DNA from: a virus
Lineage: Duplodnaviria > Heunggongvirae > Uroviricota > Caudoviricetes
Virus record (IMG/VR): IMGVR_UViG_2547132273_000014
Location: 1-6,592 of that record
DNA length: 6,592 bases
Strand: one strand, 5' to 3'
Position numbers and translations under genes: made by a program
Part shown: positions 1 to 6,592 of the stretch, one piece after another
How positions within the stretch are numbered: position 1 is the stretch's first letter
Layout: every line of letters starts with the position of its first letter
The notes under the pieces: generated by a model
What the model was told of the DNA's origin: nothing
Databases searched by the model: none
What the model saw: only the letters and a program-made list of their open reading frames with translations

Positions 1-156
1 TTCGGTATCGATATGAACACCGACCACACGCTGGAAGAAGTGGGTAAACAGTTCGACGTTACCCGTGAACGTATCCGTCAGATCGAAGCGAAGGCGCTGC
101 GTAAACTGCGTCACCCGAGCCGTTCTGAAGTACTGCGTAGCTTCCTGGACGATTAA
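1..156 (+). CDS. rpoD: RNA polymerase sigma-70 factor, C-terminal end (5'-partial, truncated by window start)
   Basis: Frame 1 translates to [51 protein letters not shown], which I recognise as the region 4 C-terminus of E. coli sigma-70. TAA stop at 154-156, followed by hairpins and a T-run. Confidence 0.93.
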
Positions 157-209
157 TCGGTAGGCCGGATCAGGCGTTACACCACATCCGGCACTTTTCC
201 CTTTGCACA

Positions 210-236
210 AACGCCACCTTTTCGGTGGCGTTTTTT
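210..236. terminator. Rho-independent terminator shared by convergent rpoD and mug
   Basis: GC-rich stem AACGCCACC (210-218) / GGTGGCGTT (224-232) with 5-nt loop, then T6 (231-236) on the plus strand; the complementary A/T run gives a weaker U-tract on the minus strand just after the mug stop (235-237). A second hairpin (GCCGGAT 164-170 / ATCCGGC 186-192) lies upstream. Confidence 0.7.
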
Positions 237-741
237 ATCGCCCACGCACTACCAGCGCCTGGTCCAGTTCCCGATACGCCTCAACCAGTTTCTCCAGTGA
301 AACGCGACTTAAACCGCTGGGATTTGGCAGTACCCAAATCTGCGTCGAACCAATAGTGAGCGTTTGCTTCCCCCACTGTGCACCGCGTTGGCTGAATCCT
401 TGCTCAAACGCCTGTTTGCCCAGAATTGCCAACGCTTGTGGTTGGTAATCTTCAATTTTTTCAATCAGCTTACGCCCGCCTGCGTGCAGCTCCTGCTTTG
501 AAACTTCATTGGCTTGCACTGTTGGACGGTCTACAAGTTTGGTGACACCACAACGATAATCCAGCAGATGCTGTGCCTCCTGCGGCTTCAACTGACGGTC
601 GGTAAACCCAGCCTGATATATCACCTTCCAGAAGCGATTTGCCGGATGAGCAAAGGGAAAACCAGTTCCGGCGGATGAAAGACCAGGATTGATACCGCAA
701 AACACAACCCGTAACCCTGGAGCCAAAATATCCTCAACCAT
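235..741 (-). CDS. mug: G/U mismatch-specific DNA glycosylase (Mug)
   Basis: 168-aa [43 protein letters not shown]... matches my recollection of E. coli Mug in length and sequence; it sits convergent to rpoD, as in the E. coli chromosome. Confidence 0.9.
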
Positions 742-827
742 ATTTACTCCTTTCTAACATCACCAGGAAAAGTATAACGGATTGAAAATACATTGTTTAT
801 AAAAACAGCAGGCGAGCGGTAATGGCT

Positions 828-855
828 GGATTGCGACACGGAGTTACTTTATAAT
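828..855 (+). promoter_or_regulatory. Candidate sigma-70 promoter for the tRNA gene (consensus -10 TATAAT, weak -35)
   Basis: Perfect TATAAT at 850-855, about 10 nt before the tRNA 5' end at 866. The best -35 candidate is TGGATT (828-833, 16-bp spacer); a better hexamer TTGCGA (832-837) has only a 12-bp spacer. The -35 assignment is uncertain. Confidence 0.4.
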
Positions 856-865
856 CCGCTACCAT

Positions 866-941
866 GGCCCCTTAGCTCAGTGGTTAGAGCAGGCGACTCA
901 TAATCGCTTGGTCGTTGGTTCAAACCCAACAGGGGCCACCA
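866..941 (+). tRNA. ileX: tRNA with CAU anticodon; by genomic position (downstream of rpoD-mug) the minor isoleucine tRNA (lysidine-modified)
   Basis: 76-nt cloverleaf: acceptor GGCCCCT/AGGGGCC, D-stem GCTC/GAGC, anticodon stem GGCGA/TCGCT with loop CTCATAA (anticodon CAT), T-stem GTTGG/CCAAC, discriminator A and encoded CCA (939-941). Isoacceptor identity (Ile2 versus Met) is inferred from context, not from the sequence alone. Confidence 0.85.
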
Positions 942-949
942 TATCTATC

Positions 950-986
950 AAGGGGTTACGTTAACAGCGTGACCCCTTCGTTTTTT
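950..986 (+). terminator. Rho-independent terminator following the tRNA
   Basis: Stem 950-960 pairs with 968-978 (AAGGGGTTACG / CGTGACCCCTT, one G-U pair), 7-nt loop, then CG + T6 at 981-986. Confidence 0.55.
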
Positions 987-987
987 C

Positions 988-1007
988 TAGGATACCTATA
1001 GGATACC
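988..1007. repeat. Tandem direct repeat TAGGATACC-TA-TAGGATACC (11-bp period)
   Basis: Exact 9-mer at 988-996 and 999-1007, immediately after the tRNA terminator. Candidate recombinase or arm-type binding site at the island boundary; function not established. Confidence 0.45.
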
Positions 1008-1266
1008 GTGACAGAGTATAAGCAGGTATAAAAACAACAAGTTACGCAACATCATACCTGTCATGAAACTTTAACTATCCGACATGATAGCTGGTCGATG
1101 ATCACGGATAATCCGTTATGTGGATCCCCATATCGGCATCAGGCCCACCAGCGTGAAGCGTTTTTCATTTTTCGCGGGTATAAAAAATCGATGGGGCTGG
1201 CAGTCCGGAAGACGTCAGGGTACAGAGATTTGACCCGCCCCTCCCTGTGCATGGGCACAATAAGTA

Positions 1267-1292
1267 ACCGAAGGCGGAATTCCGCCCTCGGT
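1267..1292. promoter_or_regulatory. 26-bp near-perfect palindrome (core GGCGGAATTCCGCC)
   Basis: ACCGAAGGCGGAATTCCGCCCTCGGT; 14-bp perfect core at 1273-1286, arms extend to 13 bp with one mismatched pair (1272/1287). No adjacent U-tract on either strand, so it is not an intrinsic terminator. Confidence 0.4.
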
Positions 1293-1326
1293 ACTCACAT
1301 ATGAGAAACGATATTTCTTCCTCTGA

Positions 1327-1397
1327 TACCCAAAATATGGGTATCACAAGTAACCCCCAAAATCTGGGTGTTGCTCTTACTACCCAAACTACGGGTA
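1327..1397. promoter_or_regulatory. Array of three 17-bp palindromic operator-like sites (YACCC-N7-GGGTR) at an exact 27-bp period
   Basis: TACCCAAAATATGGGTA (1327-1343), CCCCCAAAATCTGGGTG (1354-1370), TACCCAAACTACGGGTA (1381-1397). The centre-to-centre spacing is 27 bp twice and the spacers are A/T-rich. Confidence 0.5.
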
Positions 1398-1417
1398 GTT
1401 TCCGTAATTTCATGGTC

Positions 1418-1464
1418 GAGTTGCAGATCTGCAACTCACCCACCAGCCAACGCAATTTTGCGTT
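1418..1464. promoter_or_regulatory. 20-bp perfect palindrome GAGTTGCAGATCTGCAACTC (1418-1437) plus 7-2-7 inverted repeat AACGCAA-TT-TTGCGTT (1449-1464)
   Basis: Both are exact in the sequence and lie 20-65 bp downstream of the stop of the 126-aa minus-strand ORF. Neither is followed by a U-tract. Confidence 0.45.
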
Positions 1465-1482
1465 ATCGGGAATATCAGCAAG

Positions 1483-1863
1483 TTACCGCCGCAGCCGTTC
1501 CGGCTTCTTCCACTGGTAAGTATTTTTCGCGCTCTCCCTCCGTTGTTGAGAACGGCGACGGTATGCCAGCAACTCAAGGACTCTGGTTCGTATGTTGCAC
1601 ATATCCACGCCGTTAAGCTCAATACCATCACGGCGCATCACCTCAGCAACAACACGCGCGTAATTTTCGGCTATCACGCTGTCCGGCTGCGTGGCCTCCT
1701 GTTCGCCAGCCTGCTGGCTGATTCCGGTAATACTGCGGATTATCCCGAGCGCTTCGGTCTCGGTCATGGTCATGGTCATGGCCTCCATAGTGATGGCGGG
1801 TCCTCCTTGTGGGGTGCCCTGCCACGGGGCGGGAGCATCGCGGAAAAAGGCTAGTTTTTGCAT
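1483..1863 (-). CDS. Hypothetical protein downstream of the small terminase gene (start uncertain, likely internal at about 1773-1788)
   Basis: 126-aa ORF in the same orientation as the packaging genes, with a basic C-terminus. The first ATG (1863) lacks an RBS. A GGAGG at 1783-1787 precedes three tandem in-frame ATGs formed by (ATGACC)x3 at 1762-1779; the ATG at 1771-1773 has the best spacing (8 nt). I recognise no protein family. Confidence 0.4.
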   Translation of the reverse strand: MQKLAFFRDAPAPWQGTPQGGPAITMEAMTMTMTETEALGIIRSITGISQQAGEQEATQPDSVIAENYARVVAEVMRRDGIELNGVDMCNIRTRVLELLAYRRRSQQRRESAKNTYQWKKPERLRR

Positions 1864-2024
1864 TTTTATTCGTCATCACCACCAATGCAATATATTGATA
1901 TGACTTGATGTTTTATTTTTCGGTGTCGATTTCGATTGTTTTTTGTTCATCACTGACGCATAACGCCCACCAGCGCAACGCTGAAAGCCAGTCAGTAAAC
2001 TGGCTTCGGTCATTGTGCACTACG

Positions 2025-2567
2025 TTACTTGTCTTTATCCGGCTGAAACTTATCAGGCACATTTCCGGTAGTTTCCATCAGATAATCGGACAGCATTCGC
2101 GGGATGTTTTCATCAAGTTTTGTGCATGCGTTACAGGCTCTGACAACTTCTTTTTTCAGGCCATCCAGCATGACGGGGGTCATCTGTGGGAAGCTCCTTT
2201 GCATAGTAAGCGGGAGGCTGTCCATGATTGATGAAATCTGACTCGCCAGTTTTGAAAGCGCGTACATGCAAAACTCTGTATCAATCACGTCACCGCGATC
2301 GCGCTCGTTTTTAAGTTCCTGCGCCTCCGCCTGTGCTGTCAGTAATCTGATCCTGACTCGTAAGAGTTCATCATCATCAATCTCGCCTTTGTCGTTTGTA
2401 AGCTGGCTAATTGCATTGTTAACCCTATTGTCTATCACGCTGGCAACATCATAAAACGCCTCACGGCCTTTACGTTCAACGGGAGTCACTCCCCACTTGT
2501 CGAATGCTGTAGCACTTACCCGGCAGCTTTGCGCCATGGTTTTTTTGTTCATCAGGTGCGATTTCAT
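2025..2567 (-). CDS. Phage lambda Nu1-like terminase small subunit (TerS)
   Basis: The translation aligns along its whole length with lambda gpNu1 as I recall it, for example RLLTAQAEAQELKNERDRGDVIDTEFCMYALSKLASQISSIMDSLPLTMQRSFPQ against lambda RLTRAQADAQELKNARDSAEVVETAFCTFVLSRIAGEIASILDGLPLSVQRRFPE, and C-terminal DENIPRMLSDYLMETTG against DELIPGLLSEYIEQSG. The N-terminal segment MNKKTMAQSCRVSATAFDKWGV is more divergent. It lies immediately downstream of a cos site, as in lambda. The ORF-track start at 2570 is TTG; ATG starts are at 2567 and 2552. Confidence 0.85.
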   Translation of the reverse strand: MKSHLMNKKTMAQSCRVSATAFDKWGVTPVERKGREAFYDVASVIDNRVNNAISQLTNDKGEIDDDELLRVRIRLLTAQAEAQELKNERDRGDVIDTEFCMYALSKLASQISSIMDSLPLTMQRSFPQMTPVMLDGLKKEVVRACNACTKLDENIPRMLSDYLMETTGNVPDKFQPDKDK

Positions 2568-2574
2568 CAATATC

Positions 2575-2745
2575 CCAACTTGGTCAAGGTTTCAGGTTGG
2601 TGTGTTGGTGTTATCTTTCCCTTTTTATTCATGGAGATAGAGCAAACAACAAAACCACCACCACCACCCTGAAAAAGCTCATAAATAGCGAAAAACCGCG
2701 AGGTCGCCGCCCCGTAGCCTACCGGATCGCCGGAAAGGACCCGCC
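2575..2745 (-). other. Lambda-type cos site: cosQ-like and cosN (12-nt cohesive end GGGCGGCGACCT, 2701-2712) with a divergent cosB-like region toward the TerS start
   Basis: The minus strand reads GGGTCCTTTCCGGCGATCCGGTAGGCTACG-GGGCGGCGACCT-CGCGGTTTTTCGCTATTTATGA, which is almost base-for-base the lambda right-end/cos/left-end sequence as I recall it (lambda: ...GGGTCCTTTCCGGTGATCCGACAGGTTACG GGGCGGCGACCT CGCGGGTTTTCGCTATTTATGA). The 130 bp between cosN and the TerS start do not resemble lambda cosB. Confidence 0.8.
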
Positions 2746-2768
2746 AGCCAGAACGGGCCCTAATTTCA

Positions 2769-3152
2769 TCAACCAATCAACTTATAGCGACCATCCCGTG
2801 CATTGCGACGTACACGCTCAATCTTGAGGCATAGCGCCGCATCTGGCTTTTTTGGGACAGGTACGCGGCAATATTCAGAAGCTCGAGGAATATTGTTTAT
2901 CCAGTCGATCACTTCACTTAAATACCAGGCCTTACGCCCTTCCGTAACCTGTACGCGCTCGGGGAACTCTCCGCGAGCCTCAAGGTTTAGCAATGTGCGA
3001 CGGCTAAGGGTAGTAAGTTCCATCACCTGATTCATATCAACAAGGCGTTCACTTAAACGCATTTTGTCAGCAATAGCCTTTAATTCCTCTACTGCTGGAT
3101 CCGGATACATCATTTCGGCAATTGGCTTAAGGTCATTGTAATGATTCTGCAT
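2769..3152 (-). CDS. 127-aa DNA-binding protein with an AlpA/Vis/excisionase-type winged HTH (MerR superfamily), flanked by N- and C-terminal extensions
   Basis: Central motif MELTTLSRRTLLNLEARGEFPERVQVTEGRKAWYLSEVIDWI fits the AlpA/Vis-family pattern (L-x-x-LSR-x-T-L...G-x-FP-x-x-V...GR-x-A-W...E-V-x-x-WI). Strong RBS AGGGGG 5 nt upstream of the ATG at 3150-3152. The stop at 2769-2771 is about 25 bp before cosQ. Confidence 0.65.
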   Translation of the reverse strand: MQNHYNDLKPIAEMMYPDPAVEELKAIADKMRLSERLVDMNQVMELTTLSRRTLLNLEARGEFPERVQVTEGRKAWYLSEVIDWINNIPRASEYCRVPVPKKPDAALCLKIERVRRNARDGRYKLIG

Positions 3153-3163
3153 TGTATCCCCCT

Positions 3164-3505
3164 TTACACACGAGCCAGCGGCTGAACAGAAATACCTGAG
3201 CCAACAAACGCGGCAACCTTTGCCGACAGTTCTTTTACAGACTCAGGCCAGTTCAGAGCATCAACATTTAAAACACCTGTCTTATAAACCTGTGCCTGTG
3301 TTTTTTTCGCTGTGTCGATTTGTACAGCGGAAACATAAACCGCTTTGCCTGCGCTCGTTCCATCCCATACCACTAGCGCACCAGTTGCATCTTCCTGCAT
3401 CAGTGGCGTAAACGCAGGTATTACCCCTTTATTGGCTGAAAATATCCCCAGCGTAGTAACCAGTGCTTCAGTGCCAGACATGAGTTCAGTGTAATGAGTA
3501 GCCAT
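3164..3505 (-). CDS. Lambda gpD-like head decoration protein
   Basis: 113 aa, against lambda gpD at about 110 aa. Shared motifs with lambda D as I recall it: [27 protein letters not shown] against [42 protein letters not shown] against [25 protein letters not shown] against TAFAGTAISIV. RBS AAGGGGGAG overlaps the upstream stop. Confidence 0.82.
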   Translation of the reverse strand: [113 protein letters not shown]

Positions 3506-3514
3506 TGCTCCCCC

Positions 3515-4561
3515 TTAGCCAATGCGAACGGTAACAAAACGATTGATGCGGGCCGGTATTGGCTGTGGTGCTGAATGTGTCTGCACATATTCAATAGCCG
3601 GATCACCAGGCACAATATAGTTTTTCGGTGCAAGTTCGGCTTTAGTCAGCCCCATCCGAATTAGCTCCGGATCCTGAATACCGCCATAAGCGACAATCCC
3701 CTGAAGAGCCGTATTGCCAAGCACCATCAAATCAGGATCAAGGAAATATTTTTCAGTTCCGTCCTCGTCGGTATAACGCCCGCTGTAAACAACAATCGCA
3801 ACATCGCCCATATACCCTTTAAAACTCACCGAATCACCAAGGTCTTTAAGGGCCGTTTCCAGTTCGGAATTAGAACCTCGACGGGTATCCAGAGCCTCTT
3901 TTACAGCTCTGAATGAGCGGTATTTTTTCCATACATTGCCGCCCATAATAATGATATTAGTGACTCCCTCACTAAATTCTGCGTAGCTCTCAATATCATC
4001 ATTTGGATCAAAAGATCCTTTATCCTTACCTGACCACTCAGCACCGCCAGACTGAGTGATGATATTTTGTGGTTTAATATTCCAGTCCAGTTCATAACGT
4101 TCAATACCATCGCCCTCAATGATATTTTTCCCCGTTGTGATTGCCTGAACAGCAAGCCATTCAATACGTGCACGTATAGCTTTAGCCTGATTTACAATCG
4201 CCTGTTTAACTTTAATATTACGCGCCCCAAAAGCATTGTATTGTTCAGGTGATACACCAGCAGGGCGCACAGCTAACTTATTTGGATCAATGCTGCTTTT
4301 CGGTTTCATATAGCCAGGGCGAATTGTTTTTGATTCGTATCCCTCATCTCGTGAAACTTTACTGCCCACCATAGGAGAGCAAAACGCCGCGATCGGGATA
4401 TTTGGATCGTCGATCGTATCAAGAATAATGTCTCTCGATTCAAACATTACCGAGCGAGTGAAAAACAAACTGGTAAACAACGCATTTAATTTTTTTTGCA
4501 CATCTTCAGCATTAGCCACCTGCACAAGCTGTGTAGGCGAATATAAATCAACCATACTCAT
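3515..4561 (-). CDS. Lambda gpE-like major capsid protein
   Basis: From the internal start MSMVDLYSPTQL... (ATG at 4559-4561; alternative ATG at 4553-4555) the product is 348 aa, against lambda gpE at 341 aa, and aligns throughout with lambda E as I recall it: ITQSGGAEWSGKDKGSFDPNDDIESYA against ITQSGGTEWSKRDKSTYDPTDDIEAYA; LDTRRGSNSELETALKDLGDSVSFKGYMGDVAIVVYSG against LDTRRGSNSELETAVKDLGKAVSYKGMYGDVAIVVYSG; MVLGNT...YGGIQD against MVLGNT...YGCIQD. The ORF-track N-terminal 27 aa (MHLVACIR...) are probably not translated. Confidence 0.88.
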   Translation of the reverse strand: MSMVDLYSPTQLVQVANAEDVQKKLNALFTSLFFTRSVMFESRDIILDTIDDPNIPIAAFCSPMVGSKVSRDEGYESKTIRPGYMKPKSSIDPNKLAVRPAGVSPEQYNAFGARNIKVKQAIVNQAKAIRARIEWLAVQAITTGKNIIEGDGIERYELDWNIKPQNIITQSGGAEWSGKDKGSFDPNDDIESYAEFSEGVTNIIIMGGNVWKKYRSFRAVKEALDTRRGSNSELETALKDLGDSVSFKGYMGDVAIVVYSGRYTDEDGTEKYFLDPDLMVLGNTALQGIVAYGGIQDPELIRMGLTKAELAPKNYIVPGDPAIEYVQTHSAPQPIPARINRFVTVRIG

Positions 4562-4726
4562 CCTCTTTACATTCATTACAAATAATTGTGAATATATTCT
4601 ATTACCGATGTCTGCTATGCGAATACATGCAACCAAGTGCAATGTTGTATAAAATCTGCCGTGACAACTTCAGTGCTGATAATTCGTGTTAATGTATTTA
4701 CTTCCTTTGGTCGGGATTTATGTAGC

Positions 4727-4761
4727 ATGCCGGAAAATCTATTTTCTTCCGGCATTTTTTT
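4727..4761 (+). terminator. Plus-strand-oriented intrinsic-terminator-like hairpin in the SSB/capsid intergenic region
   Basis: 9-bp stem ATGCCGGAA (4727-4735) / TTCCGGCAT (4747-4755), 11-nt loop, then T6 (4756-4761). On the minus strand the run is A-rich before the stem, so it is not a terminator for the flanking minus-strand genes. Confidence 0.4.
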
Positions 4762-4772
4762 ATTTGCAGAAT

Positions 4773-5195
4773 TTAAAACGGTATATTATCGCCGTACGGA
4801 TCATCATTCCCCGACTGTTGTTTTGCCCTGTTCAGTGCGTCAGTAGCCTGGCCCTGTTGACCTTTTTTGCCGCCCGGTCGCGCCGTTCTGGCACTGATTA
4901 CACTGTCTGCGATAACCTGCCAGCCCTGCCGCGTTTCGCCGTTCTGGCCTGTCCACTGGCTTACCTGCATGTTACCCGCCACGCTCACCAGTTCGCCTTT
5001 GTGGTGTTTTGCCAGTGCGTCGGCCTGTCTGCCAAACGCCAGGACGGATAACCACATCGTCGCCGTTCCGTCATCTGCCTGGCTGCACGGAAGTGGGACC
5101 GCCATACTCGCCATCGTCATTTGTGTACCCTTGCTGGTGGTCTTTAACTGCGGGTCAGCCACCAGCCGCCCGTAAGCCGCTATCTGTGCTGTCAT
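4773..5195 (-). CDS. Single-stranded DNA-binding protein (SSB)-like, with acidic C-terminal ...DNIPF tail
   Basis: 140 aa. The OB-fold region resembles E. coli SSB as I recall it: IAAYGRLVADPQLKTT against VILVGNLGQDPEVRYM; MWLSVLAFGRQADALAKHHKGELVSVAGNMQVSQWTGQNGETRQ against [45 protein letters not shown]. A Gly/Gln-rich linker leads to a terminal DDPYGDNIPF, compared with SSB DDDIPF. The start ATG overlaps the stop of the upstream ORF (ATGA). Confidence 0.72.
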   Translation of the reverse strand: MTAQIAAYGRLVADPQLKTTSKGTQMTMASMAVPLPCSQADDGTATMWLSVLAFGRQADALAKHHKGELVSVAGNMQVSQWTGQNGETRQGWQVIADSVISARTARPGGKKGQQGQATDALNRAKQQSGNDDPYGDNIPF

Positions 5196-5437
5196 GCTGT
5201 CTGCTCTCCGGTTTTAACGTTGATGGTTGTCACCTGTTCCGCTTCGGCAATCTCCCGTTCTGTCAGCGTGGCAAAGTTTGCAGCTGCCGTTGTCATGAAT
5301 GAGCTAATCAGTTCGGGATGTGCTTTCGCATATCCTTCCCCGGCGTTGCGGTCGATGATTTTTATCGACACCCTTAACCAGTGTTCCGTCAAATCAAGGG
5401 CGTGCGATTGTGATTTTTTTGTGTGCTTCGCTGTCAT
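5192..5437 (-). CDS. Hypothetical 81-aa protein, translationally coupled to the SSB-like gene
   Basis: ORF MTAKHTKKSQSHALDLTEHWLRVSIKIID... lies between the iteron array and the SSB-like gene in the same orientation, with a 4-bp ATGA stop/start overlap. I recognise no family and the RBS is weak. Confidence 0.45.
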   Translation of the reverse strand: MTAKHTKKSQSHALDLTEHWLRVSIKIIDRNAGEGYAKAHPELISSFMTTAAANFATLTEREIAEAEQVTTINVKTGEQTA

Positions 5438-5482
5438 AGGCTTTATCTCACAGCAGTAAATTAAAATTTTTGCGTTTTAACC

Positions 5483-5712
5483 CTTCACCTGTTCACCTTT
5501 TGATATTTTATCTTTTAATTCATAATGTTAAGGGGTGAACAGTTTCACAAAAACTATTCACCAACTGTTCACCACTGTTCACCCTTGAAGCTCAATAAAC
5601 AATCAAAAAGGTGAACAGTGAATAGTTTGGTGAACAGTTCATAAATAACTGTTCACCCTATAACATACTGATACAAAAGATATTTATGACAGGGTGAACA
5701 GTGGTGAACAGT
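5483..5712. repeat. Iteron array: at least 9 perfect copies of TGTTCACC / GGTGAACA (10-bp unit ACTGTTCACC) in both orientations; P4 ori/crr-like primase-binding repeats
   Basis: Forward TGTTCACC at 5490, 5566, 5576 and 5650. Reverse GGTGAACA at 5534, 5610, 5629, 5693 and 5703. Degenerate copies at 5483-5489, 5555-5562 and 5618-5625. Interspersed A/T-rich tracts (5461-5480, 5498-5530). The array sits directly after the stop of the primase/helicase gene. Confidence 0.8.
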
Positions 5713-5724
5713 TATTCCATAAGT

Positions 5725-6592
5725 TTAATTTTTGCTATCGTCATTAGTGACCGATACACATGATGGCATCCAGTCTTCTGATTCCTCCGTCAGTGTCACG
5801 TTTGAACGCAAACCGTGCTTCGTTTTCCGTTTCATATACTCCCTGCCATATTCCGCCATTGCCCCCGGCATATCTTTACCGAAGCGCGTCAGTGTTACAG
5901 GTTTACCAAACCCATGTGCCCTCATATAAGCCAGATAGGCATGATAGAGATACCTGCGTGGGCTGAATGGCACAATTTCAGCATTACCCACTAACAGGCC
6001 ATCACACATTACCGACGCCATGAGATAGCCGCAGAAGTCCACCAGCGAATCCCCCTCTCGCTTTATCGCCAGTGCTTCTTCAGATTTCTGCTGCTCATAT
6101 AACAGGCGTCTGGCTTCGTCCTGGTCAGCAAACCGTGTAAGCAGATGGCGAATCACTACCGCCAACTCACCTTCTATTTTTTCCGCCAGCATTGGATCGC
6201 GTTCGTTCTCCGGTACAACTTCCGAAAAATTGAATATCACCCGACGACGTGAGATCCCCCCGCTGCGGTCACTGAATGACATGGCGTTATTGTTAACCGC
6301 CAGCACTACTGCCGGAATACGCGTTGAGTAGGGGGCTTTGTGTTTCGGGTCAATTGCCACCTTGTCACCGCCTGTAATGGCCTTAATTCCTGCCCCATCA
6401 CCAGCGTAGCGGGTCATATCCGGCATGATAATCAGCGAAAAGCCAACCACTAACGCGCGTTCCCTTGCATCTTCCAGCGCCTTCATGCTTGCCGATACTG
6501 TGTTGGCCTTACCCGCCAGCATGGTGCAAATCTCCGCCATCACGCTTTTACCACTTCCCCCTGGACCTGTTACCTCAATGAATAACTGCCAG
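5725..6592 (-). CDS. P4-alpha-like primase/helicase, C-terminal helicase portion (5'-partial; continues beyond window end)
   Basis: The open frame runs to the window edge. Its translation contains the Walker A motif in ...WQLFIEVTGPGGSGKSVMAEICTMLAG... and downstream helicase-like motifs (LIIMPDMTRYAGD). It is immediately followed by the TGTTCACC iterons that are the recognition repeats of P4 alpha. The ORF-track start at 6543 is an internal GTG. Confidence 0.8.
   Translation of the reverse strand, partial: WQLFIEVTGPGGSGKSVMAEICTMLAGKANTVSASMKALEDARERALVVGFSLIIMPDMTRYAGDGAGIKAITGGDKVAIDPKHKAPYSTRIPAVVLAVNNNAMSFSDRSGGISRRRVIFNFSEVVPENERDPMLAEKIEGELAVVIRHLLTRFADQDEARRLLYEQQKSEEALAIKREGDSLVDFCGYLMASVMCDGLLVGNAEIVPFSPRRYLYHAYLAYMRAHGFGKPVTLTRFGKDMPGAMAEYGREYMKRKTKHGLRSNVTLTEESEDWMPSCVSVTNDDSKN

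Follow-up and report, generated by a model that had tools for sequence, protein, structure and literature searches.

A Gram-negative PICI of probable EcCICFT073 type with a full-length small terminase at the ileX tRNA gene

Genes and sites at the ileX locus

The window (the whole stretch of DNA analysed, 6,592 nt) holds the tRNA gene ileX and part of an island that begins within it. The following features were located, with profile matches in brackets:

866..941, plus strand: ileX tRNA, anticodon CAT (ARAGORN and Rfam)
986..1030, no strand assigned: arm-type repeat with GGATACC motifs, present at both island ends
1483..1767, minus strand: conserved terminal PICI gene, 94 aa (phrog_1561 5.6e-50)
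2025..2567, minus strand: PICI small terminase (TerS), full-length Nu1 family, 180 aa (Phage_Nu1 9.8e-23; phrog_57 6e-52)
2571..2768, minus strand: cos site (cosQ GGGTCCTTTCCGG, cosN, cosB), with lambda-type cosQ/cosN and island-specific cosB
2769..3152, minus strand: AlpA/Vis-like winged-HTH protein, 127 aa (PF05930 1.4e-8; phrog_2790 1.8e-48)
3164..3505, minus strand: gpD-like head decoration protein, 113 aa (HDPD 2.3e-15)
3515..4555, minus strand: gpE-like major capsid protein (MCP), 346 aa as annotated, mechanical ORF to 4642 (Phage_cap_E 5.9e-41)
4773..5195, minus strand: single-stranded DNA-binding protein, SSB (PF00436 4.3e-16; phrog_44)
5192..5437, minus strand: conserved 81-aa PICI protein (phrog_1231 8e-49)
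5490..5710, no strand assigned: replication origin, two inverted iteron sets round an AT-rich centre (nine exact TGTTCACC and one variant)
5725..6592, minus strand: Pri-Rep, C-terminal 288 of 605 residues (helicase and ori-binding domain), continuing past the window (Pox_D5, DUF5906)

The Nu1-like TerS, the lambda-type cos, the gpD/gpE-like genes, SSB, the iterons and the helicase are all where the first-pass annotation had put them. The complete island (~10.55 kb) was read in genome L001, 100% identical to the window; it extends 4.9 kb past the window end, and this extension beyond 6592 gave the integrase, HTH regulators and the second att repeat. The island is bounded by a 65-nt direct repeat of ileX (L001 11955–12019 vs 22501–22565, 85% identical); the attL core is the 3' part of ileX from about 896, and the island begins there, inside the tRNA gene, so that the earlier placement at ileX was right and the start at 942 was not. 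The expressed ileX is hence a chromosome/island hybrid tRNA. Comparison with uninterrupted ileX loci gave empty sites in almost all other genomes, and the native ileX 3' end seen there agrees at 100% with the far copy of the repeat. The arm-type repeat (family D2; L001 12045–12089 and 22371–22415, 78% identical) is likely to be an integrase arm-binding site.

The integrase (475 aa, tyrosine type, domains Arm-DNA-bind_3 and Phage_integrase) lies at one island end and shares only about 22% identity with the integrases of EcCICFT073 and P4; the ileX-type integrase/att module was found in 55 of 5426 complete genomes. Islands at the PICI site cspD-clpS share 7.3 kb of the island body at 98% identity and differ from it only in the integrase and att module; the TerS protein there is identical (WP_000835287.1). 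Nearly the same body (98% identity) was found behind different integrases, at different att sites and also inside prophage genes, and therefore must have undergone recent mobility and recombination.

Within the window, TGTTCACC was confined to 5490–5710; with one mismatch allowed, 20 copies were found vs 5.9 expected, a count reached in 0 of 200 shuffles. The same octamer is annotated in P4 as 'ori type 1 repeat', and the iterons lie directly 3' of the Pri-Rep gene in a layout that agrees with the PICI origins of PMC6092414 (Fig. 2). Full-length Pri-Rep gave D5_N and TIGR01613 ('primase, P4 family') and is 48% identical to P4 alpha residues 290–771 and 49% to EcCICFT073 Pri. The earlier description as a P4-alpha-like primase/helicase applies to the helicase and ori-binding part, the only part in common with P4 alpha, but not to the primase domain, which is absent; the N-terminal ~110 residues are of PICI type. 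Other PICIs likewise have a small hypothetical gene directly upstream of the SSB gene.

At cos, cosN GGGCGGCGACCT is the exact lambda 12-mer (2701–2712, minus strand), cosQ and the flanks are lambda-like, and over about 78 bp the site agrees at 88–91% with the cos of phage 21 and of lambda-type phages. While cosQ and cosN are almost identical to those of lambda, the island-specific cosB GGTGGTGGTGGTGGTTTTGTTGTTT at about 2640–2665 is common only to other TerS-type PICIs. In a comparison of N15, eight PICIs and a further PICI whose TerS is of lambda/21 type, each type of TerS DNA-binding domain went with its own type of cosB.

The island TerS is 33–39% identical to lambdoid TerS over the full length and 47% to N15 gp1; it aligns end to end with lambda Nu1, N15 gp1 and phage-21-type TerS, including the region that binds TerL in lambda (domain roles of lambda TerS, with TerL bound by the C-terminal region: PMC9026076). 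An N15-like DNA-binding (winged-helix) N-terminus and a Nu1-like C-terminal part for oligomerisation and TerL binding are predicted. The last 40 codons form a cassette that has been exchanged; this C-terminus has 10–11 identities in roughly 27 aligned residues with the compared TerS, plus a 12-residue extension, and comparison of the tail singled out no particular phage.

MCP is 42% identical to lambda E; its top structural match was PDB 3bqw ('putative capsid protein of prophage'; 1e-120), which matches aligned residues of CFT073 c1499, and lambda gpE was matched at 3.7e-76. Of the PDB entries, the gpD-like protein matched the head decoration protein 1td0 at 2.8e-16 and 7vii_H, the capsid decoration protein of lambda, at 1.3e-12, and the 127-aa AlpA/Vis-like protein is 37.5% identical to P4 ORF88/Vis. 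No island ORF is broken, and purifying selection acts on all of them, capsid and decoration genes included: dN/dS was 0.21 for TerS, 0.19 for the gpD-like gene, 0.08 for the AlpA/Vis-like gene and 0.24 for the terminal gene (vs the O157 PICI; this gene has 70% identity with its counterpart at the end of EcCICFT073); for MCP vs L010, dN was 0.074 with dS saturated.

Class of the island and alternative readings

The island, integrated in the 3' end of ileX, is very probably a classical Gram-negative PICI (phage-inducible chromosomal island, a kind of phage satellite) of the EcCICFT073 type, ordinary for E. coli and 10.55 kb long, of which the window has the right-hand 5.7 kb. The SatelliteFinder definition of a PICI is an integrase, a regulator (alpA, merR or stl type), a primase-replicase, a capsid-morphogenesis gene and TerS (PMC10085698), and the island has all five, the predicted regulators being a 62-aa HTH_17/MerR-like protein downstream of int (1.1e-12), which gave no BLAST similarity to EcCICFT073 AlpA, and the 127-aa protein with its Phage_AlpA domain. 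The components forbidden by that model (tail, holin, portal, head-tail connector, adaptor) were absent by RefSeq annotation and tblastn. On these markers, compared with the published model, the island would be classed as a Type A PICI in SatelliteFinder terms; 375 elements with all five core components are on record, 97% of them in E. coli (PMC10085698).

The earlier statement that TerL, portal, protease, tail, other head and lysis genes are missing was upheld on the whole island: the RefSeq annotation of the complete 10.55 kb lists no TerL, portal, protease, scaffold, tail or lysis gene, and lambda A, W, B, C, Nu3, FI and FII gave no match in it by tblastn. A capsid-forming PICI (cf-PICI) was rejected, as portal, protease, head-tail connectors, TerL and HNH were neither annotated nor detected. 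A Rpp-type cos PICI was likewise rejected, no Rpp protein (144–153 aa, wHTH plus coiled coil, binding helper TerS) being present in the island: TerS and the 127-aa HTH protein showed no similarity to RppA, the only tblastn match of RppA in the island was a 30-residue one inside the primase gene (E 0.01), and RppC was not among the PDB matches.

The first-pass annotation had proposed that an element supplying its own TerS, major capsid and decoration proteins represents a different hijacking strategy. This claim fails: EcCICFT073, from a characterised satellite family, corresponds to the island gene by gene, the outcome named beforehand as speaking against the claim; 21 of the 29 reference Gram-negative PICIs have a capsid gene (10.1101/2022.07.18.500453); and SatelliteFinder counts both TerS and a capsid-morphogenesis gene among its five markers. 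The combination of capsid, decoration, TerS and cos is real, but no new hijacking strategy is involved, because a lambda-like capsid, a decoration gene, a small terminase and cos already belong to the standard PICI set. The same 21 of 29 weigh against a new satellite class that would build its own shell of gpE-like and gpD-like proteins on helper portal, scaffold and protease, fill it via its own TerS, and so place the island between classical and capsid-forming PICIs; this is unlikely, even though MCP and D are full length and match lambda E and D from end to end, purifying selection on them is strong, and they are kept with the AlpA-like gene as a block across genera and att sites. Deletion of either the capsid (c1499) or the decoration (c1500) gene of the like-placed EcCICFT073 pair left transfer and interference unchanged, and the packaged DNA was all phage-sized (PMC6092414); that pair is just 54% identical to the island's, a point in favour of such a class, but even if true the property would belong to a whole family that is already in the catalogues.

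That the island is a P4 relative using P2-type helpers is extremely unlikely. The helicase/ori-binding part and the iteron octamer are those of P4 (48% and full identity, respectively), the 127-aa protein resembles P4 Vis/ORF88 and an Icd-like gene is annotated; against this, a search at E ≤ 0.1 gave no homologue of sid, psu, delta, epsilon or cI (sid, psu and delta at E ≥ 0.3 vs the island, epsilon without match), the cos is lambda-type and not P2-type, a PICI-type N-terminus stands in place of the N-terminal primase domain of alpha, the integrase match to P4 Int is weak (21% identity, E 0.002 by BLASTP; none by tblastn), and the entire gene order is that of EcCICFT073-type PICIs. Decay, either of a defective lambdoid prophage or of a PICI that is dead and no longer mobile, is very unlikely too. 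TerS-type islands moved poorly in the sole published test, in which mitomycin C induction of the IHE3034 and 18098 islands, with their resident prophages, gave transfer of just <1 to 110 per ml-equivalent (PMC6092414), and the island has a single cos where several relatives have two; the ORFs and att repeats are nevertheless intact, the ORFs are under purifying selection, the 98%-identical body in other surroundings, prophage genes included, requires recent mobility and recombination, and the E-D-HTH-cos-TerS order with a non-phage replication module misfits deletion from a lambdoid prophage. A lambdoid prophage, intact or defective, was rejected, only Nu1, D and E homologues being present, in the order E-D-HTH-cos-TerS and with no contiguous lambda-order set; the first-pass view of a purpose-built, helper-dependent mosaic satellite is supported.

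Proposed packaging route and significance

Taken as a PICI of the EcCICFT073 type, the island would, by homology with that element, be induced by a lambdoid helper and excised, replicate from the TGTTCACC origin to concatemers, and be cut at cosN and packaged by helper TerL into helper-built particles. In the TerS-type subtype, the island TerS would bind the island cosB via its N15-like winged-helix domain and its Nu1-like C-terminal part would recruit helper TerL directly, steering packaging to island DNA; the C-terminal identities and the 12-residue extension suggest such direct binding. Rpp-type PICIs, by comparison, must borrow helper TerS (PMC6739421). TerS-type cos PICIs at large may differ in mechanism from the Rpp paradigm, and chances are about even that an N15-like TerS reads a private cosB (GGTGGTGG...TTGTTGTTT) and recruits helper TerL without helper TerS. 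The own-TerS state could be ancestral, Rpp having arisen from such a TerS by loss of the TerL-binding tail. It is improbable that the TerS/private-cosB/TerL route holds jointly with a gpE-like/gpD-like pair that (co-)assembles satellite-specific shells on helper portal and scaffold; such shells, if real, would make TerS-type cos PICIs a half-way house from classical to capsid-forming PICIs.

As a discovery the island matters little: it repeats a satellite family already in the catalogues, with the integration module exchanged. It bears on two directly testable questions in PICI biology, namely the packaging and the helper of cos PICIs with a complete TerS in place of Rpp, and the reason for which lambda-like capsid and decoration genes persist under purifying selection in most Gram-negative PICIs, given the no-phenotype knockouts in the one model element; the exchanged TerS tail and the link between cosB type and TerS DNA-binding domain offer handles for experiments.

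Comparison with known systems

The island is colinear with EcCICFT073, the O157:H7 ycfD-phoQ PICI, an EcCIDI14-type island and EcCIIHE3034. EcCICFT073 is the prototype Gram-negative cos PICI (Fillol-Salom 2018 ISME J, PMC6092414; 2019 Mol Cell, PMC6739421), and its order is repeated as int, HTH, YlcI, Icd-like, DUF4222, Pri-Rep, ori iterons, small ORF and SSB, followed by MCP, decoration, one gene, cos, packaging-specificity gene and conserved terminal gene (identities: MCP 54%, decoration 54%, Pri 49%, terminal gene 70%); cosQ/cosN are lambda-type in both and the size is about 10.5–11.4 kb. The slot of rppA (144 aa, needing helper TerS) is occupied in the island by the 180-aa Nu1-family TerS, and that of c1501 by the unrelated AlpA/Vis-like gene; the cosB sequences differ, EcCICFT073 has two cos and the island one, EcCICFT073 lacks the TGTTCACC cluster and its iteron sequence is another, and integration is at ycfD-phoQ vs ileX by different integrases.

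The earlier statement that described E. coli PICIs use Rpp is correct but incomplete, since the IHE3034 and 18098 islands 'encode TerS' (PMC6092414). EcCIIHE3034, EcCI18098 and EcCIDI14 are reference PICIs with a TerS of the island's family (PMC6092414, Table S1 and text), and have its cosB motif and architecture; the TerS-cos segment is 88–89% identical in DNA to EcCIIHE3034 and the EcCIDI14-type island, TerS is 83% identical in protein to that of the O157:H7 ycfD-phoQ PICI, and the 7.3 kb shared at 98% with islands at the EcCIIHE3034/18098 att site (cspD-clpS) include TerS. Integrase, regulator and att module (ileX, 475-aa integrase) set the island apart from these three; IHE3034 and DI14 have MCP-decoration of the 351/111-aa type with a c1501-like gene, whereas the island has the 346/113-aa type with the AlpA-like gene.

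The likeness to P4 lies in the alpha helicase/ori-binding domain, the TGTTCACC iterons and the Vis/AlpA-like protein, the difference in the P4 genes named above, in cos and in the Pri-Rep N-terminus. SaPIs package by headful (pac) and block phage TerS with Ppi, whereas the island is of cos type with lambda cosN and no Ppi-like function was identified in it; the logic of TerS-S in the pac SaPIs of Staphylococcus aureus is alike, an own TerS recognising satellite DNA and using helper TerL (PMC6739421). The late module (MCP346-D113-AlpA127-cos-TerS) is that of the helper-embedded PICIs (Williams laboratory; PMC10111431 / 10.1101/2022.07.18.500453), with identities of 86% for MCP, 73–75% for D and 74% for the AlpA-like protein, and a copy lodged in a prophage portal gene of E. 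coli shares 3.4 kb at 93%; these elements lie inside the capsid/portal gene of a lambdoid helper and have a RepA-type (AAA_25) helicase, whereas the island lies in a chromosomal tRNA gene and has the P4-alpha-related Pri-Rep.

Ends, gene content and replication module

All of the window to the right of ileX is island, with the island genes on the minus strand; positions 942–6592 matched an E. coli chromosome (NZ_CP069500.1, locus L001) at 100%, so that the whole element is visible there, between ileX and nfeF. A 65-nt repeat of the 3' half of the tRNA marks both ends of the island (L001 11955–12019 and 22501–22565), which gives a length of ~10.55 kb; GGATACC arm-type repeats lie just within each end. 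The distal copy of the repeat is identical (100%) to the native ileX 3' end, which was the sole match in nearly all other complete E. coli genomes, so that their ileX sites are empty. Extension past position 6592 and comparison with uninterrupted ileX loci, both proposed in the first-pass annotation, thus yielded the integrase, the regulators and the second att repeat on the one hand and the empty sites on the other. In the island-bearing strain the ileX 3' half is island-derived, and several of its stem positions depart from those of the native copy that it displaced (85% identity over the 65 nt). Rfam gave the tRNA as its sole match over the window; this tRNA was read as Met (CAT) by ARAGORN and as tRNA-Ile by RefSeq, the latter label being the one expected for ileX. 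Proteins of the window and of the rest of the island were submitted to profile searches (Pfam, phrog, NCBIfam).

Features of the window and of the remaining island
1–156: rpoD 3' end
235–741, minus: mug
866–941: ileX tRNA (Rfam, ARAGORN, RefSeq)
2025–2567, minus: small terminase TerS (Phage_Nu1, 9.8e-23)
2769–3152, minus: AlpA-like HTH protein, 127 aa (profile, 1.4e-8)
3164–3505, minus: gpD-like decoration protein, 113 aa (HDPD, 2.3e-15)
3515–4555, minus: gpE-like major capsid protein (MCP), 346 aa (Phage_cap_E, 5.9e-41)
4773–5195, minus: SSB (4.3e-16)
5725 onward: Pri-Rep, L001 16784–18601, with the 3' part in window 5725–6592 (D5_N, DUF5906, Pox_D5, TIGR01613 'primase, P4 family')
Beyond the window: DUF4222, two small ORFs, Icd-like, YlcI/YnfO, 62-aa HTH, 228-aa ORF, 475-aa tyrosine integrase

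Each gene assignment of the first-pass annotation is supported at the sequence level by these searches and, with the exact cosN and the iteron count, the features that it listed (TerS, cos, HTH, gpD- and gpE-like proteins, SSB, iterons, Pri-Rep) proved real. The 228-aa, 106-aa, 81-aa and 94-aa hypothetical proteins gave no PADLOC, NCBIfam or Pfam match. The best solved-structure match of the MCP was 3bqw, 'putative capsid protein of prophage', whose aligned residues are those of CFT073 c1499. Values of dN/dS were 0.08–0.24 for D, the AlpA-like gene, TerS and the terminal gene; for the MCP dN was 0.074 with dS saturated; judged from these rates, purifying selection acts on all of them.

Nine exact TGTTCACC iterons were found within 5490–5710, a count reached by 0 of 200 shuffles; the octamer TGTTCACC is annotated in the P4 record as 'ori type 1 repeat' and, though present in the island origin, is absent from the phage-inducible chromosomal island (PICI) EcCICFT073. 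Pri-Rep is chimeric: the ~110 residues at its N-terminus are of PICI type and common to the EcCICFT073 Pri, and residues 113–595 are 48% identical to P4 alpha 290–771 (helicase and ori-binding part), P4 alpha's own N-terminal primase domain being missing. The earlier description as a 'P4-type replication module' therefore stands for the helicase/ori-binding part and the iteron octamer, but not for the N-terminus.

A P4-like satellite, to which that helicase part and the iterons would point, was rejected, since no homologue of P4 sid, psu, delta, epsilon or cI is present in the island. Classification as a defective prophage was likewise rejected; the lambda homologues of the island are Nu1, D and E only (tblastn). 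The first-pass observation that the remaining lambdoid morphogenesis genes are lacking held over the whole island, lambda A, W, B, C, Nu3, FI and FII giving no matches by tblastn. Its satellite reading was right: SatelliteFinder defines five core PICI components, namely integrase, regulator, primase-replicase, capsid morphogenesis and small terminase (PMC10085698), and the island has 5/5 of these and no forbidden ones (annotation, profile and tblastn searches).

Relationship to known PICIs

EcCICFT073, the prototype Gram-negative PICI, carries genes for a putative capsid protein (c1499) and for a protein of head decoration (c1500) (PMC6092414). The present island is colinear with it, gene for gene (MCP 54%, decoration protein 54%, Pri 49%, terminal gene 70% identity). 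The proposal that TerS, capsid and decoration protein only would be a new hijacking strategy is thereby refuted, a gene-for-gene match to a characterised family being what its proposer had named as decisive. Capsid genes occur in 21 of the 29 reference Gram-negative PICIs (10.1101/2022.07.18.500453); SatelliteFinder found 375 elements with all five components, 97% being from E. coli (PMC10085698). The accompanying premise that E. coli PICIs use Rpp, and capsid-forming PICIs a full head set, needs amendment: TerS-bearing PICIs were already in the reference list, the IHE3034 and 18098 islands being stated to 'encode TerS' (PMC6092414). The EcCIIHE3034 (L018), EcCIDI14-type (L005) and O157:H7 ycfD-phoQ (L004) islands each carry MCP, decoration protein, an additional gene, cos and a TerS of 180 aa; the window TerS is 83% identical in protein to that of the O157:H7 island and 88–89% in DNA to those of the EcCIIHE3034 and EcCIDI14-type islands. 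TerS relatives were collected by protein homology search, followed by the contigs encoding homologues; a scan of genome contigs with the single TerS protein gave no relatives.

Islands at cspD-clpS, where EcCIIHE3034 and EcCI18098 have their att site, match a 7.3 kb segment of the island body (L001 12171–19491) at 98% identity, with an identical TerS protein (WP_000835287.1). Since the differences are confined to the integrase/regulator end and ~170 bp at attL, the island is a recombinant: its body is that of a known PICI, and its integration module targets ileX. This type of module was found in 55 of 5426 complete E. coli genomes, and Table S1 of the 2018 study (PMC6092414) does not list ileX as an att site. 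By its sequence, the island is one more PICI of a familiar type, with a module for integration at ileX that is rare. The swapped module (L001 19500–22560) comprises the 475-aa integrase, the overlapping 228-aa ORF and the 62-aa HTH; the integrase is ~22% identical to those of EcCICFT073 and P4.

The late module MCP(346 aa)-D(113)-AlpA-like(127)-cos-TerS recurs in PICIs embedded in helpers, located in gene E (capsid) of lambdoid prophages (L010, L011, L014, L015; ~1100–11900) or within the portal gene of a lambdoid prophage of E. coli JNE112863 (L017; ~6760–17670). Contigs with capsid-gene-embedded PICIs were of metagenome, SRA-run and Enterobacter type; some helper-embedded PICIs carry an accessory gene, TIR-domain (CAP12-PCTIR_TIR) or CoiA-like. 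Compared with these the window has MCP 86%, D 73–75% and AlpA-like 74%, but TerS merely 56%; in O157 and IHE3034-type islands the order is reversed, with a close TerS (83% protein, O157), another MCP/D lineage (54%) and a c1501-like gene where the window has the AlpA-like one.

The AlpA/Vis-like 127-aa gene, between decoration gene and cos, is additional to the small HTH adjoining the integrase; its product is 37.5% identical to P4 ORF88/Vis. Across genera it accompanies the lineage of 346-aa MCP and 113-aa D (74% identity, dN/dS 0.08), and its slot is filled by an unrelated c1501-type gene in other PICIs. As an analogue of Rpp, the PICI protein redirecting helper TerS, it was rejected: similarity to RppA is absent, and the likeness is to P4 Vis instead.

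The cos site and TerS

The lambda cohesive-end 12-mer is present exactly at 2701–2712 (minus strand), with lambda-like cosQ and flanks; the cos segment is 88–91% identical to cos of phage 21 and lambda-type phages. The cosQ and cosN are near-identical to lambda, and from ~+40 onward the sequence is common to other TerS-type PICIs only:

+40 to +75 relative to cosN: island cosB, candidate TerS-binding segment, GGTGGTGG and TTGTTGTTT

The cosB region (window 2571–2700) was compared with L004, L005, L010, L014, L016–L018, L012 and L008. All PICIs with an N15-like TerS N-terminus (8/8) carry GGTGGTGGTG..TTGTTGTT at ~+45 to +68 from cosN, and N15 carries GAGGTTGTTGTTT at ~+48 to +60; the L012 PICI has a lambda/21-type TerS N-terminus and a lambda-like cosB. 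The type of TerS DNA-binding domain thus co-varies with the cosB type across elements. EcCICFT073 cos1 has an inverse-looking CACCACCACCAC at the same distance from cosN. A second, inverted cos with lambda-like cosB lies downstream of TerS in EcCIIHE3034 (L018 10367) and the O157 PICI (L004 11347) and resembles cos2 of EcCICFT073, whereas the present island has a single cosN.

The 180-aa TerS is homologous to Nu1 over its full length. In the N-terminal DNA-binding region it is most like N15 gp1 (31/59 identical, same deletion relative to lambda); its middle and C-terminal parts can be aligned with those of Nu1 (..LDE.IP..L.DY..), and an extension of 12 residues comes after them. No similarity to RppA was found, and a PDB sequence search gave no significant match, either to RppC or to the Nu1 N-domain. 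The first 60 residues are near-invariant among PICI TerS proteins (56–59/60). Against the O157 PICI, the first 140 codons gave dS ~0.2 and dN ~0.03, and the last 40 (window 2025–2144) dS 1.59 and dN 0.26. Among PICI TerS proteins 21–22/40 residues of this tail are identical; these 40 codons behave as a swapped, recombined cassette. The swapped tails may be matched to different helper TerLs, a reading that fits the pattern. By tblastn of the C-terminal 47 residues against phages, ~40% matches to many lambdoid Nu1 tails were obtained (E 0.03–0.2), which name no helper; no phage with a matching TerS tail was found among those searched.

Proposed packaging of the island

By analogy with EcCICFT073, a helper would trigger excision, the iteron origin would replicate the island into concatemers, and the terminase of a lambdoid helper would cleave cos and package the island into helper-made virions; as a matter of arithmetic only, four units come to 42.2 kb, enough to fill a lambda-size head. 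In EcCICFT073, deletion of either c1499 or c1500 left interference and transfer unchanged, and the DNA that was packaged had phage size (PMC6092414). The only TerS-type islands with a published test (IHE3034, 18098) gave transfer of <1 to 110 with resident prophages (PMC6092414). Literature searches found no paper testing a TerS-type cos PICI, and none by protein accession numbers. The wider interest lies in the packaging of such PICIs and the role of PICI capsid genes.

From the full-length Nu1-type TerS, the co-variation of cosB with the DNA-binding domain and the swapped tails we infer that the island TerS would bind its own cosB and recruit helper TerL directly. Rpp proteins (144–153 aa) have in common with TerS the winged-helix domain only; lacking the C-terminal part that binds TerL, they depend on binding the TerS of the helper (PMC6739421, PMC9026076). 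Rpp may have evolved from the state seen in the TerS-type cos PICI, a derivation that the Rpp authors suggested (PMC6739421), and the TerS step proposed for such a PICI would be the TerS logic of SaPIs moved to a cos system.

What the first reader, a model, noticed from the sequence alone, without database searches (positions are those of the whole stretch)
1267..1464. Cluster of long palindromes flanking the operator array (26-bp near-palindrome, 20-bp perfect palindrome, 7-2-7 inverted repeat)
ACCGAAGGCGGAATTCCGCCCTCGGT (1267-1292), GAGTTGCAGATCTGCAACTC (1418-1437, perfect) and AACGCAA-TT-TTGCGTT (1449-1464) lie within 200 bp. None has a U-tract, so they are not simple terminators. A perfect 20-bp palindrome is unlikely by chance and suggests a protein recognition site (recombination or resolution site, origin of transfer, or repressor site) or a stable RNA hairpin protecting the 3' end of the packaging operon.
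Basis: seen in the sequence. Interest (0 to 1): 0.5.

Follow-up and report, generated by a model that had tools for sequence, protein, structure and literature searches.

The report
Palindrome-rich tail of a phage satellite operon
The palindromes are real and form the conserved non-coding end of the packaging operon of an E. coli phage satellite (a PICI), most likely a hairpin-forming boundary next to a second DNA-packaging site rather than a repressor or recombination site.

Summary
All three palindromes are at the stated coordinates and are far beyond chance. They are not one site. The window is an EcCICFT073-type PICI inserted at tRNA-Ile. The palindromes fill the non-coding stretch after its last gene (a 93-aa ORF, 1483-1764, minus strand).

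- **26-bp palindrome:** a -24.6 kcal/mol hairpin. Its one mismatch is G.U on the operon strand, and a U-rich tail follows, so it looks like a terminator.
- **7-2-7 repeat:** one copy of a repeated unit. The unit is an IHF-consensus box overlapping the ORF stop codon plus a palindrome at a fixed distance. Its stems covary across 31 units in related islands.
- **20-bp palindrome and three ACCC-N7-GGGT dyads:** a conserved module.
- **Chi site:** sits between the 20-bp palindrome and the 7-2-7 repeat.
- **Second cos site:** an SfV/ST64B-phage-type cos lies 20 bp beyond the cluster.

The region occurs in 1168 of 5426 complete E. coli genomes, in several PICI types and at different att sites. It is absent from phage records and from Rfam.

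My best reading is a BIME-like boundary element that forms hairpins and binds IHF (confidence about 0.4). A pair of recombination sites is excluded. A repressor operator array is unlikely.

The parts
1267..1292 (-). 26-bp GC-rich near-palindrome. On the operon strand it reads ACCGAGGGCGGAAUUCCGCCUUCGGU followed by UUACUUAUUGU, which makes it a terminator-like hairpin.
   Evidence: -24.6 kcal/mol, z = -6.5. The single mismatch is G.U on the minus strand and A.C on the plus strand (read from sequence). It is conserved next to the SfV-type cos in related islands.
1325..1400 (.). Three dyads with an ACCC-N7-GGGT core, spaced 27 nt: 1325-1345 GATACCC..GGGTATC, 1354-1370 and 1380-1398. This is part of 'module B'.
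   Evidence: family D1. One search shows that the stem of the first dyad changes GATACCC/GGGTATC to GATCCCC/GGGGATC in relatives and that its loop varies. The other two dyads are nearly invariant.
1418..1437 (.). Perfect 20-bp palindrome GAGTTGCAGATCTGCAACTC (extends imperfectly to 1413-1442). Part of module B.
   Evidence: -15.3 kcal/mol. It is 90-95% conserved as a block with the three dyads, and some islands carry the block twice.
1440..1447 (-). Chi octamer, 5'-GCTGGTGG-3' on the minus strand.
   Evidence: The orientation is the active one for RecBCD entering the DNA end made at the cos at 1193-1202. This is an inference from the rule stated in PMC12315714.
1449..1464 (.). 7-2-7 inverted repeat AACGCAA-TT-TTGCGTT. 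It is the palindrome part of repeat 'unit A'.
   Evidence: The palindrome centre lies 27.5-29.5 nt from the box start in 37 of 38 units (31.0 in one). The stems covary across units.
1473..1485 (-). Box TAACTTGCTGATA. It matches the IHF consensus YAANNNNTTGATW with one mismatch. Its TAA is the stop codon of the 93-aa ORF.
   Evidence: Relatives carry perfect matches, and arrays hold 1 to 7 or more boxes.
1483..1764 (-). Last gene of the island operon. It encodes a 93-aa helical protein of unknown function (phrog_1561), and the palindrome region always follows it.
1163..1245 (-). SfI/SfII/SfV/ST64B-type (HNH-dependent) cos site. The cohesive-end 10-mer TGCCAGCCCC lies at 1193-1202 on the minus strand.
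   Evidence: The SfI cohesive end is TGCCCGCCCC (PMC3636060). Relatives L010 and L011 carry that exact 10-mer.

Best explanation
The cluster is the conserved non-coding tail of the late (packaging) operon of an EcCICFT073-type phage-inducible chromosomal island. It is a composite boundary element, not a single protein site.

Reading along the operon (minus) strand, the order is:
1. the stop codon of the last gene, embedded in an IHF-type box;
2. a small palindrome at a fixed distance from the box (the 7-2-7 repeat);
3. a Chi site;
4. the 20-bp palindrome and three related dyads;
5. a strong GC-rich hairpin with a U-rich tail (the 26-bp palindrome);
6. about 20 bp further on, a second cos site of SfV/ST64B phage type, and then att and the tRNA.

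I propose that the palindromes act through self-complementarity: as hairpins in the transcript, and possibly as extruded DNA. They would end and 3'-protect the late transcript and insulate cos, attP and int from read-through. IHF would bind the box. This resembles E. coli BIME/RIP elements (REP palindromes plus an IHF site at operon ends).

Shown here: the anatomy, conservation, covariation, enrichment of the IHF consensus, and the terminator-like features. Inferred: actual termination, IHF binding, and any role at the DNA level.
For: **Position and context**
- The cluster lies directly after the last operon gene in every island examined, always in the same orientation. The islands are of Rpp type, cf-PICI type, protease-capsid type and helper-embedded type, at tRNA-Ile, thiM, phoQ, ydgV, clpS and inside prophage genes.
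- It is present in 1168 of 5426 complete E. coli genomes. It is absent from 50,697 phage records.

**Structure**
- The stretch folds far better than shuffles on either strand.
- The 26-bp hairpin is found by the terminator scan on the operon strand only. Its single mismatch is G.U on that strand.

**Selection for pairing**
- Across 31 aligned units, the palindrome paired with the box keeps pairing while changing sequence. There are 38 doubly changed cells against 15.4 +/- 3.0 in shuffles (0 of 500 reach it). The covariation score is 0.335 against 0.113, and it falls when the partner column is slid.
- One dyad of module B shows GATACCC/GGGTATC changing to GATCCCC/GGGGATC, with free loop variation.

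**IHF box**
- The consensus occurs 42 times in operon orientation against 2 in the opposite orientation in 20.2 kb of such tails (2.1 per kb). In 120 kb of upstream coding DNA it occurs at 0.15 per kb.
- The variable positions of the box are the N positions of the consensus.
- Box-to-box spacing is 48-54 bp within arrays.

**Other**
- No promoter-like site overlaps the palindromes.
- There is no second copy at the other island end.
Against: - No transcript data were available, so termination is not shown.
- The U-tail is imperfect (5 T in the first 8 nt), and part of it can pair into the extended stem.
- The helper-embedded relative K56 keeps the GC hairpin but has no T-rich tail.
- Many unit palindromes in relatives have a centre of only 0-2 nt (83 of 160). 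They are short and A/T-centred, for example CTCAATTTGAG. That makes weak RNA hairpins and points to symmetry at the DNA level.
- Mismatch types show no strand bias overall: G.T 44 against A.C 43.
- Module B is so conserved that it gives almost no covariation test.
- Covariation could also arise from template-switch 'correction' of quasi-palindromes, without selection.
- The window's own box has one mismatch to the IHF consensus.
Confidence: 0.4

Rival explanations
1. It is a cos-proximal DNA-end module. When the island is cut at the SfV-type cos (1193-1202), the palindromes, IHF box and Chi form the last 60-290 bp of the right end of the packaged DNA. That end is packaged last, exposed to RecBCD, and probably injected first. 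In this reading the region works on DNA: IHF bending plus extrudable palindromes help terminase stop and cut, or help the ends circularise, and Chi protects the end.
For: - An SfV/ST64B-type cos, 92-95% identical to the phage sites, lies 20 bp from the 26-bp palindrome.
- The GC hairpin and module B travel together with this cos as one block in many islands.
- Chi at 1440-1447 is in the active orientation. In the window, 5 Chi lie on the minus strand against 1 on the plus strand. Chi density in these tails is 2.35 per kb. PMC12315714 describes Chi clustered at the right end of ST64B-like phages.
- The palindromes are symmetric through an A/T-rich centre.
- IHF boxes are phased at about 5 helical turns.
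Against: - Homology to phage cos stops at 1245. In the phages that position holds an HNH gene, so the palindromes are not needed for phage cos function.
- EDL933- and RM9245-type islands have arrays with no recognisable cos beside them.
- Unit number varies from 1 to 7 or more.
- No known terminase system uses such an array.
Confidence: 0.2
2. The palindromes are operators or recognition sites for a sequence-specific protein of the island or the helper. Candidates are the 93-aa protein, an AlpA-type regulator or a small terminase.
For: - The three dyads share one core (ACCC-N7-GGGT) at a regular 27-bp spacing.
- EDL933-type arrays repeat a different core (CCTCAATTTGAGG), which looks like a change of specificity.
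- Module B is conserved in loops as well as stems.
- The 93-aa gene is always adjacent and has an invariant basic C-terminus.
Against: - Within one island the palindromes have unrelated stems.
- The 93-aa protein is 80-100% identical across islands whose palindromes differ.
- The region occurs in islands with different packaging and regulatory genes.
- No promoter-like site overlaps it.
- The 93-aa model has no recognisable DNA-binding fold: the best Foldseek E-value is 1.9.
Confidence: 0.15
3. It has no function of its own. It is a family of quasi-palindromic repeats that duplicated and diversified in a tolerated non-coding gap. Replication template switching keeps the repeats self-complementary, and they serve at most as break points for module exchange between islands.
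For: - Unit number is highly variable and the order is mosaic. Homology breaks coincide with palindrome edges, and some islands carry duplicated modules.
- The palindromes are perfect through their centres.
Against: - The conserved box keeps exactly the IHF-consensus positions while the rest of the unit diverges, and the box-to-palindrome distance is fixed.
- The region is retained in about a fifth of complete E. coli genomes, across island types.
Confidence: 0.12
4. It is a recombination, resolution or origin-of-transfer site.
For: Only the presence of long palindromes and an IHF-type box, which such sites often have.
Against: - The rest of the complete island has no partner copy.
- There is no resolvase or relaxase gene.
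- The integrase arm-type direct repeats and a perfect IHF consensus lie next to the tRNA instead, at 982-1002 and 946-958.
- The region is shared by islands with different att sites.
Confidence: 0.03

Closest known systems
BIME / RIP (RIB) elements of E. coli: REP palindromes combined with an IHF-binding motif at the 3' ends of operons
   Same: - Short imperfect palindromes in variable-number arrays in non-coding DNA after the last gene of an operon.
- An IHF-consensus motif inside the repeat unit.
- Possible action both as RNA hairpins (3'-end protection, termination) and as DNA.
The properties of BIMEs are from my own knowledge.
   Different: - No sequence similarity to REP. A genuine REP lies at window 163-237 and looks unrelated (weak naRNA4 match).
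- No Rfam match.
- The units are specific to satellites rather than dispersed in the chromosome.
- The palindrome stems differ from unit to unit.
Intrinsic (Rho-independent) terminators
   Same: The 26-bp element is a GC-rich hairpin at the end of an operon with a U-rich 3' flank on the coding strand.
   Different: - The U-tract is interrupted.
- The other palindromes have no U-tract.
- One relative lacks the tail.
cos sites of PICIs and their helpers: EcCICFT073 cos1/cos2 (lambda type) and the SfV/HK97-type cos
   Same: Same island family. The window holds a lambda-type cosQ/cosN with PICI-type cosB at about 2580-2760, upstream of an rpp-like gene, as described for EcCICFT073 (PMC6092414, PMC6739421). 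It also holds an SfV-type cos at 1163-1245.
   Different: - The palindromes are outside both cos sites.
- They have no counterpart in the phages.
- The two published EcCICFT073 cos sites are both lambda type. Here the second cos is of the HNH-dependent type.
Lambda nut sites (boxA plus boxB hairpin)
   Same: A conserved linear box, a spacer of about 9-10 nt, and a small hairpin whose stem differs between elements. The neighbouring small protein has an arginine-rich end.
   Different: - No boxA consensus.
- The units lie at the 3' end of the operon and are tandemly repeated.
- The palindromes are complementary through the centre, unlike a pentaloop boxB.
This is a resemblance only and was not tested.

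Membership tests
Intrinsic terminator | GC-rich stem-loop at the 3' end of a transcription unit | tested here: met
   Applies to 1267-1292 on the minus strand. 11-15 pairs, -24.6 kcal/mol, about 190 nt after the stop of the last gene.
Intrinsic terminator | Uninterrupted U-tract immediately 3' of the stem | tested here: inconclusive
   The tail UUACUUAUUGU has 5 U in the first 8 nt, and part of it can pair into the stem. The tail is absent in relative K56. The other palindromes have no U-tract.
IHF binding site | Match to WATCAANNNNTTR with an A/T-rich 5' flank | tested here: inconclusive
   The window copy at 1473-1485 matches 12 of 13 positions (ATCAG instead of ATCAA). Related units match perfectly and are about 14-fold enriched overall, or 28-fold per orientation. 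Binding was not tested.
Chi recombination hotspot | Exact octamer 5'-GCTGGTGG-3' oriented so that RecBCD coming from the DNA end meets its 3' side | tested here: met
   The octamer is at 1440-1447 on the minus strand. The orientation relative to both cos sites is inferred from the rule in PMC12315714.
Lambda-type cos (cosQ-cosN-cosB) | cosN GGGCGGCGACCT with flanking cosQ | tested here: not met
   The only match in the window is at 2701-2712. There is none in 1267-1464.
SfV/HK97-type cos | Homology to the HNH-terS intergenic region, including the 10-nt cohesive end | tested here: not met
   The homology covers 1163-1245 only. The palindrome region has no phage match.
REP/BIME | REP consensus sequence, or membership of a known RNA or repeat family | tested here: not met
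   No Rfam family matches in the window or in nine related loci. The unit sequences are unrelated to the REP at 163-237.
Repressor operator array | Repeated identical half-sites overlapping a promoter, with a cognate DNA-binding protein | tested here: inconclusive
   The three dyads share a core. But there is no promoter-like site, no cognate protein was identified, and the adjacent protein has no DNA-binding fold match.
res / oriT / site-specific recombination site | A partner site or a dedicated recombinase or relaxase in the element | tested here: not met
   The complete E2855 island has no second copy and no such gene.
EcCICFT073-type PICI (context) | An integrase-bounded island at an att site, with alpA, P4-alpha-like primase plus iterons, capsid and decoration homologues, an rpp gene downstream of a lambda-like cos, and no tail or lysis genes | tested here: met
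   Pfam and PHROG hits. Island map of the E2855 relative. cos comparison with the published sequences.

The most novel reading that the evidence does not exclude
The 'IHF box + covarying palindrome' units, module B and the oriented Chi sites together form a previously undescribed, satellite-specific DNA element. It would control what happens at the cos-proximal end of satellite DNA. Possible roles are slowing or positioning terminase so that unit-length or multimeric satellite DNA is cut, shielding the RecBCD-exposed and first-injected end, or letting one island be packaged by two unrelated terminase systems (lambda type and HNH type).
Probability: 0.15. Interest if true: 0.7.

Novelty: new variant of a known kind. 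Interest (0 to 1): 0.45.

Why it matters
PICIs are widespread vehicles of virulence and anti-phage genes in E. coli. This non-coding tail is present in about a fifth of complete E. coli genomes, yet the PICI papers I could read do not describe it.

If it is a boundary or terminator element, it defines the 3' end of the late operon and protects cos, attP and int from read-through. That is useful for annotation and for engineering synthetic PICIs.

The adjacent second cos, of a different terminase class, bears on the open question raised by Fillol-Salom et al. 2019 of why some PICIs carry two cos sites. It suggests one island can exploit two helper families.

Tried and rejected
- **Known RNA family:** Rfam at permissive E-values found nothing in the window or in nine related loci.
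- **Coding explanation:** ORFs crossing the region (72 aa on the plus strand, 82-96 aa on the minus strand) have no Pfam or PHROG match. Most relatives have a stop after 26 codons (sequence).
- **Phage origin of the palindromes:** no match in 50,697 phage records, for either the window type or the EDL933 type.
- **Strand of action from mismatch types:** G.T 44 against A.C 43 overall. A unit-only count (2 against 14) is dominated by loop positions of related units, so it is not informative. The operon strand folds better in 33 of 44 relatives (mean -6.4 kcal/mol), but the sequences are related and strand composition differs.
- **Sigma-54 promoter look-alike:** TGG-N9-TTGCA across 1421-1437 (minus strand) was rejected, because the spacing is not conserved in relatives (read).
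- **PurR/LacI-type operator look-alike:** ACGCAAA..TTTGCGT was rejected. The central CG is missing and the spacing is 2 bp short (from my own knowledge).
- **Integron attC-like cores:** only one unit fits GTTRRRY.
- **Function of the 93-aa protein:** a narrow family (37 representatives). The helical model has mean pLDDT 75.6 and no fold match.
- **Two genome-collection scans were wasted:** the protein scan returned no confirmed relative, and the DNA pattern was too loose and returned chance matches.
- **Literature:** the PICI, cf-PICI, helper-embedded PICI and Feiss cos papers do not mention these palindromes.

Full report
**1. Observation**

- 1267-1292 is 12 of 13 pairs with no spacer.
- 1418-1437 is a perfect 20-mer and extends imperfectly to 1413-1442.
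- 1449-1464 is a 7-2-7 inverted repeat.
- Between them lie three 17-nt dyads at 1327, 1354 and 1381, spaced 27 nt.

By my own arithmetic, a perfect 20-bp palindrome is expected about 0.006 times in 6.6 kb. The stretch 1255-1485 folds with z = -8.6 on the minus strand and -7.9 on the plus strand, and none of 200 shuffles reaches it. Single-hairpin energies run from -24.6 to -6.4 kcal/mol.

One statement is wrong. On the minus strand the 26-bp hairpin is followed by UUACUUAUUGU, and the terminator scan picks it up.

**2. Context**

The window covers the end of rpoD, mug and tRNA-Ile(CAU) at 866-941, followed by a mobile island whose genes are all on the minus strand. The island genes are:
- a P4-alpha-like primase C-terminus, followed by GGTGAACAG iterons at 5460-5720;
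- SSB;
- a lambda-E-like capsid protein and a D-like decoration protein;
- an AlpA-like protein;
- a Nu1-like protein (2025-2570);
- a last ORF (1483-1764).

The exact lambda cosN sequence GGGCGGCGACCT lies at 2701-2712. Its cosQ-like and divergent cosB flanks resemble the published EcCICFT073 cos1, upstream of the rpp-like gene (PMC6092414 supplement; PMC6739421). So this is an EcCICFT073-type PICI.

In strain E2855 an island with an identical 945-1500 stretch is about 10 kb long and has its integrase at the far end.

**3. What flanks the cluster**

On the tRNA side, window 1163-1245 is 92-95% identical to the HNH-terS intergenic region of SfII, ST64B and related phages. The SfI cohesive end is TGCCCGCCCC (PMC3636060). 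The window has TGCCAGCCCC at 1193-1202 on the minus strand, and relatives L010 and L011 carry the exact phage 10-mer. Homology to the phages stops at 1245, so the palindromes stand where the phages have the end of the HNH gene.

On the other side is the stop codon of the 93-aa ORF.

**4. Distribution**

- The stretch 1250-1482 has no match in 50,697 phage records.
- It matches 1168 of 5426 complete E. coli genomes, and 488 of them cover at least 80% of it.
- It always follows the 93-aa gene.
- It occurs in islands with different packaging modules: Rpp type, cf-PICI with HNH-TerS-TerL (SMS-3-5, EDL933, A41, APEC37), protease-capsid fusion type, and helper-embedded islands.
- It occurs at different insertion sites.
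- Eighty more loci came from IMG/VR.
- The complete E2855 island has no second copy.

Together with the absence of any resolvase or relaxase gene, this removes the idea of paired recombination sites or an oriT. The integrase arm-type direct repeats (GGATACC x2, 982-1002) and a perfect IHF consensus (946-958) lie next to the tRNA instead.

**5. Anatomy from comparison**

The tail is modular.

*Unit A.* This is a box TAACNNNTTGATW followed by a 9-10-nt spacer and then a palindrome. The palindrome centre lies 27.5-29.5 nt from the box start in 37 of 38 units and at 31.0 in one.
- The first box contains the ORF stop codon.
- Islands carry from one unit (the window: box 1473-1485, palindrome 1449-1464) to seven or more (EDL933). 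Box spacing within arrays is 48-54 nt.
- The box is the IHF consensus YAANNNNTTGATW, and its variable positions are the N positions.
- Perfect matches occur 42 times in operon orientation against 2 in the opposite orientation in 20.2 kb of tails. In 120 kb of upstream coding DNA they occur at 0.15 per kb.
- Palindrome stems differ between units (ACGCAA, GCGCAA, CCTCAA, TCCCCCA, CAGCC, CGGCTCAA and others) but stay complementary. On an alignment of 31 units there are 38 doubly changed cells against 15.4 +/- 3.0 in shuffles (0 of 500). The covariation score is 0.335 against 0.113, with a secondary signal at slide -1 because some units are even-centred.

*Module B.* This is the 20-bp palindrome plus the three dyads. 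It is 90-95% conserved and is sometimes present twice in an island. Only one dyad varies: GATACCC/GGGTATC changes to GATCCCC/GGGGATC, with an intermediate form and free loop changes.

*The GC hairpin.* In most islands it travels with the SfV-type cos.

*Chi.* A Chi octamer lies at 1440-1447 on the minus strand. The window has five minus-strand Chi sites and one plus-strand site, and the tails carry 2.35 Chi per kb.

**6. RNA or DNA?**

For RNA:
- the position right after the stop codon and the constant orientation;
- four stable hairpins in the window;
- the G.U closure of the 26-bp hairpin on the operon strand, plus its U-rich tail.

For DNA:
- the IHF-type box and its fixed geometry;
- the roughly five-turn spacing of the boxes;
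- the Chi sites;
- 83 of 160 distinct palindromes have a centre of 0-2 nt and an A/T-rich middle, which is not what RNA loops require.

Mismatch types show no strand bias (44 against 43). The unit-only count is confounded by loop positions. The two levels are not exclusive. E. coli BIME/RIP elements, the closest analogue I know, combine both (from my own knowledge).

**7. Best explanation and rivals**

I rank first (0.4) a composite boundary element. It would form hairpins that end and protect the late transcript, with the 26-bp palindrome as the terminator-like stop, combined with an IHF-type repeat unit.

Second (0.2) is a cos-proximal DNA-end module. If the island is cut at 1193-1202, the cluster is the last 60-290 bp of the right end, and Chi is oriented as in ST64B-like phages that rely on RecBCD (PMC12315714). 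Against this, the phages need no such sequence, and EDL933- and RM9245-type arrays have no recognisable cos beside them.

Third (0.15) are operators for an unknown protein. The shared dyad core supports this. The lack of a promoter, the unrelated stems within one island, and a conserved neighbouring protein with no DNA-binding fold match speak against it.

A non-functional quasi-palindrome family (0.12) and a recombination or oriT site (0.03) follow.

**8. Novelty**

The PICI literature I could read describes the lambda-type cos sites and Rpp. It does not describe this tail, the box-plus-palindrome units, or an HNH-type second cos in an Rpp-type island. I rate the cluster a new variant of a known kind (operon-end palindromic repeat with an IHF motif) and of moderate interest. 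Function remains untested.

Noticed in passing
window 1163-1245 (cohesive-end 10-mer at 1193-1202, minus strand): A second cos site of SfI/SfII/SfV/ST64B (HNH-dependent) type, 92-95% identical to the phage HNH-terS intergenic region. It sits in an island that also has a lambda-type cos and an rpp gene. This suggests packaging by two unrelated helper families. The cf-PICI relative SMS-3-5 carries it in addition to its own cos-like HNH-terS spacer.
   Followed up: partly
window 2580-2760 (cosN 2701-2712, minus strand): A lambda-type cosQ/cosN with PICI-type divergent cosB (GGTGGTGGTGGTGG run), directly upstream of the Nu1-like (rpp-like) gene at 2025-2570. This matches the published EcCICFT073 cos1 layout.
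   Followed up: partly
window 1145-1152, 1440-1447, 1967-1974, 5159-5166, 6039-6046 (minus strand); 5133-5140 (plus strand): Six Chi octamers in 6.6 kb, five of them on the operon strand. That is the active orientation for RecBCD entering the right end made at either cos. The island has no recognisable recombination or anti-RecBCD gene in the window.
   Followed up: partly
window 1113-1136: A 24-bp near-palindrome, CCGTTATGTGGATCCCCATATCGG (consensus CCGATATGGGGATCCCCATATCGG). It is conserved in sequence across island types with different integrases. In several relatives it is flanked by an inverted pair of Chi sites oriented outward from it, as if a DNA end arose there. Its function is unknown.
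   Followed up: partly
window 1794-1957: A 164-nt stretch 80-88% identical to the last about 200 bp (just before cos) of mEp460-like lambdoid phages, in inverted orientation relative to the island genes. It covers the region upstream of the 93-aa ORF.
   Followed up: no
window 5460-5720: A dense array of GGTGAACAG/CTGTTCACC repeats (P4 type-I iteron sequence) downstream of the primase gene. This is presumably the island replication origin.
   Followed up: no
window 946-1002: A perfect IHF consensus (TAACCCCTTGATA, 958-946 on the minus strand) overlaps a terminator-like hairpin (950-978 plus a T-run) just after the tRNA. It is followed by a direct repeat, GGATACC-TATA-GGATACC, that is likely the integrase arm-type site.
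   Followed up: no
L006 2472-2554 (E. coli SMS-3-5): A related cf-PICI is inserted next to thiM. The TPP riboswitch match there scores below the gathering threshold (35 against 54 bits).
   Followed up: no
L009 2700-3150 (EDL933) and L055, L041, L016: Long arrays of the box-plus-palindrome unit (up to seven or more units). In EDL933- and RM9245-type tails they are interspersed with a Fur-box-like AT-rich segment (AATGATCATTATGATTAC).
   Followed up: no

What the first reader, a model, noticed from the sequence alone, without database searches (positions are those of the whole stretch)
1327..1397. Three 17-bp palindromic operator-like sites at an exact 27-bp period in non-coding DNA
The sites TACCCAAAATATGGGTA, CCCCCAAAATCTGGGTG and TACCCAAACTACGGGTA have centres at 1335, 1362 and 1389. 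The regular spacing and dyad symmetry are typical of cooperative binding by a dimeric regulator, but the array sits in a region without a confident gene, between the tRNA-proximal island end and the convergent 126-aa ORF. It may be an operator for a promoter I cannot identify, a binding array for a packaging, partition or recombination protein, or a series of small RNA hairpins.
Basis: seen in the sequence. Interest (0 to 1): 0.7.

Follow-up and report, generated by a model that had tools for sequence, protein, structure and literature searches.

The report
Helper-phage gene palindromes copied into satellite
The three palindromes are real, and each matches a short palindrome found inside a variable stretch of a regulator gene (KilA-N family) of the phages this E. 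coli satellite island probably exploits, so they look like recognition sites the satellite borrowed from its helpers, not a local operator.

Summary
In detail: three dyads lie at 1327-1343, 1354-1370 and 1381-1397 with an exact 27-bp period, far above chance. They sit in the non-coding tail of a ~10.4-kb PICI-type phage satellite in tRNA-Ile of E. coli.

They form one 122-bp mosaic module (1322-1443) together with a perfect 20-bp palindrome (1418-1437). The module recurs in about 19% of complete E. coli genomes, in different satellite types and at four or more integration sites. It is not linked to any satellite gene or promoter.

Each palindrome of the module, and the adjacent hairpin 1267-1292, matches a palindrome in the hypervariable segment of a different allele of one phage gene. 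That gene encodes a KilA-N-domain regulator lying between rusA and Q in mEp460/SfV-type phages, which also share cos-like DNA with this tail. All eight divergent alleles sampled blind carry their strongest inverted repeat at that position, each with a different sequence. Window 1267-1353 is colinear with a Salmonella allele but has lost its reading frame.

Best reading (confidence ~0.4): captured recognition dyads for helper-encoded factors, most likely the KilA-N proteins, serving as a sensor or decoy. Rivals are RNA hairpins antisense to helper mRNA, and an inert relic.

The parts
1322..1443 (.). Mosaic module: three 17-bp dyads plus a 20-bp palindrome. It moves as one unit between satellites.
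   Evidence: Identity to other satellites drops outside about 1297-1445. Three kinds of left flank and at least four kinds of right flank adjoin the same core. Found in a cf-PICI, in sister islands and in an excised circle.
1324..1346 (.). Site 1, TGATACCCAAAATATGGGTATCA. Arms GATACCC/GGGTATC, as in the D-TQNLG-I dyad of KilA-N alleles.
   Evidence: Phage counterparts are GATACCCAAAATCTGGGTATC (L356) and GATACCCAAAATTTGGGTATC (Salmonella allele P0035). The centre is hypervariable among satellites while the arms are kept. A compensated arm variant GACACCC..GGGTGTC occurs in L145.
1352..1372 (.). Site 2, AACCCCCAAAATCTGGGTGTT. It corresponds to the N-TQNLG-V dyad AACACCC-N7-GGGTGTT of mEp460-type alleles, with one arm mismatch.
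   Evidence: mEp460 37334-37348. CCCAAAATCTGGGTGT is identical over 16 nt to class-1 site A. The L013 variant makes the site a perfect dyad.
1379..1399 (.). Site 3, ACTACCCAAACTACGGGTAGT. Arms ACTACCC/GGGTAGT, as in the T-TQNLG-S dyad of class-1 alleles. It overlaps a second palindrome at 1386-1401.
   Evidence: A 9-bp deletion removes its right arm in 7 IMG/VR loci and in L007, leaving AAACTAC-C-GTAGTTT.
1418..1437 (.). Perfect 20-bp palindrome GAGTTGCAGATCTGCAACTC. It matches the (S/T)-ELQICNS dyad of a further KilA-N allele class.
   Evidence: at least 61 phage-size contigs carry it at codons ~50-57 of the KilA-N gene. L448 has exactly CGAGTTGCAGATCTGCAACTCGG, and L473/L495 have a perfect 24-bp version.
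1267..1292 (.). 26-bp hairpin ACCGAAGGCGGAATTCCGCCCTCGGT. It matches the TEGGIPP dyad of SfV/Salmonella-type KilA-N alleles. On the - strand it also looks like an intrinsic terminator.
   Evidence: SfV orf44 ACCGAGGGTGGAATTCCGCCTCTGG; colinear alignment of window 1267-1353 with the Salmonella allele, score 59 against 18.9+-2.9 for shuffles; terminator-like, 11 pairs, tail TACTTATTGT.
1440..1447 (-). Chi site GCTGGTGG at the right edge of the module.
1449..1485 (.). Tail unit: hairpin AACGCAATTTTGCGTT (1449-1464) plus an IHF-like box TATCAGCAAGTTA (1473-1485). It is specific to satellite tails and has no KilA-N counterpart.
1483..1767 (-). Last gene of the late operon (94 aa as annotated, longest ORF to 1863). 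phrog_1561, function unknown. Its transcript would run through the module.
   Evidence: Only 16 of 46 loci with this gene have the module.
1163..1245 (-). Segment 92-95% identical to the HNH-terS intergenic region (HK97-type cos position) of SfII/ST64B/720R4-type phages.
866..941 (+). tRNA-Ile (anticodon CAT), the integration site. The island begins within its 3' half.

Best explanation
The three palindromes belong to a battery of five dyad-symmetric DNA elements (1267-1437) that the satellite acquired from the variable segment of KilA-N-domain ('Bro network') regulator genes of temperate phages. Those genes lie between rusA and the late-gene antiterminator Q, so they should be expressed early in the lytic cycle. 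Every allele of the gene carries its own strong palindrome at the same codons. The satellite tail holds versions of at least four allele classes side by side, with none of the conserved coding sequence. I infer that the dyads are sequence-specific recognition sites for a helper-encoded dimeric factor, most simply the KilA-N protein binding a site inside its own gene. On that reading the satellite array is a multi-specificity landing pad. It would either report that a helper has entered lytic growth or, once the satellite has replicated, titrate the factor and so alter helper late-gene timing. Shown here: the sequence correspondence, the shared descent of 1267-1353, the universality of the intragenic palindrome, and the lack of linkage to satellite genes. 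Inferred: that a protein binds, which protein it is, and what binding achieves.
For: (1) All five window palindromes match the variable segment of distinct KilA-N alleles. Site 1 matches at 20/21 nt, site 2 over 16 contiguous identical nt and 19/22 overall, site 3 at 18/21, the 20-bp palindrome at 20/20, and the hairpin at about 22/26. (2) The outer arm triplets differ between sites (GAT/ATC, AAC/GTT, ACT/AGT), yet each pair stays complementary. They code D..I, N..V and T..S, so the protein does not explain them. (3) Blind test: in 8 of 8 divergent alleles picked by protein homology alone, the longest perfect inverted repeat of the domain-coding region (arms 7-12) falls at codons 51-75, with a different sequence each time. 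The same holds in 37 further proteins. (4) In 5 of those 8 the symmetry runs through the centre (gap 0-2), which an RNA loop would not require. (5) Compensated changes keep the dyads: synonymous GCT>GCC with AGA>AGG in the ST64B-type allele, CAGATCTG>CAAATTTG, and GATACCC..GGGTATC>GACACCC..GGGTGTC in a satellite copy. (6) Among satellites, site 1 keeps its arms while its centre varies. (7) The gene occurs in the same phages that share cos-like DNA with this tail: mEp460, PhiR40/47/55, 1720a-02, 720R4, 689R6, SKA5 (SfV carries the gene, and its relative SfII shares the cos-like segment). (8) The island encodes no KilA-N or Bro-family protein of its own. The module is also unlinked to island genes and att sites. 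(9) Precedent: lambda ori iterons are O-binding dyads of similar style lying inside gene O.
Against: No binding data exist for any KilA-N protein of this family, and nothing was found in the literature. In the AlphaFold model the palindrome-coded peptide is a low-confidence loop (pLDDT 56-62). So the dyad may merely be hosted in a permissive part of the gene, and the binder could be another factor. mEp460 has no second copy of its dyad elsewhere in its genome, so there is no regulon to support a regulator model. The 27-bp period is about 2.6 helical turns, which is not in phase for simple cooperative binding. Some satellites have lost the right arm of site 3, or site 1 altogether. SfV's own dyad is imperfect. 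Other tail palindromes have no KilA-N counterpart. Conservation of arms over spacers in an unbiased set of module copies was not clear-cut. Helper status of these phages is inferred, not shown.
Confidence: 0.4

Rival explanations
1. RNA-level function. The module lies in the 3' untranslated tail of the satellite late operon (- strand), which appears to end at the terminator-like hairpin 1292-1267. The transcribed hairpins would be antisense to the hairpins of helper KilA-N mRNAs, with identical stems and complementary loops. They could pair by loop-loop kissing to change expression of KilA-N and the downstream Q gene. Alternatively they simply protect or terminate the late transcript.
For: The position is immediately downstream of the last late gene in every satellite. 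No strong terminator lies before 1292-1267. Both strands fold far better than shuffles (z -7.7 and -7.2). Sites 2 and 3, the 20-bp palindrome and the hairpin keep the same orientation relative to phage sense strands, so the - strand RNA is antisense to all of them. Single-step arm variants are G.U pairs on the transcribed strand both in phages (GAUACCC..GGGUGUC) and in satellites (L128/L149). RNA regulatory sites inside a Bro-network gene are known for P4 eta/CI-seqA (PMC10111431).
Against: Many phage dyads are symmetric through the centre (gap 0-2 in 5 of 8), which RNA hairpins do not need. The centre of site 1, which would be the pairing loop, is hypervariable among satellites. The stems are short (5-9 bp) and lack U tracts, and only site 2 gives a weak terminator-like match. 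There is no Rfam match. Palindromes cannot reveal the functional strand. No expression data are available.
Confidence: 0.25
2. Inert relic. The tail segment is a decayed fragment of one or more KilA-N genes picked up by recombination with helpers. Palindromes persist only because they are recombination or template-switch hot spots, not because they work.
For: Window 1267-1353 is colinear with the variable region of a Salmonella-type allele, including the spacer length (58 against 63 nt) and the '..AGTAA' after the dyad. The + strand still reads TEGGIPP, DTQNMGI, NPQNLGV, TTQTTGS and VELQICNS. Satellites and helpers demonstrably exchange DNA. Some copies have lost a site.
Against: No conserved KilA-N coding sequence survives next to the dyads in any of the module copies examined. 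Dyads from at least four allele classes that occupy the same codons in phages are lined up in tandem, which no single gene fragment can give. The module is kept at 90% identity or more in about 1,000 of 5,426 genomes and in three unrelated flanking contexts. Compensated changes preserve the dyads.
Confidence: 0.15
3. Lambda-style replication origin. Three dyad iterons, a short spacer and a palindrome would be used by a helper replication initiator so that the satellite can also be copied by the helper.
For: The architecture resembles lambda ori, which has four 18-bp dyads (TCCCTCAAAACGAGGGAA and relatives) 20-24 bp apart inside gene O, then an AT-rich stretch and a palindrome. In five loci two module copies flank an iteron/AT-rich ori-like cassette.
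Against: The phage counterparts lie in the KilA-N gene, not in or next to the replication gene. The 18-bp spacer is not a marked AT-rich unwinding element. The island has its own P4-type primase with nine GGTGAACA iterons.
Confidence: 0.07
4. Packaging or integration accessory site: a terminase-binding cosB-like array for the SfII-type cos-like segment at 1163-1245, or arm sites for the integrase or excisionase.
For: The module is 80-230 bp from a cos-like segment and about 400 bp from the att core.
Against: The array is on the HNH side of that cos-like segment, where the phages have a gene, and no phage has the module. In the cf-PICI L005 the module is more than 2 kb from the terminase/HNH region. 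The module occurs with ileX, tqsA, hpt and prophage-capsid integration sites.
Confidence: 0.05
5. Operator of an island promoter, or a small protein gene (ORF 1301-1519, + strand, 72 aa).
For: Dyad symmetry and regular spacing. The ORF stays open in L005 and L007 (reading of the alignment).
Against: No promoter-like site lies in or beside the array. There is no Shine-Dalgarno sequence before the ATG. There are no Pfam or PHROG matches. Most substitutions are non-synonymous. The open frame is explained by descent from coding DNA and by 27 being a multiple of 3.
Confidence: 0.03

Closest known systems
Lambda ori iterons inside gene O
   Same: Tandem 17-19-bp dyads with a C-run, an A-rich centre and a G-run, spaced 20-27 bp apart. 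They lie within a variable, structurally permissive part of a phage gene, are bound by a dimeric phage protein, and differ between lambdoid phages (plus established knowledge of O-some formation).
   Different: The phage gene here is a KilA-N regulator with only one or two dyads, not the replication initiator. The three-site array is in a satellite. There is no marked AT-rich unwinding region and no evidence of initiation.
HK022 Roi, which binds a site inside its own gene next to an IHF site (Clerget and Boccard 1996, J Bacteriol 178:4077; recalled from memory, the paper could not be fetched)
   Same: A Bro-network regulator encoded between the replication genes and Q, with an intragenic binding site. 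IHF-like boxes abound in the satellite tails.
   Different: Roi is Rha/ANT-type, not KilA-N. Its gene has no strong palindrome and none of these motifs. It is an analogy only.
Satellite mimicry of helper cis-acting sites (P4 and PICI cos sites; Rpp-redirected cosB)
   Same: A satellite carries copies of helper DNA signals so that helper proteins act on it (PMC6092414, PMC6739421; this island has a lambda-type cosN at 2701-2712 and an SfII-type cos-like segment at 1163-1245).
   Different: The copied signals here are not packaging sites. They come from inside a regulator gene, and several alternative allele versions are stacked together.
P4 immunity RNA sites (CI, seqA) inside the Bro-network gene eta
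   Same: Regulatory nucleic-acid elements embedded in the coding sequence of a Bro-network gene of a satellite/phage system (PMC10111431).
   Different: Those elements act as RNA within one element. There is no Rfam C4/isrK match here, and the elements here are shared between helper gene and satellite tail.
Lambdoid tripartite operators OR/OL
   Different: Operators overlap promoters and flank a repressor gene, with 23-24-bp spacing. Here there is no promoter and no adjacent regulator gene, and the spacing is 27 bp.

Membership tests
Lambdoid-type tripartite operator | Dyads overlap or abut a promoter (-35/-10) | tested here: not met
   The sigma-70 scan of 850-2100 finds nothing within 1300-1450.
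Lambdoid-type tripartite operator | A cognate repressor gene is adjacent and co-inherited | tested here: not met
   No regulator gene is adjacent. Islands with 99-100% identical HTH, capsid and decoration genes can lack the module.
cos site cosB (terminase small-subunit R sites) | Sites lie within ~50-200 bp of cosN, between cosN and terS | tested here: not met
   The lambda-type cosN is at 2701-2712, 1.3 kb away. Relative to the SfII-type cos-like segment the array lies on the HNH side, and the phages lack it.
attP arm-type integrase/excisionase sites | Sites co-vary with one integrase and att site at a fixed distance from the core | tested here: not met
   The same module occurs at ileX, tqsA, hpt and a prophage capsid gene, and in an excised circle with a different integrase. 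Cargo genes are sometimes inserted between it and att.
Lambda-type origin (iterons + AT-rich region + palindrome) | At least 3 dyad iterons followed by an AT-rich unwinding region and a palindrome | tested here: inconclusive
   Three dyads and a 20-bp palindrome are present, but only an 18-bp unremarkable spacer separates them.
Lambda-type origin (iterons + AT-rich region + palindrome) | Cognate initiator encoded by the same or the helper element, with the origin in or beside its gene | tested here: not met
   The phage counterparts lie in the KilA-N gene, about 2 kb from the replication gene. The island's own origin is the GGTGAACA iteron cluster at 5490-5710.
Intrinsic terminator / REP-like 3' hairpins | G+C-rich stem followed by a U tract on the transcribed strand | tested here: not met
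   Only the hairpin at 1292-1267 qualifies. Of the three sites only site 2 gives a weak 5-pair match.
Known RNA families (Rfam 15, including C4/isrK of P4-like elements) | Covariance-model match | tested here: not met
   There is no match in 940-1500 even at E<=1.
KilA-N variable-segment dyad (class defined here) | Sequence match of arms and centre to the palindrome at codons ~50-75 of a KilA-N allele | tested here: met
   All three sites, the 20-bp palindrome and the hairpin match distinct alleles.
KilA-N variable-segment dyad (class defined here) | Homology by descent with KilA-N variable-region DNA | tested here: met
   The colinear local alignment of window 1267-1353 with the Salmonella allele scores 59, against 18.9+-2.9 (max 30) for shuffles.
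KilA-N variable-segment dyad (class defined here) | Bound by a KilA-N protein or another helper factor | not testable with these tools
   This needs EMSA or ChIP. The structure model places the coded peptide in a low-confidence loop, and the fold search found nothing significant.

The most novel reading that the evidence does not exclude
KilA-N ('Bro network') regulators of temperate phages form a self-referential specificity system. Each allele carries, in the codons of a permissive loop, the DNA dyad that its own product (or a partner) recognises, so that protein specificity and site cannot be separated by recombination. Phage satellites collect the dyads of many helper alleles in their tail as a multi-specific sensor or decoy. 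This would let one satellite detect, or retune the late-gene timing of, a wide range of helpers.
Probability: 0.3. Interest if true: 0.85.

Novelty: new variant of a known kind. Interest (0 to 1): 0.68.

Why it matters
How Gram-negative PICI-type satellites sense their helpers and adjust helper development is largely unknown. So is the function of the abundant KilA-N/Bro-network genes of temperate phages: this gene occurs in 42% of complete E. coli genomes. The link found here gives both problems a concrete, testable handle. It defines a set of short DNA elements shared between a helper early gene and satellite tails, and predicts partners that can be tested by EMSA, ChIP and deletion. If the dyads are recognition sites, this would be a new kind of helper-signal mimicry beyond cos sites. 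It would also explain why satellite tails are mosaics of palindromes. Independently of mechanism, the finding that every allele of a protein-coding gene keeps a different strong palindrome at the same codons is an unusual case of dual coding.

Tried and rejected
- Rfam at E<=1 found nothing in the region.
- The promoter scan found nothing in the array.
- Tandem Repeats Finder found nothing.
- BLAST of the module against 50,697 phage records found no match at E<=1, because the shared dyads are only about 20 nt long.
- The plasmid collection returned only satellites mis-filed as plasmids.
- The architecture-only pattern (arms plus 27-bp period) in IMG/VR and in metagenomes found only homologues of this module, plus unrelated 27-bp tandem repeats. 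No independent family shares the layout.
- The genome-contig scan with the neighbouring protein gave only two loci, and neither had the module.
- The idea that the neighbouring 94-aa protein (phrog_1561) binds the array was dropped. Only 16 of 46 loci with the gene have the module, and the protein has no recognisable DNA-binding family.
- Linkage to terS, HTH, capsid and decoration genes was rejected.
- HK022 Roi as a direct homologue was rejected. It is a different fold family, with no motif and no strong palindrome. The original paper could not be read.
- The comparison of third-codon diversity inside and outside the dyads had no power, and two of the three allele sets were biased by how they were retrieved.
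- The comparison of arm and spacer variability among unbiased module copies was inconclusive and inflated by truncations.
- Two other tail palindromes (GACTATCT-N3-AGATAGTC and TAACGCAAAATTGCG) have no phage-gene counterpart, so the KilA-N link does not extend to every tail palindrome.
- PDB sequence and fold searches for the KilA-N domain gave nothing significant.
- PDB sequence searches for the terS-like and 126-aa proteins gave nothing.
- Type III toxin-antitoxin and CRISPR-like repeat arrays were considered and dropped. No toxin or cas gene lies downstream, and the period is too short.
Full report
**Context.** The window is from an E. coli chromosome (100% identical to strain FDAARGOS_1262). 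It runs from the end of rpoD through mug and a tRNA-Ile with anticodon CAT (866-941). It then enters a ~10.4-kb phage satellite of the PICI type. The island carries a far-end integrase, an HTH_17 protein, a P4-like primase with nine GGTGAACA iterons, SSB, a major capsid protein, a lambda-D-like decoration protein, an AlpA-domain protein and a Nu1-like small terminase. Its last small gene is phrog_1561, of unknown function. A lambda-type cohesive-end sequence lies at 2701-2712 on the - strand. The finding sits in the ~540-bp non-coding tail between the tRNA and the stop codon of the last gene at 1483.

The three 17-bp sites are exactly where stated, with spacing of 27 and 27 bp. The motif YACCC-N7-GGGTR with up to one mismatch occurs 5 times in the window against 0.48 expected, and 0 of 200 shuffles reach 5. 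The only good matches in the whole 33-kb locus are these three.
- Site 1 is really a 23-bp palindrome with 9-bp arms (1324-1346).
- Site 3 has 7-bp arms and overlaps a second palindrome (1386-1401).
- Site 2 has one mismatch.
- Apart from the dyads the 27-bp units are dissimilar, and Tandem Repeats Finder reports nothing.

**The functional unit is larger than the finding.** Comparison with other genomes shows that the three sites travel together with a perfect 20-bp palindrome, GAGTTGCAGATCTGCAACTC (1418-1437), as one ~122-bp module (1322-1443).
- Identity to related loci falls off outside about 1297-1445.
- The same core is joined to three kinds of left flank and at least four kinds of right flank.
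- The region matches 1,043 of 5,426 complete E. coli genomes.
- It lies at the integrase-distal end of several different satellites: sister islands, a capsid-forming PICI in tqsA, an island embedded in a prophage capsid gene, an island at hpt, and a 10.79-kb excised circle filed as a plasmid.
- It is therefore independent of integrase and att site.
- It is also independent of the late genes. Islands with 99-100% identical HTH, decoration and capsid genes may lack it, and only 16 of 46 loci with the upstream gene have it.
- No promoter-like site lies in it and no Rfam family matches.
- A search for the bare architecture (arms and period only) in IMG/VR and in metagenomes found only homologues of this module and unrelated 27-bp tandem repeats.
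- Among satellites the arms of site 1 are kept while its 7-nt centre varies (AAAATAT, CAAATTT, TTTATTT, TATATTT, TGTATTT, CCAATTT). Sites 2 and 3 are almost invariant.

**The key result.** I scanned IMG/VR for two TACCC-N7-GGGTA sites at any spacing. This found 31 phage-size contigs in which GATACCCAAAATCTGGGT(A/G)TC and ACTACCCAAAATTTGGGTAGT lie 15 nt apart inside a 280-aa gene. The gene encodes a KilA-N-domain protein (Pfam E 4e-21; phrog_129 'transcriptional regulator'). It lies between rusA and a DUF968/HNH gene, just upstream of the late antiterminator Q, in the SfV/mEp460-type early region. There the dyads encode D-TQNLG-I/V and T-TQNLG-S.
- The mEp460-type allele has one dyad, AACACCCAGAATTTGGGTGTT, encoding N-TQNLG-V.
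- Other alleles carry, at the same codons, CGAGTTGCAGAT(C/T)TGCAACTCG encoding ELQICNS. This is the module's 20-bp palindrome, exact in L448.
- SfV and Salmonella alleles carry ACCGAGGG(T/C)GGAATTCC..CCTC(T/G)GG encoding TEGGIP. This matches the window's hairpin at 1267-1292.

So window sites 1, 2 and 3, the 20-bp palindrome and the neighbouring hairpin each correspond to the variable segment of a different allele class of one phage gene. Sequences outside the dyads generally do not match. The window + strand still reads TEGGIPP, DTQNMGI, NPQNLGV, TTQTTGS and VELQICNS, but in broken frames and without any conserved KilA-N sequence. One stretch, window 1267-1353, is colinear with the variable region of a Salmonella allele: hairpin, ~33-nt spacer, dyad, '..AGTAA'. 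The local alignment scores 59 against 18.9+-2.9 for shuffles, with a maximum of 30. So at least that part shares descent with KilA-N DNA.

**The palindrome is a general property of the phage gene.** In 37 distinct KilA-N N-terminal proteins already held, the longest perfect inverted repeat of the 375-nt region always lay in the variable segment. SfV was the exception, because its dyad is imperfect. Those loci were partly selected through the palindromes, so I made a blind test. From a protein search (936 hits) I chose eight divergent alleles by protein alignment only and fetched their DNA. In 8 of 8 the longest perfect inverted repeat of the domain-coding region lies at codons 51-75. Arms are 7-12 nt and the sequence differs each time:
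- GATACCCAAAATTTGGGTATC
- TAAATACTGAGATCTCAGTATTTA
- ATTTCCTCTTTGGAAGGAAAT
- ACTCCGGGAAACCCCGGAGT
- TACCGGAAATCCGGTA
- CCAATCGAAACTTCGATTGG
- AACTACCCAGGATTCGGGTAGTT
- ACTACGGGAAATTCCCGTAGT

The segment covers roughly a quarter of the region, so 8 of 8 is about 2e-5 by chance (my arithmetic).

Further signs of selection at the nucleic-acid level:
- The outer arm triplets co-vary (GAT/ATC, AAC/GTT, ACT/AGT) while coding unrelated residues.
- In the ST64B-type allele, two complementary synonymous changes (GCT>GCC and AGA>AGG) convert CAAAGCTC..GAGCTTTG into CAAAGCCC..GGGCTTTG. Both versions also occur in satellite tails.
- The 20-bp palindrome exists with two different perfectly symmetric centres, AGATCT and AAATTT.
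- A synonymous-codon shuffle that keeps the protein gives arms as long as observed in only 2% of trials per allele. This is a conservative null, since the peptide itself is shaped by the dyad.

**Candidate helpers.** The KilA-N gene is present in the same phages that share other DNA with this island's tail. These are mEp460, PhiR40/47/55 and 1720a-02 (window 1794-1900), and 720R4, 689R6 and SKA5 (window 1163-1245). That second segment is the HNH-terS intergenic region, where HK97-type cos sites lie. SfV carries the gene, and its relative SfII shares the cos-like segment. The gene occurs in 2,293 of 5,426 complete E. coli genomes. The island itself encodes no KilA-N or other Bro-network Pfam domain. 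Helper status is inferred from shared cis-like DNA and has not been demonstrated.

**How it most likely works.** What is shown: the dyads are selected at the DNA or RNA level in the phage gene, and the satellite has stacked versions of at least four allele classes in tandem without the coding context. The module is conserved, mobile and unlinked to satellite genes.

What I infer: sequence identity, and not mere structure, between phage and satellite copies points to sequence-specific recognition by a trans-acting helper factor. The simplest candidate is the KilA-N protein itself, since the domain is a predicted DNA-binding fold (established knowledge). It would bind a dyad in its own gene, where it could act as an autoregulatory roadblock upstream of Q. 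There are precedents for protein-binding dyads hosted in a variable part of the binder's own gene. One is lambda ori in gene O, annotated as four 18-bp iterons 20-24 bp apart coding IPQNEG..SLKLGD..PSKQGD. Another, from memory, is HK022 Roi. The satellite array would then be a landing pad that senses several helper types, or a decoy after satellite replication.

DNA-level symmetry is favoured because 5 of the 8 blind alleles are symmetric through the centre (gap 0-2). An RNA hairpin would leave those positions free. It is also favoured because the centre of site 1 is free to vary in satellites.

Cautions:
- The coded peptide is a low-confidence loop in the AlphaFold model (pLDDT 56-62 between helix 48-62 and strand 80-83), so the dyad may simply be hosted in a permissive loop and the binder may be something else.
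- mEp460 has no second copy of its dyad elsewhere in its genome.
- 27 bp is not an integral number of helical turns.
- Some satellites lack one site.

I put this mechanism at about 0.4.

**Rivals.**
- RNA model (about 0.25). The module lies in the 3' tail of the late operon, which seems to end at the terminator-like hairpin 1292-1267. The - strand RNA would be antisense to helper KilA-N mRNA hairpins, with the same stems and complementary loops, as in loop-loop antisense systems. Single-step arm variants are G.U pairs on the transcribed strand in both phages and satellites. RNA control sites inside a Bro-network gene are known for P4 (PMC10111431).
- Inert relic (about 0.15). This is supported by the colinearity. 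It is opposed by the tandem stacking of mutually exclusive allele versions, the absence of any conserved coding remnant, the wide conservation and the compensated changes.
- Lambda-style origin, cosB or att accessory site, local operator, and small ORF are each unlikely, for the reasons given in the rival and membership tables.

**Comparison with what is known.** Satellites are known to copy helper cos sites (PMC6092414, PMC6739421). Bro-network genes are known as domain-swapping regulators that can host regulatory RNA sites (PMC10111431). I found nothing on intragenic palindromes of KilA-N genes or on their presence in satellite tails. I therefore class this as a new variant of a known kind, namely helper cis-element mimicry by a satellite. 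It comes with an unexpected dual-coding feature in the helper gene.

**Verdict.** The most informative result is the one-to-one correspondence with the variable-segment palindromes of helper-phage KilA-N genes. Function remains to be shown by binding, deletion and transcript-mapping experiments.

Noticed in passing
window 2701-2712 (- strand), with 2025-2570 and 2769-3152: The exact lambda 12-nt cohesive-end sequence GGGCGGCGACCT lies between an AlpA-domain gene and a Nu1-like small terminase gene. This is the island's lambda-type cos site, followed by lambda-like sequence (CGCGGTTTTTCGCTATTTATGA).
   Followed up: partly
window 1163-1245: An 83-bp segment is 92-95% identical to the HNH-terS intergenic region of SfII, ST64B, 720R4, SKA5 and related phages, the position of HK97-type cos sites. 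The island may therefore carry a second, different cos site for another helper family.
   Followed up: partly
window 1794-1900: This stretch is about 85-90% identical to the right end (just before cos) of mEp460, phi458 and PhiR-type lambdoid phages. It overlaps the start of the long form of the phrog_1561 ORF.
   Followed up: no
window 1145-1152, 1440-1447, 1967-1974, 5159-5166, 6039-6046 (- strand) and 5133-5140 (+ strand): There are six Chi sites (GCTGGTGG) in 6.6 kb, five of them on the coding and packaging strand. That is well above the E. coli average, and two of them bracket the tail elements.
   Followed up: no
window 915-930 (T-arm of tRNA-Ile, 866-941): The T-arm differs from my recollection of K-12 ileX by four changes that keep the stem paired (GTTGG..CCAAC against GCTGG..CCAGC). 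This is consistent with the island supplying the 3' half of the tRNA.
   Followed up: partly
window 5490-5710: Nine P4-type iterons (GGTGAACA) in both orientations lie between the primase gene and the 81-aa gene. This is the island's own replication origin.
   Followed up: no
L071-L153, 0-1000 bp downstream of the phrog_1561 gene: Satellite tails are mosaics holding 82 distinct strong palindromes in 52 tails. They include repeated units of an IHF-consensus box plus a variable hairpin, and arrays of five GTGAC repeats at 10-11-bp spacing. Most have no phage counterpart in the scans made.
   Followed up: partly
L113 1000-1500 (also L019, L119, L145, L190): Two copies of the palindrome module, 434-436 bp apart, flank an origin-like cassette: GCGGGTTAT x3, an AT-rich stretch with (TA)n, then TAACCCGC x3. 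Recombination between the copies would give the single-copy arrangement seen in the window.
   Followed up: no
L151 (NZ_CP148328.1, 1-10790): A 10.79-kb 'plasmid' is an excised circular satellite with an integrase, AlpA, a primase, a protease-capsid fusion, DUF1441 and the phrog_1561 gene. The module lies about 500 bp upstream of int across the attP junction.
   Followed up: partly
L007 7203-9320: A related island is inserted in the major capsid gene of a lambdoid prophage and carries an abortive-infection gene between the att end and a decayed copy of the module.
   Followed up: no
L562 and 53 other IMG/VR contigs: A Rha-type phage regulator gene (..NVVRDIERTIEACPPEFDTKLNFELCYKNNELQNGK..) contains the palindrome CAAAGCTCAAAGTTGAGCTTTG. 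This suggests that intragenic dyads may be common in Bro-network genes beyond KilA-N.
   Followed up: no
L157, L169, L170, L174, L176, L196, L221 (freshwater metagenomes): These contigs hold unrelated tandem arrays of a 27-bp hairpin unit, AGTACCCCCTTGAGGGGTGCTCTTTTC, with up to six or more copies. The architecture-only pattern picked them up.
   Followed up: no
L017, L023, L042, L047, L049 and others (IMG/VR contigs of 35-58 kb that hold the module): Some module-bearing satellites lie inside much larger predicted viral contigs. This suggests satellites adjacent to or embedded in prophages.
   Followed up: no

Follow-up and report, generated by a model that had tools for sequence, protein, structure and literature searches.

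The gene that follows the small terminase gene in this island is real and conserved, with a product of 94 amino acids (aa) as annotated or 96 aa when counted from the best-placed ATG at position 1773. The 126-aa extent assigned to it by the initial annotation was, as read from the sequence, an over-extension, open only because the 96 bases upstream of the gene, read backwards, contain no stop codon. Under codons 1-32 of that longer ORF lies a second lambdoid cos site, in inverted orientation (cos2). At the true 5' end, the start codon and the next Thr codon are tandemly duplicated into an (ATGACC)n tract, the length of which changes by replication slippage. Taken as a whole, this account of the gene boundaries, the repeat and cos2, together with an accessory role for the protein, is probably correct. 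The coordinates of the features are listed in Table 1.

Table 1. Features located in the window and the evidence for each.
Feature	Position	Strand	Evidence and remarks
tRNA ileX, anticodon CAT	866..941	+	ARAGORN; island-chromosome junction
Conserved CDS	1483..1767	-	94 aa from last ATG, MTETEALG...KPERLRR; PGAP and phrog_1561
(ATGACC)x3 in-frame hexamer VNTR	1762..1779	-	Exact match; supplies three start codons
Non-coding 5' extension, codons 1-32 of 126-aa ORF	1768..1863	-	Reverse read of cos2
GGAGG, Shine-Dalgarno-like	1782..1786	-	2, 8 and 14 nt upstream of ATGs 1779, 1773 and 1767
cos2, inverted cos-like	1794..1957	+	cosQ GGGTCCT 1798-1804; cosN variant GGGCGGGAGCAT 1827-1838; then cosB-like stretch
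Small terminase, island-encoded, full-length, Nu1-like, 180-181 aa	2025..2567	-	Pfam, PHROG; PGAP coordinates from L001
cos1	2701..2742	-	Exact lambda cosN GGGCGGCGACCT 2701-2712; cosQ GGGTCCT 2736-2742; upstream of terS

The window (the whole stretch of DNA that was analysed, 6,592 nucleotides) is that of a ~10-kb EcCICFT073-like phage-inducible chromosomal island (PICI) at tRNA ileX, to judge from its sequence, in which both an EcCICFT073-like gene set at a specific att site and a helper-type cos were found. Helper induction and transfer have been published for EcCICFT073 and EcCIEDL933 only. In RefSeq the ileX gene is annotated as tRNA-Ile and separates the island from rpoD and mug. A locus 100% identical to the window (L001) carries the island between ileX and nfeF. 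The genes of this island included int, HTH/AlpA-like genes, DUF4222, a primase gene with iterons 3' of it, SSB, a lambda E-like capsid gene, a gpD-like gene and TerS, and no portal, protease, tail or lysis genes were found in it. The TerS protein matched Pfam Phage_Nu1 (E=9.8e-23) and phrog_57 (E=6e-52) and was 37% identical to lambda Nu1 over 179 aa, the C-terminal region included.

The reading frame described by the initial annotation was present on the minus strand as an ORF of 126 aa with an ATG start (1483-1863). Its extent did not hold, being contradicted by PGAP, phrog_1561, upstream stops and the inverted cos. The RefSeq/PGAP gene in the identical locus L001 covers 1483-1767 (94 aa, WP_024212232.1), and the same 94-aa extent was annotated by PGAP in all alleles examined. 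Positions 1-93 of the 93 in the phrog_1561 profile aligned to residues 33-126 of the 126-aa ORF (E=5.6e-50). In the homologues of islands L002 and L003 the frame ahead of the MTE start is interrupted by stops at a distance of 7 and 19 codons, and in CFT073 the cos DNA shared with the extension is read in a different frame, without an upstream ATG. It is therefore very improbable that the true product is 126 aa from ATG 1863 with the Met-Thr repeat as an internal linker, although the frame is open from 1863, versions of 122-133 aa have been deposited by Prodigal-type pipelines and residues 1-42 match phrog_35283. The extension is confined to islands with cos2 DNA, its conserved part is where cosQ and cosN lie, the Shine-Dalgarno (SD) sequence of ATG 1863 is weak (-6.2 kcal/mol), and both the PGAP call and phrog_1561 begin at the MTE motif. 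Moreover, phage records matching the cos2 block annotate short 'hypothetical proteins' across cos regions, and phrog_35283 may be explained by such short ORFs. The database entries of 122-133 aa are over-calls extending through the cos site.

cos2 aligned with the sequence just upstream of the DUF1441-type terS in a Qin-like prophage, with the rppA-orf93 spacer of CFT073 (reverse complement) and with cos1 of the window itself. It was found in about 2,490 of 5,426 E. coli genomes. In mEp460-like lambdoid phages, a cos2-type sequence follows the lysis genes at the right end of the genome, and the variant cosN GGGCGGGAGCAT is of a type shared by these phages and the region upstream of DUF1441 terS genes. 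The motif AAGGAGGA at 1801-1808 is the complement of cosQ. The cosN of cos1 had zero mismatches to lambda, and cos1 was identical to the lambda left end through about 45 bases and divergent thereafter. With this inverted second site of the mEp460/DUF1441 type, the island may be able to address helpers of two packaging specificities. A 45-aa ORF at 1876-2013 had no family match, lies within the cosB-like stretch of cos2 and was treated as spurious. Nothing credible was found in positions 950-2800 with Rfam at gathering thresholds or at permissive E-values.

Three tandem in-frame ATGs created by the repeat had been reported, and ATGACCATGACCATGACC was indeed found as an exact match at plus coordinates 1762-1779 on the minus strand, with ATGs at 1779, 1773 and 1767. 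Tandem Repeats Finder placed it at 1762-1781 with a period of 6, 3.3 copies and 100% match. By our own estimate, which assumes uniform base composition and requires 12 matching positions, a perfect three-copy hexamer is expected by chance 4e-4 times per window (4^-12 x 6,600 sites). The GGAGG element said to precede the repeat was also present; its duplex with the anti-SD sequence had an energy of -9.3 kcal/mol and ended 1, 7 and 13 nt before ATGs 1779, 1773 and 1767, respectively. The motif ATCACTATGGAGGC of the SD region was retained in L017 and L019. Initiation would most likely take place at the second ATG (1773), the predicted start, 8 nt after GGAGG. With initiation there, each extra repeat would add one Met-Thr to the N-terminus and the gene would not be switched off.

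Comparison of near-identical islands showed that the copy number varies among strains. Alleles with two (L008), three (the window), four (L007) and five copies (L006) were read in sequences, and protein records imply one copy (P0026) and five copies (P0178). In a census of near-identical islands in complete E. coli genomes, scored by match length, the 60 rows listed, of 97 genomes, contained 27 alleles with three copies, 18 with four and 15 with two. The flanks were ~99.5% identical between repeat alleles. The slippage-prone, in-frame tract that had been proposed to change the number of Met-Thr dipeptides is thus a true length polymorphism, with n from 1 to 5 in E. coli populations and always in frame. 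In the one-copy allele, the sole repeat ATG lies 2 nt from GGAGG, a poor fit to the proposed SD; this allele may use ATG 1788, with AAGGAGGA as SD 12-13 nt upstream, or another mechanism. The tract provides a fast-evolving marker separating otherwise near-identical island copies.

The variation in copy number is probably near-neutral. We consider it unlikely that the tract is an adaptive tuner of protein dose or activity, a contingency-like locus in a phage satellite whose copy number would set either the distance from GGAGG to the productive ATG or the length of the Met-Thr tail. In its favour, no fewer than five alleles occur side by side on near-identical backgrounds, duplications of the N-terminal start are seen again in other family members (MTMTE, MTITE and MTRM(T/S)E) and the SD distance to the last ATG shifts by 6 nt per copy. 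However, the 6-nt unit leaves no out-of-frame allele, and most family members have a single MT at the N-terminus (126 of 235 distinct sequences). Since all alleles with at least two copies keep an ATG at the optimal spacing of 8 nt, they are predicted not to differ in initiation efficiency. Simple-sequence-repeat contingency loci are known from phase-variable genes of Haemophilus, Neisseria and Campylobacter. Like them, the tract is a short tandem repeat where a coding region begins, and close strains differ in its copy number. In contrast to these loci, the unit here is 6 nt, all alleles are in frame and every unit carries its own start codon; on/off switching is impossible, and no switching by frame or promoter spacing was found.

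The family contained 904-1121 homologues, mostly of 93-94 aa. The gene was present in 1,592 of 5,426 complete E. coli genomes (~29%), and homologues were also found in Shigella, Salmonella and Citrobacter. Exhaustive searching with phmmer across 1.84 billion cluster representatives gave only 38 matches, all enterobacterial and many fragmentary, with no distant annotated relative, and a profile search of a 5.8-billion-protein set gave no Pfam-domain relative among the best 120 of 1,121 matches. When 50,697 phage records were searched by tblastn, one marginal match was obtained, in Klebsiella phage P12620-1. This match, which falls in a stretch without annotation in a 106-kb record that is poorly annotated overall, is uninformative.

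The reading frame was intact in related islands. Compared with the homologues in three other islands, dN/dS was 0.23-0.30; over all pairs it was 0.21-0.47, with the frame intact at dS up to about 2. The gene is under purifying selection, with dN/dS of about 0.25. The view that the ORF is a functionless, decaying remnant is hardly credible. It could appeal to the lack of an assigned function or known domain and to dispensability for EcCICFT073 transfer, but such a remnant would not be expected to show the dN/dS values above, an invariant C-terminal motif and this wide distribution in E. coli and the other three genera.

The protein is divided into an acidic and a basic part, with a pI of 4.4 for residues 1-66 versus 11.8 for residues 67-94, in agreement with the basic C-terminus described before. 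The AlphaFold2 model (pLDDT 78) had helices at residues 3-14, 29-46 and 53-81, and in the predicted fold a helical hairpin is followed by the basic C-terminal tail YxW(K/R)KPERLRR. Among 24-25 diverse members, W86 and R93 were invariant and Y84, K88, P89, E90, R91, L92 and R94 were at least 90% conserved. The protein has both a full-length match to the phrog_1561 profile and Y/F-x-W-K/R-K-P-E-R-L-R-R at its very C-terminus. Its description as unrecognised was borne out: no match was obtained in Pfam and NCBIfam scans, and no significant PDB relative with the single sequence. The PADLOC scan gave only BrxA (E=0.017, 13 bits), which was treated as noise. PDB searches with the single sequence and with the family profile gave nothing significant (EPSP synthase, E=1.9; HMBOX1 homeodomain, E=0.055), and fold and profile searches in general were likewise without significant matches, those for a homeodomain-like or helix-turn-helix (HTH) protein included. 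The 94-aa protein also had no Pfam, PHROG or NCBIfam match to a large terminase.

These features bear on whether the protein is a nucleic-acid-binding regulator. The Arg-rich end of helix 3 would then act together with the W-KKPERLRR tail to bind either DNA, at cos or att, or an RNA hairpin, much as arginine-rich motifs or the recognition helices of homeodomain-like proteins do. We regard such a role as rather unlikely. The C-terminal 28 residues have a pI of 11.8, and the tail presumably resembles the arginine-rich motif of lambda N. The only PDB matches of the family profile were to the HMBOX1 homeodomain (E=0.055 and 0.095, profile positions 24-78), and the gene is adjacent to cos2 and would adjoin attP in the circular form of the island. 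However, the homeodomain match was not significant, the model shows a continuous helix 53-81 and not a helix-turn-helix, and Pfam gave no match.

The family gene is the last gene of the late/packaging operon, directly after a packaging gene and next to the att junction. This terminal position was seen in the window/L001, L002, L003/L016, L004, L009-L012, L013 and L017. Five different packaging proteins were found upstream of it: RppA in CFT073, a DUF1441 protein in ST131 (2-nt gap), the Nu1-like TerS in the window, a 175-aa HTH/TerS-like protein in L009, and TerL in the capsid-forming islands Sakai Sp7 and EcCIEDL933. In L013 the gene overlaps the upstream gene by 4 nt. The possibility that Rpp is DUF1441 was rejected, as RppA of CFT073 falls outside the DUF1441 family and no match to RppC was obtained with the DUF1441 protein of ST131. 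As capsid-forming islands carry TerL ahead of the gene, the gene does not take the place of TerL. Its relatedness tracks the island backbone and att site and not the type of packaging gene upstream; for example, the CFT073 and Sakai homologues, both in islands at phoQ, differ by a dS of 0.21. The family gene is the one late-operon gene common to Rpp-type, TerS-type and capsid-forming PICIs.

A helper-interaction or helper-interference role had been suggested by position, and this did not find support. In EcCICFT073, only c1503 (rppA) among the cloned post-ori genes blocked lambda, and c1503 alone inhibited lambda and phage 80 (PMC6739421). A c1504-c1507::cat derivative of EcCICFT073 transfers at 1e6-1e7 per ml (PMC10460865), and by gene order this deletion appears to span the interval holding the 70%-identical homologue. 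Because derivatives lacking that interval still transfer well, interference with the helper is unsupported. A packaging or helper-interference factor that binds a terminase (TerS, Rpp or TerL) or the portal is accordingly a doubtful reading. The gene always lies directly behind a packaging-specificity or terminase gene, is translationally coupled to the upstream gene in L002 and L013, and is absent from bona fide phages apart from the one marginal tblastn match. Yet the upstream partner comes from at least five unrelated or distant families while the C-terminal motif is invariant, and the pattern of relatedness and the two EcCICFT073 results also argue against it. The tight coupling to the packaging gene could equally mean that the protein takes part in packaging but is redundant in the systems used in the laboratory, lambda and phi80.

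In EcCIEDL933, deletion of 'hypothetical gene 1792' impaired transfer. This gene was considered as a homologue and rejected, since capsid gene 1786 and the RefSeq gene order would put 1792 at a 60-aa ORF between HNH and terS. By count along the RefSeq gene order, the homologue in EcCIEDL933 would be 1795.

As a tentative proposal, the protein may be a small accessory adaptor. It would consist of an acidic N-terminal helix and a helical hairpin, ending in the invariant, probably disordered Arg/Lys-rich tail. It would be co-expressed with whichever packaging protein the island carries, in some islands by translational coupling, and its tail would dock on a partner common to all island types. This partner might be a protein encoded by the host or by the island backbone, or nucleic acid, and is less likely to be a specific terminase. 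Such a hairpin-plus-tail adaptor, which the model suggests and which would not be essential for transfer in the laboratory, is possible although still well short of likely. A bolder version is more speculative and in our view quite unlikely: a universal, overlooked core factor of enterobacterial satellites, with the tail docking on nucleic acid or on a conserved target in host or helper and the VNTR as a heritable, reversible tuner of dose or N-terminus. If the core-factor part were true, the family would have been kept while whole packaging modules were swapped around it, and with the tuner included the tract would be a contingency-like locus in a phage satellite. The defined boundaries, the selection on the gene and the invariant tail make it well suited to work by deletion and by interaction assays in the existing EcCICFT073 and EcCIEDL933 systems.

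The gene was compared with known systems. It corresponds to lambda gpA in map position only, as the next gene after Nu1/terS counted from cos, and to that extent its reported placement at the lambda large terminase position was correct. Unlike gpA, the protein has 94 aa versus 641 aa and is without a terminase domain, and in capsid-forming islands the family gene comes after a genuine TerL. Like the Rpp proteins (RppA/c1503; RppC, PDB 6HLK), it is PICI-specific, small and encoded in one operon, and the two are adjacent in EcCICFT073. There is, however, no sequence similarity between them: the CFT073 RppA matches 6HLK at 5e-31, whereas the protein studied here has no PDB match. Rpp is a TerS-mimicking winged-HTH protein, in contrast to a model with a helical hairpin, a basic tail and no winged HTH. 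Moreover, Rpp blocks lambda and is required for transfer, whereas the interval of the family homologue is dispensable.

The arrangement of cos sites was similar to that of EcCICFT073, for which two functional cos sites have been described (Fillol-Salom et al. 2018, PMC6092414). In both islands one cos-like site is upstream of the rpp/terS gene, and a second site, in the opposite orientation to that gene, separates it from the terminal small ORF. In CFT073 this second site has an exact lambda cosN, unlike the variant cosN of cos2. The protein itself resembles the phrog_1561 'prophage protein' members, such as ECs_1599 of Sakai Sp7/EcCIEDL933 and the 93-aa ORF between rppA and phoQ in EcCICFT073 (70% identical to the window protein), in its terminal island position and YxWKKPERLRR end. 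It differs from those behind RppA or TerL in following a Nu1-like TerS, and from most members in the 2-5 ATGACC start units carried by its lineage versus one.

The window originates from the E. coli chromosome and runs from the 3' end of rpoD through mug and a tRNA into a mobile island, whose genes in the window are all on the minus strand. The tRNA is ileX, the CAU anticodon of which carries a lysidine modification, and it marks the island junction. A locus of strain FDAARGOS_1262 (L001), 100% identical to the window, shows the entire island of about 10 kb from ileX to nfeF, in the order integrase, small HTH gene, Icd-like gene, DUF4222, primase, 81-aa ORF, SSB, lambda-E-like capsid, gpD-like decoration, AlpA-like HTH, small terminase and a terminal 'hypothetical protein', the gene studied here. 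No portal, protease, tail or lysis genes were found in the L001 island. Two sets of 10-bp direct repeats closely follow the 3' end of the primase gene, a location at which PICI replication origins (iterons) have been published. In its architecture the window island matches EcCICFT073, a phage-inducible chromosomal island (PICI) whose c1499 and c1500 are the capsid and decoration homologues (PMC6092414). In RefSeq, the terminal region of EcCICFT073 reads capsid, decoration, 137-aa ORF, 144-aa protein, 93-aa ORF and then phoQ; since the 144-aa protein matches RppC (PDB 6HLK) at 5e-31, it is RppA. The island has capsid (lambda-E-like) and decoration (gpD-like) genes but neither portal nor protease, and deletion of c1499 or c1500 in EcCICFT073 left transfer and interference unaffected (PMC6092414).

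Features of the island end in the window
Feature	Position	Strand	Remark
tRNA, anticodon CAT	866-941		RefSeq: tRNA-Ile, ileX; ARAGORN: tRNA-Met
Non-coding stretch downstream of target gene	1075-1482		
Sub-element, 83 bp	1163-1245		
GC-rich hairpin	1267-1292		11-bp stem
Target gene, PGAP call	1483-1767	minus	94 aa
Longer open frame	1483-1863	minus	126 aa
Hexamer tract ATGACCATGACCATGACC	1762-1779	minus	
In-frame ATGs of hexamer tract	1779, 1773, 1767	minus	
GGAGG	1782-1786	minus	
cos2 block, 164 bp	1794-1957	plus	
cosQ of cos2, GGGTCCT	1798-1804	plus	aligned with lambda and cos1
AAGGAGGA	1801-1808		complement of cosQ
cosN variant of cos2, GGGCGGGAGCAT	1827-1838	plus	aligned with lambda and cos1
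45-aa ORF	1876-2013	minus	between terS and target gene
Nu1 homologue, full length	2025-2567	minus	next gene after cos1
GTTGGTGT x2	2596-2611		
(GGT)5, reported as ACC x5	2654-2668		
Exact lambda cosN of cos1, GGGCGGCGACCT	2701-2712	minus	
cosQ of cos1, GGGTCCT	2736-2742	minus	
Capsid and decoration genes	3164-4642	minus	
AACTGTTCACC x3	5552-5583		10-bp direct repeats
ACAGTGGTGA x2.5	5689-5712		10-bp direct repeats

The terminal gene, of 94-96 aa, is very probably genuine, conserved and specific to PICIs, with a polymorphic in-frame hexamer VNTR that supplies the three ATGs, the 32 codons upstream being an artefact of an inverted cos. The 126-aa ORF proposed in the initial annotation does exist as an open frame; its extent was not borne out. 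PGAP called the 94-aa form for all repeat alleles, and the whole profile of the family, phrog_1561 (positions 1-93), aligned to residues 33-126 of the longer ORF. A single MT followed by E-x-E opens 126 of the 235 distinct family sequences, and in-frame stops lie 7 codons (ST131 island) and 19 codons (Sakai Sp7) upstream of the MTE start. The first 32 codons are inverted cos DNA: the peptide 'FRDAPAPWQG' is the cosN of cos2, the second cos-like element, read on the reverse strand. The Shine-Dalgarno match of ATG 1863 is weak (-6.2 kcal/mol). The 126-aa product was rejected; non-coding DNA of the cos-like block occupies the 96 bases preceding ATG 1767. In CFT073, the inverted cos DNA falls in another frame relative to the gene and no upstream ATG is available. 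The non-coding stretch on the other side of the gene is 89% identical to its equivalent in the ST131 island, which uses a different integration site; its 83-bp sub-element, always unannotated, appears to explain most of the ~2,500 E. coli genomes matching this stretch.

The hexamer repeat with its three in-frame ATGs after GGAGG was found as first described. A perfect three-copy hexamer has an estimated chance expectation of ~4e-4 per window of 6,592 nt. When strains were compared, alleles from x1 to x5 were found: copy number differs among ~99.5%-identical islands (x2 in L008, x4 in L007 and x5 in L006), and protein records contain x1 (P0026) and x5 (P0178). A census by match length, covering 60 listed of the 97 complete genomes with the same gene-plus-spacer arrangement, gave x3 in 27, x4 in 18 and x2 in 15 genomes, and x5 occurred in at least four further genomes. 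Because copy number differs among near-identical islands, the tract is a real, fast-changing, in-frame VNTR. Pairing of GGAGG with the anti-SD sequence was calculated at -9.3 kcal/mol, and this pairing stops 1, 7 and 13 nt short of the first, second and third ATG, respectively. The 7-nt spacing makes the second ATG the best placed, giving a product of 96 aa in this allele, and translation is predicted to begin there. All alleles with at least two copies retain an ATG at this same spacing. The number of Met-Thr units changes with the repeat, as had been proposed; extra copies would be expected to lengthen the N-terminus and leave initiation unaltered. The copy-number variation is probably near-neutral. 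Similar N-terminal duplications (MTMTE, MTITE and MTRM(T/S)E) arose independently elsewhere in the family.

The reading frame is conserved in related islands, with dN/dS of 0.23-0.30 (dS 0.2-0.7) against homologues of three other island types and 0.21-0.47 (dS about 1-2.3) against two distant members. Family members were present in 1,592 of 5,426 complete E. coli genomes, also in Shigella, Salmonella and Citrobacter, and were essentially absent from 50,697 phage records. At 50% clustering, only 38 representatives were detectable among 1.84 billion proteins. Source names were all 'hypothetical' or 'prophage protein'. Existing annotation already lists the gene as hypothetical, and it is catalogued as phrog_1561. 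One distant member of 86 aa (L009:6314-6574, 48% identity) is the final gene of another satellite-like island in the Logan contigs L009/L010; this island encodes an AAA_25 helicase, ProQ, PerC, a 175-aa HTH/TerS-like protein and several unknown proteins, among them one of 678 aa that has a transglycosylase-like region.

In the islands examined, the family gene is always last and adjoins the att junction, and the gene before it varies. It is preceded by a Nu1-like TerS in this island (257-nt spacer with cos2) and in L017, by RppA in EcCICFT073 (279-nt spacer with inverted cos2), by a DUF1441 protein in the ST131 island (2-nt gap, TGAtaATG), by a DUF1441 fragment in L013 (4-nt overlap), by the 175-aa HTH/TerS-like protein in L009-L012, and by a genuine TerL in the capsid-forming Sakai Sp7/EcCIEDL933 (13-nt gap). 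Relatedness within the family was independent of the preceding gene type. The closest pair was CFT073 (Rpp type) and Sakai (capsid-forming type), both integrated at phoQ (dS 0.21), and the window copy (TerS type) was nearest to that of the ST131 island (DUF1441 type). Since relatedness does not track the preceding gene, the target gene behaves as island backbone, and packaging modules are swapped between it and the replication module.

An AlphaFold2 model from a 24-sequence alignment (mean pLDDT 78) predicted helices at residues 3-14, 29-46 and 53-81, the two long ones forming a confident hairpin (pLDDT ~90 or above for residues 41-70). The N-terminal two-thirds is acidic (pI 4.4); the C-terminal 28 residues, at pI 11.8, are strongly basic, as the initial annotation stated for the C-terminus. 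The extreme C-terminus, Y/F-x-W-K/R-K-P-E-R-L-R-R, is the most conserved feature in all members, and 63-aa forms lacking the first helix still keep it. A helper-interference role, first suggested by position, is now less likely given the available negative evidence. When EcCICFT073 post-ori genes were cloned and expressed singly, only c1503 (rppA) cut lambda and phage 80 plaques (PMC6739421), and with cosN-deleted lambda or phi80 as helper, a c1504-c1507::cat derivative was transferred at ~1e6-1e7 per ml (PMC10460865). RefSeq shows just one gene separating rppA from phoQ, the 93-aa homologue with 70% identity to the target, and this would place the homologue within c1504-c1507; these assays thus suggest that induction, packaging, transfer and establishment can all proceed without it. 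In EcCIEDL933, where the capsid gene is 1786, the homologue falls at 1795 when genes are counted in order. Deleting 'hypothetical gene 1792' of that island impaired transfer; this gene was considered as the homologue and rejected, being most likely a 60-aa ORF between HNH and terS; that ORF (13659-13841 of the EDL933 locus) is unrelated to the target family. Because the motif stays invariant across changes in the family of the neighbouring packaging protein, and relatedness tracks the backbone, we tentatively raise the rather doubtful possibility that the protein is a small accessory adaptor whose basic tail docks on a partner shared by every island type. Such a partner, perhaps a protein of the host or of the backbone, or else nucleic acid, would be favoured over any one terminase.

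Earlier publications already cover the island class, the two-cos arrangement and the neighbouring genes. The reading-frame correction, the start-codon VNTR with x1 to x5 alleles, the type of cos2 present here and its orientation, and the observation that a single gene ends the late operon in all E. coli PICI classes were not found in the literature searched; these are useful, modest advances.

On alignment, cos1 upstream of terS matches the lambda left end for ~45 bases and diverges beyond. The following gene matched Pfam Phage_Nu1 (E=9.8e-23), and its product shares 37% identity with lambda Nu1 across 179 residues, C-terminal part included, so this island has a complete TerS where EcCICFT073 has the shorter Rpp. 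The (GGT)5 and GTTGGTGT repeats in the cosB-equivalent of cos1 may be TerS binding repeats. The cos2 block occurs in ~2,490 of 5,426 E. coli genomes, at up to 7 copies per genome, in unannotated sequence. In a Qin-like prophage it immediately precedes a DUF1441-type small terminase gene, and in phage mEp460 and mEp460-like phages it follows the lysis genes at the right genome end. The 45-aa ORF is probably spurious: no family matched it, and its position falls inside the cosB-like part of cos2. The cosQ-cosN distance is nearly the usual, 29 nt in cos2 vs 30 in cos1, and judged by its sequence the block is a second cos-like site oriented opposite to the genes. This suggests either that the island has a second helper specificity or that the block is a remnant left by module exchange. 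EcCICFT073 carries two functional cos sites, cos1 and cos2 (PMC6092414), with which the inverted cos located there between rppA and the terminal 93-aa ORF agrees. The two islands thus share an inverted cos between a packaging gene and the terminal ORF, but that of EcCICFT073 has the exact lambda cosN whereas cos2 of this island has the variant GGGCGGGAGCAT.

Follow-up and report, generated by a model that had tools for sequence, protein, structure and literature searches.

It is only partly understood how the small terminases (TerS) of the lambda family recognize cosB and place the large terminase at cosN. For the staphylococcal satellites SaPI1 and SaPIbov1, published work has shown that the satellite small terminase pairs with the helper large terminase and redirects packaging to satellite DNA. 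SaPIs use headful (pac) packaging, a small terminase of an unrelated family and a separate interference protein, Ppi, whereas the island described here is of the cos type, encodes a Nu1-family protein and has its cosN and cosQ in common with the helper. P4, too, is a satellite with a helper cos, and the helper terminase cuts it, but P4 has no gene for a terminase subunit, and P2 terminase recognizes the P4 cos directly. [quoted passage not shown]

The PICI EcCICFT073 encodes a capsid protein (c1499) and a decoration protein (c1500) and carries a lambda-like cosQ and cosN next to a foreign cosB (PMC6092414; PMC6739421). The Rpp system of such islands has been described in several studies (Fillol-Salom 2018, 2019; Murialdo & Feiss 2022). 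Rpp acts via a heterocomplex with the helper small terminase (PMC6739421), and Murialdo & Feiss have proposed that it needs this partner only because it has no large-terminase-binding domain. The concept that a satellite redirects packaging by a foreign cosB or by a small terminase of its own is thus already known, from EcCICFT073 Rpp and from SaPI. SatelliteFinder lists terS as a PICI component, with no mechanism. Our literature search, which besides SatelliteFinder yielded the Rpp papers, the Feiss review and the paper on helper-embedded PICIs, found no experiments on small terminases of the Nu1 type in cos PICIs.

Here we analyze a stretch of 6,592 nucleotides (the window; IMG/VR record IMGVR_UViG_2547132273_000014, positions 1 to 6,592). 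With the Rpp/cos1 islands of the EcCICFT073 type this locus shares its backbone (capsid and decoration genes, cos, a specificity gene and an ORF of ~94 amino acids), a lambda-identical cosQ and cosN, a foreign cosB and lambda-type helpers. Rpp starts with a small-terminase-like winged helix-turn-helix domain, as the island TerS is predicted to do. However, Rpp has neither the oligomerization nor the tail region, whereas the island protein is a full-length Nu1-family TerS of 180 amino acids that is predicted to work without the helper small terminase, and the island cosB differs in sequence from that of the Rpp islands and has an R3/inverted-R2 architecture.

Island structure

The element is a Gram-negative PICI of E. 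coli, of the EcCICFT073 or helper-embedded type, with a length of ~10.6 kb. Its gene content is that of this class (~10 kb, int, alpA, a primase-ori, optional capsid and terS genes and a specific att site, tail and lysis genes being absent), and the full island map (L001) reads int, HTH/AlpA, Icd-like, DUF4222, primase, iterons, SSB, capsid, decoration, AlpA-like, cos, terS and the 94-amino-acid ORF. Around cos and terS, the window contains:

896..1008, (+) strand: island end, with the att core inside tRNA-Ile2 (ileX); the 3′ part of the tRNA is island-derived (att repeats)
1483..1767, (-) strand: conserved 94-amino-acid ORF downstream of terS, phrog_1561, function not assigned; present in TerS-type and Rpp-type islands
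2769..3152, (-) strand: AlpA-like helix-turn-helix protein of 127 amino acids, directly upstream of cos (Pfam PF05930; phrog_2790)
3164-3505, (-) strand: gpD-like decoration protein, upstream of cos (Pfam; 37.5% identity to lambda D)
3515-4555, (-) strand: gpE-like major capsid protein, upstream of cos (Pfam; 43% identity to lambda E)

A doubled GGATACC motif lies at the island end (989-1008), and an Rfam scan of the window returned the tRNA only. As expected for a satellite, no large-terminase gene lies next to terS; the only features downstream are the 94-amino-acid ORF and then the tRNA, at which the island ends. In lambdoid prophages, close relatives sit inside portal or capsid genes. At a phoQ-adjacent site, one island (L007) carries an Rpp homologue (E = 2.4e-31 to RppC, 6HLK) where another (L017) has TerS, and the terminase gene occupies the slot of Rpp in characterized relatives.

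cosQ, cosN and cosB

The order of cosQ, cosN, cosB and terminase gene, in one orientation, is that of lambda, with 146 bp between cosN and the start codon (161 bp by an alternative start) versus 191 bp in lambda. The elements around the nick are:

2736..2742, (-) strand: cosQ GGGTCCT, at -30..-24 from the first cohesive-end base, in the same register as in lambda (lambda right-end alignment)
2701..2712, (-) strand: cosN cohesive end GGGCGGCGACCT, identical to lambda at 12/12 positions
2679..2700, (-) strand: right flank of cosN, bp 13-34, where lambda has its I2 region; 21/22 identical to lambda

A preliminary description of this DNA had reported that the cohesive end and both flanks are nearly identical to lambda. 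The cosN-anchored alignment bears this out, with 60/66 identical positions over -32..+34 (27/32 upstream of the cohesive end, -32..-1, and 21/22 over +13..+34) and cosQ in register. GGGCGGCGACCT has a single exact match in the window, where 0.01 would be expected by chance, and no second cos site, as in EcCICFT073, L016 and L017, was found within the window. The site has the hallmarks of a lambda-type cos, namely a cosN with conserved flanks and a cosQ ~30 bp upstream of the nick; those of a lambda-type cosB (R boxes CGTTTCC.TTCT and the IHF site I1) are absent.

Between +35 and +125, 48/96 positions of the gapped alignment are identical to lambda, which is background (shuffled controls: mean 44.6, maximum 54). 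The lambda R box CGTTTCCKTTCT is absent from the island cosB at up to two mismatches, and no IHF consensus was found there at up to one mismatch, including the interval between R3 and R2. The earlier statement that the TerS-binding region holds no lambda R-like sequence is therefore correct for the lambda R box, but R-like elements of the N15/prophage type do exist:

2644..2671, (-) strand: R3-like G/T tract CAGGGTGGTGGTGGTGGTTTTGTTGTTT, bp 42-69 (cos-region alignment of satellites and phages)
2594..2606, (+) strand: R2-like box AGGTTGGTGTGTT, inverted, bp 107-119 (motif scan)
2569..2581, (-) strand: degenerate R1-like box AAGTTGGGATATT, bp 132-144 (motif scan)

The position of the R3-like tract matches that of R3 in N15 (GAGGTTGTTGTTT, bp 48-60), at the same distance from cosN, and in prophage L006. 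Within it, the block TGGTGGTGGT(T/G)TTGTTGTT is kept in satellites of E. coli, Kosakonia and Superficieibacter and also in L011 and L012, which are metagenome or read-assembly contigs. The R2-like box has the position of the inverted prophage-type R2 at bp 107 (AGGTTGTTGTATT), with a diagnostic T-to-G change, and part of it falls within a 13-nt inverted repeat (2590-2602 and 2662-2674). In two relatives, L016 and L017, the R1-like box has a well-formed sequence (AAGTTGGTGTATT). Across the satellites these cosB blocks are kept while their flanks drift. Overall, 65/94 positions are identical to the cosB of L006, above the shuffled maximum of 54. Compared with a strict N15/prophage-type cosB (an R3 with the core GGTTGTTGT at ~bp 48-60 and, optionally, an inverted R2 at ~bp 107), positions are homologous and the cores changed, the phage-type GGTTGTTGT being GGTGGTG or GGTTGGTGT in satellites. 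By alignment, the island cosB is best regarded as a derived variant of this type, not a strict member.

The island small terminase

2025..2567, (-) strand: island small terminase, Nu1 family, 180 amino acids (alternative start at 2552, giving 175 amino acids)

As in lambda Nu1, the protein matches phrog_57 (E = 1.2e-51, residues 1-173) and Pfam Phage_Nu1 (PF07471; 81 bits against a cut-off of 30), the latter over residues 64-148 only. Its layout comprises a predicted N15-type winged helix-turn-helix (~1-60), a coiled-coil/oligomerization region (~61-145) and a tail (146-180) that has the motif LDENIPRMLSDYL, LDELIPGLLSEYI in lambda, and after it 13 extra residues peculiar to this protein; P156 and Y162 are invariant in the family. 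From N to C terminus, the segments are 33, 44, 40 and 31% identical to lambda Nu1 in the 175-residue numbering and 30, 43, 42 and 31% in the 180-residue numbering. The locus as first described, with a Nu1-family terminase and a lambda cosN and cosQ, is mostly borne out. The extreme C terminus, which in lambda Nu1 is the gpA-binding region, matches at 11/22 residues over the aligned part and is conserved no better than the N terminus. The description of a conserved C-terminal and a divergent N-terminal region thus holds in that the middle is best conserved (40-44%), but not for the C-terminal end (~31%), and the N-to-C gradient of conservation relative to lambda is weak. Far from being well conserved with lambda, the C-terminal region (31-44%) is a satellite-specific module.

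The N-terminal domain is 50-53% identical to N15 gp1 and 30-33% to lambda; with phmmer, 1J9I, the domain of lambda Nu1, was not matched. With N15 gp1 and the proteins of L006-type prophages it has the motif AFDKWGV.PVE..GRE.F.DV in common. Domain and cosB, taken at first for a novel replacement, are a diverged copy of a cassette of N15 and some E. coli prophages. The island differs from N15 and L006 in having another C-terminal module, no large-terminase gene next to terS, no IHF consensus (at up to one mismatch) from R3 to R2 and boxes GGTGGTG or GGTTGGTGT instead of GGTTGTTGT; overall, the terminase is 48% identical to the L006 protein. An AlphaFold2 model of modest confidence (pLDDT 66, pTM 0.28; ~70 in the domain) gives the N-terminal secondary structure as a1-a2-b-b-a3. 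Its top PDB match is 7lwr_A, a lambda-family small-terminase DNA-binding domain, with a target-normalized TM-score of 0.73 and an rmsd of 1.9 Å, at a Foldseek E of only 0.06. C-terminal matches from the whole-protein fold search were discarded as meaningless, the model being too uncertain outside the DNA-binding domain. dN/dS is 0.04-0.31 in domain, middle and tail, and all three segments are under purifying selection.

We also considered whether the protein is an Rpp. A PDB search did not match it to RppC (6HLK/6HN7) at E ≤1, it has no alignable similarity to RppA-C, and aligned globally to a genuine Rpp homologue of a sister island it scores 18; as a positive control, that homologue hits RppC at 2.4e-31. 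The features of Rpp (homology to RppA/B/C, 135-153 amino acids, C-terminal dimerization helices of its own and no Nu1-type C terminus) are not those of the island protein.

Helpers and cassette exchange

Three relatives form natural composites with a prophage. In N921 and EP91A, the interrupted prophage has lambda R3, R2 and R1, a Nu1 nearly identical to that of lambda and a gpA whose first 50 residues are 100% identical to lambda, and the helper in a Kosakonia composite is similarly lambda-type. In these composites, the natural helpers are lambda-type phages with a lambda cosB, and the helper of the window island (strain FDAARGOS_1258) would probably be lambda-like. The Kosakonia satellite and its helper have a common variant cohesive end (GGGCGGCAGACT), whereas in cosB the satellite has GCTGGTGGTGGTGTTGTTG where the helper has the lambda-type GTCGTTTCCGTTCTTC; here, cosN co-varies with the helper, but cosB is independent of it. 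In EP91A, the cohesive end of the satellite is aberrant and mismatches its helper.

[quoted passage not shown] In the terminase of the Superficieibacter satellite, the domain is of the satellite type and the C-terminal module of the lambda type (76-80% identity). In N15 and prophage L006, the helix GISVQAFDKW goes with boxes AGGTTGTTGT, and in all satellites examined ..(A/V)TAFDKW goes with GGTGGTGG or AGGT(T/G)GGTGT at the same positions as in the phages. The first residue of the recognition helix, T versus Q in the phages, is consistent in every satellite examined, across four genera. A further idea, that the tail allele tracks the type of helper large terminase, found no support: both alleles occur with helpers having identical gpA N termini.

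Discussion

We think it fairly probable that the island TerS binds a private cosB and recruits the helper large terminase, allowing packaging without helper Nu1. The lambda-identical cosQ and cosN would let a helper large terminase of the gpA type nick and terminate there. Specificity would lie in a private pair, a G/T-rich R-box cosB (R3, inverted R2 and degenerate R1) and a TerS with an N15-variant winged helix-turn-helix. After induction, the island TerS would bind the island cosB and its C-terminal region (motif LDE.IP..L..Y) would bring the helper large terminase to cosN, so that island concatemers would be packaged in preference to helper DNA and helper Nu1 would be dispensable. Binding of TerS to DNA, its binding to the large terminase and its independence from the helper small terminase are what we infer; sequence features, homologies, mosaic structure, natural helper types and purifying selection were observed. 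The proposal in the preliminary description that this TerS evolved to recruit a helper large terminase gains from the lambda-type helpers, the co-variation of cosN, cassette exchange, the C-terminal module of the lambda type in one relative and the purifying selection on all three segments, but it was tied to a C terminus that is not lambda-conserved and to a domain and cosB that are not novel, and the concept is not new. As a counterpoint, the C-terminal module and the Nu1 proteins of the natural helpers have only 31-44% identity, and the small terminases of lambda and phage 21, which are comparably divergent, are not interchangeable with each other's large subunits; direct binding of gpA by the island TerS is therefore not assured. 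The N15 terminase has been reported to package lambda DNA (PMC9026076), so the N15-like domain may discriminate loosely. Further points against our reading are the aberrant cohesive end of the EP91A satellite, the two tail alleles found with identical gpA N termini, which show that the tail does not simply follow the helper type, and the modest confidence of the structural model.

An alternative, which we regard as unlikely, is that the island protein behaves like Rpp, co-assembling with helper Nu1 through its central region to give a mixed oligomer that reads the island cosB and not lambda cosB, with helper Nu1 mainly bringing the large terminase. Residues ~85-130 (AQELKN...FC..LS..A..I.SI.D.LPL..QR.FP) are indeed the best conserved with lambda (40-44% identity, 62-78% similarity), the gene lies in the Rpp slot of the same island backbone, and Rpp is known to form a heterocomplex with the helper small terminase (PMC6739421). 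However, Rpp, at 135-153 amino acids, has no large-terminase-binding region, whereas the island TerS keeps a full-length Nu1-type C terminus whose IP..L..Y motif is under purifying selection, one relative has an outright lambda-type C-terminal module, and sequence similarity to Rpp is undetectable.

It is improbable that the cos-terS cassette was simply captured from a lambdoid phage of the N15/L006 type that is the true helper and has the same specificity: in all the satellites examined, from four genera, the R boxes depart from the phage type and so does the recognition helix at its first residue (T for Q), helpers are lambda-type, not N15-type, in 3/3 natural composites, and the terminase as a whole is only 48% identical to that of L006, even though 65/94 cosB positions match L006 (above the shuffled maximum of 54), the boxes are at the same positions and the DNA-binding domain is ~50% identical to both N15 and L006. 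One could also suppose that terS and cosB are a decaying remnant of a captured late-gene cluster and that the island is mobilized only by weak reading of cosN and cosQ by the helper holoterminase. Plasmids carrying EcCICFT073 cos with its foreign cosB are still moved by lambda alone, at a reduced level (PMC6092414), and R1 is degenerate in the window, but dN/dS of 0.04-0.31 in all segments, cosB blocks conserved amid drifting flanks and a cassette present in 761/5,426 E. coli genomes make such decay very hard to credit.

Rather tentatively, we suggest that a large class of cos-type PICIs of E. coli and other enterobacteria may bypass the helper small terminase via a mosaic Nu1-family TerS. Its exchangeable cassettes of domain and cosB, with a 'GGTGGT' code derived from N15 in this island and a code of phage 21 in sister islands, would be joined to a module, either satellite-specific or lambda-type, for recruiting the large terminase. 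A Q-to-T change at the start of the recognition helix and matching T-to-G changes in the R boxes may be all that the private code requires.

TerS-type islands are a natural counterpart of Rpp islands: backbone, cosN and cosQ are the same in both, but the small terminase of the former is full-length, and the occurrence of both types at one chromosomal site offers a direct test of the Murialdo-Feiss proposal. The co-varying pairs of domain and R box supply defined mutations with which to test the recognition code. If our reading is true, the mosaic TerS would be a natural minimal system for the reading of cosB and the hand-over to the large terminase.

The cos-terS region, with at least 80% of it carried, occurs in the 761 of 5,426 complete E. 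coli genomes mentioned above, O157:H7 included; so common a cassette is relevant to how lambdoid phages spread the traits that islands carry. A scan of species-representative genomes added only two more satellites; many of its other matches, in unrelated assemblies, were to lambda itself and are likely to stem from spike-in contamination.

Results

The left part of the window holds the end of rpoD, then mug, then a tRNA, and the whole remaining window to the right of the tRNA is an integrated element whose far end lies beyond the window and whose length is ~10.6 kb in E. coli FDAARGOS_1258 (L001, an identical genome record). Most of its genes are transcribed toward the tRNA, on the minus strand of the window. 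From the far end, they are integrase, hypothetical protein, HTH protein, YlcI/YnfO, Icd-like, hypothetical protein, DUF4222, primase with D5-type helicase, a field of GTGAACAG iterons, an 81-aa ORF, SSB, gpE-like major capsid, gpD-like decoration, AlpA-like, cos, the terminase gene (already annotated "terminase small subunit" in the L001 record) and a 94-aa ORF. The L001 map of the island contains no large terminase, portal, tail or lysis genes, and the architecture is that of a Gram-negative phage-inducible chromosomal island (PICI). In the prototype, EcCICFT073, genes for capsid (c1499) and decoration (c1500) are likewise present, together with cos sites that resemble lambda's but have a foreign cosB (PMC6092414).

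Features of the window (bp numbers count from the first base of the cohesive end)
866-941: tRNA, anticodon CAT, annotated tRNA-Ile (ileX)
2025-2567, minus strand: small terminase, Nu1 family (PF07471 and phrog_57)
2569-2581 (bp 132-144): degenerate R1-like box AAGTTGGGATATT
2594-2606 (bp 107-119): inverted R2-like box AGGTTGGTGTGTT
2644-2671 (bp 42-69): R3-region tract CAGGGTGGTGGTGGTGGTTTTGTTGTTT
2701-2712, minus strand: cohesive end GGGCGGCGACCT, single occurrence in the window (0.01 chance matches expected)
2736-2742: cosQ GGGTCCT, register identical to that in lambda

Several further features of the island were recorded. The ileX tRNA is a hybrid whose 3′ part, from ~915, is island-derived; its T-arm is compensated (GTTGG...CCAAC; native GCTGG...CCAGC), and the native ileX 3′ fragment adjoins the integrase at the opposite end (L001 ~19510-19555). 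A 20-bp doubled motif, AGGATACCTATAGGATACCG, lies near both ends (window 989-1008; L001 19366-19385) and probably represents arm-type sites of the integrase; this integrase clade is reported to have a doubled attP motif. The iterons (GTGAACAG/CTGTTCAC, at least nine copies, 5487-5715), between the primase gene and the 81-aa ORF, are the presumed replication origin. The products of the capsid and decoration genes (3164-4555) are only 43% and 37.5% identical to their counterparts in lambda and in the natural helper of the related satellite N921; deletion of the EcCICFT073 homologues left interference with lambda unrelieved. The 94-aa ORF (1483-1767, phrog_1561) is directly 3′ of the specificity gene and is kept in both TerS-type and Rpp-type islands.

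In an alignment anchored on cosN, the site matches lambda at 12/12 positions of the cohesive end, 27/32 upstream and 21/22 downstream (60/66 overall). From bp 35 on, similarity is at background (48/96 gapped matches; shuffled mean 44.6, maximum 54), and a search of the island cosB for a lambda R box found none. Since the match runs to bp 34, with background beyond and the lambda R box absent, the preliminary description of lambda cosN and cosQ beside a non-lambda cosB is correct; the site passes for the first two and fails for lambda cosB.

That cosB is not an unrelated replacement. Position by position it aligns with the cosB of L006, an E. coli lambdoid prophage encoding an N15-type small terminase and then a large terminase, at 65/94 positions, above every shuffle. 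The L006 R3 box, AGGTTGTTGTTTA at bp 49-50, is the mapped R3 of N15 (bp 48-60; PMC9026076); L006 also has an inverted R2, AGGTTGTTGTATT, at bp 107, with a third copy beyond it. In the island, part of the box arrangement takes the form of a 13-nt inverted repeat, and relatives have cleaner R2 and R1 boxes (AGGTTGGTGTATT and AAGTTGGTGTATT).

The small terminase likewise has an N15-type N-terminus, which had been overlooked. Among phages its closest relative is N15 gp1 rather than lambda Nu1: the first 55-60 residues are 50-53% identical to N15 versus 30-33% to lambda, and the island and N15 N-termini both contain AFDKWGV.PVE..GRE.F.DV. PF07471 matches residues 64-148 only (81 bits), and phrog_57 the full length. 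A gradient from a divergent N-terminus to a conserved C-terminal region, relative to lambda, proved weak. Identity over four successive segments is 33/44/40/31%; the middle segments are highest, and the tail, which ends in its own 13-residue extension, is no better conserved than the N-terminus. The tail motif is LDENIPRMLSDYL in the island protein and LDELIPGLLSEYI in lambda. In an AlphaFold2 model (pLDDT 66), the N-terminal region is predicted to fold as a1-a2-b-b-a3, with its best PDB match to 7lwr_A, a lambda-family small-terminase DNA-binding domain (target-normalised TM-score 0.73, rmsd 1.9 A); MerR-like winged-helix proteins rank next. The protein passes for the Nu1 family; as a candidate Rpp, the PICI protein that redirects helper packaging, it was rejected because it fails that membership test.

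Domain and boxes were compared across E. coli, Kosakonia and Superficieibacter satellites and metagenome-derived contigs (terminase cluster annotated Enterobacteriaceae). The first residue of the recognition helix is T in satellites and Q in N15 and L006; the boxes read GGTGGTG / AGGT(T/G)GGTGT in satellites and GGTTGTTGT in these phages. Between satellite alleles, dN/dS (non-synonymous/synonymous) is 0.04-0.31 in domain, middle and tail. Synonymous divergence rises abruptly at the tail, which points to recombination in that part.

Of 5,426 complete E. coli genomes, 761 carry the cos-terS cassette at >=80% coverage, O157:H7 included. Two close relatives, N921 (in a lambdoid prophage portal gene) and EP91A (in a capsid gene), are helper-embedded PICIs, an arrangement already reported by Tommasini, Mageeney and Williams (PMC10111431). 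In both, the surrounding prophage has a lambda cos, R3, R2 and R1 included, a Nu1 that hardly differs from lambda's, and gpA residues 1-50 that are 100% lambda. The natural helpers are therefore lambda-type; the satellite cosB and DNA-binding domain are not. On a Kosakonia contig, satellite and surrounding prophage have the same variant cohesive end, GGGCGGCAGACT, and different cosB (GCTGGTGGTGGTGTTGTTG in the satellite, GTCGTTTCCGTTCTTC in the helper); cosN therefore follows the helper and cosB the satellite's own protein. The cos of the EP91A satellite is conserved except for its cohesive end, which reads GGGCGTCAGGCG (L015, ~5088-5099), its helper prophage having GGGCGGCGACCT; the satellite may be defective or suited to a different helper.

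Lambda-like contigs also occur in many unrelated assemblies (Kitasatospora, Paenibacillus, Bradyrhizobium and others; L026-L033, L036, L071, others). The small terminase on these short contigs matches as lambda Nu1 does (37% identity, same query residues), and they are almost certainly lambda spike-in contamination of public assemblies.

Sister islands adjacent to phoQ have one slot with three alternatives: a window-type terminase (as in L017), a 21-type hybrid terminase or, in L007, a genuine Rpp (E 2.4e-31 to RppC) beside an Rpp-type cos1 as published. The hybrid (P0097/P0104, 194 aa) consists of ~100 residues of phage-21 gp1 followed by ~100 nearly identical to the window protein, and the cosB beside it (L008) has 21-type R boxes. 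A Superficieibacter satellite terminase joins a satellite-type domain to a lambda-type C-terminal module (76-80% identity). L016 (~5911) and L017 (~5883) have a second, inverted cos on the minus strand just 3′ of terS; because its cosB has phage-type R3/R2/R1, these islands combine a private cos with one that is readable by a helper. Of the two, only the private cos is present in the window island.

Discussion

How might the island be packaged? The preliminary interpretation, a small terminase that recruits a helper large terminase to island DNA, was right in outline and concerns a real feature, with details corrected here. We favor, with moderate confidence and on sequence grounds, a model in which the island terminase pairs with its own cosB and recruits a helper gpA-type subunit. 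The island keeps cosN and cosQ, the parts that the helper large terminase would use, and the specificity parts, cosB and the DNA-binding domain, would be its own. The retained oligomerization region and tail motif may provide the route to gpA, giving a chimeric terminase on island concatemers; all of these biochemical steps are inferred. Several observations temper this model. Identity of the C-terminal module to the helpers' Nu1 is no more than 31-44%, helpers whose gpA N-termini are identical occur with two different tail alleles, and the cohesive end is aberrant in one satellite, EP91A. As for private specificity, N15 terminase is reported to package lambda DNA (PMC9026076).

The main rival, which we consider unlikely, is an Rpp-like mode in which the conserved central region lets the island protein co-assemble with helper Nu1. 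Less probable still is that the cassette simply mimics an N15-type helper, as the N15-like domain and boxes might suggest, and a decaying relic is very improbable: both are disfavored because the box and helix differences are consistent, the helpers are lambda-type and selection is purifying.

The staphylococcal SaPI small terminase is an established satellite factor that redirects the helper terminase. Rpp is another (PMC6739421), and SatelliteFinder counts a small terminase among PICI core components. The cos half of our finding repeats the published EcCICFT073 result (PMC6092414; PMC6739421). The paper on helper-embedded PICIs noted captured late genes but described its elements as lacking terS (PMC10111431). 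In the literature library searched, we found no analysis of a Nu1-family small terminase with its cosB in a cos-type PICI. Such islands offer a compact domain and R-box pair for mapping cosB recognition and would let one test directly why Rpp-type islands depend on the helper small terminase.

Finally, we note that the Rpp-type cosB of L007 (6775, minus strand, cos1) reads ACCACCACC at bp 55-63, the stretch singled out by Murialdo and Feiss as identical in four PICIs. Reverse-complemented, this stretch gives the (GGT)n tract of the window island's R3 region, a correspondence that could be coincidence or could reflect common ancestry and inversion.

Follow-up and report, generated by a model that had tools for sequence, protein, structure and literature searches.

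Genomic context of the terS-encoding island

The window, by which we mean the whole stretch of 6,592 nucleotides that was analyzed, holds on its left side the end of rpoD, followed by mug and a tRNA with the anticodon CAT (866-941). One end of a satellite island occupies it from ~1112 onward, with all island genes on the minus strand. In order of transcription, these encode the C-terminal part of a primase (5725-6543), an 81-amino-acid open reading frame (ORF), an SSB (4773-5195), a capsid protein similar to lambda E (3515-4642), a decoration protein similar to lambda D (3164-3505), an AlpA-family regulator (2769-3152) and, after a 201-bp gap, a small terminase of 180 amino acids (terS; 2025-2567), with a 126-amino-acid ORF downstream of terS as the last gene. 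A further ORF of 69 amino acids (2567-2776, minus strand) spans cos and was judged spurious because it passes through both cosQ and cosN. An NCBIfam search with five of the island proteins returned zero matches. The remainder of the element can be seen in strain XD35, where an island 98% identical to that in the window comprises an integrase, regulators and a primase in addition to the full gene order, in ~10 kb in total. This gene set matches the published core of Gram-negative phage-inducible chromosomal islands (PICIs) (PMC6092414; de Sousa and Rocha preprint). Judged by its gene content (integrase, primase, alpA, capsid homologue and terS, within ~10 kb), the element is a terS-encoding Gram-negative PICI of ~10 kb. 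Its cos-terS module was matched in 941 of 5,426 complete E. coli genomes, including O157:H7, and the match covered at least 80% of the query in 762 of the 941.

The published takeover of lambda-like packaging by Gram-negative PICIs concerns islands of the Rpp type (PMC6739421, PMC9026076). The searchable literature names terS-encoding islands but gives no account of their cos sites, and it contains no binding, nicking or packaging data for islands of the terS type. One relative island interrupts the portal gene of a prophage with a Monarch-type TerS, and there the TerS-cosB pair of the island is a diverged copy of that of its helper. This case is circumstantial evidence for induction, packaging and transfer by a helper phage. 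Separately, six genome identifiers were common to the IMG/VR locus sets of islands and Monarch-type prophages; there was no baseline rate for such an overlap, and it was not used.

Organization of the cos site

Positions in cos are given below as bp, calculated as 2713 minus the window coordinate, so that bp 1 is window position 2712, the first base of the cohesive end. The cosN cohesive end GGGCGGCGACCT (2701-2712, minus strand) is identical to that of lambda. A cosQ-like heptamer, GGGTCCT (2736-2742, minus strand), lies 23 nt upstream of bp 1; the heptamer and its spacing match those of lambda. Its GGGTCC block was invariant in an alignment of islands and prophage. Matches to the DNA of lambda-like phages span window positions 2744 to 2667 (cosQ through bp 46) at 88-91% identity, and include the conserved cosN-proximal flank CTCGCGGTTTTTCGCTATTTA (2680-2700, bp 13-33, minus strand) that is common to lambda, 21 and N15-type phages. 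The only terminator-like match in the cos region was cosN itself. Counted from cosN, the start codon of terS (2567) lies at bp 146. For the intervening interval, 2568-2700, we think it likely that it is the cosB of a terS-encoding PICI, derived from the complex cosB of N15/Monarch-type lambdoid phages; the grounds are comparative, and are set out in the following sections.

Two simple repeats within this interval had been put forward in a first-pass annotation as candidate sites of small terminase recognition, and both are present on the minus strand where it placed them. The GGT tract, recorded there as GGTGGTGGTGGTGG at 2655-2668, was extended by Tandem Repeats Finder to five full units (2654-2668, bp 45-59), and cosN lies 33 bp upstream of it. 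Such a tract is unexpected by chance, as shuffled sequence would yield 0.06 matches to it at up to two mismatches. The CACCAAC repeat consists of two copies, which we call copy A (cosN proximal; 2604-2610, bp 103-109) and copy B (terS proximal; 2596-2602, bp 111-117), and was recovered as two perfect 8-bp units at 2596-2611. Its count is near chance: three occurrences in the window compared to 1.13 expected, with three or more in 25 of 200 shuffles. R-like motifs were found nowhere else in the 6.6-kb window, and a search inside terS for an N15-style rR2 gave no R-like motif at up to two mismatches.

Constraint on cosB among related islands

Relatives were drawn from 80 IMG/VR loci with a close TerS, to which more distant loci were added from assemblies and IMG/VR; a scan of species-representative genomes with a single TerS protein had given no confirmed relative, and these sources were used instead. 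Nucleotide diversity was calculated among 51 unique E. coli island sequences and can be read against a value of 0.28 at the four-fold degenerate sites of terS. The cosN-proximal flank (bp 13-33) has a diversity of 0.058, after which it rises to 0.21 over bp 34-49, a segment that includes the first two GGT units. It then falls to 0.023 over bp 50-59 and 0.084 over bp 60-69, rises to 0.15 in the spacer (bp 70-106) and 0.26 in copy A, falls again to 0.030 over bp 107-121, with copy B at 0, and returns to 0.21 over bp 122-145. Copy A and the first two GGT units thus evolve at close to the neutral rate. In nearly all E. coli-type islands, cosN and the ATG are 145 bp apart, the exceptions being two loci, one of which lacks a single GGT unit while the other measures 174 bp.

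Conservation of the repeat blocks in related islands, which had been suggested as a check on the first-pass annotation, therefore holds for two cores but not for the whole tract or the repeat pair. Within the GGT tract, only bp 50-59 is constrained, and bp 46-49 vary among relatives. Its candidacy as a TerS site carries over to the three 3′ units, and not to the first two (2664-2668), which are unconstrained. The constrained element comprises TGGTGGTGGT (bp 50-59) and TTTTGTTGTT, running on to 2644, and the resulting block, TGGTGGTGGTTTTGTTGTTT (2644-2663, bp 50-69, minus strand), is our candidate for the main site of the island TerS. As for CACCAAC, the proposed pairing of direct repeats did not survive the comparison, since copy A was found in 6 of 49 unique island sequences, confined to a few lineages and varying at about the neutral rate. 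Copy B, in contrast, is invariant and holds up as a conserved candidate, as part of a 15-bp constrained block, AACACACCAACCTGA (2592-2606, bp 107-121, minus strand; reverse complement ...GGTTGGTGTGT), that is homologous to R2 and is proposed here as an inverted TerS site. The window reads ACACACCAACC at bp 108-118, with AAYACACCAACCTGA as the constrained element. A 13-nt inverted repeat, complementary at 12 of 13 positions, pairs 2662-2674 with 2590-2602, so that the R3 and R2 regions are partly inverted copies of each other. The island R3 core GGTGGTGGT and the reverse complement of the island R2, GGTTGGTGT, are alike at only 7 of 9 positions, which counts against the explanation that we propose below.

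The two cores are also found outside E. coli. In Enterobacter and related genera, islands with a TerS of 57% identity sit in the capsid gene of prophages and have TGGTGGTGGT at bp 50-59 in most cases and AGGTGGTGGT in some. Their flanks differ, but (T/A)GGTGGTGGTGTTGTT is retained at bp 50-65 and, in most of them, ATACACCCAC(C/T)TG at bp 108-120.

The two cores lie on either side of a spacer (2607-2643, bp 70-106, minus strand) at the position of I1, with conserved patches TATCT and ATGAAT. The first-pass annotation had suggested that this segment could accommodate a bending protein. Its A+T content is 64%, but the consensus for IHF is absent: a search of 2607-2654 with WATCAANNNNTTR gave no match at up to two mismatches, and the best match, at three mismatches, was at the level of shuffled sequence. 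A core with one mismatch to the IHF consensus is kept at the I1 position in all 27 unique phage cosB sequences, whereas 38 of the 49 unique island sequences do no better than three mismatches, as in shuffled sequence. Most islands have thus lost the IHF consensus that phages keep, and this loss counts against our explanation, in which R3 and R2 would have to be brought together without it. Between the R2-equivalent block and terS, AAGTTGGGATAT (2570-2581, minus strand) is a possible remnant of R1, on weak evidence: it overlaps the ribosome-binding region of terS, the position reads AAGTTGGTGTAT in some relatives, and the region is variable.

Relationship to phage cosB systems

In N15, R3 comprises bp 48-59 (GAGGTT GTTGTT), and scrambling it reduces phage yield 7-fold (bp 48-53) or 100-fold (bp 54-59) (PMC4669245). 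Prophages of the "Monarch" type combine the N15 recognition helix with a complex cosB of the order R3-I1-R2-R1 (PMC4669245), and in lambda R3 spans bp 50-65, with contacts seen by NMR at bp 55-63 (PMC9026076). In the phage 21 record, converted with bp 1 at record position 167, R3 is annotated at bp 50-65 and R2 at bp 107-122, with I1 between them at bp 72-86 and R1 further on at bp 150-165.

Monarch-type prophages are represented here by that of E. coli KC-Dl-1 (L003), in which terS is followed by TerL and portal genes; from cosQ to bp 120, its alignment with the window needs no gaps. L003 has three R copies, namely, a direct GGTTGTTGTTT at bp 51-61, an inverted ATACAACAACC at bp 108-118 and a second direct copy, GGTTGTTGTAT, near bp 188, with GGTTGTTGT as the element common to all three. 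The window reads GGTGGTGGTTT at bp 51-61, and its R3-equivalent block is in register with both the N15 R3 (GAGGTTGTTGTT, bp 48-59) and the L003 copy at bp 51-61. The constrained bp 50-69 thus falls where R3 is expected (bp ~50-65 from the left end), in register with N15, Monarch-type phages and 21, and the GGT tract is the homologue of R3. Likewise, the invariant block at bp 107-121 lies ~55 bp downstream of R3 in the inverted orientation expected of R2 and aligns with ATACAACAACC of Monarch-type phages, which places the terS-proximal CACCAAC within an R2 homologue.

The island therefore shares with Monarch-type phages the cosQ-cosN arrangement, R3 at bp 51-61, an inverted R2 in register at bp 108-118 and a TerS that is 47% identical and nearly the same in helix and wing. 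It differs in R sequence, with GGTGGTGGT (R3) and GGTTGGTGT (R2, reverse complement) in place of the phages' GGTTGTTGT; in lacking an IHF consensus and having at most a remnant of R1, where the phages have a one-mismatch IHF site and a clear R1; and in its terS, which has no TerL after it and starts 145 bp from cosN (145-151 bp across islands), whereas the phage terS starts 209-244 bp from cosN and is followed by TerL. The simple cosB of N15 resembles that of the island in the position and sequence family of R3 and in the family of its TerS. N15, however, relies on a single critical R3 and a remote inverted rR2 inside gene 1, and its terS starts at bp 89 with no R2 between, while the island has an R2-like block upstream of terS and no rR2-like element inside it; the cohesive ends of the two also differ, at bp 9 and 12. 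With lambda and 21 (R3-I1-R2-R1), the island has in common the layout and its coordinates, the inverted R2 and a Nu1-family TerS. The R sequences are unrelated (CGTTTCC in lambda and CATGTCGG-like in 21), the DNA-binding domain of the lambda and 21 TerS has insertions that the island TerS lacks, and the IHF site is absent from the island. The description of the repeats as unlike lambda R1-R3 is thus apt for their sequence but not for their positions, orientation and spacing, which follow the R3-spacer-R2 layout and find their relatives in N15 and Monarch-type phages. As far as homology can establish it, the satellite carries a variant of a known design, the N15/Monarch-type complex cosB, and not a new kind of site.

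The island small terminase and its covariation with cosB

The island TerS matches Pfam family PF07471 (Phage_Nu1) with an E value of 9.8e-23, above the curated cutoff. It is 47% identical to N15 gp1, its best match in the phage database, 47% identical to the L003 TerS and 37% identical to lambda Nu1, with similarity to lambda Nu1 and N15 gp1 spanning about 98% of its length. Its SATAFDKW motif (HTH) aligns on lambda helix 2, and helix and wing are nearly the same as in the TerS of N15 and L003. The coiled-coil region is well conserved, and the C-terminal tail, LDENIPRMLSDYL, resembles LDE(L/R)IPGLL(S/N)(E/D)YI of lambda and N15. By these similarities, the protein is a full-length small terminase of the Nu1 family. 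An AF2 model gave the N terminus as strand-helix-helix-wing-helix at low confidence (pLDDT ~73 there and 65 overall) and offers soft support only. The best Foldseek matches of this model were MerR-type winged helix domains, which were weak (E ~0.1), and no Nu1 or Rpp protein was recovered when PDB sequences were searched by phmmer with the island TerS.

Recognition helix and R3 change together between islands and phages. Across 100 island loci, none of them with a TerL gene downstream, the helix always reads (A/V/I)TAFDKW, and the R3 core reads GGTGGTGGT in all but three, L067, L069 and L071, which have degenerate variants of it. The phage loci (69 with cos located, of 75 in all) have VQAFDKW with a GTTGTTGT core, extended to GGTTGTTGT in most, and nearly all have an ORF of TerL length (~645-665 amino acids) downstream. 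The differences between islands and phages fall at bp 54 and 57 in R3, at bp 113 in R2 and at the first helix residues (AT versus VQ). The recombinant island protein P0099, a TerS in which a phage-21-like N-terminal half is fused to the C-terminal half of the island type, goes with a 21-like cosB without the GGT tract. The first-pass annotation is supported in its view of the interval as a cosB; the GGT tract occupies exactly the position of R3 in lambda, 21 and N15, and its three 3′ units covary with the TerS recognition helix. This contrast is one between two clades and so amounts to one or two evolutionary events. Moreover, bp 56 and 59, marked as the most critical by the work of Feiss, are T in islands and phages alike, which makes a shift in specificity uncertain, nor do the two groups differ at the helix residues that match the discriminating positions 20 and 24 of lambda.

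Proposed mechanism and alternative explanations

From the positions, homology, constraint and covariation described above, we infer a scheme of binding, recruitment, nicking and altered specificity in which the small terminase encoded by the island itself most likely docks on part of each repeat. In this scheme, the predicted winged HTH domains of the island TerS would bind the R3-equivalent block (bp 50-69, consisting of the 3′ part of the GGT tract and TTTTGTTGTT) as well as the inverted R2-equivalent block (bp 107-121) with its terS-proximal CACCAAC. The C-terminal tail would recruit the large terminase of the helper phage, which could then nick the lambda-identical cosN and package island concatemers. 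Three T-to-G changes, two in R3 (bp 54 and 57) and one in R2 (bp 113), together with the Q-to-T change at the start of the helix, have probably moved packaging specificity away from that of the helper.

The site could instead be a copy of a helper cos that is read by the helper's own N15/Monarch-type TerS, with the G substitutions as tolerated drift and the island TerS acting elsewhere or just interfering with the helper. Such a reading would account for the gapless homology to the Monarch-type prophage cos (83% over 150 bp) and the unchanged bp 56 and 59, and it gains from two observations on other systems, in that N15-specific terminase is lax enough for lambda DNA to be packaged by it (PMC4669245) and Rpp-type islands carry complete phage-type cos2 sites. 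We nevertheless regard it as rather unlikely, as G54 and G57 are found in nearly all 100 island loci, spanning several genera and TerS identities of 57-100%, and in 0 of the 69 phage loci in which cos was found. Diversity at the island G positions is 12-fold below the synonymous value, which argues for selection for the island form and against drift; a full-length terS has been retained directly downstream; and cosB swaps together with the DNA-binding domain. The reader of the sites is also at issue if the island TerS behaves like Rpp, so that mixed oligomers with the helper TerS read both blocks and the helper cos is starved. Rpp is itself the precedent (PMC6739421), in at least one embedded case the helper has a TerS that is related to the island TerS at 47% identity, and the coiled-coil region of the island protein is well conserved. 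Rpp, however, lacks the 30-40 C-terminal residues that bind TerL, whence its proposed need for a helper TerS (PMC9026076), while the island TerS has this tail and is without sequence similarity to Rpp. We therefore find the Rpp-like mode improbable, and it would alter the reader of the sites, not their identity.

Two further readings deny the blocks a role in packaging altogether. Their place just ahead of terS, with an AlpA-family gene on their upstream side, and the overlap of bp 132-145 with the ribosome-binding region would suit signals for terS expression, be it a promoter, a leader or translation element, or an operator at which the AlpA-like regulator acts. We found no sigma-70-like promoter in 2450-2850, the homologous blocks of phages keep a fixed distance from cosN and a variable one (209-244 bp) from the terS start, and the N15 homologue was defined by a packaging phenotype, all of which make an expression role very unlikely. 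It is more improbable still, to the point that we give it scarcely any credence, that the repeats have no role, whether as simple sequence that evolves neutrally or as matches due to chance. The CACCAAC count, which is not above chance, the near-synonymous rate of change in the first two GGT units and copy A, and the loss of a GGT unit in one locus are what neutrality would predict, but it leaves unexplained the near invariance of the cores (bp 50-59 and bp 110-122) where synonymous diversity is 0.28, the fixed length in nearly all loci and the conservation in register, both among genera and with N15 R3, a site defined by mutation.

If the proposed shift in specificity is real, terS-type islands would represent a second, independent route to cos packaging that is private to the satellite, and a natural system in which the DNA specificity of a Nu1-family terminase has changed. 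The comparison yields a base-resolved map of cosB for a common class of islands, with two constrained blocks, two unconstrained parts of repeats and a lost IHF site, and it singles out two candidate pairs for specificity, namely, G or T at bp 54 and 57 and T or Q in the helix.

Comparison with Rpp-type islands and SaPIs

Rpp-type PICIs of the EcCICFT073 family carry a cos1 site in which R3-PICI, at bp 48-65, is read by an Rpp-TerS complex (PMC6739421, PMC9026076). Like the terS island, they have cosQ and cosN with a satellite-specific cosB near cosN, and the same gene order of E-like capsid gene, D-like decoration gene, AlpA-like or hypothetical gene, cos and adaptor gene; some of them also share the phoQ-side insertion site. 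The adaptors differ, in that Rpp has 135-153 amino acids and no TerL-binding tail, whereas the island TerS has 180 and carries the tail. That the island TerS is itself an Rpp was ruled out by BLASTP against the Rpp of an Rpp-type island (L004; E = 1.3). The cosB of Rpp-type islands has just one site, GACACCACCACCACTTGA, and rpp begins at bp 102, in agreement with the R3-PICI proposal of Murialdo and Feiss. At bp 48-65, the window reads GGTGGTGGTGGTTTTGTT compared to AGGTGACACCACCACCAC in Rpp-type islands and so does not carry R3-PICI.

Read on the opposite strand, the (ACC)3 core of the Rpp-type site, ACCACCACC (bp 55-63), becomes the (GGT)3 that the terS island has at bp 51-59. An origin of the Rpp-type R3 from a terS-type R2 by deletion, which might have accounted for this mirror relationship, found no support, as local alignments were no better than those of shuffles (P mostly 0.07-0.9) and were inconsistent between pairs. 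It is conceivable, though we think it unlikely, that enterobacterial satellites share a private packaging code of GGT/ACC triplets, served by two unrelated adaptors in opposite orientations and unused by helpers. Under such a code, (GGT)3 would be read by a diverged paralogue of the helper TerS and (ACC)3 by Rpp-TerS, and satellites of both kinds could mobilize each other's DNA to the exclusion of the helper genome; the island TerS might, in addition, poison the helper TerS through mixed oligomers.

The strategy proposed here for the terS island has a parallel in the SaPIs, where a small terminase encoded by the satellite likewise steers the helper's large terminase to satellite DNA (PMC6092414). 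The SaPIs in question are of the pac type, with headful packaging and a TerS of an unrelated family, whereas the island in the window has a cos site with lambda-type ends.

Variation at cos among related islands

The cohesive end varies at cos bp 6-12 (corresponding to 2701-2707 in the window, with bp 1 the first cohesive-end base) between islands that are otherwise near-identical, giving a diversity of 0.125 over the 12-nt cohesive end. The variants GGGCGGCGACCT, GGGCGTCAGGCG, GGGCGGCAGACG, GGGCGGAAGGCG and GGGCGGCTGACG were found in L005, L015, L022, L049, L050 and other relative loci, with conservation retained in cosB and in the cosN flanks. Within cosB, a degraded or shortened GGT tract (cos bp 45-59) is rare among the islands and occurs in three loci (L067, L069, L071), where the tract reads GGGGGGGGGGGTGGG or GGGGGGGGTGGTGG, or has one unit deleted. 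Errors in sequencing a G-rich run may account for these tracts, or they may represent natural loss-of-function alleles.

In islands that carry the adaptor gene rpp instead of a small terminase gene (L004 3700-3760; L193-L216), the core of cos1 is (ACC)3 at bp 55-63, the published R3-PICI core. In the islands that encode their own TerS, the core is (GGT)3 at bp 51-59, of which (ACC)3 is the reverse complement. A test of a deletion origin for the Rpp-type R3 gave a negative result. Rpp-type islands also carry an inverted second cos (L004 2990-3240; L193-L212, downstream of rpp); its complex cosB is of phage type and complete, and comes in two flavors. The first is of the type found in the N15-like Monarch phages and consists of GGTTGTTGT, an IHF-like site, ACAACAACC and a further GGTTGTTGT, while the other is built from CATGTCCGG / CCGGACATG repeats. 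Through the second cos, helper TerS of different types may be able to package the island directly.

Genomic location and terS recombination

Window 1112-6592 and positions 8189-13675 of L001, the island of strain XD35, are copies of the same island, with 97.9% identity over 5.5 kb. The XD35 copy lies between cspD/yljB and clpS, and the window copy adjoins rpoD-mug-tRNA(CAT), with the island end near 1112, ~170 bp beyond the tRNA, and its integrase outside the window. At the phoQ site, the island of L090-L092 encodes a recombinant TerS of 194 aa (gene at 4001-4585 in L090), in which a phage-21-like N-terminal half is joined to a C-terminal half nearly identical to the window protein; the cosB beside it is 21-like.

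Other relatives are embedded in the late genes of lambdoid prophages (L025 4137-4910 and L104, both on contig IMGVR_UViG_3300028982_000003; L093-L098 6040-6900), in agreement with published helper-embedded PICIs. One relative sits within a portal gene, in a prophage that encodes a Monarch-type TerS, and others sit within capsid gene E.

Minor open reading frames

A 69-aa ORF on the minus strand (window 2567-2776) crosses cosQ, cosN and the GGT tract, which it would translate as GGGGG, and is most likely spurious. Downstream of terS, a 126-aa ORF on the minus strand (window 1483-1863) had no match in Pfam or NCBIfam; related islands have a small hypothetical gene annotated at the same position.

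Follow-up and report, generated by a model that had tools for sequence, protein, structure and literature searches.

A winged helix-turn-helix protein of the AlpA family encoded last in the capsid cassette of Gram-negative PICIs: a candidate transcription factor of that cassette

The satellite analysed here encodes, directly behind its capsid and decoration genes, a 127-aa winged helix-turn-helix (wHTH) protein of the AlpA family, and this gene is inherited together with the two head genes and with an array of phased direct repeats that precedes them. Judging from comparative sequence data, the protein may be the dedicated transcription factor of the three-gene capsid cassette in Gram-negative PICIs, a proposal that we put forward tentatively, at somewhat less than an even chance, because the evidence is all correlative, promoter and gene are co-inherited, and the E. 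coli form of the array resembles a lambda CII site. The protein would then probably be an auto-activator of the cassette; its binding, the direction of its action (activator versus repressor) and the roles of its extensions, i.e. the mechanism, are what we infer, and the protein family itself is ordinary.

The papers on EcCICFT073 describe AlpA beside int, two cos sites, Rpp, and capsid and decoration genes without a phenotype (PMC6092414, PMC6739421). One small gene of the cassette described here offers a practical, testable handle on the role of the capsid proteins of classical E. coli PICIs. A 'late zone' was defined in the paper on helper-embedded PICIs, where the 127-aa gene was not singled out (PMC10111431). 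The literature searched contained no experiment on the family, and no mention of the protein's accession or of a comparable late-zone AlpA paralogue.

The host island is a Gram-negative PICI inserted at ileX

The window, i.e. the whole stretch of 6,592 nt that was analysed, starts in the E. coli chromosome with the end of rpoD, mug and then tRNA-Ile2 (ileX, 866-941), at which a satellite of ~10.5 kb is inserted (full island in locus L001) with its genes on the minus strand (Table 1); an Rfam search of the window returned the tRNA only. Since its gene order is collinear with that of the model PICI EcCICFT073, the element is a Gram-negative PICI, and all features used here to define one were found in the host island, namely a length of ~10-15 kb, int, an int-proximal regulator, a primase with an iteron origin, cos, an attachment site, and no tail or lysis genes. 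The complete island of strain FDAARGOS_1258 also carries, at its far end, the integrase and a 62-aa excisionase-type HTH gene, and the 127-aa gene lies ~7 kb from int, 3′ of the capsid genes. Directly 3′ of the primase gene, at least 10 copies of the iteron GGTGAACAGT, direct and inverted (5485-5725), constitute the replication origin expected of a PICI.

Table 1. Features of the island within the window
Feature	Position	Strand	Remarks
Primase C-terminus	5725-6543	-	First in transcription order, followed by the iteron origin
81-aa ORF		-	In transcription order between the iteron origin and the SSB gene
SSB gene	4773-5195	-	
Hairpin between SSB gene and repeat array	4727..4755	.	-15.7 kcal/mol, z=-5.4
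Four direct repeats, 10-bp period (TTATAC, TTGCAC, TTGCAT, TCGCAT)	4617..4652	-	Putative binding array of the 127-aa protein
-10 hexamer TAGAAT	4596..4601	-	T1, A5 and T6 invariant in 10/10 aligned clades
Major capsid protein gene, lambda E-like	3515..4555	-	Pfam Phage_cap_E; annotated start 4555; cassette gene 1
Head decoration protein gene, lambda D-like	3164..3505	-	Pfam HDPD; cassette gene 2
Ribosome-binding site AGGGGGA	3157..3163	-	Ends 4 nt 5′ of the ATG; from sequence
CDS of the 127-aa AlpA-family wHTH protein	2769..3152	-	ORF; profile, PDB and fold matches; model
cosQ-like block GGGTCCTTTCCGG	2730-2742	-	
cosN AGGTCGCCGCCC	2701-2712	-	Reverse complement of lambda GGGCGGCGACCT; identical to lambda
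Island-specific cosB-like region with (GGT)n, then Nu1-like TerS gene	2025..2700	-	TerS gene at 2025-2570

The 127-aa protein is an AlpA-type wHTH with two extensions

The ORF, which begins with ATG and whose span includes the stop codon, is a genuine, conserved gene; its ATG lies 11 nt beyond the stop of the decoration gene (3164-3166), behind the strong ribosome-binding site that the preliminary description of this DNA had already pointed out. Phage_AlpA (PF05930) matched residues 36-85 (E=1.4e-8, 34.9 bits versus a cut-off of 21), by which the AlpA-type wHTH of that description was borne out rather than an unrelated family, and because the AlpA domain spans these residues only, it leaves extensions of ~35 aa at the N terminus and 42 aa at the C terminus, near the roughly 40 aa given there. 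The closest PDB sequence was 8c3t (E=1.6e-10, residues 35-95), the 73-aa GIsul2 excisionase of the AlpA family, and the top PDB matches (8c3t and RdfS) are excisionases; among PHROGs the protein matched phrog_2790, 'excisionase and transcriptional regulator' (E=1.8e-48), and it has the winged helix-turn-helix fold of the AlpA-Xis superfamily. PADLOC and NCBIfam searches returned nothing meaningful for the protein, and no match was found to the Nu1 profile that marks a TerS of the Phage_Nu1 type.

An AF2 model built on 88 sequences reached a pLDDT of 78.8 (51 with 15 sequences), the extensions being modelled at moderate confidence (pLDDT 54-87, pTM 0.47). Helices are predicted in the N extension at residues 8-15 and 19-33, the wHTH at 40-86 and a basic C-terminal helix at 105-119. 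The two extensions gave dN/dS values of 0.50 (N) and 0.39 (C), against 0.07 for the wHTH core.

The gene is present in ~392 of 5426 complete E. coli genomes, and relatives of 127-aa length and 50-95% identity occur across the Enterobacteriaceae, same-length relatives being found in Escherichia, Enterobacter, Citrobacter, Klebsiella, Salmonella, Pluralibacter, Trabulsiella, Scandinavium, Buttiauxella, Cedecea and Serratia. Full-length relatives are confined to Enterobacterales satellites; tblastn against 50,697 phage genomes gave no match, a scan of the GTDB species representatives gave four loci only, and a profile search run exhaustively over 1.84 billion representative proteins gave the full-length architecture in a handful of clusters, all remaining matches covering the core alone (~residues 33-90). 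The protein is a new, satellite-specific architectural variant of the AlpA/Xis wHTH family. The commonest variant in the index is 114 aa long (~700 index blocks; L217 6001-6345, P0063), with a different N-terminal sequence, no first N-terminal helix and a conserved C extension, and the first helix therefore looks dispensable or exchangeable.

The gene is the constant third member of a capsid cassette

Ninety-five loci were collected from annotated E. coli genomes, GTDB representatives, contigs of distant relatives and 80 IMG/VR contigs, 92 with sequence upstream of the gene and 86 with sequence downstream of cosN. The E-like capsid gene and the D-like decoration gene lay directly upstream in all 92, with spacers of 9-11 nt within the cassette, and this synteny includes Kosakonia, Kluyvera, Superficieibacter, Cedecea, Scandinavium, Buttiauxella and Serratia at 48-72% identity, the Serratia and P0100 proteins standing at 48-51%. 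The primase of these loci is of the D5 or the DUF927 type. Beyond cos, the Cedecea island carries a TIR-domain protein on the opposite strand (L009 10681-11829; TIR_2 E=5.9e-21, plus DUF3298) and the Kluyvera island a gene resembling lambda tail assembly protein I (L007 10660-11259).

For comparison, a sister set of 80 EcCICFT073-type satellites was examined, in which capsid and decoration genes are followed by c1501 instead of the 127-aa gene; 38 of them carry a TerS-like gene and 21 carry Rpp. In EcCICFT073 itself (L003 22084-22497), c1501 encodes a 137-aa 'hypothetical' protein that matches phrog_1999 and, weakly (E=1e-8), the head-maturation protease phrog_53 in its C-terminal part, which is Nu3/scaffold-like; the c1501 protein may be a satellite scaffold homologue. 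An adaptor in this Nu3-like scaffold slot, binding DNA in capsid assembly or packaging, could also describe the 127-aa protein, which would then not, or not only, be a transcription factor: the extensions would contact the satellite capsid or decoration protein or the helper portal or terminase, the wHTH would hold satellite DNA, and satellite-built heads would be physically coupled to satellite genomes. We regard this as far-fetched. Comparison of the 127-aa family, extensions included, with c1501 by hhalign found no similarity.

Phased repeats and a -10 element are co-inherited with the cassette

When the DNA upstream of the capsid gene was aligned for ten clades, it proved mostly unalignable, and the invariant columns were the repeat array and positions T1, A5 and T6 of the -10 hexamer. 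The consensus of the repeat unit is TTRYAY, and an array scoring at least 17 of 18 matches was found in 90 of the 92 cassettes; it was found nowhere else in ~280 kb of fetched loci, helper prophage DNA included (0.3 expected by chance), and in none of the 80 sister cassettes with c1501 (471 kb). As promoter and gene are linked by descent, this contrast (90/92 versus 0/80) amounts to about one evolutionary event. In most clades 30-31 nt separate the last repeat unit from the -10, against 21 nt in the E. coli clade; the two spacings differ by one helical turn, a constraint of the kind expected for an activator site. Residue 52 is R where the unit is TTGCAC or TTATAC, G (Cedecea) with TTGTAC and Q (Serratia) with TTAGAC, a suggestive sign, resting on two changes, that the repeat unit co-varies with the recognition helix. 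The hairpin 5′ of the array keeps its position in every clade while its sequence changes, and is probably a bidirectional terminator that insulates the cassette. The data taken together suggest that PICI capsid genes travel as an insulated, separately regulated cassette with a promoter array and an AlpA-type regulator of their own. An exact-pattern scan of IMG/VR for three TTGCAY units gave more than 120 matches, of which 5 of the 120 fetched belonged to a 127-aa gene cassette; outside this context the bare pattern thus has no diagnostic value.

On this arrangement (hairpin, four phased repeats, -10, major capsid gene, decoration gene, 127-aa gene), the proposed transcription factor would act as follows. 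Several wHTH copies would bind the four TTRYAY units, phased at 10 bp, head-to-tail on one face of the helix, much as Xis, RdfS and BldC bind comparable repeats as multimers. The array stands just 5′ of a promoter with a conserved -10 and a weak -35, where bound protein would recruit or stabilise RNA polymerase; with the 127-aa gene last in its own operon, a positive loop would follow, in which slight read-through or basal transcription would build up to strong late expression of the capsid and decoration genes. The basic C-terminal helix and the variable N-terminal helical hairpin may serve oligomerisation, contact with RNA polymerase or regulatory input. It counts against the model that a regulator encoded last in the operon that it activates needs an outside trigger. 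Among the roles offered in the preliminary description, that of a late regulator is the one best supported on these sequence data, by the position as third cassette gene and by the conserved phased-repeat promoter.

The E. coli array reads TTGC-N6-TTGC-N6-TCGC, and since this resembles a lambda CII site, a helper-encoded or host factor could be the true ligand. That the array is read by such a factor, e.g. a CII-like activator of the helper, while the 127-aa protein serves capsid assembly, would suit the fit of the E. coli array and the presence of c1501, with its weak phrog_53 scaffold-part match, in the same slot of EcCICFT073. In lambda CII promoters, however, TTGC-N6-TTGC straddles the -35 at ~17 nt from the -10, as against 21 or 30-31 nt here; TTGC is lost in other genera (TTATAC, TTGTAC, TTAGAC), where unit positions 5-6 (A, C/T) are retained; the comparison of the family with c1501 was empty, and the core is an intact DNA-binding wHTH under strong constraint. 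We hold this reading to be highly improbable.

Satellites often encode factors directed at their helper, e.g. CapR of PLE (as cited in a passage of PMC10111431). That the 127-aa protein is one of them, as the preliminary description also suggested, binding helper DNA or protein and reprogramming or blocking helper late functions with its fast-evolving N-terminal hairpin as the interaction surface, appears quite unlikely. P4 delta is a satellite-encoded factor of this sort, and the N extension is indeed the fastest-evolving part of the protein and differs in length in the common 114-aa variant; yet neither the CFT073 lambdoid prophage nor the helper flanks of the embedded islands held a copy of the array, the sole co-inherited site is in the satellite itself, and the lambdoid late genes, being one antiterminated transcript, offer few regulatory targets.

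Modules beyond cosN are exchanged around the gene

With the cosQ-like block and a lambda-type cosN just beyond it (57 bp from gene to cosN), the 127-aa gene is the last before cos, as had been noted from the letters alone. The cosN/cosQ block is context and a recombination boundary outside the cassette; a terminator lies between the gene and cos in several clades, and in the window the hairpin 3′ of the stop codon was no more stable than shuffled sequence (z=0.04). What stands 3′ of cosN differs among the 86 loci: its own cosB with a Nu1-like TerS in 43, a lambda-type cosB without TerS in 19, neither module in 16 and both in 8, and Rpp in none (0/86). The ORF encoding TerS in the window matched Phage_Nu1 (E=9.8e-23) and phrog_57; over residues 1-174 this TerS matches phrog_57 as a homologue of Nu1 in full length, though with a diverged N-terminal DNA-binding region, its Pfam Nu1 match being restricted to residues 64-148, and in the cosB-like DNA beside it (2640-2668) a (GGT)n/GTT-rich tract takes the place of the lambda R sites. 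In strain KC-Dl-1, whose protein is 99% identical, similarity to the window stops exactly within cosN and a lambda-like cosB follows. Sibling islands likewise agree almost completely as far as the left half of cosN and are unrelated beyond it (2701-2712; L005 9470-9500), with either the island cosB and TerS or a lambda-like cosB (R, I1-like sequence) without TerS on the far side; because similarity ends inside cosN, the cosQ-side and cosB-side modules appear to recombine exactly there.

A second cos-binding or packaging-specificity factor had been suggested first for this gene. Such an accessory protein would bind near cos (on the cosQ side) or to the terminase and bias the helper terminase towards satellite DNA, as a functional cousin of Rpp or of the TerS DNA-binding domain. 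Of the roles suggested it fits worst, and we consider it unlikely. Proteins 99-100% identical adjoin three cosB/TerS arrangements (own cosB with TerS, lambda cosB only, neither); the 38 sister satellites with an island TerS do without the 127-aa gene; the cosQ/cosN block shows the same conservation in EcCICFT073, where the gene is absent; and no repeat common to the cos region and any other site was found.

Nor is the protein a member of Rpp, to which it has no sequence similarity (hhalign probability <0.1% with RppA; no PDB sequence match) and whose gene position is different, RppA and RppC being encoded downstream of cos and the 127-aa protein upstream of cosN, outside the Rpp slot. In Rpp an N-terminal wHTH is followed by a C-terminal coiled-coil dimer and specificity is matched to the island cosB (PMC6739421), whereas the wHTH of the 127-aa protein is central and the protein neither tracks the cosB type nor co-occurs with Rpp in any of the 86 loci.

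The protein is independent of the integrase type

The resemblance to excisionases raises the possibility of a recombination directionality role (RDF), serving the island or, through cross-talk, the helper prophage. Both the best PDB and the best PHROG matches (8c3t and RdfS; phrog_2790) are excisionases, and there is a precedent for a second AlpA gene standing in for the helper Xis in alpA_1 of EcCIMP1, a gene that the core PICI cycle does not require (PMC11773190). This role is nonetheless very unlikely, as the protein is found alongside three or more unrelated integrases and attachment sites, as every island already has an int-proximal AlpA or excisionase gene, and as co-transcription with the capsid genes and the co-inherited array would be left unexplained. 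A protein identical to that at ileX (WP_001179421) occurs with a different integrase at the attachment site clpS-cspD, and relatives are found at fis or within the helper-prophage capsid gene E (helper-embedded PICIs), which argues against an RDF specific to one integrase; in loci L006, L009, L014, L015 and L217-L219 the island is flanked by the split E fragments. A separate int-proximal regulator gene was seen in 74 loci, a CFT073-type AlpA in 65 and an excisionase type in 9, and an int-proximal gene of this kind matched TIGR01764. Because both the cosB/TerS and the integrase modules vary around the gene, a dedicated cos/TerS partner or an integrase-specific excisionase is unlikely.

Known RDFs, i.e. 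the GIsul2 excisionase (8c3t), RdfS, lambda Xis and Pukovnik Xis, are 55-75 aa long and each tied to one recombinase, in contrast to the 127-aa protein. Like the 127-aa gene, alpA_1 is an additional AlpA-family gene, situated at the far end of an E. coli PICI, but it is short, lies in the opposite orientation, resembles the helper Xis and is unlinked to capsid genes.

Comparison with other AlpA-type and satellite regulators

The AlpA of EcCICFT073 (62 aa, PF05930; compare CP4-57 AlpA) shares the wHTH with 33% identity over 55 aa and is likewise a satellite-encoded DNA-binding regulator. The 127-aa protein has twice that length and adds conserved N and C extensions; its gene lies in the late capsid cassette and not beside the integrase, and co-exists with a canonical AlpA in the 65 loci mentioned; and its full-length architecture is limited to a narrow Enterobacterales clade. 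With its 127 aa and its ~7 kb from int it departs from a canonical PICI AlpA, which is a single domain of ~60-75 aa encoded next to the integrase, and the label 'AlpA family' in satellites stands for no fewer than two different functions.

P4 delta, an activator encoded in the sid-delta-psu operon of satellite capsid remodelling and decoration, auto-activates that operon; it is an Ogr-type zinc finger that binds a dyad near -55 and also activates helper late promoters. By analogy it may be the closest functional parallel to the role proposed here for the 127-aa protein, although the two have no homology and in the DNA surveyed no helper targets of the 127-aa protein were found. BldC of Streptomyces (6ama/6amk) comes from an unrelated lineage with a different biology and lacks extensions. 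Only by coincidence does the AlpA of P. aeruginosa share the name; its Q-like fold of eight helices combines a C-terminal HTH with an N-terminal ring that enters the RNA exit channel (PMC9371919). A Q-like antiterminator by that analogy was rejected, as size and fold differ and neither a PDB sequence match nor a fold match was found.

Palindromes and other features near the island end

Three 17-bp palindromes (TACCCAAAATATGGGTA-like) at a 27-bp spacing occupy positions 1327-1397 (three matches versus 0.14 expected). The palindromic array of the preliminary description is thus real, but as a target of the 127-aa protein it is disfavoured, being confined to E. coli islands (L001, L004 and L005) and absent from the Kosakonia, Kluyvera, Superficieibacter and Cedecea loci that have the gene, as it is from CFT073. 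A strong terminator hairpin (1267-1292) follows the palindromes near the island end. On their other side, a 94-aa protein (phrog_1561; 1483-1767) is 70% identical to the product of the last gene of EcCICFT073, and its ORF is kept downstream of TerS or Rpp in both island types.

Follow-up and report, generated by a model that had tools for sequence, protein, structure and literature searches.

Capsid and decoration genes of an EcCICFT073-type PICI at tRNA ileX belong to a satellite lineage under purifying selection

The DNA analysed here, called the window throughout, is a stretch of 6,592 nucleotides from a record of a tailed virus (IMG/VR IMGVR_UViG_2547132273_000014, positions 1 to 6,592). 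It carries a gene for a major capsid protein of the lambda gpE family (E) and one for a head decoration protein of the gpD family (D; Table 1). These family assignments, made by a first-pass annotation from the letters and translations, were borne out by profile searches and matches to solved structures. The E protein matched Pfam PF03864 (Phage_cap_E; E=4.5e-41, 141.4 bits, cut-off 22.9) along its full length, with residues 14-345 aligned to profile positions 4-327 of 329, as well as phrog_29, 'major head protein' (E=5e-89). Its matches among solved structures were 3BQW (E=1e-120, residues 10-347) and lambda gpE, 7VI9 (E=3e-76, residues 7-347); it is 42% identical to lambda gpE over the full length and keeps all alignable lambda gpE segments. 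By this whole-length homology, E belongs with the solved structures of the HK97 fold. D matched PF02924 (HDPD; E=2.3e-15, 57.2 bits, cut-off 29.1), phrog_49 (E=1e-26) and the PDB entries 1TD0 (E=2.8e-16, annotated just as 'Head decoration protein') and 1C5E (E=1.8e-12), and shares 40% of its residues with lambda gpD across 78 aa. Both proteins are full-length members of their families, that of gpD consisting of trimeric cement proteins.

The start of E is likely the ATG at 4555 (346 aa) and not position 4561, which would add 2 aa: the ATG has an AGAGGA ribosome-binding site 5 nt upstream, it is the RefSeq start, and homologues in other genera start at an equivalent M(P/T)(D/N)(L/I)Y. E precedes D in the direction of transcription, across a gap of 9 nt that holds a GGGGGAG ribosome-binding site. 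On the opposite strand of 3164-4561 the longest ORF (plus strand) has 63 aa, and no Rfam match was obtained. Sequence analysis confirms both genes as real, intact and on the minus strand. Just past the SSB stop, upstream of E, lies a hairpin with a 9-bp stem (4727-4755). One sigma-70-like site is found at 4623-4596 by consensus match, promoter-like sites there being no commoner than in shuffled sequence.

The neighbours named by the first-pass annotation, an SSB-like gene upstream and an HTH protein and cos downstream, were all recovered (PF00436, PF05930 and an exact lambda cosN). The alpA-type gene begins 11 nt past D with its own GGGGGA ribosome-binding site, and its product matches phrog_2790, 'excisionase and transcriptional regulator' (E=1.8e-48). 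It follows D in loci L006-L009 and L017 and in 79 of the 79 IMG/VR loci that reach that far (L035 ends inside D), and is probably the third gene of an E-D-alpA operon. A scaffold remnant follows D in EcCICFT073. We considered the same for the window and rejected it; the gene here is AlpA-type and without similarity to gpC. The exact lambda cosN 12-mer GGGCGGCGACCT occupies 2701-2712 of the minus strand; beside it, 33 of the first 34 aligned bases agree with the left end of lambda, and further downstream, at the position of cosB, there is no lambda match. The Nu1-type protein matched phrog_57 (E=6e-52) and is 37% identical to lambda Nu1 over residues 7-167, with the C-terminal region of Nu1 also represented; it matched no PDB chain at E <= 0.05. 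E and D are the first two genes of a probable packaging-side operon composed of E, D, the AlpA-type regulator, cos and the Nu1-type small terminase. On the other side of SSB, the primase gene is followed on its 3' side by an AT-rich gap (GC 0.39 in 5251-5750) with about ten GGTGAACAGT iterons, at a position that agrees with the ori location reported for PICIs (PMC6092414). This segment is the probable replication origin of the island.

Table 1. Features of the 6,592-nt window, with coordinates and the evidence for each
Feature	Position	Strand	Evidence
tRNA ileX (CAU anticodon) and island attachment repeat	866..960	+	3' half repeated 10.5 kb away beside integrase
Conserved hypothetical protein, 94 aa, last island gene before attachment site	1483..1767	-	phrog_1561 (function unknown) E=2e-50; RefSeq CDS
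Nu1-type small terminase subunit, full-length, 180 aa	2025..2567	-	Pfam Phage_Nu1 E=1e-22
cos site	2679..2712	-	Sequence match to lambda
AlpA-type HTH protein, 127 aa	2769..3152	-	Pfam PF05930 E=1.4e-8
gpD-family head decoration (cement) protein, satellite lineage, 113 aa	3164..3505	-	Pfam PF02924, PDB matches, dN/dS
gpE-family major capsid protein, satellite lineage, 346 aa	3515..4555	-	Pfam PF03864, PDB matches, dN/dS
Region upstream of E (hairpin, sigma-70-like site)	4596..4755	-	Consensus matches only
Single-stranded DNA-binding protein (SSB), upstream neighbour of E	4773..5195	-	Pfam PF00436 E=4.3e-16
Putative replication origin	5488..5717	.	About ten iterons, both orientations
Primase/helicase, C-terminal part (D5_N, DUF5906, Pox_D5)	5725..6592	-	Pfam; gene runs past window

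The complete island was viewed in the E. coli genome NZ_CP069500.1, which is 99.3% identical to the window. It measures 10.5 kb, lies between mug and nfeF, and runs from tRNA ileX to an integrase (PF13356 and PF00589) beside nfeF; a 62-aa HTH_17 protein is encoded near int. The island is flanked by a 65-nt direct repeat, the 3' half of tRNA ileX, with a spacing of 10,546 nt, and all its genes but one lie on a single strand. Its gene content places it among the Gram-negative PICIs of the EcCICFT073 kind. It is small, as are islands of this class (~10-20 kb), and has attachment-site repeats, a terminal tyrosine integrase and an AlpA-type or related HTH regulator near the integrase, the protein encoded after D being a second one with an AlpA profile (PF05930). 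It also has its own primase with an iteron origin directly 3', and cosN together with a Nu1 homologue as packaging hijack element.

The first-pass annotation had remarked on the lack of portal, scaffold and protease genes, and this extends to the whole island: a search outside the window in NZ_CP069500.1 found none, so that the adjacent genes which would have refuted the annotation did not turn up. In the complete island, genes for portal, protease, scaffold, large terminase, tail and lysis are all missing from the annotation. Inside the islands of related free-standing loci, lambda A, W, B, C, FI and FII had no match. Compared with lambda itself, the window's island has the same two protein families, at just 40-42% identity for D and E, beside a lambda-type cosN and Nu1; W, B, C/Nu3, FI and FII are absent from it. 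The cf-PICIs (EcCIEDL933 type) resemble it in having their own major capsid protein and a similar left arm. However, they also encode a portal, a protease, head-tail connectors, an HNH protein and both terminase subunits, and make small capsids, whereas the window's island has E, D and TerS only; of the additional cf-PICI genes, the portal, protease, head-tail connector, HNH and large terminase genes are unannotated in the complete island. In published trees the capsid genes of PICIs and those of cf-PICIs are almost perfectly resolved from each other. No P4 gene Psu, Delta or Sid is annotated in the island; an Icd-like gene and a D5-type primase are common to the island and P4-like elements.

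A capsid and decoration pair of this kind is already known: it was described and knocked out in EcCICFT073 in 2018 (Fillol-Salom et al. 2018, 2019). The EcCICFT073 proteins are 55% (E) and 54% (D) identical to those of the window and are likewise encoded E first; its capsid protein, c1499, has 351 aa both as RefSeq product and as PDB chain 3BQW, a crystal structure. The two islands have a common backbone of int, HTH, YlcI/YnfO, Icd-like, DUF4222, D5-type primase, ori and SSB, after which EcCICFT073 continues with capsid c1499, decoration c1500, one more gene, a small-terminase-like gene and cos, in synteny with the window. Its kind of PICI uses lambda-type cos phages as helpers. The islands differ in integration site (ileX here, beside roxA in CFT073), in a PerC gene upstream of E that the window's island does not have, and in the gene after D, which is AlpA-type here and in CFT073 encodes a 137-aa protein like the C-terminal (Nu3) end of the head protease. 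They also differ in the packaging protein, a 180-aa full-length Nu1 homologue here and a putative RppA in EcCICFT073, taken in our comparison to be the 144-aa protein on the basis of length and position. The terS-like gene of the window was tried as an Rpp and rejected, being a full-length Nu1 homologue with no significant similarity to that EcCICFT073 protein; an RppA/RppC homologue of 144-153 aa, as in Rpp-type packaging redirection, is not found here.

The arrangement had been presented as unusual, an impression that the literature corrects. Enterobacterial PICIs are recognised as having a capsid gene among their core components; 21 of 29 reference Gram-negative PICIs carry one (PMC10111431), and SatelliteFinder counts it among its core markers. 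In helper-embedded PICIs, of which 11capE is an example (PMC10111431), the right arm is essentially the same module, composed of primase, an 81-aa protein, SSB, E, D and the AlpA-type gene, with or without TerS. These elements sit in helper genes, whereas the island of the window stands by itself at a tRNA gene. What our analysis adds is that the satellite copies form a separate clade, that they are under purifying selection, that their order is constantly E then D, and that near-identical copies reside mostly in helper-embedded satellites.

Homologues of E are bimodal in similarity. Satellite copies form a clade of their own, with at least 52% identity to one another and at most 44% to any phage copy; in the contexts examined, all homologues at or above 52% lie in satellites and all at or below 44% in phage head modules. 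Among 50,697 phage records the best match to the island E is lambda, at 41.8%, and none reaches 60%. Within the records searched, these comparisons show E and D to belong to a lineage found only in satellites. Gene order follows the same division. The first-pass annotation had noted that E before D inverts the order of lambda, which holds, and in the contexts examined satellites are always E then D and phages always D then E: lambda reads C-D-E against E-D in satellites (E-D-C in the Lelliottia island), and the lambdoid prophage neighbouring the CFT073 island, used as a control, has D then E. We looked for a donor phage lineage with E before D without success: all the phage and helper contexts examined were C-D-E. 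One candidate, P0076, an apparent fusion of E and D at 42% identity, proved to be D then E in a phage head module.

Our scan of genome contigs with narrow back-translated patterns returned 4 loci; the IMG/VR scan was far more productive, giving 80 loci with an E 97-100% identical to that of the window. E and D are both intact in 79 of these; in the other locus a contig end truncates the copy. At a coverage of at least 80%, 395 of the 5,426 complete E. coli genomes carry the pair, and free-standing islands with intact E and D occur in Escherichia, Serratia, Lelliottia, Kluyvera and Superficieibacter. Across five genera dN/dS was 0.03-0.06 for E and 0.07-0.11 for D, with synonymous sites saturated; all ORFs are intact and of constant length, and constraint extends along the whole length. 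By these measures E and D are shown to be under strong purifying selection and to be selectively maintained. A decaying, functionless remnant of a captured phage head module would fit the knockouts without phenotype and the stepwise loss of the neighbouring protease/scaffold gene, which is complete, as gpC, in the Lelliottia island, reduced to a Nu3-like remnant in EcCICFT073 and missing in the window, but the selection analysis and the integrity of the ORFs effectively refute this explanation, which we regard as extremely improbable.

The genomic setting of the near-identical copies suggests another explanation, in which the pair mainly replaces a helper capsid gene interrupted by the satellite and is, in the ileX island, a recent passenger with little present function. 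Inside helper gene E lie 49 of the 80 loci, co-oriented with the helper late operon, and another 13 lie inside helper gene B (62 of 80 together); the related E-D copies of Cedecea and Kosakonia satellites are also embedded in gene E. Only 3 of the 80 loci yielded the integrase of the window's island, which went undetected in the embedded copies that we examined. A backup-copy role for the capsid gene was raised by the authors who described helper-embedded PICIs (PMC10111431), and it would sit well with knockouts that have no phenotype in a free-standing island. Yet the copies in gene B, together with an Edwardsiella satellite in gene B that carries E and D, have helpers with intact D and E, D is kept in satellites everywhere though helper D is never interrupted, and the free-standing islands of five genera keep both genes under strong constraint. 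We consider replacement as the main role unlikely.

Experiments on EcCICFT073 bear on the role of the pair in a free-standing island. Induction and high-frequency transfer by a helper were shown for EcCICFT073 and its relatives, and the DNA packaged when lambda was the helper was all of phage size (PMC6092414); the island uses lambda and phi80 heads (PMC6092414, PMC6739421). Deletion of c1499 or of c1500 neither relieved interference with lambda nor reduced transfer by resident prophages (PMC6092414), and when the genes after ori were expressed singly only c1503 (RppA) inhibited lambda (PMC6739421). In the literature that we searched, no later work on the function of capsid or decoration genes in PICIs came up. 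The first-pass annotation had suggested heads of altered size or exclusion of helper DNA, and by analogy with these results both are disfavoured. In the strongest form of that idea, island E with D would force small heads (e.g. T=4) that fit the island and not the helper genome. There are precedents in SaPIbov5 Ccm, a capsid homologue that makes small heads, and in Pasteurella PmCI172, which encodes a capsid homologue and yields small capsids (PMC6092414, PMC6893505); by scaling, a T=4 lambda-type head would hold ~21 kb, roughly two island copies. Ccm is, in a comparison drawn from the literature only, likewise a satellite homologue of the helper major capsid protein in an element without portal or large terminase, but it gives small capsids and interference, whereas the EcCICFT073 homologues of the window genes do neither. 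The window E also retains the full length and every alignable segment of lambda gpE, and size redirection appears decidedly unlikely here.

The two proteins may have evolved to fit one another. In D, residues 1-30, the arm by which gpD trimers bind the three-fold sites of the expanded shell, are present, with an identity of 0.55 among satellites and 0.20-0.24 between clades. In E, residues 1-60 are clade-specific and 211-270 are common to both clades; a short conserved C-terminal extension of D (VQPLA) and the C-terminus of E are further clade-specific parts. In lambda, the gpD N-terminus pairs with the E-loop of gpE and the N-arm of a neighbouring gpE (PMC5701804); the N-arm lies in the N-terminal part of E, as does the E-loop in the HK97 fold. 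The N-terminal arm of D and the N-terminal part of E, which form the D-E joint in lambda, are thus the most clade-specific stretches of the two proteins, and we infer that island D and E are a matched pair. Clade-specific surfaces, in a pair strongly conserved yet dispensable for transfer, could also be read as signs of a role outside the virion, the proteins acting as decoys, sensors or regulators, for instance by titrating a helper head factor (the FI packaging chaperone, say) or by escaping or setting off host defences that sense capsids. We judge such a role very unlikely: the EcCICFT073 homologues expressed singly left lambda unaffected, constraint over the whole length of both proteins is as expected for lattice-forming subunits, and the analyses run gave no sign of a second activity.

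The explanation that we prefer, tentatively and at a little less than an even chance for the whole of it, is that island E and D enter lambda-sized, helper-nucleated heads as accessory, conditionally useful shell proteins. After induction of a lambda-type helper prophage, the island would replicate from its own iteron origin, and its small terminase would bring the helper large terminase to the island cos. Island E and D would be made alongside those of the helper and would enter T=7 heads nucleated on the helper portal, protease and scaffold, E alone or mixed with helper gpE and D cementing island E. That heads could be built from island subunits on helper portal and scaffold, as first proposed from gene content, is plausible. 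The pair would be an accessory and not a requirement, with a probably conditional benefit in securing or increasing the supply of shell protein, which may matter most in the near-identical modules of satellites inside helper E or B. Since deletions had no measurable effect in EcCICFT073, any contribution of E and D there was invisible under laboratory conditions.

Some points complicate this preferred explanation. Lambda gpE needs the Nu3 scaffold for correct assembly, and a shell protein of 42% identity is assumed to be compatible with helper Nu3, gpC and gpB; some relatives have their own gpC-like gene or Nu3-like remnant after D, which could mean that the helper scaffold is not fully compatible, and the window's island has neither. 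In addition, a benefit in shell supply does not explain the pair in gene-B satellites, whose helpers keep intact D and E. An alternative that we hold to be unlikely would make E and D an old, co-evolved, satellite-only shell system, always in the order E then D and in some members with a gpC or Nu3-like gene after D, that builds satellite-specific or mosaic heads on helper portals with a property missed by the 2018 assays. That property might lie in doing without a helper head factor (FI, for example), in a changed stability, in evading host defences that sense capsids, or in using helpers with unsuitable shell proteins.

The window adds no new kind of system; a described feature has been re-identified in another family member. 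The capsid and decoration genes, whose sole knockouts were without phenotype, belong to the best conserved portions of enterobacterial PICIs. Were the satellite-only shell system true, classical PICIs would form capsids in part and so fall between pure hijackers and cf-PICIs. If E and D do become part of transducing particles, the virions by which virulence and resistance genes spread would be built in part from proteins of classical PICIs, and the boundary between 'hijacker' and 'capsid-forming' satellites would blur.

Everything in the window to the right of the tRNA gene ileX belongs to a mobile island, and the island genes it contains all lie on the - strand. The product of the first gene of the shell pair (E) matches Pfam Phage_cap_E over nearly its whole length (141 bits, E=4.5e-41) and two entries of known structure, 3BQW (E=1e-120) and 7VI9, which is lambda gpE itself (E=3e-76); along the full length, it shares 42% identity with lambda gpE. 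The product of the second (D) matches Pfam HDPD (57 bits, E=2.3e-15) and two head-decoration protein chains of known structure, 1TD0 and 1C5E; in an alignment of 78 amino acids it shows 40% identity to lambda gpD. We consider the identity of both genes near-certain, in agreement with the first-pass annotation, which had also correctly placed E before D, the inverse of lambda (C/Nu3, D, E), with an SSB gene upstream and an HTH gene and cos downstream. The likely start codon of E is the ATG at 4555, which shortens the previously annotated gene by six bases. The gap from E to D is 9 nt and holds a strong ribosome-binding site, and that from D to the AlpA-type gene is 11 nt. The opposite strand of the E-D segment contains no ORF longer than 63 aa and no Rfam match.

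Features of the window in order of position
Feature	Position	Strand	Remark
rpoD, 3' end	left part of window		E. coli chromosome
mug	235-741	-	E. coli chromosome
tRNA ileX	866-941	+	
94-aa protein gene	1483-1767	-	last in transcription order
Nu1-type small terminase gene	2025-2567	-	
cos site, cosN	2701-2712		between AlpA-type and small terminase genes
AlpA-type HTH gene	2769-3152	-	
gpD-like gene (D)	3164-3505	-	
gpE-like gene (E)	3515-4555	-	
SSB gene	4773-5195	-	adjoins E upstream
81-aa protein gene	between iteron gap and SSB	-	
GGTGAACAGT iterons, ~10, both orientations, dense array	5488-5717		AT-rich gap 3' of primase gene; probably the island replication origin
D5-type primase gene, C-terminal part	5725 to window end	-	first in transcription order

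The complete element is found in NZ_CP069500.1, which is 99.3% identical to the window. Its ends are a 65-nt direct repeat of the ileX 3' half, 10,546 nt apart; the island provides the functional tRNA with its 3' half, and the original one (85% identical) has been displaced and lies beside the integrase gene. ARAGORN calls this tRNA "Met (CAT)" and the RefSeq annotation tRNA-Ile; the CAU anticodon of ileX, once lysidine-modified, is read as Ile. Further island genes encode a DUF4222 protein, two small proteins, an Icd-like protein, YlcI/YnfO, a 62-aa HTH protein, a 228-aa protein and a tyrosine integrase, whose gene adjoins nfeF. No portal, protease, scaffold, large terminase, tail or lysis gene was found in this complete island, so that the earlier proposal of shell genes without portal, scaffold or protease, made from the window, holds for the whole element, with no adjacent copies.

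Several other features of the element were observed. The stretch of ~540 bp that separates the tRNA from the last island gene (942-1482) holds no convincing ORF and gave no hit in Rfam; only the attachment repeat and a doubled motif, GGATACC-TATA-GGATACC (981-1003), were recognised. The motif lies just within both ends of the complete island (12985-13029 and 23311-23355 of the region L001 from NZ_CP069500.1) in a 45-nt repeat that is 78% identical between ends. It may represent arm-type binding sites of the integrase and is reminiscent of the "doubled DNA motif" that has been noted in helper-embedded PICIs. The gene of the 228-aa protein (L001:21160-21846, - strand) overlaps the integrase gene; its product has no Pfam match, shares only 27-29% identity with its counterparts in related islands and may be a variable accessory, for example anti-phage, function.

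The island has the gene order of EcCICFT073, the model Gram-negative PICI, which we located in the CFT073 genome. The capsid protein of EcCICFT073 (351 aa, equal in length to PDB chain 3BQW) is 55% identical to the E product and its decoration protein 54% identical to the D product. The island thus belongs to a family that, like the gene pair, has been described before: according to a paper on helper-embedded PICIs (PMC10111431), a capsid gene occurs in 21 of 29 reference Gram-negative PICIs and is not needed for transfer, and "capsid morphogenesis" is one of the five PICI core components of SatelliteFinder. With lambda as helper, the DNA packaged in the presence of EcCICFT073 was all phage-sized; deletion of the capsid or decoration gene neither restored lambda plaquing nor affected transfer by resident prophages (Fillol-Salom et al. 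2018, PMC6092414). When the genes downstream of its ori were each cloned, c1503 (RppA) was the sole lambda inhibitor (Fillol-Salom et al. 2019, PMC6739421). These results, published for the nearest relative that has been studied, speak against the first-pass suggestion that the shell genes alter head size or exclude helper DNA, and because of them we rate a redirection of size by island E and D as quite unlikely. Among the later papers searched, we found none giving PICI capsid or decoration genes a function. Roles of the two proteins outside the virion appear more improbable still than size redirection.

Among 50,697 phage records, no capsid protein reaches 60% identity to the E product, the best match being lambda (41.8%). 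Its homologues in a large protein collection fall into two groups, one of 52-98% identity and one of 44% or less. All contexts opened at ≥52% identity were satellites (in Escherichia, Superficieibacter, Kluyvera, Cedecea, Kosakonia, Serratia, Lelliottia and Edwardsiella), and all those at ≤44% were full phage head modules (Nu1-A-W-B-C-D-E-FI). The satellite copies of E therefore form a clade of their own, apart from the phage copies. Gene order follows the same division: E precedes D in all satellites, and D precedes E in all phages and helper prophages examined, including ~60 helper prophages in IMG/VR loci.

Both genes are working genes. dN/dS is 0.03-0.06 for E and 0.07-0.11 for D, with saturated synonymous sites, little non-synonymous change and constant ORF lengths, and both are intact in 79 of 80 near-identical copies, the exception being cut by a contig end. 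These observations leave hardly any room for E and D being remnants. Residues 1-30 of D show an identity of 0.55 within satellites vs 0.20-0.24 between clades; in E, residues 1-60, 121-150 and 301-346 are clade-specific and 211-270 are common to both clades. In lambda, the gpD N-terminus, one gpE E-loop and the N-arm of a neighbouring gpE form a four-stranded sheet (Lander et al. 2008 via PMC5701804). One may therefore reasonably infer that island D is adapted to island E, which would explain why the two genes always occur together.

Relatives differ in what follows D. In a free-standing PICI of Lelliottia sp. (L013:10001-12752), D is followed by the gene of a full gpC-like S49 protease/scaffold protein of 447 aa, which shares 50% identity with lambda C; the three genes are co-oriented, and their order, E-D-C, mirrors lambda C-D-E. 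In EcCICFT073, the decoration gene is followed by the gene of a 137-aa "hypothetical" protein (L004:27084-27497 in the CFT073 region), which matches the C-terminal end of a head-protease family (phrog_53, E=1e-8) and, weakly, residues 311-413 of the gpC-like Lelliottia protein, the Nu3 scaffold region (E=0.001). EcCICFT073 may thus encode a scaffold-like remnant, of which we found no mention in the PICI literature examined. In the window this slot is filled by the unrelated AlpA-type gene. From these comparisons, the head module seems to have been reduced step by step within the family, with E and D retained throughout.

The small terminase gene lies just downstream of a cos (2679-2712), in which cosN and adjoining bases agree with lambda at 33 of the first 34 aligned bases; the cosB region shows no match to lambda. 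Its product is a full-length Nu1 homologue (180 aa, C-terminal region included; 37% identity to lambda Nu1, residues 7-167), in contrast to the short Rpp of EcCICFT073. A full-length Nu1 homologue beside a lambda-like cosN and an unlike cosB suggests full replacement of the helper small subunit by the island one, and not a heterodimer of the Rpp-TerS kind.

We identified 80 IMG/VR loci with an E product 97-100% identical to that of the window. Helper gene E houses the satellite in 49 of them (near codons 80-82) and portal gene B in 13 (near codons 273-279). Three loci are free-standing and have an integrase of the window's type; the other 15 are without an assigned context. Since near-identical copies lie mostly in helper E or B, the right arm of the window is one and the same module as that of helper-embedded PICIs in the literature, combined here with an integrase that targets a tRNA gene. 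Near-identical E-D-AlpA modules at these two fixed helper positions were seen in the IMG/VR loci (L019-L098) and in three other compared loci (L008, L009 and L015). The copies embedded in E lack the TerS gene in 33/49 cases and an exact cosN in 46/49; those embedded in B have an exact cosN in 13/13 and the TerS gene in 12/13. That the E-D pair is purely a spare part for embedded satellites we regard as unlikely, though less so than the other alternatives.

Our preferred account is that, on helper induction, island E and D would be made and would enter lambda-sized heads built on helper portal, protease and scaffold, which the helper large terminase would fill via the island cos, with the island small subunit as guide. 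Among its weak points are that the capsid and decoration knockouts of EcCICFT073 are silent and that B-embedded satellites retain E and D despite intact helper copies of both. Identity and mechanism taken together, we place the account somewhat short of an even chance; its mechanistic part is more tentative. The pair would be accessory, with a conditional benefit, for which an assured supply of shell proteins is the best-supported candidate; such a supply would count most where an embedded relative interrupts helper E. Why satellites retain a shell and a cement protein of their own is a real question that has already been raised, and the present island makes it no more tractable than EcCICFT073 does.

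Follow-up and report, generated by a model that had tools for sequence, protein, structure and literature searches.

In a 6,592-bp window of viral DNA, the whole stretch analysed here, a dense field of repeated octamers lies directly behind a gene for a protein that resembles the alpha protein of phage P4. The question raised by this locus is whether the field is the site at which an element starts its replication, an accessory site for a separate origin, a regulatory region for transcription, or a repeat without a role in replication. The initial annotation favoured the second of these readings, likening the field to the cis replication region (crr) of P4. Here we conclude that the field is very probably the single vegetative origin (ori) of a phage-inducible chromosomal island (PICI) of the EcCICFT073 type, integrated next to tRNA-Ile2 (CAU) beside mug. 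Judged from the DNA sequence, it is a real and almost certainly functional site of a known kind, a Gram-negative PICI ori whose allele already occurs in catalogued PICIs; the new points are modest, and consist of a half-site anatomy like that of P4 ori1 and a specificity shared with P4.

All genes around the field lie on the minus strand, in the order alpha-like gene, field, 81-aa open reading frame (ORF), SSB gene, capsid gene, decoration gene, AlpA-like regulator and terS, followed by a tRNA and mug. The 3' part of the initiator gene, which encodes a P4-alpha-like SF3 helicase with a C-terminal winged helix, occupies 5725..6592 (stop codon at 5725-5727) and runs off the window. On the other side of the field, the 81-aa ORF (5437-5192, minus strand; PHROG 1231, function unknown) overlaps the SSB gene (5195-4773, minus strand), the two together spanning 4773..5437, so that the field separates this pair from the helicase gene, as the initial annotation had described. 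The tRNA (866-941) has a CAU anticodon, is annotated as tRNA-Ile in a near-identical genome and adjoins mug; it was the sole match in an Rfam search of the window, which placed no family in the field. The AlpA-like regulator in this order, a 127-aa HTH protein (2769-3152, minus strand; PHROG 2790, excisionase/AlpA-type regulator) encoded between the genes for head decoration and terS, is the second of its kind on the island and lies at a distance from the integrase end.

The window is 99.3% matched to a stretch of the complete Escherichia coli genome L003, in which the island extends for ~10.5 kb from the tRNA to the integrase gene (L003 12865-23260), with the gene order int, alpA-type HTH, Icd-like, DUF4222, pri-rep, ori, SSB, capsid, decoration and terS. 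This context (about 10-12 kb, with unidirectional genes) fits a PICI, on comparison with EcCICFT073 and the elements of IHE3034 and ATCC 25922, and the pair of 81-aa ORF and SSB gene also follows the origin in the EcCICFT073, IHE3034, 042 and ATCC 25922 PICIs. The field itself is present in 665 of 5426 complete E. coli genomes.

We scanned the whole 6,592-bp window for the octamer TGTTCACC and found nine exact copies on both strands, at 5490(+), 5534(-), 5566(+), 5576(+), 5610(-), 5629(-), 5650(+), 5693(-) and 5703(-). All of them fall within 5490-5710, and the window outside the field contains zero exact copies. The chance expectation is a mean of 0.24 copies, and 0 of 200 dinucleotide-preserving shuffles reached nine or more. 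Two tandem pairs with a spacing of 10 bp, 5566/5576 and 5693/5703, were confirmed. Three further slots are occupied by degenerate iterons, defined as in-register copies with one or two mismatches to TGTTCACC: CCTTCACC at 5482 in a left pair, TATTCACC at 5555 in a left triplet and TATTCACT at 5617 on the reverse strand in a right triplet. The field therefore holds 12 iteron slots (9 exact and 3 degenerate) over 5482-5710, arranged as two sets of six. The initial annotation, which had listed at least nine perfect octamers in mixed orientation, the same direct copies 10 bp apart and A/T-rich tracts between the octamers, agrees with these positions and with the base composition given below.

Two variations on the array lie outside this count. 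In E. coli 07_3636 (L082), a 10-bp insertion aligned to window position ~5563-5566 amounts to one extra CTGTTCACC iteron in the left triplet, a length of one helical turn. Beyond the window, within the initiator coding sequence, the island carries a lone exact TGTTCACC (L003 18995-19002), with AGTTCACC 32 bp away; this isolated copy is probably fortuitous. The alpha gene of P4 contains a second origin, ori2, which is said to be without iterons.

The octamer TGTTCACC is the 'ori type 1 repeat' that the P4 GenBank record (X51522) annotates in both ori (9310-9413) and crr (4291-4590), with 11 of the annotated sites being exactly TGTTCACC; its identification in the initial annotation as the recognition repeat of P4 alpha was thus correct. 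A search for the octamer in published full texts returned matches to unrelated primers only. In P4 ori1, iterons are located at 9310-, 9320-, 9331- and 9353+, followed by a 35-bp A/T tract and a pair at 9396- and 9406-. The right, gene-proximal module of the field (5610..5710, plus strand) follows the order of P4 ori1 without a change of strand: a triplet at 5610-, 5617- (degenerate) and 5629-, a single inverted iteron at 5650+, a 35-bp A/T tract and a pair at 5693- and 5703-, with spacings of 7, 12, 21, 43 and 10 bp as compared with 10, 11, 22, 43 and 10 bp in P4 9310-9413. The left, gene-distal module (5482..5583, plus strand) is the reverse complement of this layout and runs from a pair at 5482+ (degenerate) and 5490+ through a 36-bp A/T tract to an inverted iteron at 5534- and a triplet at 5555+ (degenerate), 5566+ and 5576+; its spacings of 8, 44, 21, 11 and 10 bp compare with 10, 43, 22, 11 and 10 bp in P4 ori1. 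Each half aligns over its full length with P4 9296-9425, leaving 34 invariant columns (alignment A1).

The iteron map of the whole field accordingly reads + + [AT] - + + + in its left half and - - - + [AT] - - in its right half, and the field (5482..5710, no strand assigned) forms an imperfect palindrome of 229 bp centred near 5596. A repeat finder run on the field detected inverted arms of 56 nt (5509-5564 and 5627-5682) that are 75% complementary and reach into the A/T spacers, and detected no long direct repeat. When folded as single-stranded DNA (241 nt), the field forms one long hairpin (-50.7 kcal/mol, z = -8.6).

Three A/T-rich segments separate the iteron groups, with a GC content of 17-27% against a window average of 48%. 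The left tract (36 bp, 5498..5533, 17% GC) is the counterpart of the 35-bp tract of P4 ori1 and a predicted unwinding site, and the right tract (35 bp, 5658..5692, 26% GC) is a second predicted unwinding site; the central spacer (26 bp, 5584..5609, 27% GC) lies at the dyad axis between the two triplets. The least stable 30-mer of the 6.6-kb window, 5503-5532, falls in the left tract, and 5658-5687 in the right tract ranks third, whereas the central spacer is less unstable, at -35.6 as against about -29 kcal/mol per 30 bp for the flanking tracts. DnaA boxes were absent from the field. The second least stable 30-mer of the window (4575-4604) is found in the 217-bp gap between the SSB and capsid genes (4556-4772), where EcCICFT073 has perC and a small ORF; this gap may represent a promoter region or the trace of a deletion.

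The protein predicted to act on this field is encoded immediately upstream of it. The window holds the C-terminal ~289 codons, and the full protein in L003 comprises 605 residues, which share 48% identity with residues 290-771 of P4 alpha (the SF3 helicase and C-terminal domain) and match D5_N, DUF5906 and Pox_D5 in Pfam. The 605-residue protein showed no alignment to alpha residues 1-289 (the Zn-ribbon and Toprim part) and no match to Pfam Zn_Ribbon_Prim or Toprim, both of which are matched by P4 alpha itself, and its N-terminal ~120 residues (L003 19182-19541) have PHROG 2850 (function unknown) as their sole match. The designation of the gene as a primase/helicase gene in the initial annotation thus holds for the helicase, while the label 'primase' is unsupported, since no primase domain is recognizable. 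Over all 605 residues, the protein shares 49% identity with the Pri-Rep of EcCICFT073, a 584-aa product annotated as 'DNA primase family protein', and the two have in common an N-terminal region of ~117 residues that is absent from P4 alpha. A BLASTP search beside the initiator gene for a homologue of Cnr, the copy-number regulator of P4, found none.

The last ~100 residues of the initiator match the crystal structure 1KA8 ('Phage P4 Origin-Binding Domain') with E = 1.8e-24, and their codons (5725..6030, minus strand) are predicted to encode a winged-helix origin-binding domain. An AlphaFold model of the window-encoded C terminus (pLDDT 85.7) superposes on 1KA8 with TM scores of 0.84/0.94 and an rmsd of 1.0 A, and places the segment K-R-K-T-K-H-G-L-R-S in a beta-hairpin wing (strands 78-81 and 84-87). 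The winged helix is 49% identical to the P4 domain and 34% identical to that of EcCICFT073. Because the winged helix is nearer to P4 while the N-terminal domain is of the PICI type, the initiator is, on these comparisons, a mosaic. P4 alpha reportedly binds type I iterons, that is TGTTCACC, through its C-terminal domain, and both the annotation of the P4 record and the PDB title of 1KA8 are consistent with such binding.

We examined slot conservation in 12 aligned variants from five genera, E. coli, Klebsiella (the cf-PICI vB_KppS-Ant), Kluyvera, Raoultella and Pluralibacter. All 12 slots are retained across the 12 variants, with a column identity of 94.6% in the iterons and 76.2% in the spacers, and 76% of columns are invariant in the slots versus 28% in the spacers; the difference in identity is significant (Mann-Whitney p = 8e-14), a value that is approximate since the sequences are related.

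In more distant relatives the field still lies directly after the gene, and the octamer differs, being TGTCTACC, TGTCCGCC or TGTCCACC, TGTGCACC, or TCTCTACC. These changes are accompanied by changes in the wing. Elements with TGTTCACC, including the window, P4, the Klebsiella and Kluyvera elements and all others examined except one, carry a wing of the form KR[KH]TKxG[IL][RQ][ST]N; the exception is a Rahnella element (L038) with the wing KAKTNAGMRYN. Three elements with TGTCTACC (L007, L011 and L012) carry five additional residues within this wing segment, although their initiators scarcely differ from that of the window elsewhere in the winged helix: the wing KRKTKHG-LRSN becomes KRAKCTKGPDKGRVITN as the iterons change from TGTTCACC to TGTCTACC, and by this sequence comparison the insertion is a compact natural specificity switch. 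The octamers TGTCCGCC, TGTGCACC and TCTCTACC, found in the Serratia, Proteus, Symbiopectobacterium and CFT073 groups, are each paired with a wing variant of their own. Since octamer and wing change together in relatives, direct recognition is supported, and the comparison argues strongly, if indirectly, for reading of the octamer by the winged helix and for the wing as the determinant of specificity.

These observations bear on the possibility that the field is merely a low-complexity or fortuitous repeat, or is a site of packaging (cos/pac) or of recombination, and takes no part in replication. The long imperfect palindrome recalls some sites of the latter kinds and the island does have a terS gene, but no shuffle equalled the nine copies and the slots are conserved across genera, and the repeat co-varies with the initiator wing within a layout that is that of the annotated P4 origin; we consider this explanation extremely improbable.

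The gap between two gene blocks that the field fills would also suit a region devoted mainly to transcriptional control, in which the iterons would be operators for a promoter of the 81-aa ORF, SSB and capsid genes, or would serve termination of the initiator's own transcript, with any origin role secondary or absent. Plasmid iteron arrays often autoregulate as well, and A/T-rich DNA could harbour a non-consensus promoter. However, a search of both strands between 5100 and 5900 yielded neither a sigma-70 consensus promoter nor an intrinsic terminator. A mere 14 nt separate the initiator stop codon from the first iteron, in contrast to P4, where a terminator stands between alpha and crr. Furthermore, published work describes Gram-negative PICIs as being transcribed as a single unit in one direction (PMC6092414), and the genes downstream of the field vary, with a capsid gene in vB_KppS-Ant in place of the SSB gene here. 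The presence of the same field before different downstream genes indicates that it travels with the initiator gene and not with the downstream operon. A predominantly transcriptional role is therefore very unlikely. The same results lend no support to the proposal of the initial annotation that the field may double as the promoter region of the 81-aa ORF and SSB genes; a weak or activator-dependent promoter may still lie within it.

The reading of the field as an origin has also to be distinguished from the role that the initial annotation gave it, that of a P4-style crr, an initiator-binding cis enhancer of replication that starts at a separate origin on the island. P4 ori1 reportedly needs crr in cis, and the field resembles crr in several respects: both follow an alpha-type gene directly, both contain the same octamer, and the crr units share with ori1 a core of iteron pair, 35-bp A/T tract and inverted iteron. 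The P4 crr, however, consists of two direct 120-bp repeats, with the map - + + + [AT] - - in gene orientation, whereas the modules of the field are inverted and map as ori1-type. The true crr-type map (51- 65+ 72+ 83+ 126- 135-) was found only in P4 and in two other elements, L027 and L030, both of which carry full-length P4-type alpha genes; its recurrence after P4-type alpha genes shows that the two layouts are distinct and that each is conserved. No second iteron cluster is present on the ~10.5-kb island, which contains the lone intragenic copy only, and relatives scanned with 10-kb flanks have a single field each, again with no second cluster. As no other cluster occurs on the island and a crr-like helper makes no sense without an origin, the field should be the origin itself. 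Comparison with P4 ori and crr, which the initial annotation had proposed as a check, thus upholds the position 3' of an alpha-type gene and the octamer common to both P4 sites, and places the layout with ori1. Identity with crr is rejected in view of how the repeats are oriented, how the iterons map and the lack of any partner cluster, and we regard an enhancer acting on a separate island origin as highly improbable.

Published work on PICIs points in the same direction. In Gram-negative PICIs, the origin is the DNA directly behind the 3' end of the initiator gene (Fillol-Salom et al. 2018, ISME J, PMC6092414). EcCICFT073's pri-rep-ori segment drives plasmid replication, whereas rep or ori mutants or deletions do not (PMC6092414; restated in PMC10111431); in this homologous element, pri-rep and the corresponding intergenic region are thus sufficient for replication, which also argues against a crr-type enhancer. 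That a PICI ori has been published in exactly the position of the field supports its reading as an origin. Moreover, EcCI224 (Table S1, PMC6092414) encodes an initiator in which 602 of 605 residues are identical to those of the island protein and has an identical iteron map, and EcCIRM13514 has an initiator of 87% identity with the same TGTTCACC octamer.

The catalogued E. coli PICIs fall into several origin types. EcCI224 and EcCIRM13514 carry the allele of the window and the IHE3034 and ATCC 25922 PICIs the CFT073 allele, while EcCI11368.1 and EcCI042 have a RepA-type helicase instead, with other iterons. The PICIs of E. coli 042 (L084) and O26 11368 (L085) retain the same gene order with this unrelated helicase, and EcCI042 has a different iteron, AAGTGAGG, in the same intergenic position (L084 5203-5403). 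On sequence grounds, this distribution points to exchange of the initiator-plus-origin cassette as a module among E. coli PICIs.

We infer for the island allele how binding, melting, helicase loading and the direction of replication may proceed. After induction, the island initiator, a P4-alpha-like SF3 helicase with a C-terminal winged helix, would be made, and its winged helix would bind the 12 TGTTCACC-type iterons, with the beta-hairpin wing reading the central bases of the octamer. The iterons would present two mirror-image modules, each with the P4 ori1 core of pair, 35-36-bp A/T tract, inverted iteron and triplet, and binding on either side of the two very unstable A/T tracts would lead to melting. 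In the model published for PICIs, melting occurs in the DNA that separates the two sets of iterons (PMC6092414), which in the field is the 26-bp central spacer; this DNA is less A/T-rich than the two tracts at 5498-5533 and 5658-5692, which we favour as the probable melting sites. The initiator would then load itself as a hexameric helicase, probably as one ring per module and in opposite directions, to give bidirectional, DnaA-independent replication, and the strands so opened would be covered by the SSB, whose gene lies close downstream. The adjacent modules may replace the ori1 and crr pair of P4, since with two modules side by side a distant crr-like partner would be unneeded.

The contiguous double module is not confined to PICI-type initiators, as it is likewise found behind full-length alpha genes of the Toprim type in Symbiopectobacterium, Enterobacter and Rahnella (L052, L012 and L038). 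A split layout is seen three times: in P4, in a P4-like element of Erwinia and in cf-PICI-like elements of Proteus. In the cf-PICI-like element of Proteus mirabilis L044, which has genes for capsid, protease, portal, HNH, TerS and TerL, the alpha-like gene is followed at once by an ori1-type TGTGCACC module, and the mirror image of this module is found 7.9 kb from it, beyond terL and close within the end of the element (11404-11506 and 19320-19411); the same is seen in L046. This arrangement has the look of a palindromic origin divided in nature and recalls ori1 and crr of P4. It is conceivable, though doubtful, that the contiguous two-module palindrome is the basic and possibly ancestral form of the alpha-family origin, of which the bipartite ori1 and crr of P4 would be a split version; the comparison also suggests, speculatively, that the two modules are the functional unit.

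Because the PICI allele and P4 share octamer and wing motif, P4 alpha and the island Pri-Rep may fire each other's origins. If so, two satellite families would belong to one replication-specificity group, with cross-activation or interference when they are co-resident. The joint change of iteron central bases and wing is a clean natural experiment on specificity and could guide the design of orthogonal replicons, and the comparative data frame the question of why P4 needs crr, namely whether two adjacent inverted ori1 modules remove that need. Our analysis locates the origin of a satellite that is very common in E. coli, and 'origin of replication, initiator-binding iterons' can confidently be carried over as its annotation; the current understanding of PICI or P4 replication is left unchanged.

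The field can be compared with several known systems. Origins of the SaPI/PICI type, reportedly described in Gram-positive cocci, lie 3' of the rep gene, with iteron sets flanking A/T-rich DNA and a helicase-initiator that loads itself. The field is alike in this organization only, its iteron sequences and DNA-binding domain being unrelated.

In EcCICFT073, too, the ori lies directly 3' of pri-rep (gene end at 9996, first iteron at +15), and two iteron sets with A/T-rich DNA precede a small ORF and the SSB gene within the same island gene order. The intergenic region has the same map, and is built from the octamers TGTCTACC, TATCTACC and TCTCTACC where the island has TGTTCACC. The experimental tests of origin function concern the EcCICFT073 allele (PMC6092414). 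The island further differs from EcCICFT073-type PICIs in its location at tRNA-Ile2 beside mug, an att site absent from the 2018 table of eight E. coli PICI sites (PMC6092414), although PICIs in tRNA-Ile2 have been mentioned (PMC10111431).

With the P4 crr, the field shares its place just 3' of an alpha-type gene, its type 1 iterons and the core that crr has in common with ori1 (pair, 35-bp A/T tract and inverted iteron); it differs in that crr is made of direct 120-bp repeats, has a terminator between it and alpha and does not serve as the origin, while the field comprises inverted ori1-type modules. P4 ori1 is a single module located 4.7 kb upstream of alpha, whereas the island has two such modules, adjacent and head to head, directly after a gene whose product lacks the Zn-ribbon/Toprim primase of alpha. 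In their construction, the field and P4 ori1 correspond: the octamer is the same, each half of the field has six slots in the same orientations and at nearly equal spacings (7/12/21/43/10 in the right half and 10/11/21/44/8 in the reverse-complemented left half, versus 10/11/22/43/10), a 35-36-bp A/T tract occupies the same place between the single inverted iteron and the pair, and the initiators are homologous in both the helicase and the origin-binding domain.
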